Below are positions 1 through 64,000 of a stretch of DNA of 64,000 bases, piece after piece (the stretch's first letter is position 1; the number at the start of each line of letters is the position of its first letter). Location of the stretch: the NCBI RefSeq assembly GCF_009914755.1, contig NC_060928.1; one strand, given 5' to 3'. Both the position numbers and the translations under genes were made by a program. Below the pieces are notes generated by a model, which saw only the letters and a program-made list of their open reading frames with translations, did no database searches and had not been told where the DNA came from. The DNA comes from the human T2T-CHM13v2.0 reference genome, Homo sapiens.

Positions 1-327
1 GACAAATAACAATGAAAAAAGCAATTATAAAAAGAGTCTGTACCCTCAAATATTTCCTTGTCTCCACAGCAGTTATGGAAGACGCTTAGAAAATGATAGT
101 AATTAGTGAAAATAATAAAAAACACTGTCATCAGAATCAAAATTTTAGGTAATGGTTATAGCTTACTTGGGGAGACCTTATCACTATTTAAACCACTTAT
201 CCACACCCAAACCCTTTGGAAAATTAAAATTTTGCACTAATAAGAGAAGGATTTTTGCAGCTGCCAGCACATGATGGACTTCCCAATAACAGGCAGGATG
301 AATGTTCTTTTTCACAGTTGGAGCACG

Positions 328-341
328 GTTCCCATGGCAAC
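328..341. promoter_or_regulatory. RFX X-box-like palindromic motif
   Basis: GTTCCCATGGCAAC matches GTTNCCATGGNAAC. Confidence 0.4.
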
Positions 342-466
342 ACTTGCTGTATGCATTCAAATGAAACTTCTCTTTTTCCCTTCAAGAATCTTTCCCTTTT
401 CTTCTCCCTAGCCTAACATTTTTCATTAAACATAAAAACCTTGATCTTTAAAAGGCTAAAACCTAC

Positions 467-501
467 TGGTGAACTCCACTTTTCCATTTTCCTGGTATGA
501 A
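467..501 (-). pseudogene. Decayed collagen exon candidate (about 36 nt)
   Basis: ATA CCA GGA AAA -TG GAA AAG TGG AGT TCA CCA|gtaggt reads IP GKM (G)KW (G)SP. Confidence 0.45.
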
Positions 502-1829
502 ATTTAGAAGGAAAATATGCACACTAAAATTTGACTGGATGTTGATTTTCTTCCTTATTATGTCACATGCAGAATACTCAAAACTATCTTTGACTAAGGA
601 AAATGTCCAAATTTAACTGTGACTTAGAAACCTGAGTTTTGCATACATGCAACAATATATTAGGGGCTCTTGTTCTATTGCCTGAAGATAAAATATAATA
701 CAGAATACAGGGACTGTGTTGAGAGCAGACTGTGTTGCACATATTGGCAGCCCATTTATCACCAGGTAATTTGAATATTGATCAGGCACAGATTCTGCTA
801 TTAGTACCTGGCATTCATTAAAGGTATAAACCACTTCTAATAAATAATTCCCCAGGAGAAATCTGGGCTTGGGTGAATGTCCTTGGGTGGGGGGAGTTTA
901 TTACAAAGTTACAAAAAGCAAGAAAAAGAAGAAAGACATAAAATGTATGGTGGGGAGGTAGCTGATGTACAGAGAAACTGGTCTTTACAAATGTCATCAG
1001 CCAGAGTATGGTAGATACAGAATTAAATACTGCAACACAGTGATTTTCAATGTATGGTTATCAACTAAGGCTGATCTGCCAGCTGCTTATTATGTGTCCT
1101 CAACAGGAAAAGTTCAGTCCGTGTTTGTTGCCAGTGCACACACTTTCAATGAATGTGTTCAGTTTGTTTTTCTTTTTTTTGACTTCTTCATTATGTTTAT
1201 TATGATTATCTTTATTAAAATGTAATTGTATATGTATTGAGTCTGATAACAGAAATAGATATGTTAATGTGATTGAATCATTTTGCAATGTACACATAGG
1301 TGAAAATATTGCATTGTTTTCCATAAATATACAAGAAAAAGTTAACAAAACAAATACACAAAAATATAAAATAGGGCTTCTACTTTGAATGATTTTGATT
1401 TTGTATTTTGTTTTTCTTAGATTTAATAGGTGTTATATTGTTGCAATTGATGTCAAATAAAAAAATTATGGCATGAGAAGCACTATGTAGTTGACATCAG
1501 ATTACACTGGGTAATTGGGATCTTCTGCCTTTGCCTCTGCGTGCTTGAATAAATTCATTTTATTTTTTGTTTATTCTGAAAGAAAAAAAGTCAAATGGTA
1601 CAAATTAAATAGTGGTGTATATTTTTATGTATTGTCTTATTTTATCTTTATAAAACACCCATAAAATAGATCTTACGTTGTCCATTTTCAATGCAAAGAA
1701 ACTGATGCTTTAGGAGATAACTTGCCTCTATTAGCCAGGAGTTTGCTGGATTCTGGAAAGAGGATCAAATTCAGGTTAGTTAACATATCTTAATGAATAG
1801 ACCCCTCTTTGAGCTGTTAACAAAATAAA

Positions 1830-2580
1830 AATAATGCAGAAGGGATGTTGAGGTACTCAGAAATTGGCAAAAGCAGGAAGTTATTATCCAGTGTGTGCCT
1901 GATGGGACACATAAAGAAAATTGTTAATGGAGCAATGGCTATGTACCTTTAGGAGAAAGGCTGTCCTATAGGCACTGTGAGGTGGACAACCATAGCCACT
2001 GCCAACCCATGCCCTTGCAGGGATGGGACAAAGTACTCAATGTCTCTCTCCAGTGAGAATGAGAGACACAGAAAAGGAGACACCTAACAAGATCAATAGG
2101 AAGTGTATTAGTCCATTCTCATGCTGCTAATAAAGACAGACCCAAGACTGGGTAATTTATAAAGGAAAGAGGTATAATTGTCTCATGGTTCAGCATGGCT
2201 GGAGAAGCCTCAGGAAACTTACAATCATGGTGGAGGAGGAAGCAAACACGTCCTTCTTCACATGGCAGCAGGAGAGAGAAGAATGAGAGCAAAAGGGGTT
2301 TGCCCCTTATAAAACCATCAAATCTTGTGAGAACTCACTCACTCACTATTATGAGAACAGCATGAGGGTAACCACCACTATGATTCAATTACCTCCCACC
2401 AGGTCCCTCCCACGTCACATGGGGATTATTGGAACTACAATTCAAGGTGAGATTTGGATGAAGATACAGGCAAAGCATAACAGGAAGTGACTCAGCCACC
2501 GCCAGATATCATACCCCAGAGGAAGAGAGGAGGCAGGGAAGAAAGATGCTAAACTTCCTTTTTCCACTGGTGCACTGCTT
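1830..2580. mobile_element. Old MaLR LTR (MLT1K/L-like) fragment interrupted by THE1 and a hAT element; resumes at about 3698-3830
   Basis: gggatgttgaggtactcagaaattggcaaaagcaggaag and ggtgccaaccattggctaaaaccaaac resemble the MLT1 consensus. Confidence 0.4.
2104..2482 (-). mobile_element. THE1C/D solo LTR (ERVL-MaLR)
   Basis: TG...CA termini (tgtattagtccattctc...aagcataaca) and an exact 5-bp TSD ggaag at 2099-2103 and 2483-2487. Confidence 0.92.
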
Positions 2581-2585
2581 GCCTG

Positions 2586-3697
2586 TGGGGCGGCCTTATT
2601 AAGGCTTAATAAAGTTTAAGCCTTAGGTCTTTTTCTGGAAGAAGTCTCTTCCAAGGTCTTGGGATGGAACCTATAAAAATATCCATATCATTGGTTCTGT
2701 GTCATTTGAAATAGTAATATTTTTTCAATCACTATTCATTAAGAGCCCTTTTTCTTTCCTAATATTTTTCTCTCCTTGATGGGTGTATTAGGGAGCCCAC
2801 TGGCATTTTGGGGATCTAGTTAAGGAGAAGTTGAGTTAGAGATTCAAAAAAAGAATAATATTCAAAAAAAGAATAAGAAAGATAAGAAGAAAGAAAATAT
2901 GAAATAAAATTCAGTTTTATTTTATGTTTTTATGAATCACAGTCCTTGTTGTATATTTCAGTAATTGCTGGTTATGCAACTGTAGGAATAGCTTCCAGAA
3001 ATCCTCTTACCACCTCTGTGTCAATTAACCTGTCATTATGACTAGATAGTGCAGGGCCAGAGGTGATGTTTTATAGGAGCTTGTTTAGACCACCTGGAAT
3101 GGAAAGTATGTAGGTAGAGAAGAAGATTTAAAAGGAGCAACCAAGTTAAAATATTGGAATCCATCCTTGGAAAAATGTTCCAAATCTTGTACTTAAGACA
3201 TAAGCAAAGAAAAACCACCTGTTAGAGATTTTCTGATATTTGACAACAATCCTAAATATTTACATAGTATTATTAAAAAGAAGTTGTGAATTTAAGAGAC
3301 ATTTTAAAGTCTGTAGTAAAAACCAAAACCAAATATTGATCAACCATACAAGAATAAATGCAGAATTATCTTTCTATCCTCTGTAGAGAGAATGTTACTA
3401 TTAAAATCATTCTCAAATGAAAAGCATGCAGAAAAAAGCATATAGGGAAAAAGTATTGGAGATGCAATCAATGAATACAAAAATATGCTCTTTTCTGGAT
3501 TTTGCTATGTTCATGCTATTTTTCTTGAACATTTCTTTTAAGAAATTGTCACGTATTCTTAAAATATGTAATTTGTTGTGAATCATCAATTTGAATATAT
3601 ATTCATTACTCTACCTAATTTTTTATGTATAATTTTATATCATTTTTCTAAAAGGGGTTACTCAGTTTCATGCCCCATAGTGCTTAGCCTGCCTCTG
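2586..3697 (+). mobile_element. Non-autonomous hAT-Tip100 (Zaphod/MER115-like) DNA transposon fossil
   Basis: Ends tggggcgg... and ...cctgcctctg; internal ggcattttggggatctagttaaggagaagttgag and gtgcagggccagagg. Confidence 0.55.
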
Positions 3698-4906
3698 ATT
3701 CTGACGGTGCCAACCATTGGCTAAAACCAAACATAAACTTGTTTCTCAGGTTGGTCTATTTGAAGGAGCGAGGGAGAAGGTGAATGACAATCAAGGTTGA
3801 GAAAAGAAAACAAAACAATAAGCTTGTCATTCAAGTTCACATAGCTACACCAAAGCAGGGTCAGGAGTCAGACGACAAATATCTGTGACTCTAAGGCACA
3901 TGCTGTTTCTACATATCTCTCTACTGCTCAGTCATTAAATATAAAAAGATGAGGAGTAGGAGGTGGAAGATGGATTAGATCATCCTCCATACTCTATTTA
4001 TATACAGTCCCCAAATGGGGAACAGAATATTATTATCCTTAAAGCATATGAAGGGTAATAAGATTTGCAGAAATATGAATAAAAATAGTTTGCTGACTTT
4101 CTTATCTCAGAAGATTTTTCTTTATTTCACTATGCAATCCATATGGCTAACAATTTGCTTTTGAAATGATTGGTTGATTATAAACAAGTATCTGATCAAA
4201 GGAAATATTTAATAAGAGAGGAAAGTTATTTTCAAAAGTATTCTTTGACACAATCTGGGTTGAAAAACAAGTTCTAGAAACTTTCAGAATAAAACAAAAC
4301 AAAGCAAATATAAATTACCAATTGATTTTTCTTCTTTCTTTCTCTTAACACAGTACCTTAATTGAGCATTTATTTTTGCCTTGTTTTGCTTTATTCGGGT
4401 GCCATGAAACCTTGCCCTCAACCTTGTATTCTGAAATATGTAAAATATTCCTCTCATGGCATGACTGAAAAAATACACATATTATATTTTATTGATGTAT
4501 TTCTGGCAGTCTTGTTTCCTTATTTGTGATGTCTCCTTGGGGATATTGAGTTTTGGCATTATTTTAAAAAATCAGGATAAGGAGAATCAGAGAGAGCTGT
4601 CAATCTTTCAGCCAAGAGGAACATCTGCTAATAGCTAACCTACTTTAACCAGCTGGATTGTGCTTATGATAAGGTTTATTACTTTCTGAGGGGCAAGAGC
4701 TCTGGCATCCTCTGAGTGGATTCAGATACATTATCAGTCCAGGATGTATAAATTGCATTTAAAGTCAGAATAGCAATCAAGGCAAAACAATTACAGTATC
4801 TAAAATAATGCAATCAGGGATTACCACAGTTCTAAAGATCACCTGGAAAGAAATTGGAAGGAATTTGGTTCTTAGTGGATAGCTGGAGCCTCTTTCAGAG
4901 AATCAC

Positions 4907-4950
4907 ATATTCTTTCACCTCTCCTGGACCCCCACCAGACCCATTTGCCC
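4907..4950 (-). pseudogene. Decayed 45-nt collagen exon (1-nt deletion)
   Basis: Polypyrimidine tract ttttccttttgctcat, then GGG CAA ATG GGT CTG GTG GGG GT- CCA GGA GAG GTG AAA GAA TAT|gtgatt, reading GQM GLV GVP GEV xEY. Confidence 0.65.
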
Positions 4951-4984
4951 ATGAGCAAAAGGAAAACTTCACTAATGGTTAGTA

Positions 4985-5440
4985 CTTCTGGCTAAGATGG
5001 CTACATCTGCACTCATATCCACTCTTCTCTTTACTAAGTAGTAGAAGCCTTACATTTTAGCTGAGCACAATGACTGCTCTAGAATAAAGCTTATATGTCT
5101 AGACAAGTTTGCAGCCATAGACATGTTCATATCAATAAGTTCTCACCAATGAGATGTGAGTGGAACTAATTGCTGCACCTTCTCATACCTGCCTTATTTT
5201 TGCTCTTTGATTTCCTGGTGCTTGTTTGTTCTGGACTTGATTATAAGCCACCTTAGACCACATAGACAAAGGTAATACCTTAAGACCTGCAGAAAACAGA
5301 AGGCATTCACTATGCCATCATATCTGCCCTGGGCTTCATAAACTCAGGCTACTGGGTGTGGAAGACATAAACTTTTCTCTCATTAAAATCTCCATTATTT
5401 GGTATCTTTGATGTAGCCACAGAATCTACATTCTACATTA
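4985..5440 (+). mobile_element. MLT1J-like MaLR LTR
   Basis: ttttagctgagcacaatg...aagttctcaccaatgagatgtgagtggaa. Confidence 0.6.
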
Positions 5441-5456
5441 AAAAAAAAAAAACCTC

Positions 5457-5534
5457 ATGATTCTGGCTAAGCCCTTTTCTGGAATATTTATTTCCCCATC
5501 TTTTAGAAAGCAACTTCCCTTGAAGTCCTCATTC
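5457..5534 (-). pseudogene. Decayed collagen exon candidate
   Basis: aaacag|GAA TGA GGA CTT CAA GGG AAG TTG reads E* GLQ GKL, then KD GEI xIP EK GLA (G)IM in a shifted frame. Confidence 0.45.
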
Positions 5535-5644
5535 CTGTTTAACAAATGATTCCAAACTTCTTGTAATTAAAACAGAGAATAGTTATTTTGTATGACTCCT
5601 AGATGTCACCCCAATTACAATAGTAAAGTAAATTAACATTAGTT

Positions 5645-5870
5645 AATAGTTATGAATTGCTTGCTAGTGTTAGGTACTGTTCTAGGTACTTCAAATACAT
5701 AAATACACTAGGTCCATACAGCAATTCTGTGATATAAAAGTTATAATTATTCTCATCATAAATACTTTGACCACTATCACATAATTCTTAAATATCTGAA
5801 CCAAAATTCAAATCCAGGAAGTTGGATTCTGGTGATTTTGCATGTAGTCGTAATGCTACTGTTCCTCTGA
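5645..5870 (-). mobile_element. MIR SINE fragment
   Basis: tgttaggtactgttctaggtactt...aaattcaaatccagg. Confidence 0.55.
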
Positions 5871-6291
5871 TTCTTTTCTTATCCTGCTTACTCAGATTTT
5901 TTCTGAAGTATACTATTCCCTGGGATTTACATTCATTGGTAAACTAACCAAGGCTTAATATATGTAGCTTGGATATTTATTGAATAAGTTATATGTGGAA
6001 GGCAATGCTTAGGACACGTTAAGCACTCAGTATGTATAATTTCAATAAGTAGTGGAGGGCTGGAGCCAGATCACATGGGCTCTTCAAGAGCCAACTGTGC
6101 ATCTTTTCCCTACTCTACATTCAGTTCAGTGAAGGCAGGTTGCTTACTTGAAATGTTCCCTGGTAGGAATATTAAATTTACGAACACTATAAATCAGCAT
6201 TTTTGTTTCATTTGGGGAATCAACTTACTAGCATACCACTTGTTAGGAAAGTTGAGAAAAATTACATAAAGCTGTTATAGGCAAAAATCAT

Positions 6292-6324
6292 ATTCTATCT
6301 GGGGATACCAACATCTCAGGGTAA
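6292..6324 (-). pseudogene. Decayed collagen exon candidate
   Basis: TTA CCC TGA GAT GTT GGT ATC CCC AGA TAG AAT reads LP (G)DV GIP (G)(Q)N. Confidence 0.65.
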
Positions 6325-7280
6325 CTGTCATATAGGATAATATAAGAATATTATTTAAAATTATCAGTAAAAAATTGATGAAACAATTTAGCTTCAGTAT
6401 GCCAGAATTTTTTCTTAAAAAAGCAACTGAGACATGGCATCTGAGCTAGACTCCAGTTCAAATAGAGATAAAAAACTGATATTAAATTTTCTGAGTGTTT
6501 GTAATAAAATGTCTATAAGGGAAGGCTTCAATAGCTTGTTCTTATTCATATATTAACTTATGTGACAAACCTAACTTTAGACTTGAGAGAAGGAATTATT
6601 TATACTATATGATGAAAGAAATCAAGAAGTGATGTACGTATGAAATCCCTTGATAAAGACTTCCTGTCCATAAATATCTTCATCAGTTCCTGATAGTTCT
6701 GACATTAAAGATTGATTTTCTAGGGTACTGAAGACTTTTCTTATTAAAATGCAAATACATCTGGAAGTCATTTTCTTGTAACACCTTATCAGTTATTGGT
6801 TTTGAAGTTCTGACTGATTAGTAGTCCACATAACTGGCCTCCTTGACTCTAAATTATAAATTAAAGATAATCAGCACATTGAAAATAATCATGCCCTTGG
6901 TTTAGTATATAAAGGGAAACTTTGATCAATACTTTAGGTGTCTCACCATATAGTTAACCTTTTATATTATTCCTACTTTTTTACTTATTTCTAGTTACTA
7001 ATACCAAGCACTTCAGCAGCTCTAGTGGCATTGTCTCTGTCAAGTGTTATAGAAAATATTTTATACATTTATTAACAAAGTAAATCCCATAGCAACAGCA
7101 CGTATGCTAGACTTCATATATCTAGTGTTCACTTTATTAAAAAGTTAGTTTTCAGTAATGGCACTCAATCCTGATATTTCTGAATACTTGCTTGAAACAT
7201 ATGCCCTATAGATGATTGTCCTGTGTTGCTTTGGCCAATCCTGCCCTAAAATCTTCATGTTTGCTTAATCCGTCAACTAC

Positions 7281-7326
7281 TCTCAGCTAGAATTTCCCAC
7301 TGATCTCTATCCCTGTGACTTGGGCC
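7281..7326 (-). pseudogene. Decayed collagen exon candidate (about 45 nt)
   Basis: cag|GGC CCA AGT CAC AGG GAT AGA GAT CAG TGG GAA ATT reads GPS xRD (G)DQ (G)EI. Confidence 0.4.
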
Positions 7327-7384
7327 CTGTTTCTCAGACTTTTTAAAAGTTGACTGCTAACCTGGGCTTCTATACATTGCTTAC

Positions 7385-7483
7385 TCCTAGATTTGCCATT
7401 ATCATGGTCCTTGAACTGATAGGACATAGTCATTTTTTGCAGGGCTTTCCAGAGAGTAACTGTCCACTCGCTCATCAAACTGT
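7385..7483 (-). pseudogene. Decayed 99-nt collagen exon candidate
   Basis: Bounded by ttttcag and gtaagc, exactly 99 nt. Contains *AS GQL -LS GKP CKK *L.. and, in shifted frames, VQGP and DNGKS. Confidence 0.5.
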
Positions 7484-8642
7484 CTGAAAATTAGGCCCAC
7501 CCACCACCATGTCTTGAGCTTCTCTCAAGACTTAAATCCAGTTCTACATTTTGGGATCCATACCTAAGTGGAAACCCTCCAATCTACCTTTTTCCACTTC
7601 CTATTCAGACCTAAAGTTCAAACTTTAAACCTGAAGTTTAAACAAACAAACAAAACAGAAGACAGGTGGTTCAAAGAAGGGGGATATAGAGAATAATAGG
7701 GCAAGTGAATGGGATGGTGTTATAGGCCTCAGAATGTAGAAAAAAACAGACAAATCTTGAAAGAAGAGACAACTTCTTACTTTATAATTATTCCTAGTCT
7801 TCTGTCATGCCAGAGCTACATTGGAATAAACTATGGCATACAACTCTTTATCTGTTGAATAGCTTTTTCTGACAAGTATGACAGAAAGATGAGGTATTGA
7901 ACAAATGTGGACAAATGCTTCTTTACAATGGAGTTGTGCAAGTGTGAAATTGACCACCTTGTAAACATAAATTTCACAGTTATATAGCCTGTTAATTATT
8001 AAGCCTACATGGTTGAAGGGATACATGACTTGGGGATTTTTGTTCAGTGGGTAGCATAAATGCATTTGAGAAAAACCACTTAGATATTTTGTATTTCAGG
8101 TAAATTATAGCAACATTTAAATCTATATTTTTCAATAGTACCACAATGAAAAAAATATGTTCTGTTTCTGAATGTGTCTGTTAGCACAGCAGATTAGCCA
8201 TCAAAATGGGTTGATCACATGTGAAATAATGTTTAGAGTCAATAAAAACACAAATTTCATGGGAATTACATATATTGTATCTTTGCAAATTTTCATTTTG
8301 ATGCATCTGGATATTGAATTTCAGAATATTGGAGGACATTTGATCCACTAAAAGAGAATATGTTTCAACTTAAAAAATAATATACTTGTTCTTTATGACA
8401 CTAAATAATATTTTAGAAGCTAAGCAATGTTTTAAGAATTAAGAAATTTTGGGGAAACAATAATAAAGAAGAGAAATTATTCAATCAGTTTTGTTTCATA
8501 TTTGATTTTTTGGAGCGTTTTCCTTGTCGTTCACTCAATGTTATCAATCTACCAAATATAATTAATCCACTTGCCAATTTAGGGATGCCTAGATGGCTTT
8601 AAATTTTAACTGCTGAAATGTTACATTAATGGATAGTCCAAC

Positions 8643-8683
8643 ATGAGCTCCCTTATAGACCTGGACAAATGGCCTCTGGGCAC
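8643..8683 (-). pseudogene. Decayed collagen exon candidate (about 45 nt)
   Basis: ctcctcactacag|GT GCC CAG AGG CCA TTT .. TAT AAG GGA GCT CAT|gt reads GAQ (G)PF .. xYK GAH. Confidence 0.5.
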
Positions 8684-8744
8684 CTGTAGTGAGGAGTAGA
8701 TGGTATAATTTACTTATATTTTATTTCACTAAATACTGCTAGAT

Positions 8745-9090
8745 TACATTATATATTGACCTCACTATTTTATAATCAGGCTAGCAGTGCATTATGGCTT
8801 CCATTTTCCCATATTCTCACCAATAATTTGCATTACCAACCTTTATTTATTTATTTATTTCTAATCTGATGGATAATGGGTCCTACCTAAGTACTTTAGT
8901 TTTATTTTCTCTAATTACTAATAAGGCAGGTAATGTGTTTCTCCTTCGACAAATCACATTTTTATATTGTATTTCTCCTTTTATACTTTTGTCTTTTTCT
9001 TCTAGTTGTTGATTTAAAGGTGATTTTGTGTATTTTAACTATTATTCTGTTGTTTGTTTTATTTACTGAAAATATTTCTCTCCATATCTA
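8745..9090 (-). mobile_element. Old L1M ORF2 3' fragment
   Basis: ttccattttccccatattctcaccaat...gttttattttctctaattacta. Confidence 0.55.
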
Positions 9091-11147
9091 CCAATCACCT
9101 ACTACAAGACTCAGCTACTGAAAATACTTGCCTTTGTGGAGCTTTATTGATGTTGTCTATGCAAGCGTACTGACATGACCAAGCAAGTCACAGAGAAGTA
9201 CATAGAAATAATATTGGCAGCAGAGAAGTAGAAGCTACAAAAAAGAACAAGAAAGGAGAGGTAGAGAAAGTCTGAGACAAACATATTTACAAGTGTAGAT
9301 GTGTCACCAGAATAAGAATGAATATATGAATGAGTGTATGATGTGACTGTCTGCCACAAGCTCACATATTTTGGCTTGGGTCACTGGAATTTCTCATTCA
9401 ATATGAATACCTATAAGAGATTCTAAATTTCTTCATGAATCTGCTAAAGCCATTATTTATTTTTTTATTTTTAACTTCTCTATGTTTTACGATAAAATAT
9501 CTTCAATTGAATAACCAAAAGTTGGCCCTCTTCTTGTCAATTTGAAATAAAATTAAGTACAAATCTTAATATCCCAGAGTTGTGTCACCACCACTATACA
9601 CAAGGGGTTTTTAGTGACATAATCTAATTTGCAATTAATAAACTTTCAATTGAATTCAGCACCACATGAAATTGGCTTTGACACAAAAAATACATTATCC
9701 AATGATACTATTTTGGTATATTTATCAGAATTTAATTAATTTTCAATCAACCATGTACTACCAGGCCAGTTAAAATAGTAGACTCTTTTCTCCCATTTGA
9801 AAATTTACATACATTTTTATGACAACCAACATTAATGTTCTATGCGTCCATTCAAAAACTGTGACAATAATAATGAGTTAATACAAAATTACAGCTTTGA
9901 GTTAGAATTTAATGTGTGTCACAGGCTCTTAGAACAACTGTTTATTAAAACAGTGGATAGACCAGAAGCAATGTGATGTCACTGCAGTATGATTTCATAA
10001 TCCAGAATCTTCCACTTTAAATCTAATGACCACTTTGAAAAGAATTGGGTTGCATCACTCTGCTTACTTTATAAGCACAGTTTAACTAGAGCAGACTATA
10101 GGAAGTTGTTTCAGACTTACCAAGGTTTCTTTAGAAAAATCATTAGTTACAGATTCAATTTAAATAGAATTGAGTTATTGATCCAAAACAATTACAACCA
10201 GGAAATTAACCTTATACTGTAAAAGTTTAATAAGAGATTATGAATCTAGGTAAACAATGTCTTTTTAAAATTAATTTTTATTTTTAATTTTTGTGTAATA
10301 GGTGTAAATACTCATGTGGTACATTAAATATTTCAGTACAGGCATGCAATAAGTAACAAGCATATCAGATTAACTGGGTTATCCATTACCTCAGGTATGT
10401 ATCGTTTCTTTTCGTTACAAACATTCCAATTATATTCTTAGTTATTTTAAAATGTACAATAAATTATTGTTGACTATAGTCACCCTGTTTGACCTAGTGC
10501 TATCAAATGCTAGATCTTATTCAATCTTCCTAACTGTATATTTGTTATTCACCATCCCAACATTGTCCCCTCTCCCCCATTACCCTTCCTAGCCACTGGT
10601 AACCATCATTTTTATTCTCTGCCTCTGTGAGCTCAATTGTTTTAATTTTTAGCACCCACAAAATGAGTGAGAACATGCAAACTCTGTCTCTCTGTGCCTG
10701 GCTTACTTCACTTAAAATAATCTCCTCCCATTCCATCCATGTTGTTGCAAACAACAGTATCTCATTATTTTTATGGCGGAATAGTACCCCATTGTGTATA
10801 CGTGGCATATTTTCAATATTCACTTATCTGTTGAGGAACACTTAGGTTGCTTCCAGATCTTGGCTATTAAGAATAGCACTGCAATAAACATGGAAGTGCA
10901 GAAATGCCTTCAGTATACTGATTTCCTGTCATTTGGGCATATACCTCGCAGCAGGATTGCTGGATCATATGGTAGCTCTATTTTTGTTTTCTTCAGGAAC
11001 TTCCATACTGTTCCTCATATTGGCTGTACTAATTTACATTTCTGCCAGCAGTGTATGAAGGTTCCCTTTTCCCCACATCCTTGTCAGCATTTGTTATTGC
11101 CTATGTTTCGTATAAAAGCCATTTTAACTGAGGTGAGATAATATCTT

Positions 11148-12129
<982 letters not shown>

Positions 12130-14686
12130 TTATAGTAGTTTTGATTTGCATTTCTCCGATAGTCAATGATGATGAGCACCTTTTCATACACCTGTTTGCC
12201 ATTTGGATGTCCTCTTTTGATTAATGTCTATTCATATATTTTGCCCATTTTAAAATCAGATTATTAGATTTTTGTCCTAATGAGTTGAGTTCCACATATA
12301 TTCTGGTTATTAACCCCTTATCAAGTAGATAGTTTGCAAATACTTTCTCTCATTCTGTGGGTTGTCTCTTCACTCTGTTGATTGTTTCCTTTGCTGAGCA
12401 GAAGCTTTTTAACTTGACTGTATCCCATTTGTCTATTTTTGCTTTGGTTGCTTGTGCTTGTGGGGTATTACTCATGAAATCTTTGCCCAGATCAAGGTCC
12501 TTGGAAGTTTACCCAATATTTTCTTGTAGTAGTTTTAAATTTGGAGGTCTTATATTTAAGTTCTCAATTTATTTTGATTTGACTTTTATATATGGCAAGA
12601 GATACAGGTATAGTTTCATTCTATTGTACATGGGTATTGTTTTCTAATTACCATTTATTGACTGTCCTTTATCCATTGTATATTCTTGGCACATTTGTGG
12701 AAAATGAGTTCACTGTAGATGCATGGATTTTTTTCTGGTTTCATTATTCTATGCCATTAGTCTATGTGTCAGTTTTTCTGCCAGCACCATGCTGTTTTGG
12801 TTACTAAAGCTCTGTAGTATAATTTGAAGTCAGGTAATGCAATTCCTGCAGCTTTGTTTATTTTGCTTAGGATAGCTTTGGCTATTCTGGGTCTTTTGTG
12901 GTTTGGTATAAATTTTAGGATTATTTTTTCTATTTCTGTTAAGAATGTCATTGGTGCTTTAGTAGGGATTGCATTGAATCTGTCAATTGCTTTGGGTAAT
13001 ATGAACATTTTAACAATGTTCATTCTTCCAATCCATGATTATGGAATATTATTCAATTTTGGGGTGTCCTTTTCAGTTTATTATATCAAAATTTTATAGT
13101 TTTCCTTTTAGAAATGTTTCTCTTCTTGGATTAAGTTCATTGCTAGGTATTTTGTTTCGTTTGTAGCCATTAGAAATGAGTTTACTTTCTGGATTTTTCA
13201 TTATTTTGAATATTTTTCATATTCATTCTACTGTTGGCACGTAGAAATGCTACTGATATTGGTGCATTGATTTTGTATCCTGCAATTTTACGGAATTTCT
13301 TTATCAGTTCTAATAGGTTTTTGGTGGGGTATTAGGTTTTACCACGTATAAGATTATATCTTCTGCAAAAAAGGATAATTTGACTTTTTCCTTTCTAATT
13401 AGATACTCTTTATATATTTATCTTGTCTGATTGCCCTGGCTAGGACTTCCAATACTATGTTGAATAAAGGTAGTGACAGTGGGCATCCTTGTCTTCTTCC
13501 AGATCTTAGAGGAAAGTATTTCAGTTTTTGTCCATTCAGTACAGTACGAGCTTTGGGTCTTTCATATGTGGGTTTTATTGTGTTGAGGCATGTTGCTTCT
13601 ATACCCACTTCTTTGACGGATTTTTTATCTTTAAGGGATGTTGAATTTCATCAAATACTTTTTCAGCATGAATTGAAATGATGATGTAATTTTTTCCCTT
13701 CATTTTGTTGATATGATGAAGCATATTGATTAATTGCATATGTTGAATCATCCTTGCATCACTGGAATAAATCTCACTTGATCATGATGAATGATCTTTT
13801 TAATGCATCATTGACTTTGGTATGCTAGTATTTTGTTGAGGAATTTTGCATTCATATTCATCAGAGATATTGGCCTATTTTTTTATGTGCCTTGTCTGGT
13901 TTTGATATCAGGGTAACACTGGCCATAAATAATCTGTTTGAAAGTATTTCTTGTGTCTCTATTTTTTGGAACAGTTTGACTAAAATTGAATTAAACTTTC
14001 TTCAAATATTTGGTAAAATTTAACAATAAAGCCATTGGGTCCTTGGCTTGTCTTTGCTTAGAGAGTTTTTAATGTATCTTCAATCCCATTACTTGTTACT
14101 GGTCTATTCAGGTTATGGATTTCTTCATGGCTCAATCTTGGTAGGTTGTATATGTCTAGGAATTTGTCCATTTCTTCTAGATTTTCAAGTTCATTAGCTT
14201 GTAATTGCTCACAGTAGCCACTACTGATCCTTTAAATTTCCGGAGTATCAGCTGTAATGTCTCTTTTTTAAAATCTCTGAGCTTATTTATTTGGGTCTTT
14301 TCTCTTTTATTCTTAGTCTGGTTGAAAGCTTATCAATTTTGTTTAACTTCTCCAAATATTCACTTTGACTTCACTGATATTTTGTATTTTTTCCTTATTT
14401 CAATTTCACTTATTTCTGCCTTGATCTTTATTATTATTTTTCTTTCACTGGCTCTTGTTTACTTTTTTTCTGGCTCATGTTTGCTCTTGGTTTTCCAATT
14501 CTTTAAGATGCTTAATTAGGTGGTTTATTTTGTTTTTCTATGTTTTGATATAGGCACTTATAGCTGTAAAATTCCCTCTTAGTACCACTTTTGCTGCATC
14601 ACAATGGTTTTGGAATACTGTGTTTCCATTATCGATTGTTTAACAAATTTTTCAATTTCATTTTTATTTTCTTCATTTACCCACTA

Positions 14687-16479
<1,793 letters not shown>

Positions 16480-16966
16480 CAAAATTCCTCTTGTTATTCA
16501 TTTCTAGATTTATTTCCTTGTGGTCAGAGGAGATGCTTGATATTATTTCGATTTTTTTGAATGTTTCAAGACTTGTTTTGTGACCTAACATAAGGTCTAC
16601 CTTTGAGAATGATCCATGTGCTGGGCTGAGGGAAAGAATGTGTATGCTACACCTCTTGGATGAATTTTTCTGTAAATATCTATTAGGTACATTTTTTCTA
16701 CAATGCAGTTTAAGTTCCATGTTCCTTTGTTGATTTTCTGCCTGTAAGATCAGGATGTTGAAGTGTCCAATTATTATTGTATTGGGGCCTATGTATCTAT
16801 TTAGGTCTAAAAATATTTTTTATATATCTGGGTGCTCCAGTGTTGGGTTGATATGTATTTAAAATTGTTATATCATTTTGCTGAATTGACCCCTTTATCA
16901 TTACGTGATAATATTCTTTGTTTCTTCTTATAGTTTTTGCCTTGGAATCTATTTTGTCTGATATAA

Positions 16967-17428
<462 letters not shown>

Positions 17429-17950
17429 TGAAGAGTTAAGTCCATTTAAATCTAATGTTATTATGAATCTGTAAAGACTTACTTCTGTCATTTTGCTATT
17501 TGTTTTCTGGTTGTTTTGTTGTCTTCTCTTCCTTCTTTCTTTCCTTCCTGTCTTCCTTTATTGAAGGTGATTTTTTTCTGGCGATAGATTTAGTTTCTGC
17601 CTTTTTATTTTTTTTTATTTTATTTTTTTTTTTTGGTTTTTGGTTTGAAATTACCATAAGGTTAGCAAATACTATCTTATAAACCATTATTTTAACCTGA
17701 TAACACTGTTTACATAAACAAACAAAAAAAGAAAACTAATAAAAATTCTACTCCTTAAATTCAACTCACCACTTTTTAACTTTTAGTTGTTTCTGTATAT
17801 ATCTTGTTGTACTCTGTCTTAAAAACTTTTGTAGTTATTTTCAATTGGTTCATCATTTAGTCTCTTGCGTACCACAATTACAGTCATAACATAGTCTGTG
17901 TTTTTCTGTGTACTTACTATTACCAGGGAGTTTTGTGCTTTCAGATGATT

Positions 17951-18550
17951 TCTTTCTTTTTTTTTAACTTGTATTTAAAGTTCGTCAATACATATGTAGT
18001 ATAGGTAAACTTGTGTCATGGGGGTTTGTTACACAGAATATTTTATCACTTATGTGTTAAGCCTAGTACTAGTTATTTTTCCTGATCCTCTCACATCTCC
18101 CACTCTCCACCTTCCAAAAGCCCCAGTGTGTGTTGTTCTACTCATTTAGCTTCCACTTATAAGAGAGAACATGCAGTTTTTGGTTTTCTATTCCTGTATT
18201 AGTTTGCTAAAGATAACATACTCCAGGTTCATCCATGTCCCTGCAAAAGACATGATCTTGTTGATTTTTATAGCTGCATAGTATTCCATGGTATATATAT
18301 ACCATATTTTCTTTATTCAGTCTATCACTGATGAATATTTAGGTTGATTCCATGTCTTTACTATTGTGAATAGTGCTGCAATGAATATACACATTCATGT
18401 GTCTTTATGATATAACAATTTATATTCCTTTGGGTATATACCCAGTAATGGGATTGCTGAGTTGAATGGTATTTCTATCTTTAGGTCTTTAAGGAATCAC
18501 CACAATGTCTTCCACTATGGCTGAACTAACTTACACTCTCACCAACAGGG
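17951..18550 (-). mobile_element. L1PA13-16-like 3' fragment
   Basis: ggtaaacttgtgtcatgggggtttgtt...cctgatcctctc 3' UTR signature. Confidence 0.85.
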
Positions 18551-19720
18551 TGCCAGTCATATTGGAGCTGCCAGTCATATTGGAGCTCATTTACATGTTA
18601 TTGGTTTATTTTCTGTTGCTGCTCTCAGGATTCTTTCTTTAACCTTGACCTTTGGGAGTTTGATTATTAAATGCTTTGAGGTGGTCTTCTTTGGGTTAAA
18701 ACTGCTTGATGTTCTATAACCTTCTTTTTCTTGGATATTGATATCTTTTTCTAGGTTTGGAAAGTTCTCTGTTATTATCCCTATCCCTCTGTTATTATCC
18801 CCTATAAACTTTCTACCACTATCTCTTTCTCTACCTTCTCTTTAAGTCTAATAACTCTTAGATTTGCCTTTTTAAGGGTATTTTTTAGATCCTGTAGATG
18901 TGCTTCATTGTTTTCTTTTTTTAATTATTATTTCTTCTTTTGTCACTTTTGACTGTGTATTTTTCAAATAGACTGTCTTCAGGCTTATTAATTCTTCTGC
19001 CTAATCCAGTCTTCTATTAAAGGACTCTGATGCATTCTTTAGTATGCCAATTGCATTTTCAGCTCCAACATTTCTGCTTGATGCTCTTTAATTATTTCAA
19101 TCGCTTTGTTAAATTTATCAGACCGAATCTTGAATTCCTTCTCTGTGTTATCTTGAATTTTTATTAGTTTCCTCAACACAGCTATTTTGAATTCTCTGTC
19201 TGAAAGGTCACATATCTCTGTTTCTCCAGGATTGGTCTGTGTTGGCTTATTTAGTTCATTTGATGAGGTCATGTTTACCTGGATGGTGTTGATGCTCTTC
19301 AGCATCTGGGCATTGAAGAGTTAGGTATTTATTATAATGTTCAATGTCTGGGCTTATTTGTACCTGTCCTTTTTGGTAAGGATTTTCAGATATTTAAAAG
19401 GACTTCGGTGCTGTGATCTTAGGTGTGTTTGCTTTAGGGGGTACCCCAAGCACTGTAATGCTGTGGTTCTAGCAGACTCGTAGAGGTATAGCCTTGATGG
19501 CCTTGGACAAGATCTGAAAGAATTATCTGGATTACCAGGAAGAGACTCTTCTCTTTCCCTACTTTCCCCAAAACAAAAAGAGTCTCTCTCTCTCTCTGTC
19601 TGTTTGGAGCCACCTCAAGCTGAGGGTAGACTGCCACAAGCATTCCTGTGGCCACCGCCACTATGACTGTGCAGGATTAGATCTGAATCAAACATAGCAC
19701 TGGGTCTCACACAAGGCCTG

Positions 19721-19810
19721 CCTTAACCATCCCCTGGGTACTGCCCATATTCTCTCAAGGCCCTGCCTTTACCATTCCCTGGGTACTGCCTATATTCTCT
19801 CAAGGCCCTG
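19721..19810. repeat. 45-bp tandem duplication in L1MA 5' UTR
   Basis: Units 19721-19765 and 19766-19810, with 3 mismatches. Confidence 0.9.
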
Positions 19811-21384
19811 GGCTCTGCAATCAGCCAGTTGGCAAAGCCAGCCAGGCCTATGAACTTCTTTCAGGCCAGTGAGGTCTCTCAGGCCCCAGGTGGGTCCAGA
19901 GATGCCATCCAGGAATCAGGGACTAGAGTCATAAAATCTACCCGGTGTTCTATTCTACTGCAGCTTAGCTGGTAGTAAAACCACGCGATGCAGTCCTTCC
20001 CACTATTCTCTCCTCTTTCCAAAGGCAGAGGAGCCTCAACCTGTAGCCACTACCATTCCTGGCCACAGGAAATACTGCTAGACTACTGCCAATATTCCCT
20101 TAAGGCCCAATGGCTCTTATGACAGTTTGTGGTAAATGCTGTCTGACCTGGCAGTCATCCTTCAGGGCAGTGGGCTCTCCTCTGGCCCAGGGCACATCCA
20201 GAAATGATGTCCAAGAGTCACATCATAGATTCAGGTCCTCTGAGAGCCCACTTGGTGCTCTGCCCCACTGTGGCCATGTTGGTACCTAAGGTCCAAGACA
20301 AAGTCCTCTTTACTCTTCCCTCTGCTTTTCTCAAGCAGAAGGTGTTTTGCCGAGAGACACCACAGCTGGTAATGTGCTGAGTCTCACCTGAAGACCACAA
20401 GTCTCAGAGGCTAACTCAAGGCCCTTGATGTAGCACCTGGGTATCACTGCTGGTTATCCAGGACCAAGGGTTCTTCACTAAGCAGGTAATAAATGCTGCC
20501 AGCACTGGGTTCTTTCCTTCAGGATAGCAGATTCCCTTCCAGCCCAGGGTGTATCAAGAAATGTTGTCTGGGAGCTGAGGTCTGGAACAGCAGCCTCATG
20601 ACTCCAACCGGTGCTGTCTTGCTATGGTACAGCTAATATCCAAGATGCAAGACAAGTTCCTCCCCACTCTTCCCTCTCCTCTCCTCAAGGGAAAATACGG
20701 GGTAACTTTTGCAGCCATGAACTCTGTAGCCTGGGGCTCAGAAGGGGTAATACCAGCCCTTCCTTGACTGCCCCAGCTGGTATCTTAGTACGCCACATGC
20801 CCCACCAGTCCACTATCTCTGGGCCTAGTTCAGCACTAGGACTCACCTAAGAGCTGTAGTCCTTATGGCCTAGACTGCCTTTCAAGTTTACTTGAGGATG
20901 CAATGTGCTACAGCCCTCAGTAGTGAGGTTTACAAGAACTCAAGTTTGGACTGCTGGAATCAGCAATTTCTCTCTGGCTAGGACTGCTTTAAATGTTCCC
21001 TCCAAGGGCAGGCATTAGTTGAGTTTCGTCAGTTTTTCCTTTCTTCTCTAACAGGACAGCATTAAGTTCATGCCTCATAATTGCTGTGTCCTTCCTCCTC
21101 CAATGGCCAGAGATGTTCTCATACCATACTGCCACTGCTAGGGTGTGTGTCGGGGAGGGTTGGGGGGCATTGGCAAGTGAGGACTATTTTTTCCATTTCA
21201 TCAGTGCCTCTTTCGGCGATATGAAATTAAAACCAGGTACTATGAGTGTTCCTCTGATTTTTGGTTCCCTTGAAGATGTTTTTTTCTGTGTAGATAGTTG
21301 TTAAATTGGAATCCTTGTGAGTGGAACAACTGGTGGGGCCTTCCATTCTGCCATCTTCCTCTGCCTACCAACTCCACTTGTATT

Positions 21385-23815
21385 TTTTAATTTAAGACTT
21401 TAGTCCATGTACATTCAATGTTACTGTTGATAAGTAAGAACTTACTCCTACCATTTTGTTATTGTTTGTTTGTTTGTTTTGTGGTCTTCTCTTCCTTTTA
21501 TTCTTTCTTCCTGTCTTCCTTTGTGTGAAAGGAATTTTCTCTGGTGATACGCTTTACTTTCTTGCTTTCTGTTTCATTTGTGTTTCTGTTGTAGGTTATT
21601 TGATTTGAGGTTTCCACAAGGCTTGCAAATAATATTTTTTAACCCATTATTGTAAAGTGATGACAACATTGAGAGCAAGAACAAACAAGCAAACAAAGAC
21701 AAAGTTAGTAAAAACTCTTCACTATAACTTCAGCCACCCTGCATATAACTTTTTGTTGGTTTTATTTATGTCTTATACTGTCTATGTTTTGAAATGGTGT
21801 GGTTTTTATTTTTCATAGATTCATCTTTTAGTCTTTTTTATCAAGATATGAGTAATTTATGCACTGCAGTTACAGTGTTACAATATTTAGTGTTTGTCTG
21901 TGTACTTACTATTGTGAGATTTGTATTTTCAGATGTTTTCTTATTGCTCATTAACATATTTTTCTTTCAGAGCAAAAACCCCCTTTAGTATTTCTTATAG
22001 GACAGGTCTAATGTTGATGAAATTCCTTAGCTTTTGTTTTTCCAGAAAAGTCTTTATTTCTCATTCATATTTAAAGGATATTTTCACTGGATATACTATT
22101 CTAGGATAAAATTTTTATCCTTCAGCACTTTAAATATGTCATCCCACCTTCTCCTGGCCTGTAAAAGTTCTCTGCTGCCAGATGTTTTGGAGGTCCTTTG
22201 TATGTTACTTGCTTCTTTTCTCTTGCTTCTTTTAGAATCCCTTTTTTAAATTATTGACCTTTGGCAGTTCAATTATTAAATGTCTTCAGATAGTCTTAGT
22301 TGGTAAAATCTGCTTCATGTTCTACAACTTTCTTGTATTGAATATTGATATCTTTCTCTAGGTTTAGAAAGTTCTTCATTATTATCCCTTTGAAATAATT
22401 TTCCACCCTGATATCTCTCGCTGTAGCTCCTCTTTAAGGCCAGTAACTCTTAGATTTACCATTTTGAAGCTATTTTCTAGATCTTGTAGGCATATATCAT
22501 TTTTTTTTGTTCTTTTCTCTTTTGTCTTCTCTGATTGTGTATTTTCTAATAGCTTGTCTTCAAGCTCAATAATTTTTTCTTCTGTCTGGTTCATTCTGCT
22601 GCTGAGAGACTGTGATGTGTTCTTCAGTCTGTCAATTACATTTTTCTGCTTAATTTTTTAAAAATTACTTTAACCTCTTTGATATTCTTTGATAGAATTC
22701 TGAATTCCTTCTCATGTTATCTTTAATTTTGTTGTGCATTCTCAAAACTGCTTTTTTGAATTATCTGTATGAAACATTGCATATGCCTCTCCCTCTCCAG
22801 GATTGGTCCCTGGTGCCTTACTTAGTTCATTCAGTAAGGTCATTCTTCCCTGGGTGGTCTTGATGGTTGTGGATGTTCATTTATGTCTAGGCATTGAAGA
22901 ATTGGGTATTTCTTATAGTCTTCACATTCTGGGTTTATTTATATCTATCCTTCCTTGCAAAGTTTTCTGAGAATTCATAGGGAATTGAGTGTTGTGATCT
23001 AACTGTTTGGTCACTGCATCTTCATCTGCATTAGGGGACACCCCAAGGCTAATAATGCTGTAAATTGTACACAGTTACAGAGGTACTGCCTTGGTAGTCT
23101 TGGGTAACATCCAGGAGAATTCCCTGGATTACCAAGCAGAGGCTCTTGTTCCCTTCCTTTGCTTTCTTTCAAACAAATGGAGTCTCTTACTCTGTGTGCT
23201 GAGCTGCCTGGAGCTAGATTAGGGGTGACATAAGCACCCCTATGGCCATCACTACTGGAACTATGCTGGGTTAGACCCAAAGCCAGCACAGCACTGGGTC
23301 TTGCCCAAGGCCTGTCATGACCACTGCTTGGCTACCACCAATGTTCACTAAAGGCCCAGGGGCTTTTCAGTCAGGCAGTACTGAATCCAGCCATGCTTAT
23401 TCCCTTCCCTTCAGGGTGGTGAGCTCCCCGCAGCCAGTGAAGGGTCCAGAAATGCCATTCAAGGAACTGGGTCTGGTGTCAGGAATCTGAGCAATCTACT
23501 TCACTCTCTATTCTACTGCTGCTGAGCTGGCACCAAAACCACAAGGTAAAGTCCTTCTCCCTAATCCATCCCCTTTTCTTAAGCAGTAGAAATCTCTCCC
23601 CATGGTTAACATCATCCTAGGCTCATGTTGTGTACTGCCTGGCTATTGCTAATATTCACTCATAGCCCAAGAGATCTTCAATCAGCTTGGAGTTAATGCT
23701 TCCAGGCGTGGTCTCTCCCTTCAGGGCAGTGGGCCTCCTTATGGCCCAGAGCAGGTCCAGAAATGCCACTCAGGAACCAAGGCCTGAAATTGGGAAACTC
23801 AGGTGTCCACCTGGT
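21385..23815 (-). mobile_element. Second L1MA fragment (partial 5' UTR + ORF1 + inter-ORF)
   Basis: Co-linear diverged paralog of about 17430-20255; ORF1 peptide 22382-22594. Confidence 0.88.
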
Positions 23816-23851
23816 TTTGCTGGAGGGTTTTATTTGGCCACCTTGTTCCCC
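23813..23851 (-). pseudogene. Decayed collagen exon start, truncated by L1
   Basis: GGG GAA CAA GGT GGC CAA ATA AAA CC.. CCT CCA GCA AAA CCA reads GEQ GGQ xKP .PP (G)KP and abuts the L1MA fragment. Confidence 0.5.
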
Positions 23852-23988
23852 AATATGTCTTCTTTTAAATAAATATTTGAAAAGTCAATTGGCTATACAT
23901 GTGCTACTGACATAAAAATCTAATATTTATGAAAACTACTAGAACCGTGTGAAAAATAAAGTAGCACTAAGATCCAGGGCCTAGTTAC

Positions 23989-24023
23989 TTATCTTATTGA
24001 TGTGCTGGCTAAGGGCAATTCCT
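23989..24023 (-). pseudogene. Decayed collagen exon candidate (about 36 nt)
   Basis: tacag|AGG AAT TGC CCT TAG CCA GCA CAT CAA TAA GAT AA|gtaact reads (G)NC x*P (G)HQ xDK. Confidence 0.45.
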
Positions 24024-25303
24024 CTGTACAACTTAGAATTAACTGAGCTAATTCTCAGATGAATTTTCATGCTACTGCAAATGCACAAGTTATATTACTT
24101 CATTGAAAAATAATTGCAACTAATCATGTACAATTTCATATGTTGTCCCCCTGGAAACTGTAATAAATCCAAGATGGTTGATATGCTCTAGCTTAGTAAT
24201 GTAATTGAGTAATAAAGAAAAAGGTATAAAAAATTTAAGCTACCATGCTACTTTATTACTTATGCTGAAATACATGAAAGATCTGACAAATAATTCAAAA
24301 TAATATTTTAAAAGCTCAGTGAGCTACAAGAGACAACAGAAACACAGCTGAACAAAGTAAGGAAAGTAATACATGAACAATATGGAAGTTCAAAAAAGTA
24401 TAGAAATCATTTAGAGAAACAGAAATTCTGGAGCTGAAGAATACAAGGACTGAACTGACAGAGTCAAGAGAATTTCAACAGCAGATGAAGTCAAGCAGAA
24501 GAAAGAATCTGTGAAATCAAAGACATATCATTTGTAATTATGCAGTAAGAGGAACAGAAAGTATTACAAAGGATGAAGAAAGCCTATAGGAACTAATGAA
24601 CATCATCAAGCAAAATACAGTGTGCATTATTGCTGTTTCAGAAGGAACAGAGAAAGAGAAAGGAACAAAAGCTTATTTAAAAAATAATGACAAATACTTC
24701 TCATGTCTCAAAGAGAAATGAACATCCAGATACATAATGGCTAAAGAACCACAATAAGTGAACATCAAGAGATCTTCACTGAGAAACATTATAATTAAAT
24801 TGTCAAAAGTCAAATAATTAAAAAACAAAGTTAAAGAAAAAAAGAATTTTGAAAGCAGTAAGAAAAAGAAACTGATTTCATACAAGGGAATTATCATGAG
24901 ACTAATGGCAGATTTCTCAGCAAAATCTTTGCAGGTCAGAGAAAGTAGGTTGACGTATTCAAAGTGTCAAAACAAAGAAAAAATATCTGTCAACCAAAAA
25001 TACTTTAATTGGCAAAGCTGTCTTTCAGAAATGAAGGAGAGATAAAGAATTTTCTAGAAAAACAAAAGCTTAAGAAATTCACCACTAAACCTCTCCAACA
25101 AGGGAATTCCTAAAGTTAAAACAAAGTAATGGTAAATAGCAACATGAAAACGTGAAAGTACAAAACTTACTGATAAAGATAAGAATATAGCCAAATTCAG
25201 AATACACTTATAAATGGTGATACATAAATCACTATTAACATGGTATAAACATAAGAAGACAAATTATTAAAAAATATAGTTACAATAATTCATTAGTGAA
25301 TAT

Positions 25304-25661
25304 TGATATCATTTGGCTCTGTCCCCACACAAATCTCATGGTGAATTGTAATTCCCATTGTTGGAGGAAGGACCTGGTGGGAGGTGATTGACTCATGAGA
25401 ATGGACTTCCCCATTGCTGTTCTTGTGATGGAGTACTCATGAGATTTGGTTGTTTGATAAATGTGTGGCACCACCTCATTCTCTCTCTCTCTCCTGCCCC
25501 ATGTAAGACATGCCTTGCTTCCCCTTCACCTTCTACCTTGATTGTAAGTTTCCTGAGGCCTCCGCAGCCATGCAGAATTGTGAGTCAATTAAACCTCTTT
25601 TCTTTGTAAATTACCCAGTCACAGGTAGTTCTTTATAACAGTGTAAGAACAAACCAATACA
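25304..25661 (+). mobile_element. THE1D-like solo LTR
   Basis: tgatatcatttggctctgtcccc...aaaccaataca. Confidence 0.88.
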
Positions 25662-26039
25662 TATACACTTTCTAAAAATATATCAATAGTGACATTATTA
25701 ACATGTCAGTGAAGAGAGAATTTGTAAAGAGTAGTTTTTTGGTGTGTGATCAAAGATAAGTTGCGATCAGCTTAAAATGAAGTTTTATAGCTGTAAGATG
25801 TTTCATCTAAACTTCATGGTAATCAGATACAGAAAAGATAGAGAAAAAAGAAACAAAACATAACACTATAAAATTATTGAAACAAAAATGAGATGGCAAA
25901 AGAGAAAGAAACTAAAACAAGTCAGAAGAAAACAAATTGGCAACAATAAGCCCTTACCTATCAATAATCACTTTAAATATAAAGGCATTACATTCTGTAA
26001 CGAAAAGACGCAAAAAAACAATTTCCAACTCTATTCTAC

Positions 26040-26437
26040 TGCATTAGTCCATTCTCACACTGCTATAAAGAACCACCTGAGAGAGACTGGGTAGTTTATG
26101 AAGAAAAGAGGTTTAATTGACTCATAGTTCCACAGCCTGTACAGGAAGCATGGCTGAAAGGTCTATGGAAAATTGCAATGATGGCAGAAGGCAAAAGGGA
26201 AGCAAATGTATCTTACCATCCTGGAGCAGAAGAGAGCAAGATACGGGGAAATACTACACACTTTTAAACAATCTGATCTCATGAGAACTCTATCAAGAGA
26301 CAGCACTAGAGGGATGGTGTTAAACTATTAGAAACCACCCACATGATTCAATCACCTCCTACCAGGCCCCACCTCCAAAACTTGGAATCACAGTTCAATA
26401 TGAGGTTTTGGTGGGGACACACAGCGAAACCATATCA
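26040..26437 (-). mobile_element. MSTA-like solo LTR
   Basis: tgcattagtccattctcac...aaaccatatca; TSD tctac/gctac. Confidence 0.88.
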
Positions 26438-27705
26438 GCTACCTACAAGAAACTAATTTTAGCTTTAAAGATATACATAGGCTGAAAACAAAGATATGGA
26501 AAAAGATAATCCATGCAAATGGTAACTAGAAGAGAGCAAGGATGCCTATAATTATGTGAAAACAAATAGACTCCCTGTTAAAAACTATTGCAAGAGGCAA
26601 AGAAGGTCTTTCATAATAATAAGGGTGTCATCATCAAGAAGATGCATCAACTATAAGTATGTATTCACCCAACATCAGATCACCTAAATATGTAAAATAA
26701 ATATTGCAGAAGTGAAGGGAGAAATAAACAACAATATAATTGTAGTGGGGGACATCAACACCATCAGTACCCCACTTTCAATATTAATAAGTCATCTTGA
26801 AAGAAAGTCAATAAAGAAACAGAAGACTTGAACAAAACTCTGGAACAAAAGTATCTAATAGACATATACAGAACATTCCATCCAACAGCATAATATGCTT
26901 TCTTTTCAAGAGCACATGGAACACTCCAGAATAGACACTATGTTAGCCCAGTAAACCAGTCTTTAAAAGTTGAAGAAGATTGAAATTATGTCAGTTACAT
27001 TTTACTAATTACAATGGCATGAAACTAGAAATCAATAGCAAAAGGAGTAAATTTTATAACAATAAATGCTTACATTAGGACAAAGAAATAAAGAGCCCAA
27101 CTAACTACCTTTATACCATTTATTATTTCTTAATTTAACAATAAATGCTTATACTAAGAAAAAGAAATAAACAACCTAATTTTGTACCTCACGGAACTAG
27201 AAAAAGGAAAAACGAAGCCAAAAGTTAGCAGAGGGAGAAAACAATGATCAGAGTAGAAATAAATGAAAAAGAGACTAGAAAAACAATAGAACAAATCAAT
27301 AAAACTGAGTCAGTTTTTTGGGGAAAAAACAGAATCAATGAACTTTAAGCTAGACTAAGAAAAAGGAAGATTCAAATAAATAAAATTATAAATGACAAAA
27401 GAGACATCACAGCTGATAGCACTGAAATACAAAAGATTATGACTGACTACTGTAAATGATTATGCACCAACAAATTGGATATCTAGAAAATGGACAAATC
27501 CCTAGAAAGAGTAAACGTGCGAAGACTAAATAATAAAGATTTAGAAAATCTGAACAGACCAATAACAAGAGGTTGAATCAGTAATACAAACTTCCAAACA
27601 AAGAAAAACCTGGGACCAGATGGTGTCGCTGGTAAACAAAAAAGATTTAACAATTTTCTCAAACTTATCCACAAAATTGGAGAGGAGGAAACACTTCCAA
27701 AAATT

Positions 27706-27815
27706 GAAGAGGAGGGGAGGGGAGGGAAGAGGACAGAAGGAAGAAGGGGAGGGGAGGGAAGAGGACATAAGGAAGAAGGGGAGGGTAGGGAGGGAAGAGC
27801 AGGTGGGAGAAAGAA
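27706..27815. repeat. GA-rich polypurine low-complexity tract
   Basis: Repeated ggggagggagggaagaggaca units. Confidence 0.85.
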
Positions 27816-27829
27816 GGTGCTAATGGTAT

Positions 27830-28077
27830 CTGTGGGAAAGAGTGACATGACCAAGAGCAATGCCACTCGGATATAGGACAGGTGCTATCAATTTTCCTAA
27901 GTATATGGCTGAATCTTTCTGATAAATTGGGCTTCCTTTCTTTTACTCCCAGAGGACCTAGTATCCCTAGATCCCTCACAAGTCTTCTTGGCCTGGGGTC
28001 TCTCATTTTTCCTGGATGTCCCTTCAGCCCAGGCACTCTTTAACCACGTGAGCATGGCAGGGAGGTTCTGCAGACTC
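27830..28077 (-). pseudogene. Decayed collagen triple-helix exon (best preserved)
   Basis: After cctag: ESA EPP CHA .. [33 protein letters not shown] ERK. From RVP to ERK every first-of-triplet codon is GGN or one change from it (AGA, AGG, GAA). Part of ORF 27665..28036. Confidence 0.85.
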
Positions 28078-28499
28078 CTAGGTGATAAGTGTTACGTTAA
28101 CTGTGAAAATCATCTGTGTTCGTAATATATGGATAACTGGGAACATTGTTGTATTACATTTTCTTCCTAGACTGTTTAACTCAAGGGAGAAAAATGAACT
28201 TAATCTCAGGAAAAAAAATACACTTCTGAATGATTAAATTTATCAATTATGGTTTTAAGCTTTTCCTTTGTTTCTGAATTGGTAGCAAGAAGATCCATTG
28301 AAGTGTTGTGCTATTTAAAAAGACATCACTGCTCTTATTTAAAAGTAAGCAATACATTCAAGTCTCTATTAGAGACACTTTAATATAATAAATATTTTTC
28401 AACACACATGAACTTGTTTAAAAACTTGTTTAGAACTAAGATCCTTCATCATCAGCCAAAGAACATTTCTTTTAGGAATAGATTTTTCAGCATATGAAA

Positions 28500-28571
28500 G
28501 CTGTCCAAAATGTCAGGCAGCTATTTGAATCCAGGTCCATCTTGCAAACTTCCTCAAGGATGCTGTTCCCC
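28500..28571 (-). pseudogene. Decayed collagen exon candidate
   Basis: Reads GEQ -HP *GS LQ DGP GFK *LP DIL DS, with GGA/GAT/GAC/TGA at most Gly positions. Confidence 0.55.
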
Positions 28572-28814
28572 ACAGATGGTGCTCTTCACTTTAGTTTGTT
28601 TTCACTGTGCTTATTCATGAAATGACAGATGTTATTGAGAAAATGACTCCCTACTCTAATTACAAACAGCTTTATACACAGAGCAAAACATAAATAATAA
28701 AACCCTCTTGAGTTAATATCAGATATTAGGCAAATTAAACATATCCTTAGGTCATCAGCAAAACAGAAGAACCAAACATTTTACCAATTAGCTTATTAAG
28801 GTATTGTTTTATGT

Positions 28815-29060
28815 AATATAATTAATTGGCTTTAAGTGTACAACTTGATAAGTTTATAAAAATGTATACAGTCATATAGCCACCTCTACCATCATAATCC
28901 ATTTCTATCACTTCAGAAAATCTCCTCATGCTCTTGGCAGTAACGGCCCCCCCAAACACAAAAAGAATTGATAATGGATACATTATTTTAGTTACTTTAT
29001 AGAAATACCCAAGAGCTATCCATATTAATGCCTTGGATAAAACATTTTTCTTGTGATGTG
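28815..29060 (-). mobile_element. L1MC/ME 3' end fragment
   Basis: tttaagtgtacaacttgata...atgtatacagtcatatagccacc. Confidence 0.55.
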
Positions 29061-29400
29061 AAAATGAATCCAATATTCAAAAATCCATAAGAGATCTCCA
29101 GCTCATATCAGAATAGTTGGTATAACTCATTCACATTTAAGAAACTGGTTCATGAAAAGAAGCAGAGAAAATTTAGGATATTATTTTAAATTTCCTTGGT
29201 TATTTTAAACAAGAATTTTATGATTCTTTTTTCATTATTTTGATAACAGAGTCCTCAAAATAATGTGAAGTGGTTTCATCTAATTTCAAGTGTTTATTGC
29301 AATAATCTCAGGTCTGTGCCAGACTTTTGCCACTATGAGGCAGTATCATAGGCATTGCCATGACAGTAGAACAATTAAATTGCCACCAGAGGCATAAAGC

Positions 29401-29431
<31 letters not shown>

Positions 29432-29876
29432 AAGAAGAAAGAAAGAAAGTAATGAATTCTGAAATATCTATACTGTCTACCTCATAGCCAGTAATTGTAA
29501 TAATTTCTCAAGCTGGCTAAATTTTTCAGTTAAGAAAATTGTGATTCTTGAAGCTTTATCATAACATTACCTTTTGCCTCTTAAAATATATATTCCTTCC
29601 CATCTACTCTCCATTTATAATTCCAGTTGCAAAATGACAGGGATTTAGACTGATGTTGTTCAGTAGTTTTTATCAATAAGAAACTATTGCACTGAAAGTC
29701 TCAAATTCTGATAATTACTATTTCTACAAGTACCACAAAATATTTGTAATCAGGCAAGGTTGGAATGGGGGTTGTTACTGTATATTTATTATCTACATTG
29801 ATGAGTGATAGGAAGACAATGGTGTCCAAAACCTTCTCTATTTCTGTCCTTTAGAACTCAAAATCTAGAGAAGGGG

Positions 29877-30278
29877 GATTATGAGTTGAACAGTATTCCC
29901 CCAGAACCTCAGAATGTCCCCTTGGAAACTGGATGTTTGCAGATGCAGTTAGTTAAGATGGAGTCATACTGAATTAAGATGTGTTCTAAATCCAATGACT
30001 GGTATCCTTATAAGAAAGCCATGTGAAGGCACAAAGGGAAAAAGCCTATCTGATAATGAAGGCAATGACTGGAATGGTGCAGCTAAAAGCCAAGGAATGC
30101 CAAAGATTGCTGGCAACCACTAGAAGTTAGAAAAGCGGTATAGGATAAATTTTCCCTTAGACCTTTCAGAAGGAATCAACCCAGCCAACACCTACATTTC
30201 AGACTTCTGGTCTCCCAAACCGTGACAGAATAAATTTTGTTTGTTTTATGACACTGACAGCCCTAAGAAACTAATACA
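29877..30278 (+). mobile_element. MLT1B/C LTR inserted in an L2 fragment
   Basis: ccagaacctcagaatgt...aagccaaggaatgccaaagattgctggcaaccac...gaaactaataca. Confidence 0.8.
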
Positions 30279-30733
30279 GAGAAACAGATATTAATGAAAT
30301 ATTGATAAATACATGTAAAATTGCAACTATGAAAAAAGATTATTGATGAGAGCTTCAAAGTGTATTGATATCCAGATGAGTTGTACTAGTCACGGAGATC
30401 AGAGAACACCTTTTTGAGAAAGTGTTTTTTAAAGTGAGAACCAAAGAAGTTATCTATAGAAATATGAAGAGAATGAGGACTGCAGTCCAACTAGAAGTAA
30501 AATATGTTTTTTTTTAAAAATGCACTATTTCATGACTTAATAAATATGCATCCTCTATCTTACGTACTCTTACAGGATCTGAAGATTTAGAAATAAACAT
30601 GCAGTTTATACACTACGAAAAAAGGTATTGTGATCAAGCTATTAAAATACTGTTGTATTCTATTAATGAGGATAAATGAAAAAACTACACCTGTTATTGT
30701 TAAATATCTGTAGTCCCAATTATGTAGAAATAA

Positions 30734-31169
<436 letters not shown>

Positions 31170-32496
31170 AATAGTGATTTTCAGTAAACAGGATTTCCTT
31201 ATATTGCTTCTTATCACAATGACACATTCTTATCACAATGACTTTAAATAGTCAAAACAATTAAAAATAATGAAACTACAGACAAATTTTTTTTAATTCT
31301 CCAGCTGGCTCTAAAAATCATGTTATTTATTAAGGTGATATATTTTGCATATTAAAAACATATGAACATTGTTTGATTTATTGTCAATTTGGTATCTCAT
31401 TTTGCTTGAGCAAAACAGATAGTGCCACAGAATCTTTGTAAGTTTTCTTTTATCATTTAATTTATTTTGTAATAAAAATAATATAAACAAATAAGGTACT
31501 TAAATAATTACTCTAAAAATATAACAAATTAAGAAAACAAATAGCTATTTTATAATGAGGCAGAAATTTTACCCATTTTAACCAGATTAAGAAATTTCAG
31601 TTGAAGAATTTTCCTTTATGTAGTCGAGTTGTTTTGTTTCCAGCAAACTCTTTGCAGTAAAGAAAACCTTGGTAGTTCTTTCATGAATAAAAAGCATATG
31701 TGTACTTCATTTCAAATTGGCAGGGTCTCATGGTTTCCTTATAGATGTATAAGGTATAATTCAGTTTATAGAAGTAGTACAGTTAAAGTCTAAAGAAGGT
31801 CATTTTTTAATCTTTTTTTTTTGCATTCTTGCTTAGAAAATTACTAAGGAGACTCATTGGTAGTTTCTATGTCACCTGAGTGTACTCAATCCCTTGGGCT
31901 TGGGGGTATACTTATTGAAACTGAAATTTATGAATAAAGAAATTAAAAAAGGAATAAATCCAACTGTTATATGTCCTTCTAAACAACTCACAAAACATCA
32001 GTAAGACAAGCACACACTCCAAATAACTTAATATCACATATAGATAGGAAAAAAATTAATAACCAAAATTAACAGAATCAACTCCAGAGCCCACAGTGAG
32101 TAGAGAGTGGGGTGAAGACTTGGTGAAAGAAAGAAGAGAGGAAGTTCATAAGAATATAACCAATGAATCAGCCTCAGAAAGAGAAAGTCTTACCAGGAAT
32201 TGGGAAATAGAAAAAAATAGGATTAAAAATTGATAAACCAAAACACTGCCTTTGGGGAATCCAAAGGCAAGACTTGAACATGCACAAGGACAGATGTAGT
32301 GTGTTGTTTTGATTAAGAGCAGGTGACTTGGCTAGATAAGATACCCTTGGGTATGTAAATAAAAAGTAATTAAAAAGTTGAATTTGAGAGTCTTGATGAA
32401 GGAAAATTAAATCATAAAGTCAGAAGACATACAAAGTGCCTTTCCAACAAAATGCCCTTGAATAAAGAACAGCTACAACAAAAGCTAGTAAATGGC

Positions 32497-32985
32497 TGTC
32501 TTAGGTTGGGTTCATTCAAACACATGGCTGAAATAGGATTCCATGTACAAGAAAGGTATTAAATGAATAGGCTCTGGATAAACTGGAGGGAAAAAAAATT
32601 AGGAAAAAAGAAGAAAACAGGGAGGGAGGCAAAATAGGAAGGGAAGACCGATAAGCAAGCTTGTGGTTTCAGGGGAAGTTCAGATTCATTCTATCTTACA
32701 GGAGACCCTGTAGCACAAATTGAACCCTAGACTTTTCTGCACCTTCAAGCAGGGAGCTGGGTTCCTGTAGGTCTGCAGAGATAATCACAGAGTTGTCATA
32801 GGGAAACTTAAATTCCCAGGCATATCCAGGTGACGCAGTTTGAGTTGTCCAAGTGTCAACTTCTAGAGGAATGTGAAAGTGTGAAGCACTAGCAGCAATA
32901 GCCACAGCATTTAGGGAATGCCATATCTAATCAGCAAAAAGATCTTAGAATATCTGAGCAGGACACCAACAATGTTGCTGCAGCA
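32497..32985 (-). mobile_element. LTR16-like ERVL solo LTR
   Basis: tgtcttaggttgggttc...ggacaccaacaatgttgctgca. Confidence 0.6.
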
Positions 32986-33899
32986 ACTGACATCCCTTAT
33001 CATTCTCTACACAAAGCTTGTTGATGCACTTAAAATGAACAAAAAGTAGCAAACAGATAAAATAACAAGAAGGATCAAAATATTTTAACTGATGAAAATT
33101 ATCTCCACCCAACAACAACAAGCAAAAGGAAACTGTGACACAACTCTTCAATATAATTAACTATGTTTAATCAGACATTTATAGATTAAAAATTTTGAAT
33201 TCATGATCCAAAATATGATAACACAAGAGGTAAAAGTCATACAAAATGTGAAATGAAAGTTGATGTAACTCATTGAAGAAATGGAAGAAAAAGTTACCTT
33301 GGAAAGAAAAATGACAATATAAGATGTGAAGACAAAATAGGAGTTACTGAAAACATAATGAACATCATTTAAAAATACACATGAAAACATCTGTGAGAAC
33401 AAAATAAAATCACTAAAAAAGTAAAAGGAATCAGATAAAGCAAATGATGTAGATAACATTCTTAAAGATGGTTCTGTTACCTACATGTATGCATCACCAT
33501 AAATAAAATTTGAGCATTTTTTAAAAAGGAAAAATAATGGAGTAAACTAATATTTAAAACTTCAGTGAACAAAAACTTCCTGGAAATAAATGACACAGTT
33601 TACATATGATAAAAGCCCATTATGTACCTGGAACAAATGTCCTGAAACAGTGAACTCTGAGACAGAGCTTCATACAATTATTAGACTTTTTATATAAAGA
33701 AAAATATAGGCCAATAAACACATACAAGAAAACTTAGTGTTTCTCAGTTTTTCAATTATGCCTTTTGCAAGTAAACTATGAGCAAAAGATTTTAGGTCTT
33801 TAAGAACAAGCTATGTGGTTCTTAAAGTATCAAGCTTATAGGAGAACAATAGTAAATCTGTAAGTATTCAGAAAATACTGTACTCAAGAGGCATTTCCA

Positions 33900-34192
33900 G
33901 CCAGGCATGGTGGCTCAGCGGCTCACGCTTGTAATCCCAGCACTTTACGAAGCCAAGGTTAGAGGATCTCTTGAGCCCAGTAGTTCAAGACCAGCCTAGG
34001 CAACATGCAGAAACTTTTTTGAAAAAATTTAGCCAGGTGTGGTGATGAGTGCCTGTAGTCCTAGCTACTCAGGACACTGAGGTAGGAGGATAGCTTGAGC
34101 CCAGGAGGTTAAGGCTGTAGTGAGCCATGACTGTACCACTGTACTCCAGCCTTGACAACAGAGCAAGACCCTGTCTCCTAGGGAAAAAAAAA
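33900..34192 (+). mobile_element. AluJ
   Basis: cttgagcccagtagttc diagnostic; TSD aagaggcatt(t/c)cca at 33886-33899 and 34193-34206. Confidence 0.92.
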
Positions 34193-35457
34193 AAGAGGCA
34201 TTCCCATGGCATTGGGTAAGGGAGAAGCTTTATCCAGACAAGAAATAGTAAACACTACAAAAGGACAAACAGGTATACTTAAACAAATGAAGATATACTT
34301 TTAATGTAAGCATGTTAATTTTTTAAATCACAAAATGTCAAATGAAGAAATGTTTGTTTATTTGAATTTTTTTCACCTCGAACTAGACATATTGATTCTA
34401 AAGTTTAAATTTAAAAAATAAAAATAGCATGCTACTATAGCACAGAAGAAACTGAAGGAAAGAGATATGAAGGAGCTCTGCCAACGGCACTACTAGATTT
34501 TAAACATATTACAAAGCCTCAATTAAAAAAATAAGAGTGTAGTAGTATGGAGATGTAAGTATAGTGATAGACCTGTGGAACAGAAAATAAATTTCAGACC
34601 CAGAACTAATTCATACGGAAATTTGGTACATGTGAAAGATAGCATTTAAATCACTAGATAAAGCACGGACTTTGAGGTAAATGGTTATCAATAACCTGGA
34701 TAGCTTTTTAGAAAAGGATCAAATTGTAGCTATATCTTAAATAAAGTAGAAATAATGAATAGACTCAAAATGGATAAGAGATTAAAATATAAAAATGAAA
34801 CCATACAATCATTGAAAAAAACATGAGTAGTTTTCTTTATAACCTGGGTCTGCAACAAAGAAAAATGATAAATTTACTACCAAAAATGGCCTGGAAAATA
34901 TGTCACATGAAAAGTCAAAATAATAAATGACAATTTGGGAGTATATTTGTAATGTGTCAAAGATAAAGATCTAATGCTTCAAATACAGTTTTAAAAGCTG
35001 TAAATTATTTTGTAAAAATGCCCCTCATAAAACCAACTAACCAAACAAAAATACACTCAGTCTCTCTTATAATAATGGAAACATGGAACAAAATTATACG
35101 ATGATACTCTTTCTCACCTGTTAGACTGTTCACAGATTGACAGCATATTATGTGTGTGGCCCTGTGAGGAAACAGGCACTCTCTTACATTACTAGGATTT
35201 TAAATGGTACTCCTCTTTGGAGGGCCATTTGGCAGTATATAACGTAATTATGTATGCATTTACCCATTCACTCAACAATTCTGCTTCCAGGAAATTAATT
35301 CAGTCAGATTATAATGTTAATCATTATAAAATTATTTATAAGAGCAAAATATTGGAAGTGTCCTTAATTCTCATCAAGAGGCTGATAAATCTATAATACA
35401 CTCCACCCAATGGAGTAGTATCTTTAAAAAAAAACAAGAAATACTGTGAGTATCGTC

Positions 35458-35620
35458 TGTGTTTGTGTGTGTGTGTGTATGTGTGTGTGTCTGTGTCTGT
35501 GTGTGTTCATCTGTGTGTAGAGAGAGTTTGGTTTTAGCTCAATCAAAAAATATGATGATAGATGGATGGATAGATTGAGAGATAGGCAGGTAGATAGGTA
35601 AAATGATAGATTCAGGGATA
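35458..35620. repeat. (TG)n followed by degenerate (GATA/GATG)n
   Basis: Directly visible. Confidence 0.85.
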
Positions 35621-36546
35621 GCTATATCTGTATGTCTGTGCACCTGTATTGTTTTTAATCTAGAAAAAGAGTGAATAAATGTGCAAAACATTGACAATTG
35701 TTAAACCTAAGTGGAAGGGTATAGAAGTGTTTGTTGTATTTATATTGAACCATATATTTCATAAAGCTGCTGCTATTTGAACATTTTTATCTATAAAAAT
35801 AACCGTCTCGTGTAGTTCAATTTAAATGCAAACACTCTTCACCAAGTACACTGATGGTTTTGTAAGTTAGAAATAGTCCACTATTAGTAGTTTTATACAC
35901 TTTCACTTATTCTATTCTATTTTTTAAGAAATAAATTTTTCCAAATAAAATGTTGCAAAAATAAGAAAATGCATTTTCCCAAACAAGGTTTTAATATGCT
36001 TAAATTCATAGAAAGGAAATAAAGAAAGAAGGAGAGATAACATTGTTTAAAGATCAACTATGTTGTAAGAACCATTCTATGGTTCCTATGTCCTAGGAAC
36101 TCAGGAACCTTCATCTTTATATATAAGAAAATGTGTTCAAATAAATTCAGAGAATCTGATAAGTTTCCGTGGTTTGAAACTTTTACACAGCTAACAAGTG
36201 ACAAGAAACTGTGCCCATAACATCATGAAAATAAATATATTCTCTATTAATTTTTAAAATGCAGACTGGAAAATAGCATGCTTGATGATAAAAACATCAA
36301 ACTGAAACAACCTTGAGGAATTTTTATATTTTCAACTAAAACTTTCAGTGTATGATCTGCAATAGGATAGCTTCTTCTAAATGCTTTTAGAAAGTATTTT
36401 ATGCTATTGAATTTTTAATCTATTGATCTTTATGTTCAGTACATTTCTAATATTTAAAACAATGTTTGGCTTTTCTGAGAGGATCATCAAAAAGTCCTTT
36501 ATTGATGAGAAGTTCTTTGTAAAAAATCCCCTGTTGGTTTACTCAC

Positions 36547-36586
36547 TGGCCGGCTGCCTTTCCCCTCCCCTCTCTGCCTTTTTACC
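36547..36586 (-). pseudogene. Decayed exon end: start of minor collagenous domain
   Basis: GGT AAA AAG GCA GAG AGG GGA GGG GAA AGG CAG CCG G CCA followed by a GTGAGT donor. Reads GKK (G)ER GGE (G)QP and is preceded by an acidic/Tyr stretch ADYDSPTGGQYNALGVF. Confidence 0.6.
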
Positions 36587-36826
36587 TAGAATACTCCAAG
36601 TGCATTATATTGGCCTCCAGTCGGAGAATCATAGTCTGCTGATAAAACACTCAGCGTCATTTACCATCTGGCTATTCTTTCATGGCTTAAGAAGTGCAGA
36701 TTCTTTTTTTGTCATCAAACTTTTTTTTTCAGTGTTAAAATAGGATCTTCCAGTAGTACAAAGAATGTTGACATTCTTACAGAATCTGAAGTGTCAAGCA
36801 GAGAATATACATTTTAGCTCACTTAC

Positions 36827-36907
36827 CAAAATTATATAGTTGTAAGATTCTGGCATGCTCTCTCTTTGTGTACAGGTGGCTAATTTGCAGACACGACGTG
36901 GGTGGTG
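36827..36907 (-). other. Intact-looking 81-nt exon (unknown transcript)
   Basis: Acceptor ctttcctctttttgtgctatttcctacag and donor G|GTAAGT. Length is a multiple of 3, and two frames are open. Confidence 0.55.
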
Positions 36908-37069
36908 CTGTAGGAAATAGCACAAAAAGAGGAAAGCAGGTCAACCTAATACAGGGTTTTTCAGCACTTTTCTTCAAGCTGGGGATTAATAAAATCCACT
37001 AAAATCAGTTGTAATTTTATAAAAGTCTTCATTAGATAAAACTCTTTTCTGAAAGTTAGCTATATTTTA

Positions 37070-37225
37070 TTATTTTTTTATTTTTTTTTACTGCTTTTCT
37101 TTTTTTTTTTTAATTATTATACTTTAAGTTTTAGGGTACATGTGCACAATGTGCAGGTTAGTTACATATGCATACATGTGCCATGCTGGTGTGCTGCACC
37201 CATTAACCCTAATGCTAAATGACGA
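37070..37225 (-). mobile_element. Minimal L1PA2/3 3' end with an 18-nt inverted 5' piece
   Basis: 19-bp TSD gaaagttagct(a/g)tatttta at 37051-37069 and 37224-37242. Confidence 0.93.
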
Positions 37226-37349
37226 AAGTTAGCTGTATTTTAAAAGCATAGAGTATTATAAACTGTTCCTTATGAATGCAGTACACTTCATACAAATTTA
37301 TATTTTTTTAAGTTAAAAATAATGAGCACATTAAAATTTGAAATTTGCA

Positions 37350-37651
<302 letters not shown>

Positions 37652-39814
37652 GAAATTTGCATGTTAATGTAGCGTTAGTCAGCATGGGAACCCATGATGC
37701 AGAAAGGCAGGTAAACCTCAAGACTGGGAAGACACATCTTTGCACAAAATCTTAAAGGAATGACTGGGCCATATAAACATGGAGAGGGCAGAGAGAAGAA
37801 TGACACTCCCTAAGATTATCTGCTTGAACAGAGGTGTATTCAGAATTTTCTTAGTAGAAGGAGAGGAGCAATTGAATTACATTGAAAGTTACTTGGATAA
37901 TAACATAACTAATAATATTTAACACATCAAGGAACCCTAAAAAAAAGCAATTGCTCTGAGGTAAGTTATGGATTAATGAAAATGCAGCCATTTAGTTACA
38001 CCCAAGTAGCCATGGTTAAACAGCACTTTAGTTTTTGGCAGTGCAAGCTTCATGTGCAGTCACTTTATTTTGTTTTTAAACCTTCCATCTCTTACAACAC
38101 AGAGGTCTTCTAAGGAGGCCTGGGGGATTACATGGTTAGTTGCACAATTTCTGTATCTGGAGATTTTGGGGTTTTATGGACCTTTGTTTTATTGCTGTTA
38201 GTTGTTCATGCGTGTTTGTTTTGTGGCTTTCACAGTCTGACCCACTGTTTTCTGCCAGGATGCAATGCACTGTGGGTATTAACAATACTTCCTTGCATTA
38301 CCACCTCTGGTTACAGTGTCCAAAATGCTCTCATTTATAAGGGATGCTCTTGTTGTGCCAGACCGTCAATGGCTATGACTAAGTCCTACAGTAATAAAAA
38401 TGCAAGACTTTTTAAATGTTAGTGTTACATATGGTATTGGGAATAGCAATATTTAAAAAAAAAACAGCATCAATCAGGACATTTTTGTGTCTCTTCATTG
38501 ACTTCTATGGCGTAGCAGGTGATGAACTCTAGAGAGTCAGAGGCTATTTTAAGCAGGCCAGAGGGCCTGACTGAGCTCGGGTTGTAGGTTCTGGAGAGGC
38601 AACTCTCTTCCGAGACATCCCTTTTAGACCCTCCCCTTGGGTCATATAGTAGTGCTTTTTCATCAGATTATCGCCCCTGACCAGCACTCCTTCCCTCTTT
38701 ATCTCTAACAGGAGAATTTCAATTCATCCTTAAGGCCAGCTCGCATCATGTGGAACATTATAATCCCATAGCAAATATAGCATAAGGATGTTAATTGATT
38801 GGTTAATTCCCTTGCCAATGCAAACATAGTTTTATGACAAACACTTCACATCCATAATTTTGTAAATTATAAACAGGTATATCTTTGAAGAATCTAGAAA
38901 CATATCTACTTCCTTTGCTTTTGTTTTCTATTTCCTTTTATTCCCCGAATTTGTCTCTGAATGTTTTTAAGTTACATTTTCCCTCTGTCATGTGGATATT
39001 CTTATAAGAACTTATAATTAAATATCTCTTCAGCTTCATAACTAAAGGAGCTTGAAGCAACATATAGCAATGCACCCAATTTCAATTAACTTGTCTTGCT
39101 TACAGCTTTTAACATAAACAGAGTAACATATTTTCCTCAAGCAATTTGCATACGTTTTCTTCAATTTACAACTTCAAGAAGCTGTATAAGAAATTCATAT
39201 ATGAGCTGCTTTCCAGTTTACTGTAAATTCAGAGTTTGTAAAGCAATTAGATTTTCCTTTACTTGACAACTAAATTTTATTTTAATCTAAAAGATGTTTG
39301 ACTACTCTTCAAGAAATTTTATGCATGCAAAGATGTTATCATTATTCACATTAAGGAAACAAGTTCACCAAAATGCCATAGTCTTTGTGTCTGACTACAT
39401 TTTAAACATTTAAACTGTAATTTATTTTATAAAAGAAAGTTCTAAAGAAATAAATTTAAGGGAGAAAATGTATTAAGAGTAAAAAATGCATTCATAAATT
39501 GTATTTAAGCTATATGTATAGATGTGAAGATTTTATTAAATTCTCTGCAAACATAAATGTATGCTTGTCATAAAAATTACTTTAAAATGTGTCTTAAATA
39601 CCTACTATGTAGATCATAAAACTTAATACTTACAAGTCTTTCTCTGATAACTAATTTTAAAAACTGGGTGCTTTTATGTTTTATTGTTCATTTTAAAATA
39701 TAAGCCCTTATGAAAACTAAAATTTATTTTGAAATACATTATTTATAAAAGCAATTTCAGTAGACATTCATCCTTTAAAACATTCATTCTTGAATTAAAT
39801 ATATATTAGCATAC

Positions 39815-40080
39815 TTGATTCCAAACATTTTACAAATACATGAATGCTTCTGAGAAAAATTTTAGGGCAATGTGAAATATTTAAAAATGTATTTGGACAA
39901 ATATCTAGTAAATGCTTCAAGAGATCAAGTAGCTGAATAATTTGCATATGGATGCTTTTATCTTTTAATAATTGTACTTTTCTTGTCCTGAGTGAGTTAG
40001 CTGCCAAGTTTAGTTTAAGATTGAGAAAAACAACCAACTAGGAGTCTCAGGCTGTTGAGTTATGGTATTGTTAATTATAC
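39815..40080 (-). pseudogene. Decayed TSPN (thrombospondin N-terminal/LamG-like) exon candidate
   Basis: Acceptor cctccttttccag at 40081+. Reads LVVFLNLKLN...KDKSIHMQIIQL, then HIALKF/RSIHVFVKC across a frameshift, resembling the TSPN motif WH.(I/L)AL.....V...V.C. Possible donor GTATGC at 39809-39814. Confidence 0.45.
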
Positions 40081-41052
40081 CTGGAAAAGGAGGCAAACTT
40101 TCTTCCTTTCCTCCTTGCTGACTTATAGTGCTGCATGACTGAAATGCCCACCATAGTTATTTGCCTTCCTGGCCAATTAAGTAGAACACCTCTGTTAAAA
40201 TAACACACTTTCAAACCTTGGACTACTTAATAAATACATGAAAATCATATACATTTAGAGGGGTTTTCTAGGCTTGCCATAGGACATCAAGGTGTCTAAT
40301 ATAGCTTAATATCGTCCTCTTTTCTTCCTGCAACCTTAAAAGCACAAAATGCCAAAAGTAATGAGATTAAAATAGAATCTGAGATAAATCTAGACAAAGG
40401 GCAGAGGTGGGCATGACAATCTGACCCTCTTGGTAAGATGTCCTCAGTGTATGCTTTTCCTCTTGTTTTTAATCTTTCTCTTTCTTTCTTTTTTGTTAAT
40501 TATAAAGTTGTATCAGGATGTATAGTGGATAGATAAAATATTAAAGTTATTATGCTTAAAACCCATCACAATACTGTGTAAGTTTCCCTCAGTCAGGATT
40601 TGCCTAAACATGGCCTGGCTTCTATTGTGTGGAAAATTCTATGAAGACGATTAAACTTCCATAAATTCTAAAAACTGATTATTCTCATCACTGCCAATGC
40701 TGAGTCTTGGGGTAATATTATTTTTATTAAAAATTGTAATTGGCAACTTTTAGATCATACTATGAATTTCAAAATTAACAATGGTATCCTAATGAACTCC
40801 ATCTCACAAGGAACAACGACAACTTTGGGTGGAAACTAGGCTAGACAGAGATTTATTCAGAAACAAGTAAGTTTGAATGTACATGAATATGGAAATTTTA
40901 AAAAACATTGAAATACAGAGAAATAGTGTAAAAGAAAGTCTCTCTCATATTTAAATATAAAAACTTTTCAGTGTCATCTTTTTTCTATGTTGACCTCTTC
41001 AACACTAGGCTGAGGCTAACTGCCACAGAAATATTTCCTTAACAATTACTTT

Positions 41053-44593
<3,541 letters not shown>

Positions 44594-46167
44594 TAATAGT
44601 TACCTTAAAATTTAACTTTGCCACAAAATTTTTAACGTTTAGAGATATCAGAAAGGAAACAAATGCTAAACCGAAGGAGTCAAATAAATTAATTAATATT
44701 TTGTAAAGTATGTATCTTAATTACCACCATCCAATCCACCTCAGCTGTCTTGAGTTTGTAAGAAATATCATGAATATTTTTAAAACTGAAAAATCAGGGG
44801 CAATTTGGGAGTAAATAAATATTCATCTGTCAGACTATTTTTTATCTGTGGTACTTGAATGCTGTTGACATTTACCACAGGATCTCTACAAGAATCTATT
44901 ATCCTGTTGTACAGGATTTGTAAACGATCTGTTACTCTTTTGCTGGGAAATTGAGAATGTCAATGAGGAGATAGAAGAAAAAATCATTTACACAAGAAAT
45001 TTAAAAATAAGAGATTATGGTGGAGAAAGCCATTTATTTATTCATTCTAAGAATAAAAATTTAATAAATTGAAATCAAATATTTAAATCTGTGATTAAGA
45101 CAATATTGAGTGCTTTTATGGACTAGAATAAGATGCTAAGATAGAGCCTAAAGTTTCTTTGTGGGAGTTTCCTAGGAGTAAAGGAAGAAGATGGTTATGC
45201 TTGTAGTTTAGGAATGATTTTGGCTAAGGTACAAGAAGTAGACTAAATAACCTCTCAATGTCCTTTTGTTCTAATATTTAAATAATTATTTTAAAAGAAA
45301 TCAAGAATTAAATGTCTGCTATGACTTGCAATATCTTAGTGCACTGACCTAGGCTGTGTATCTCAATATCTGTGAGTATTAATCTATTTTAACTAGATAG
45401 GAACAGAAAAAATGAATTGCAAAACATGTTAATGAGATCAAAGTTCTCAATATATTTTGCATGCTTCTAAGACCCAGAGGTCAAAATCCAGAAAGAGGAG
45501 GAATGAAGTGGAGAAAAATGAAAAAGAGCTTGATTCAGAGTTTAGCCATTAAATGTAGATGCTGTGGATGAGGGACTAAATTTAATTGTATTTTACTTTG
45601 TATGTGATGAGAATATACATTAGTTGGAAGAGCTCCTTTCTATGGGTCATTTTAACTGAACAAAGTTGCATTTTAACCTGAATAAAGATTTTATTTCTTT
45701 AATGTGACCCCAAAGTAGCCATTTCCAATGATGAGATGATCCTCTGAATAGCAGTGTTAGTTAATTGAAATTTTAATCCTTACAAAAGAATAAGTACCAC
45801 TGACATTGATTGCAATCCTTCACATTAATTATCAAGTGCATATTTTTTAAAACTACTGTATTTCAAGGCTTTTTTTAGTATCATCTGTAACATGAGTCGA
45901 TATAAAAAGAAGGATGAAACTTCAATTTTCAGACATGGATCTGTAATAGATGCATTAATTAATTCATAGTGTCACATTAAAAATAATATTGGAAATACTT
46001 CACAAGTTGATCTTTGTATTAATTTCCTTTAAATTGATCTCATTTTATTATTTTTACTACGTTAGTAATTACAATGATACGTTTTAATATTAAAAAACAT
46101 TTACAATAGCTAGAATTCGAAAAAAAGAAGTTGTAGGGAGAAAGCTATTCAGGTAGACACTATCAAC

Positions 46168-46211
46168 GTGTGTGTGTGTGTGTGCGCTCACGTGCATGTG
46201 TATGTGTGTGT
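46168..46211. repeat. (TG)n microsatellite
   Basis: Directly visible. Confidence 0.85.
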
Positions 46212-46569
46212 ACCTGCACCATGTACATTTTATCATTAAGAATTCCTTCCATAGAGTGTTTTCTAAACTGGCAAGGAATAATATGGCCCTAAAAGTATCT
46301 TTTAACATCAGCCCAACTTCGTACATGCCTACCAGCCAGGAATTCTGCTTCCCTACACATTTTTTCTCACTGCTTTTAAATTTTACAATATGCAAATATT
46401 ACCTCATTCCTTTATTCCTACAATTACCTAGGGCTGGCAGTATCCGCATCTACATATCTTTGCTTCCTTTTTTTGCGCTAACAAATCTCTACATTCTTAC
46501 AACCTGAATATACCAGCTACTCTACTGTAGACTGCTATTTCTATTTCTTGTTCAAAATCAATAACTGAT

Positions 46570-46810
46570 ATCATTGATTAACTATGTGCTCTGTGCCAGA
46601 CATTGTTCTTTATCTTTACATGTATTGTCTACATATCCACAGCAATTATCTTATGTAGGTACTACTATTATTTTTAATTCACAGCTGACAAAACTGAGAT
46701 GCAATGCTGTTTAATTAAGTGGACCAAAATTACTTAGCCAGTAAGTGTTGGAGCCAGAATTGGAACCAAGGCAAAGCTTAATTCCGTGCTTCTGTTTATT
46801 CCACCGCACA
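46570..46810 (-). mobile_element. MIR SINE
   Basis: ctgtgccagacattgttct...cacagctgacaaaactgagat...ggagccagaattggaacc. Confidence 0.75.
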
Positions 46811-49148
46811 CTAGACTTCAGACTACTTCCTTTGAGCACACTGCAAACATAATTTCAATAGAAAGATTAAAAGTTCAAACTTAGCAAATGATTGGCCATG
46901 AGTTCTAGCTTTGAACCTGGAAAAGAGTTAATTCCCACATTCACATCTAAACCATTGTGCTGACACATTTAGCGTAATACTTTCAGAAGTTACACTCAAT
47001 TCTCATCTAGAGTAAGGCAGAGCAAGATGGCCTAATAGAAGGCTCCACTGATTGTCACCACTCCAAGAACACCAATTTAACGACTATCTACACAAAAGAA
47101 GCACTTTTGTAAGAACCAAAAATCAGGTAAGCACTCCCAGTGCCTGGTTTTAACTTCATATTGCTGAAAGAAGCATTGAAAACATAAGAAAGATAAATGT
47201 CTTGCTTCTGTCTATTGTCAGCCTGCGCCGCCTCCCCGCAGCAGTGGCCATGTGGTGTGGACAGAGACTCTGTGTAATTGATAGAGGAAGAGCCCAGCAA
47301 TTGAACAACGTTGCAATAAACTCTCTGCTTCCCTGTCATAGCAGATGTAACTCAGCTGATGACCACCAACAGTGGAAGCATTTAGACCAGCCCTAGCCAC
47401 AGGGGAATTGCTAATCCCAGTGGTCAGAACTTCTGACATGCCTTGCCATAGTGAGCTAAAGTACTATGGGGCACTAAATAAACTTGAAAGGCAGTATAGG
47501 GAATAAGGACTGCAACTCCAAGGCAAGTTTTAGTGCTGAACTGAGCCCAGAGCCAGTGAACTAGAGAGGCATGTGACCTACTGAGACACAAGCCAGGGTG
47601 GATAAAGGAGTACCACCCTTCTTTCAACCCCAAGCTGCAGAGCTCATTGCTCCAAAAGAGACCCCTCCCTTCCACCTGAAGAGGGAAAAAGGAAGAATAA
47701 AGAGGACTTTGCCTTACATCTTGGATACCAGCTCAGCTACAGCAAGATAAGACACCAGTTAGTCATAGGCCACTTTCCAGGCCCTAGCTTTTGGATGACA
47801 TTTCTGGAAATACCGTGGCCATTAGGAAACCCACTGCCTTGAAAGGAAGAATCTAGTCATGGAAGAACCCATCACTTGCTGACTAATGAGCCTTTTGACC
47901 CTGAATAACCATCAGTGATACCCAGGTAGTATGCTGTGGGCCTTGGGTGGGATCTGAGACATGTGAGACTCAGCACATTCCCAGCCCACTGCCCCAAAGG
48001 GTGAGACCCCAGACAGGCAACTTAAACCCCAAACTGATTGAAGCCTTCTTCAGCTTTAAGAAAACTTTGGTGGTAGTCTGGCAGTACTCACTGCGGGCCT
48101 GTGGTGGCAGTGGCCACAGGATGAGACTCCTGTGCCTATGCAAAGGGGAGGGAAGAGTGGGAAGGATTACATCTCTTGGTGAGAGTGTAAGCTTAGCCAA
48201 GGTAGAATAGAACACCAGGTAAATTCCTGTTATATTGACTTCAGTCCCTGGCTGCTAGGCAGCATCTCTGAACCCACCTGGGGCCTGAAAGAACTTGCTT
48301 CCCTGAAGGGAAACACATAAACCCAGTTGGCTTTGCCACCTGCTGATTGTAGAGCCCAAGGGCCTTGAGTAAACTTAGGTGGTATCTAGGTAGTGGTGAC
48401 AGCAGGCCTTGGGGGAGGCCCAGTGCTGTGCCGGTTTCAAGTCTAAACCAGCACAATTCCAGTAGTGGTGGACACAGGAATGCTTGTGTTTCTCCACCCC
48501 CAGTTCTAGAAGACCTAGACCATAGAGAAAAACTCCATTTGTTTGAAAAAATGTAAGAGAAAAGAACAATAGTCACTGTCTAGTAATCCAGAGAATTTTT
48601 CCAGATCTTATGCAAGACCACCAAGATGGTACATCTAATGAGTCTGAAAGAATCACAGCATTATTGGGTTTGGGGCCCAAGTCTCCTTAAATACCTGAAA
48701 AGCCTTCATGAGAAGGATGGGCACAAACAGTTCCAAATTATGAAGACTACAATAAATGCTGAACGCTCCGGTGCCCAGACTCTGACCAAAATTTGCAAGC
48801 ATCAAGACTATACAGGAGAACATGACCTCACCATATGAACTAAATAATGCAATTGGGACAAATGCTGGGGAAACAGAGATATGTAACTTTTCAGACAGAG
48901 AATTCAAAGTACCTTTGTTGAGGAAATTCAAAGACATTCGAGATAACAAATAAAAAGAATTCAGAATTTGGTCTTATAAATTTAACAAAGAGATTGAAGT
49001 TATTTAAATGAATGAAGCAGATATTCTGGAGTTCAGATGCAATTGACATACTGAAGAATACATCAGAGTCTCTTAATAGCACATTTAAACAAGCAGAAGA
49101 AAGAATTAGTGAGCTTGAAGACAGGCTGTTTGAAAATATAGTCAGAGG

Positions 49149-49555
49149 TGGATTAAGAAAATTTGGCACATATACACCATGGAATACTATGCAGCCATAA
49201 AACAGGATGAGTTCATGTCCTTTGTAGGGACATGGATGAAGCTAGAAACCATCATTCTGAGCACACTATCTCAATGACAGAAAACCAAACACCACATGTT
49301 CTCACTCATAGGTGAGAATTGAACAATGAGAACACTTGGACACAGGGTGGGGACATCACACACCGGGGCCTGTCATGGGGTCGGGAGGGAGGGGAGAGGG
49401 ATAGCATTAGGAGATATACCTAATGTAAATGACGAGTTAACAGGTGCAGCACACCAACATGACACATGTATACATATGTAACAAACCTGCACGTTGTGCA
49501 CATGTACCCTAGAACTTAAAGTATAATAATAATTAAAAAAAGAAAGAAAGAAAAA
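49149..49555 (+). mobile_element. 5'-truncated L1PA5-like
   Basis: 17-bp TSD gaaaata(t/c)agtcagagg at 49132-49148 and 49556-49572. Confidence 0.93.
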
Positions 49556-49675
49556 GAAAATACAGTCAGAGGATACAAAAGCAAAAAGAATAAAAAAAAA
49601 TGAAGCACACCTACAAGATCTAGAAAATACCTTCAAGAAGTAAAATGTAAGTTATTGGCTTAAAAAGGACGTAGA

Positions 49676-50775
49676 CAAATACCATTCTGGACTTAGGAAC
49701 AGGCAAAGATTTCATGACAAAGACACCAAAAGCAATTATAACAAAAGCAAAAATGGACAAATGGGATATAATTAAACTAGAGGATTTCCGCACATCCAAA
49801 GAAACTATCCACAGAGTACACAGACAACCTACAGAGTAAGAGAAAAAAAATTGCCGACTATGAATCTGACTAAGGTCTAATATCCAGCATCTATAAGGAA
49901 CTTAAACAAATTTACAAGAAAAAAACCAACCCTATTAACAAGTGGGCAAAGGACATGAACAAACACTTTTCATAAAAAGACATACATGTAGCCAACAAAC
50001 ATATTTTACAAAGCTTAACATCACTGATATTAGAAAAATGTAAATCAAAACCACCATGAAATACCATCTAACACAAGTCAAATTGGCTATTATGAAAAAG
50101 TCAGTAACAGATGCTGGCAAGGTTGCAGAGAAAAAGGAATGCCTATATACTGTTGGTGAGAGTGTAAATTAGTTCAACCATTGTGGAAAACAATATGGTG
50201 ATTCCTCAGAGAGCTAAAAACAGAACTAATATTCAACCCAGCAATCCCATTACTGGGTAAACCCCCAAAGGAATAGAAATTGTTCTATCATAAAGACACA
50301 TGCATGGGTATGGTTATCTCAGCACTATTCAAAATAACAAAGACACGAAATAAACCTACATGTCCATCAAATACAGACTGAATTTGAAAATGTGGTACAT
50401 ATACACCATGGAATACTATACAGTCATAAAAAAGAATGAGATAATGTCTTTTGCAGGAATATGAATAAATTCAGGAGGCCATTATACTTAGCAAGCTAAT
50501 GCAGAAACAGAAAACCAAATACTGTATGTTCTCCCTTGCAAGTGGAAGCTGAAAGTTAAGAACACACAAACATATAGAAGTGAACAACAGATACTTGGGT
50601 CTACCAGAGGGCACAGGGTGGGATGAGGGAGTGGTTCAGGAAAAATAACTAATGGGGACTAGCCTTAACACCAGGGTGATGAAAGATACTGTGTAACAAA
50701 CTTCCATGACATGTTTACCTATATGACAAACTTGCACAAGTACCCCGAACTTGAAATAAGAGAGGAAAAAAAAAG
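49676..50775 (+). mobile_element. 5'-truncated L1PA15/16-like
   Basis: ORF2 3' end plus 3' UTR inserted in L1MA ORF1. Confidence 0.85.
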
Positions 50776-52539
50776 AGCTAGAGAAAGAGATAGGGGTAGA
50801 AAGTTTATCCAAAAGGATAATATCAGAGAGCTTACAAAACCTAGAGAAATGTATCAAAATTCAACTACAAGAGAGTTGTGGAGCACCAAGCAGATTTATC
50901 CCCACCAAAAAACACTACCTCAAGGCACTTACTAAAACTACCAACCATCAAGTGTAAAGAAACTGTGCTAAAGGCAAATAACACATAATGGAGCTCCAAT
51001 ATGTCTGACAGCAGACTTTTCAGTGGATACCTTACAGTCCAGGAGAGAGTGCCATAACATATTTAATGTGAGGAGGGAAAAAACTTTTACCATAGAATAG
51101 TACATCTGGGAAAATATAGTTTAAGCATGAAGGAGAAATAAAGATGTTTTTAGACAAATAAAAGCTGAGGGATTTCCTCAACACCAGACGTGTTCTACAA
51201 AAAATCCTAAAAGGAGTTCTTTAATTTGACAGAAAATAATATTGATAAGCAATAATCTGAAAGTTAAAAATTCATTGGTAATAGCACACAGGAAAAAGCC
51301 AGAATATTATAACACTAGAATCTTGGTGTGTAAAATTTTCTTATGTTAAGTAGAAAGACTAAACAATGAAGCAATAAAAATAATAACTAAAACAATTTTC
51401 CAAGGTCTAGGCAGTAAGACATAAATAGAAACAACAAAAAGATAAAAAGTGGGAGACAAAGTTTAAGTATAGAATTTTCATTAGTTTTCTTTTTACTTAT
51501 TTGATTATTTGTTCAATCAGTATTAAGTTGTGATCAGTTTAAATTAAGGGGTTATAAGATAGCATTTGTAAGCCTCATGGTAACCTCAAATTGAAAAAAC
51601 GTACAATGGATACACAAAAGTAAAAAGGAAGAAATTAAGTTATACACCAGAGAAAATCACCTTTACTAAAAAGAAGATAGGAAAGAAGGAAAAAAGAAAC
51701 TGAAGACCAAAAAGCAACCAGAAAACAAATAAGAAAATGGCAGGAGTATTTTCTTATTCATAATAATATTGAATGTTAATGGACTAAACTCTCCAATCAA
51801 AAGACATAGACTTGTTAAATGAATATAAACAAACAAGACCAAATGATCTGTTGCCTACAGGAAACACATATCACCTATAAAGACACACAAACACTAAAAA
51901 TAAAGGGAAGGAAAAAGTTATGCATTGCCAATGGAAACCAAAAAAGGGCAGGAGTAGCTATGCTTATATCAGGTCAAAAATATTTCAAGGCAAAAACTGT
52001 AGAACAAAGGAAGTTATTACATAAAGATAAAGGGGTTAATTCAGCAAGAGAAGGGAGCAATTATAATATATATGCATCTAACACTAGAGCATGCAGATAT
52101 ATAAAGTAAATATTATTAGAGCTAAAAAGGAAGATAGACTTCCATACAAAAATAGCTGGAGACATCAACACCCCACTTTTAGCACTGAACAGATTATACA
52201 GTCAGAATGTTAACAAAGGAACACTGGACTTAATTTGCACTATAAAACAAACAGTACTAGTAGATATTTAGAGAACATTTTATCAAAAGGCTACAGAATA
52301 GACATTCTTCTCCTCAGCACACAAATCATTCTAAAGAATAGACCATATGTTAAGTTACAAAACAAATGTTAAAATATTCAAAAAAATTGAAACAGTATCA
52401 AGCATCTCTTATGACCAAAATGGAATAAAACTAGAAATTAACAATGAGAGAAACTTTAGAAACACATGGAAATTAAACAGCATGCTTCTGAATGATTAGT
52501 AATGAAATTAAGGTCAATAATGAAATTAAGAAAGAAATG

Positions 52540-53006
52540 TGTAGATCGGTCAGGGTGGTGGGAAAAATTATAGGAAAGATGAAAACCTTCTTGGAAGGCC
52601 TGGAGGTTTTGCAAAAGCTTCGGGAGAGAATTCTGGCTGAAAGAAGCCAAATTCTCTCATCCAGAGGCTGAGAGCAAAGGGCAGATAACAAGGGAATGTA
52701 AAGAAACTTATCTAGATAAATTGGTTTACTTATGTCTCCGGAAACCAACCCTTGATCATTTGCATACAGGACTGCTCTCTACTCAGGGGATCAACAATAT
52801 TAATTACTGACAAGTTGTATTTGCTCCAAGCCGCTGTCATTAAATCTGTACTAAATAAATCCGAGGGTCACCGGCTTATGGGGGCTGCACTCTTGTCAGT
52901 GGTGCTAAGCTGTGCAGTCCCCCAGCCATGCTCTCAGTCAAAATGCCTGTGTCATCATACTCCTTTCATCCGTCGCTTGGCCAGAGTCTGTGGGACACAC
53001 TCAGCA
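52540..53006 (+). mobile_element. LTR22 solo LTR (HERV-K HML-5)
   Basis: tgtagatcggtcagggtggtggg...cactcagca; exact 6-bp TSD gaaatg at 52534-52539 and 53007-53012. Confidence 0.85.
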
Positions 53007-55334
53007 GAAATGTAAAAATTGCTTGAAACAAATGATAATAGAAACACAACATACCAAAATCTATGGGATACAGCAAAAACAGTACTAAGTGGAAAATTTA
53101 TAGATAAAAATGCCTACATCAAAAACGATGAAAAATTTCAAATAAACAACCTATTGATGTATCTTACATAACTAGCAAAATAAGCGATTACACACTCAAA
53201 AGTAGTAGAAGAAAATATGTATAAAGATTAGAGAAGAAATAAATGAATTTAAAATGAAGAAAACATTAAAAAAGAAGATAAAAGTTTCATTTAATGAAGA
53301 AAAAGTTTATTTTTTGAAAAGATAAGTAAAATTGACAAACCAATAGCTAGATTAAGAAAAAAAGAGACGTCCCAAGTAAATGATATCAGAGATAAAAAAG
53401 GAGACTGATACCACGTATATTCAAATACTCATTAGTAGCTACTATGAGCAACTGTATGCAACAAATTGGAAAATCTAGAAGAAATGGATAAATAACTTGA
53501 CAAATACAACCTACAAAGACTGAACTAGGAAGAAATCCAAAACCTGAAAAGATTAATAACAAATAACTACATTGAATCCACAATAAAATGTCTCCCAGTA
53601 AATAAAAGCCTGGGATCCAATGACTTCACTGCCGAATTTTGAACCAAACATTTAAAAAAAGAACTAATATCAATTATACTAAAAGTATTCTAAGAAATAG
53701 AGAAAGAAGGAATTCTTCCAAGCTTATTCTATGAGGCCAGTGTTACCCAGATATCAAAAACAAAACAAAACAAAACATAATAAACAGACACTTCAAATAA
53801 AAGAAAAAGTAAACTATGACCAATGTATATAATGAATATTCATGTAAAAATCCTCAGTAAGATACTAGCAAACCAAATTCAACAATACATTAGAAAGATT
53901 ATTCATCATGACTAAGAAGAGATGCAAAGATGGTTCAACATATGCAAATCAATTAAAGTGATACAGCATTTCAACAGAATGCAAGGTGAAAACCATATAA
54001 TTATTTCAATTGATGCTGAAAAAGCATTTAATATAATTCAATATCCCTTCATGACAAAAAGCCTCAAAAACCTGGGTATAGAGAAAATATAACTCAACAT
54101 AATAAAAGCCATATATGACGGGCCCACAGCTAGTATCATACTGAATAGAGAAAAACTGATAGCCTTTCCTCTAAGATTTGGAATAGGGCAAGGATGCCTG
54201 TTGTCATGAATGTTATTCAAGACAGTACTGGAATTCCTAGCTAGTGCAATTAGACAATAGGAAGAAACAAAGAGTATACAAATTGAAAAGGGAGAAGTCA
54301 AATTCTCCTTGTTTTCAGATTGGTATGGTCTTATATTTTGAAAAACCTAAAGACTGCACCAAAAATCTATTAGAACTGATAAACAAATTCAGAAAAGCTG
54401 AAGAATTCAAAATCCACATACAAAGTTCATTAGCATTTCTTCATGCCAACAGTAATCAATCTGAAAAATAAATCAAGAAAGTAATCCTATTTCTAACAGC
54501 TACAAATAAAATAAAATACTTATGAATAAACTTAACCAAAGAAGTGAAAGATCTCTACAATGAAAATTATAAAACATTGATGATTGGAATTGAAGAGGCT
54601 ACAAAAAATTAAAAGATATTTCATGTTCATGGATTGCAAGAATCAACATTGTTAAAATGTTCATACTACCCAAACAAATCTACAGATGTAATGTAATCTA
54701 TACCAAAATACAAATGACATTTTTTACAGCAATGTGTAAAACAATCCTAAAATTTATAAGGAACCACAAAAAACCCAGAGTAGCCAAAGTTCTTCTGAGC
54801 CAAAAGAACAACACTGGAAGACTCACATTATCTGACTTTAAATTATAGTACAGGCCTATAGCAACCAAAAACAGCAAGTCATAAAAACAGACAATAGATC
54901 AGTGGAACAAAATAGAGAACCCAGTGATGTACCCAAACATCTACAGTAAGCCTATTACTGACAGAGTTTCATAGAATGTACATTGGGAAAGGTGCAGTCT
55001 CTTCAATAAATGGTGCTGGAAAAACTGGATATCCATATGCCAAAGAATAAAACTATACCTCTATCTCTTGTCATATATAAAAATCTAATCAAGGTGAATT
55101 AAGACTTTTAGATCTGAAACTCTGAAACCACTACAAAAAAATCATTGGGGAAAATATACAGGACATTGGTTTGGGCAAACATTTCTTGAGTAACAACCCA
55201 CAGATACAGGTAACAAAAAAAAATGGACAAATTGAATCACATCAAGTTAAAAAGCTACTGCTCAGCAAAGGAAACATGCAGCAAAGTGAGAGACAAACCA
55301 CAGAATAAGAGAAAATATTAGCAAACTACCTGCC

Positions 55335-55730
55335 TGTGGTAGTCAGTTCTCACATTATTATACAGAACTATCTGAGACTGGGCAATTTATAAGAAAAGAG
55401 GATTAATTGACTCACAGTTCCACCAGCTGTAAAGGAGGCATGGCTGGGGAAGCCTCAGGAAACTTACAGTTATGGCAGATGGGTGAAGGAGAAGCAAGCA
55501 CATTTTCACATGGTGGTAGGAAAAAGACAGAGTGAAGGGGAAGGTGCTGCACACTTTTAAACAACCAGATCTCAGGAGAACTCAATTATGAGGCAGCCCT
55601 AGTGGGGAGGCGCTAAACCATTAGAAATCACCCCTATAATCCAATCACCTCGCACCAGGCCCTACCTCCAACATTGGGGATTACCACTCAACGTGAGATT
55701 TGGGTGTGGACACCGAGCCAAACCATATTA
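55335..55730 (-). mobile_element. MSTA-like solo LTR
   Basis: tgtggtagtcagttctcac...gagccaaaccatatta. Confidence 0.88.
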
Positions 55731-56684
55731 CCATCTAACAAGGGATTAACACCCAGAATACATAAAGGGCTCCAACAACTCTATGGAAAAAATTAATAAT
55801 ACGATCAAAAACTGGGCAAATGATTTGAATAGACATTTTTCATAAGTAGACTTAGAAAAGGCCAAGAGGCATATAAAAAGGTGCTCAACAGCATTGATCA
55901 TCAGAGAAATGCATATCAAAACTATAATGAGATATCTCACTCCAGGTAAATAGCTTATATCCAAAAGACAGGCAATAACAAATGCTGATGAGTATTTGGA
56001 GAAAAGGGGACCCTCATACACTGTTGGAAGGAATGTAAATTAGCACTACAACTATGGGGAACAGTTTGGAGATACCTCAAGAAACTAAAAATTGAGCTAC
56101 CATATGATCCAGCAATCCAACTTCTGGGTATATGCTCAAAAGAAAGAAAATGAGTATATTGAAGAGATATCTGCACTCCCATCTTTGCTGCAGTACTCTT
56201 CACAATAACCAAGACCTGGAAGCAAACTAAGTGTCCATCAACAAATAAGTGGATAAAGAAAATGTGGTATATATACACAATGGAGTACTATTCAGCTATT
56301 AAAAGTATGAGATACTGTCATTTGCAATAACATAGAAGGAGCTGGAGGTTATTATGTTAAGTGACATAAGCCAGGCATAGAAAGACAAACTTGGCATGTT
56401 CTTACTCAGTTTTTGGAGCTATAAATTAAAATGATTGAACTCATGGAGATGGAGTAGAACAATGGTTACCAGAGGCTATTGGGGGATGAAGGAAAAATGG
56501 GGAGGGTTAATCATTACCAAAAAAACAGAAAGAATAAATAATACCTAGTAACTGGCAGCACAACAGGGTGACTGTAGTAAAAAACAATATATAGTACATT
56601 TAAAAATAACTATAAGAGTATAATTGGATTGTTTGTAACACAAAGGATAAATTCTTGAGGTGATGGATACCCCATTTACCCTGA

Positions 56685-57077
<393 letters not shown>

Positions 57078-57216
57078 TCACAAAAATTAAATATAAAATT
57101 TAAAATATATATTTTCTAAAAAGCACTTGACCGTAACTATTTCCACCATAATCTGCTTATTGTACCACTTCTTCTTTTCTTATTTTCTATCCACTAATAC
57201 ATAATTTCATTTCTAG

Positions 57217-58336
57217 ACTCTTTAGTCCAATAAAGTCTGTTAGTTAAAACTATTGAGAAAGGTAAGGTGATTCTATCATATGTTTTAATATTACTTTTAT
57301 TATTATTTTGAGAAGACAGCGAGGTCTGGAGATTAAAACATTGTATTTGAAGTGAAAATCCATGGGTTTTAAAGTTGAGTCTTCCACCAAGTACTGTGTG
57401 ACATTAGGTAAACGACTTCTTTGAGATTCAGCTGTCCATCTGCAAAGTACAGAAAATACTTATGCTACCTTGCAGGTCTGCTATAAGTTTTAAAATCACT
57501 AGAGTACATAAAAAACATACTAAAAGACTCATAAATTTTAGAGTTATTTATTTGTACTGTTATCCTGCTATAATTTCTCTTTGTTAGGTGCTTTATTTGA
57601 TATTAATCTGTCCTAAAATTTGTCAAAAATCCCCCATCTGAAAATAAGGATTTTTAAGTAGGTATTGCATCAGAGTATGTAAAATGATTAAGGGCACTAT
57701 AAGCACAAAGTAGTCTCTCATTGTTATTTCTTATAATGAAGGTAGGAAGACAATAGCCCAGGTAATTGACTTTCTGCATCTATCTTCAACTTGTCTGGCT
57801 GTGCATTGGCTTATGTCATTTGCTTACTAGAAAGTTGTTGAAGAATTGAGTTAGTTCAGGAACTTGGTTTGGTTTGTAGAAATATGATCTGAAGTTGCAA
57901 AAAGCTGTTGTTAAGTGAATTAGCAGACAAATCATACTATCAGGACATTTTCAACTGTTTTGCTATCCTAGGTGGAACAATTAGTTATTGCTTCGAATGG
58001 TTTTACAGGTATGTTTCATTTATGTTTTATACTCAATCACAGTTCAGTCACATTACCTCGCTTTTCACCAACAGTTATCCCTAGATACACTGAACTTTGT
58101 AAACCAAACTGAACCATCTGTTATATACATAAAACTGAATTTTTGAAATGTTTTCAACCCAGAAAAAACGTGAATGTTTACATTTACTGAAAAATCTTGG
58201 TGATTTGCAACAGTCATTTAAAACCTGTTTCTATAAAGCTATAGTGTGTATAGAGCAAATCGATTCAGGATTATGCTAACTATTCTTCCAACTTATTTAT
58301 CTTCCCTAGTATGAGAGTGATTAGAGAACTCACCAT
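57217..58336 (+). other. Cluster of small exon-like units (57217-57261, 57972-58008, 58310-58336)
   Basis: Each has a polypyrimidine+YAG acceptor and a GTAAGG/GTATGT/GTAAGT donor. The last two join in frame as GGTISYCFEWFYSMRVIRELT. Confidence 0.4.
57320..57530 (+). mobile_element. MIR fragment
   Basis: tactgtgtgacattaggtaa...catctgcaaagt. Confidence 0.6.
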
Positions 58337-59544
58337 GTAAGTTTCGAAGGTCAAGATGTCAAGCCTAACAGCTCAGTTGCTAATAAAAACATTGTCATAA
58401 TCGAAGCTTATTTTGCAAACTTTAAGACAGAGAGATAAACAAATAAATATGATGTTTCATAAGAACTGTGAAGATTAAGGCAGATACCATGTGGCATGAG
58501 TACATGGTGGATGATAGGATTAGATTTGTATTGAAGGGGTGAGATAGGAAGTTACTTTTAGGCGTGGACCCTGAAGAAGGCAGTCCAGCAGGCATGCAAA
58601 AGAACGTGGGTTGCTAGGGAAGGAAATCAATCTGGAGTAGAAAAGATTAAGCAGGACATTGACAATGAACCTAGCCTTGTATTTCTCCCAGGGTTAAATA
58701 TTCCCTAAATATTTAATTAGGAAATCCAAGTTGTATTTTTGATATATTGATTTCTCTATTATTTCAATTCTGCATGTATGTATAGAGAGTTCTAGTAATC
58801 CCTCTTTAAAGTGTGATAAATTTTTTCTCCCTAACTCCTACTCTGCAGCTTCTACTCTTTCCTTTTGACCAAATCACTGTCTTGGCATAGCATTTCATCA
58901 ATTAAACTTCACTACTCACCACAGTCTTCAATAACAACTCACTGGCTTTTCTGTTACCAACAGCCCACCTCTCTCATTTTATAGTAATCCTTGTTGCTTA
59001 CTGATAGCGCTTACTAAACTGTATACTCTAGGAAGATAAAGAGCAAATAAGTCTTGTTCACAGTTGTAATCGTGTTCTCTTTAACGATGTCCAGCACATA
59101 GTGAACTTTCAAAACTCTTTTGGAAAAGAATGCTTGTCTACGTTTATCTCTCCAATAGATTCAATTTAATATCCTTCCCATTAATAAAATACATATTTTC
59201 CATCTTTATACTAGTTTCTACTGTTTCCACACTAGTCTGGACAGTTAGCCTACTAAATGTTTATGTCTCATTACTTAAATTTTGCTTTAACTGAGGTGTG
59301 CAGTTAGTGCTGTGAGATTCCTTCCAAACTCTTGTTTGTTTTTCATATCTTGATACATATTGACCAATTTCTCTCTCTCATGCATTAGAGAGGATTTGAT
59401 TAGATGCCAATTAATTATTTTTAATAATTACCCATGGAATAATTCAGAATAATATTTACGTTCTATAGGCATGCACATCTCTGGGTTTCAATAAGATTCA
59501 TGATTATTTATAAATGAGAATAACACAACTTTGATCCTGTATAT

Positions 59545-59885
59545 TATATTAGTCAGCTTAGGTTTCCATAACAAAATACCTTAAACTGGATGGCTTCTTG
59601 AACAACACACATTTATTTCTCACAATTCTTTAGGCTGGGAAGTGGGAGATCAAGGTTTTGATGAGAAACTTTTTCTGACTTGCTGATGTCTGCTTTCTTG
59701 TTGTATCCTCAGATGAGTATGGAGGAGAGAGAGCTCTCGTGCCTTCCCTTATAACAGCACTAATTCTATAATGGAGCCTTTAATCTCATAACCTAATCAC
59801 CTCCCAAAGTTCCCATGATCAAATACCATTACATTAGGGGTTAGGGCTTCAACATAGGAATTTATAGATATTTCAGTCTACAGCA
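59545..59885 (-). mobile_element. MLT1A-like LTR
   Basis: ccataacaaaatacc...tttatttctcacaattct...gggttagggcttcaacata. Confidence 0.8.
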
Positions 59886-59971
59886 TACCTGTACACATAC
59901 ACATGTACACATACACACATAATTTTTTCCTGTATTTATGATTTGAAGTTGTATTCCTGTTCTGTCTAGAG

Positions 59972-61458
59972 AAAAGCATGGTCTGTGAACCCAATGAGGA
60001 CTCTGGGACAGATTCAAGAAGTCTTCTAGGTTAAAATTATTTTCATGACAATGATAAGACATTTTCTTTTTTCACTTCCTTGTTATTTGCATGGATGGTA
60101 CAAAACAATTATTTGTAAAACTGCTGATGACTTAACATAAATAAAGACTGTAGACAGAATGGGAAATGCACTTTATGCAATTGTATGAGTTGTGAATTGA
60201 ATAAACATTTTTTCTCCTATAGGATGCCAATTTTTACTTGAAAGAATGACTGATACACAAACTGGTTAATCAGAATTGAATACAGACAGACCAGATATTT
60301 TCTCAAGAAGAGTGGGGTAAGCCTGCCATTTTAAGGGAATAACTGACAGGATATGTTGTCAACGACAAAATTTAAGCTTTCAAGCAGTAAGCCAAAATTT
60401 TGGAAAACTTGCTCACATCGAGAGCCTGACAACTTCAAGATTTTCTGAAGAGTTAGGTTATTACATTAACAAATGCCATATTTTCCTGTTGTGTAATAAA
60501 ATATGTCAACATTGAGAACACCTGAGTGACTATGAACCAAGATTTTTACAATGATCAATAAGTGATGTCACAAAAATATGTATTGGTAAGAGATACAATT
60601 AAAGTACAAAAAGGACAATACATTTTTAATTGTAATAGAATATGAAAATTTTATTAAAATATTTTGAAATTCCCCATTGGAATTAACCTATAAAATACAA
60701 CCACATGTTGAGTTTTGGTGTAGTATCAAGGAAAGATACTGAAAATGATCTAACACTATTAAAATATTGCTTTCTTTTATAACTATATACCACTGGGGGC
60801 CACATTTGATTTATAGACACTAACCAATACATATTGAAATACATTGAATATATTCAATGTAAGCAAATGTAAGAATTTTGCTGCCTTCTATTAATCCAGG
60901 CCTTAAAGAGATTCACAAAAATATTGTATAATACTGCTCTTCACATTAATACATATTTTGGTTGGAAAAGACATTTATATAAAAATATTTTACCTATGTT
61001 AACATGTAATGAGTTTATTATTGTTATATTTAAGTAAATTAACATAGTTTTAATTTCTCGTTCTTAATTTTTTAACATTTAAATTCAGAGGTACAAATAC
61101 AGGTTTGTTGAAACTGAACCTCTTCCTTACATCATAGACAGGCATTAACTGGAGATGGAGTCAAGACTTAAATGTAAAACCCAAAACTATGAAAACCCTG
61201 GAAGACAACATAGGCAATACCATTCAAGACATAGGCAAGGGCAATGATCTTACAATGATGGCACCAACAGCAACTGCAACAAAAGCAAAAACTGACAAAT
61301 TGGTTTTACTAATTTTGGTAATAAAATTAGTAATTTTATTAGTAATCTAATATAGTAAATGTTATTATATATAAGCCCCCAAAACAAAAGTTTTTTGAGG
61401 TGCCCATTCATTTTTAATTGTAAAAGTGTTTCTATGGCCAAAACTTTGAGAACTTCTG
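59972..61458. mobile_element. Charlie1-type hAT DNA transposon fossil
   Basis: Flanked by the NTCTAGAN-type 8-bp target (gtctagag / ctctagaa); terminal tttgagaacttctg. Confidence 0.75.
61065..61302. mobile_element. Small inverted/deleted L1PA fragment inside Charlie1
   Basis: Minus-strand 3' terminus (about 61065-61109) fused to a plus-strand ORF2 piece. Confidence 0.7.
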
Positions 61459-61692
61459 CTCTAGAATAAATTTCACTTTGTAGTAAATGTAACAGAACAG
61501 GCAGACATTTTGTTCTATCATCACAAATTGCAAACTTTAAATTGGCTCTTTGGGGAAAAAAACTAGTGGAATATTCTTGTGTTTGCTCATTATTTTAATT
61601 AAACTCATTTTATTCTTTGTTTTTTGACAAGGAGTTTTTTAATGCTTCTCAGATTTACTCAAGTCTACCTTCTGTATTTCCATAACTTAATC

Positions 61693-61695
<3 letters not shown>

Positions 61696-61726
<31 letters not shown>

Positions 61727-62013
61727 AGACAGAGTCTTGCTCTGTCTCCCAGGCTGGAGTGCAGTGGCACGATCTCAGCTCACTGCAACCTCTGCCTCCT
61801 GGGTTCAAGCACTTCTCCTGCCTATCCTCCCAAGTAGCTGTGATTACAGGCATGCACCACCACGCCCATCTAATTCTGTATTTTTTTTTTTTTTTAGTAG
61901 AGACAGGGTTTCACCATGTTGGTCAGGCTGGTACTGAACTCCTGACCTCAAGTGATCCACCCATCTCGGCCTCCCAAAGTGCTGGGATTACAGTTGTGAG
62001 TCACTGCACCAGC
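61696..62013 (-). mobile_element. AluS (Sz/Sx-like)
   Basis: Full dimer with long poly(T). Confidence 0.95.
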
Positions 62014-62299
62014 TATTTTTCTTCTTCTTTAATAATGCAACCTCATATCCAGTCTCAACTCTAACATGGCTGCATGCTAATATTACTAGCCTCATGGAAA
62101 CATCATATTTACTGCTTCTTGTGAAAATTTTTGTAATTTCATAGAACTCAATTTGTAGACAATTAAAAATTAAACTTTGAGAACCACAAAGGGTAAGAGA
62201 AAATGGAGATGATAATTTTAGCCTTTTCTTTTAGCAAAAGATCTTTCCTGACTCTTCTCTGGCTGAACTCATTGCTTTCTGTGCATACTCAATGCACAA

Positions 62300-62460
62300 T
62301 ATTCATCACATTGAATTTTTGTGCTTGAATTTCCTTCTTTATTCACTTGCCTTCTCCACTAGAGTATAGGTATTTTGAGTACATAGATTATATCTTCCAC
62401 GTCCTAGTACAGAGTCTGGAATATAGACAAAATTTCATAAGTATTCAAAGACTCCATAAA
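62300..62460 (+). mobile_element. L2 3' fragment
   Basis: ccactagagtatagg...gtcctagtacagagtctggaatatag. Confidence 0.5.
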
Positions 62461-62698
62461 CAAATGATGCATTGATAAAAGTAAAATTCAGAGAGTTGGT
62501 ATGGATTATCCAATTTCAGAGCCAAGACAATTTTTGCATATTTTGGAGACTTTTATTTCCTGAAACTTTCTTTGGCTATATTCGGCTTTACCTACCATAG
62601 CAAGAACCTGAGAAAATGCACATTAAGCACATGAATATGACTTCAGCAGCCAGATATTGGGCAAAAGACAAGTATTGCCTTCACTTTGAAAGTCCCTA

Positions 62699-64000
<1,302 letters not shown>

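What the first reader, a model, noticed from the sequence alone, without database searches (positions are those of the whole stretch)
27830..28077. Strongest collagen relic: long run of 9-nt Gly periodicity hidden by G-to-A decay
Twelve consecutive triplets ([33 protein letters not shown] ERK) have GGN, AGA, AGG or GAA at every third codon. Restoring Gly gives [36 protein letters not shown], close to recalled COL27A1 GPPGLDGNPGELGLPGPP...GLIGDLGVLGPIG. Weaker triplets continue on both sides (ESA EPP CHA; ERF SHI, RKI DST CPI), so the segment is about 250 nt, long for one fibrillar exon (fused exons?).
Basis: partly seen in the sequence, partly recalled or inferred. Interest (0 to 1): 0.8.

Follow-up and report, generated by a model that had tools for sequence, protein, structure and literature searches.

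The report
Dead copy of one COL4A4 exon
The hidden collagen-like pattern is real: it is an old, broken, roughly 570-base copy of one exon of the basement-membrane collagen gene COL4A4 with its neighbouring intron DNA, sitting in a chromosome 4 gene desert, and it is an ordinary unannotated pseudogene fragment.

Summary
The 12-triplet run exists on the minus strand at window 27932-28039. It is far beyond chance: the next-longest run in the window is 5, and 0 of 100 whole-window and 0 of 20,000 local dinucleotide shuffles reach 12.

It is a true collagen relic, but of type IV collagen, not COL27A1. Window about 27793-28361 aligns at DNA level with one place on chromosome 2, C2:227524703-227525282 (nhmmer E 3e-48; blastn E 2e-89). 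That place holds a 108-nt Gly-X-Y exon with AG and GTAAGT splice sites. The gene's NC1 exon is identical to PDB collagen alpha-4(IV), so the parent is COL4A4.

The homology runs into both flanking introns, so the copy is unprocessed. The exon equivalent is window 27940-28047 (86 of 108 identical). It carries five Gly-to-Arg changes, all G-to-A at the first codon base, a TAA stop, a lost acceptor and a deleted donor. The twelfth triplet and the "weaker triplets" are intron-derived.

No other COL4A4 exon is in the window. It is an ancient neutral fragment, roughly 90 million years old by inference.

The parts
27940..28047 (-). Exon equivalent: copy of a 108-nt internal Gly-X-Y exon of COL4A4 (parent C2:227524860-227524967, minus strand)
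   Evidence: 86 of 108 bases identical with no indel, K2P 0.248. 6 of 11 whole Gly codons are kept and 5 are now Arg. Reciprocal best protein-level match in the whole genome.
27932..28039 (-). Triplets 1-11 are exon; triplet 12 (GAA AGG AAG) is the last exon base plus intron.
28040..28042 (-). In-frame TAA stop where the parent has CAC (His)
28048..28361 (-). Copy of the COL4A4 intron upstream (in gene sense) of the exon. The acceptor CAG is changed to CAC at 28048-28050.
   Evidence: Alignment; acceptor strings; HSP end at 28361.
27793..27939 (-). Copy of the COL4A4 intron downstream of the exon. An 8-nt deletion at the exon edge removes the donor GTAAGTCA.
   Evidence: left end read directly from the sequences
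27706..27799 (.). GA-rich 32-nt tandem repeat (about 2.5-2.7 copies) at the left junction. It overlaps the first bases of the copied block and a locally duplicated LINE-1 motif (27673-27688 / 27700-27715).
26432..27702 (+). Context: old LINE-1 ORF2 fragment that abuts the left junction
   Evidence: 60.8% identity over 1347 columns (E 9e-72) to a chromosome 2 repeat. An open frame of that repeat matches PDB LINE-1 ORF2 protein at E 1e-20. The window translation also reads as ORF2-like.

Best explanation
Window about 27793-28361 is a non-functional, unprocessed (intron-bearing) pseudogene fragment. It is a roughly 570-bp DNA-level copy of one internal 108-nt collagenous exon of COL4A4 (chromosome 2) with about 150 bp and 310 bp of its flanking introns, lodged in the chr4p13 gene desert next to an old LINE-1 fragment. 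The 9-nt Gly periodicity is inherited from a real Gly-X-Y exon and is partly erased by neutral decay. Shown: the homology, its extent, the parent gene and the disabling changes. Inferred: (a) it does nothing and evolves neutrally; (b) it is about 90 million years old, within a range of perhaps 60-130; (c) it arrived as a short templated 'patch' copied from the COL4A4 locus or its unspliced transcript during double-strand-break repair (class-2-type templated insertion), rather than by classical retroposition. I put about 0.95 on the identity and about 0.45 on this route of arrival.
For: nhmmer of window 27800-28130 against L003 (C2:227523352-227526456) gives E 3e-48 over query positions 7-330. 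blastn of the whole window against 200 kb of chromosome 2 gives 27807-28361 to C2:227524717-227525282 at 71.7% over 572 columns, E 2e-89. It is the only one of 826 HSPs that overlaps any of the 52 Gly-X-Y runs of the gene. The parent exon has ...CCTCAG|exon|GTAAGT, is 108 nt, reads G [35 protein letters not shown] G, and passes Pfam Collagen (30 bits against a cut-off of 27.2). Parent gene: C4/NC1 exons lie on the same strand 32-35 kb downstream, and one of them is 95 of 95 identical to the alpha-4(IV) part of PDB 6wku, with 5nb1 'Collagen alpha-4(IV)' the best single-chain match. Reciprocal best genome-wide protein matches. The exon part is less diverged (K2P 0.248) than the intron part (0.40), as expected if only the copy drifts freely in the exon while both copies drift in the intron. 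Disablements: acceptor AG>AC, donor deleted, TAA stop, 5 of 11 Gly lost. For the route: there is no poly(A) and no flanking direct repeat at the ends, and no further colinear homology within about 5-6 kb either side. The left junction shares a GAAGAG-type motif between the LINE-1 and the intron edge. These features fit the class-2 description in passages of PMC5110952.
Against: The route of arrival cannot be shown. After about 20% decay per branch, junction features such as target-site duplications, tails and microhomology may simply be erased. The GA-rich tandem repeat has overwritten the left junction. The DNA search of the whole genome is insensitive at this divergence: it missed the known chromosome 2/chromosome 4 pair in both directions, so further old copies elsewhere are not excluded. 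No repeat library (Dfam/RepeatMasker) and no other vertebrate genome was available. The age rests on a recalled neutral rate of about 2.2e-9 per site per year.
Confidence: 0.9

Rival explanations
1. It is the last recognisable remnant of a larger DNA-mediated segmental duplication of part of COL4A4, the rest having been deleted or overwritten by later repeat insertions.
For: The copy carries intron on both sides, as segmental duplicates do. The surroundings are full of later or older repeats: a LINE-1 at 26432-27702 and an Alu at about 30750-31150.
Against: There is no colinear homology outside 27793-28361 in window 22001-34000 against C2:227512001-227538000, even at word size 7 and E up to 10. 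No other of the 52 Gly-X-Y runs matches the window specifically: the other tblastn hits have E of 8e-4 or worse and fall on the same exon copy or on simple repeats. Only 1 of 826 HSPs touches an exon.
Confidence: 0.2
2. It was a LINE-1-mediated event: trans-mobilisation of an unspliced or antisense COL4A4-locus transcript (class-1 templated insertion), or template switching during insertion of the adjacent LINE-1.
For: A LINE-1 ORF2 fragment in + orientation ends at the left junction. In the parent, an A-rich (CAAA)n tract follows the right end of the block and could have primed reverse transcription. From recall only, window 28800-28960 resembles an old LINE-1 3' end, and an A-rich tract lies at 29400-29450.
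Against: There is no poly(A) at either end of the block and no flanking direct repeats. The right flank 28362-29460 has no repeat match in the window plus 200 kb of chromosome 2, so its LINE-1 identity is unverified. The template-switch version needs two switches.
Confidence: 0.2
3. One reading: a relic of a resident fibrillar (COL27A1-like) collagen gene that once lay here, with fused exons.
For: The Gly periodicity is real.
Against: The best and only specific match is COL4A4, including about 455 aligned intron columns at 70% identity. Anciently diverged collagen paralogues are not expected to keep that (established knowledge). None of the 6 genome matches of the window peptide is on chromosome 9. 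The parent exon has split Gly codons at both ends, which by recall is the type IV style, not the fibrillar style. No second exon is present.
Confidence: 0.01
4. It is a chance periodicity, or part of an interspersed repeat. My own early recalled guess was a MIR SINE.
For: Only a by-eye resemblance to a recalled consensus; no tool result supports it.
Against: Shuffles never reach the run. nhmmer of 27800-28130 finds no other copy in the window at E up to 10. There is a single hit in 200 kb of chromosome 2. The stretch is fully explained by a single-copy gene segment.
Confidence: 0.01

Closest known systems
COL4A4 (collagen alpha-4(IV) chain gene, chromosome 2), one internal 108-nt collagenous exon
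   Same: Colinear DNA homology over about 570 bp, with 86 of 108 exon bases identical and no indel. The Gly-X-Y register matches and 19 of 32 aligned residues are identical.
   Different: The copy has no acceptor, no donor, a stop codon and 5 of 11 Gly replaced. It stands alone without the gene's other exons. The exon number was not determined; it lies 32-35 kb upstream of the NC1 exons, with about ten Gly-X-Y/NC1 exon clusters downstream of it by my count.
Unprocessed (duplicated) pseudogene fragments of the human genome
   Same: Carries intron sequence, has no poly(A), has disabling mutations and diverges at a neutral-looking rate.
   Different: It is very short (one exon), interchromosomal and isolated in a gene desert. 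It is not in the RefSeq table supplied with the finding.
Templated sequence insertions, class 2 (Onozawa et al.; review PMC5110952, passages read)
   Same: A short patch templated from a distant locus, including intronic sequence. It has no target-site duplication and no poly(A), and there is possible microhomology at a junction.
   Different: Those described are recent polymorphisms with crisp junctions. This one is fixed in this assembly and old, its junctions are eroded, and an RNA intermediate cannot be tested here.
Pfam Collagen triple helix repeat (PF01391)
   Same: Derived from a sequence that passes the model: the parent exon scores 30 bits.
   Different: The copy itself gives no match at E up to 10.

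Membership tests
COL4A4-derived unprocessed pseudogene fragment | Significant DNA homology to the parent gene that extends beyond the exon into its introns | tested here: met
   E 3e-48 and E 2e-89. 455 aligned intron columns at 69.9% identity plus 108 exon columns at 79.6%.
COL4A4-derived unprocessed pseudogene fragment | The parent is COL4A4 rather than another collagen | tested here: met
   Same-strand NC1 exons lie downstream. 95 of 95 residues are identical to alpha-4(IV) in PDB 6wku, and 5nb1 is the best single-chain hit. Reciprocal best hits.
COL4A4-derived unprocessed pseudogene fragment | Disabling lesions (not a working exon) | tested here: met
   AG>AC acceptor, 8-nt donor deletion, TAA stop, 5 Gly>Arg.
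Processed (retro-) pseudogene | Intronless with joined exons, a 3' poly(A) and target-site duplications | tested here: not met
   Introns are present on both sides. There is a single exon only, and no poly(A) or flanking direct repeat.
Collagen triple helix repeat (PF01391) | Uninterrupted Gly-X-Y that passes the Pfam model | tested here: not met
   Window copy: 0 families at E up to 10, with 6 of 11 Gly kept. Positive control: the parent exon scores 30 bits.
None of the 6 matches is on chromosome 9. The parent exon has split Gly codons at both ends.
Interspersed repeat (for example MIR) | Many dispersed copies; match to a repeat consensus | tested here: inconclusive
   No other copy in the 64-kb window or in 200 kb of chromosome 2 beyond the one homolog. 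No repeat-consensus library was available, so a formal RepeatMasker test was not run.
Class-1 (LINE-1-mediated) templated insertion | Target-site duplication of at least 5 bp, a poly(A) tract and a cryptic poly(A) signal (PMC5110952) | tested here: not met
   None found. The age of the copy could hide them.
Class-2 templated insertion (break-repair patch) | No target-site duplication or poly(A), end-joining marks at the junctions, donor locus left intact | tested here: inconclusive
   The donor is intact and functional-looking and there is no duplication or poly(A). Junction detail is eroded and overwritten by a tandem repeat.

The most novel reading that the evidence does not exclude
The block is a fixed, roughly 90-million-year-old class-2 templated sequence insertion. 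In this reading a patch reverse-transcribed from unspliced COL4A4 pre-mRNA (or from an antisense transcript of that locus) sealed a germ-line double-strand break inside a LINE-1. That would be an ancient, datable example of a repair process so far described mainly as recent human polymorphism.
Probability: 0.25. Interest if true: 0.3.

Novelty: new member of a known kind. Interest (0 to 1): 0.2.

Why it matters
Biologically it matters little. It is one more neutral gene fragment in a gene desert, with no sign of function. Three modest points remain. (1) It is an unannotated COL4A4-like sequence, but at about 80% exon identity it is too diverged to disturb short-read variant calling for Alport-syndrome testing. 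(2) It gives a clean internal clock, with exon K2P 0.25 against intron K2P 0.40, for how a Gly-X-Y exon decays once selection is lifted. (3) It shows that a tool-less reading of codon periodicity can recover a true, heavily decayed exon that the Pfam Collagen model no longer detects.

Tried and rejected
1. MIR SINE idea. It rested on a by-eye match to a consensus recalled from memory, which was never typed into a tool. I rejected it because there are no other copies and the stretch is a single-copy homolog of COL4A4.

2. Whole-genome DNA search with the window block and with the chromosome 2 block. Each found only itself, so the tool is insensitive at about 72% identity. This is no evidence about further copies.

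3. Pfam on the 124-aa open frame and on the 36-aa run: no family. This was uninformative until the parent exon was run as a positive control.

4. The other long 'Gly-like' run, at 30748-30836 on the minus strand, is a GA-rich microsatellite at an Alu tail, not collagen.

5. PDB search with a 42-aa piece of the flanking LINE-1 gave only a noise hit to a gp41 construct at E 0.019. LINE-1 identity was established instead through the chromosome 2 homolog.

6. nhmmer of the right flank 28362-29460 found no repeat copies, so my recalled 'LINE-1 3' end' reading of 28800-28960 stays unverified.

7. Rfam on 27000-29500 gave only a sub-threshold snR10 hit (20.4 bits against a gathering score of 70). This is noise.

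8. Search for target-site duplications: none span the block.

9. Literature. 'COL4A4' with 'pseudogene' returned 109 papers. I saw the listing of 12, and the one passage read (PMC13171879) concerns PKD1 pseudogenes. 'COL4A4P' returned 1 paper, which is a table artefact 'COL4A4p = ...'. I found no printed description of this fragment in these searches, but the other 97 papers were not inspected.

Full report
**The observation**

Translating the reverse complement gives ...[44 protein letters not shown].... The 36 residues occupy window 27932-28039, with codons AGA, GGG, GGA, GGA, AGA, AGG, AGA, AGG, GGG, GGT, GGA and GAA at every third position.

The next best is 5.
- With a wider 'one G-to-A away from Gly' set the run is still 12. 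The runner-up is a run of 8 in GA-rich simple repeats at 27743-27814 and 30754-30825.
- In 100 dinucleotide-preserving shuffles of the whole window the maximum run was 3 to 7.
- In 20,000 local shuffles of 27830-28077 the maximum was 7. In 20,000 shuffles of the purine-rich 108 nt itself the maximum was 10.
- Tandem Repeats Finder reports no 9-nt array there.

**What it is**

I first suspected, from a recalled consensus, an old MIR SINE. That was wrong.

- nhmmer found no second copy in the window.
- A six-frame protein search of the window's own assembly with window:27830-28039:- gave, after self, one hit at C2:227524852-227524956 on the minus strand (E 0.011, 54% identity).
- At DNA level that place aligns with window 27800-28130 at E 3e-48 over query positions 7-330. 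This is far more than the Gly run, so it is not compositional.
- blastn of the whole 64-kb window against 200 kb of chromosome 2 (C2:227424001-227624000) gave 826 HSPs, nearly all Alu and LINE-1.
- Exactly one HSP overlaps any of the 52 Gly-X-Y runs of the resident gene: window 27807-28361 to C2:227524717-227525282, same orientation, 71.7% over 572 columns, E 2e-89.
- Reading the ends directly puts the left edge of the homology near 27793.

**The parent**

On the chromosome 2 minus strand the homolog holds a 108-nt exon...CCTCAG|GTGATCAC...ATAAAAG|GTAAGT. It reads G [35 protein letters not shown] G, with split Gly codons at both ends. It passes the Pfam Collagen model (E 4.3e-7, 30 bits, cut-off 27.2).

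A genome search with Pfam C4 (PF01413) finds type IV NC1 exons on the same strand at C2:227490031-227493130. Those of a head-to-head partner gene lie at 227790474-227793651 on the plus strand. The translated NC1 exon L039:1396-1686:- is 95 of 95 identical to the alpha-4(IV) segment of PDB 6wku. Its best single-chain match is 5nb1, 'Collagen alpha-4(IV) chain' (E 2.4e-72, against 4e-57 for alpha-2 and 7e-47 for alpha-3). The parent is therefore COL4A4.

The match is reciprocal. The COL4A4 exon's best non-self hit in the whole genome is the window copy (C4:43675941-43676036, which is window 27941-28036; E 0.0018). This ranks ahead of all true collagen exons, which score E 0.08 or worse.

**Anatomy of the copy**

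- The exon equivalent is window 27940-28047 on the minus strand: 108 nt, no indel, 86 of 108 identical (17 transitions, 5 transversions; K2P 0.248).
- The flanks are copies of the two introns: 455 aligned columns at 69.9% identity (86 transitions, 51 transversions, 23 gap columns; K2P 0.40).
- Of 11 whole Gly codons, 6 survive. Five are now Arg, each by G-to-A at the first base: GGG>AGA, GGA>AGA, GGG>AGG, GGC>AGA, GGG>AGG.
- Three Pro>Leu changes are C-to-T transitions.
- The copy is dead. The acceptor CAG is CAC, CAC (His) has become TAA at 28040-28042, and an 8-nt deletion removes the donor GTAAGTCA.
- That deletion places intron bases in register, which produces the twelfth 'triplet' ERK.
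- The 'weaker triplets' are intron. ESA EPP CHA lies upstream in a different frame; ERF SHI and RKI DST CPI lie downstream.
- There are no fused exons and no 250-nt coding segment.
- The Pfam Collagen model no longer sees the copy.

**Is more of the gene here?**

No, as far as tested.

- tblastn of all 52 Gly-X-Y runs against the window gives one specific hit, this exon (E 1.5e-9, 19 of 32 identical).
- The remaining hits have E of 8e-4 or worse. They fall on the same copy or on simple repeats.
- A word-size-7 blastn of window 22001-34000 against C2:227512001-227538000 shows no further colinear homology.
- The other Gly-like run, at 30748-30836, is an Alu-tail microsatellite.

**Surroundings and origin**

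- To the left lies an old LINE-1 ORF2 fragment on the plus strand, at 26432 to about 27702. It shows 60.8% identity over 1347 columns to a chromosome 2 element whose open frame matches PDB LINE-1 ORF2 protein at E 1e-20.
- Between that fragment and the block lies a 32-nt GA-rich tandem repeat (27706-27799) and a local duplication of the LINE-1 motif AAAATTGRAGAGGAGG.
- The intron edge in the parent reads GGAAGAGTAGGAAGA, similar to that motif. This suggests, but does not prove, a microhomology junction that was later expanded (inference).
- Neither end has a poly(A) tract, and no direct repeats flank the block.
- The right flank has no repeat match in 264 kb.
- Rfam finds nothing above threshold.

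These features fit the class-2 'templated sequence insertion' described in PMC5110952 better than the class-1, LINE-1-mediated kind. In class 2, a patch copied from a distant locus, possibly via RNA, seals a double-strand break and leaves no target-site duplication or poly(A) (passages read). Erosion makes this an inference, at about 0.45. A remnant of a larger duplication (about 0.2) and a LINE-1-mediated event (about 0.2) remain open.

**Age (inference)**

Exon divergence of 0.25 reflects essentially one freely drifting branch. Intron divergence of 0.40 reflects two branches. Together they give about 0.2 substitutions per site per branch. At a recalled rate of about 2.2e-9 per site per year that is roughly 90 million years, with wide error. 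It cannot be checked here because no other vertebrate genome is available.

**Known or new**

The RefSeq table supplied with the finding annotates nothing here.

- The search for 'COL4A4' with 'pseudogene' returned 109 papers. I saw a listing of 12 and read one passage, which concerns PKD1 pseudogenes.
- The search for 'COL4A4P' returned 1 paper, a table artefact.

Neither search turned up a description. Such gene-fragment copies are a common, well-understood class.

**Verdict**

It is a new but ordinary member of a known kind. Interest 0.2.

Noticed in passing
window 26432-27702 (+): Old LINE-1 ORF2 fragment running from the endonuclease region to about the middle of ORF2, with many stops. 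It is about 60% identical to LINE-1 copies in the COL4A4 region, and it ends at the junction with the COL4A4-derived block.
   Followed up: partly
window 27706-27799: GA-rich tandem repeat of period 32 (about 2.5 copies at 95% match), with an adjacent duplicated 16-nt LINE-1 motif at 27673-27688 and 27700-27715. It translates to Gly/Arg/Glu-rich strings that can mimic 'collagen-like' periodicity on the + strand.
   Followed up: partly
window 30748-30890 (-): Alu tail with (GGAA)n-like, (CAGA)n and (CAAG)n microsatellites. It gives the second-longest 'decayed Gly' run in the window (8 triplets) and is not collagen-derived. Any 'collagen relic' called there would be spurious.
   Followed up: yes
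window 11141-16483 and 62693-64000: Young LINE-1 sequence, 93-96% identical to copies inside COL4A4 introns on chromosome 2. This is ordinary primate LINE-1.
   Followed up: no
window 28800-28960 and 29400-29450 (+): From recall only, this stretch resembles the 3' end of an old LINE-1, followed 450 bp later by an (AAAAC)n/A-rich tract. No tool match supports it.
   Followed up: partly
L003 / C2:227524390-227524640 and 227525273-227525297: The parent COL4A4 introns carry a long (GGAA)n/(GAAA)n microsatellite next to an Alu just downstream of the copied block, and a (CAAA)n tract at its upstream edge. Both copies thus have GA-rich repeats on the same side. This is probably coincidence, since the parent's repeat sits at an Alu tail.
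   Followed up: no
window 28100-28247 (+): Sub-threshold Rfam hit to yeast snoRNA snR10 (20.4 bits against a gathering score of 70, E 0.12), inside the intron-derived part. Treated as noise.
   Followed up: no
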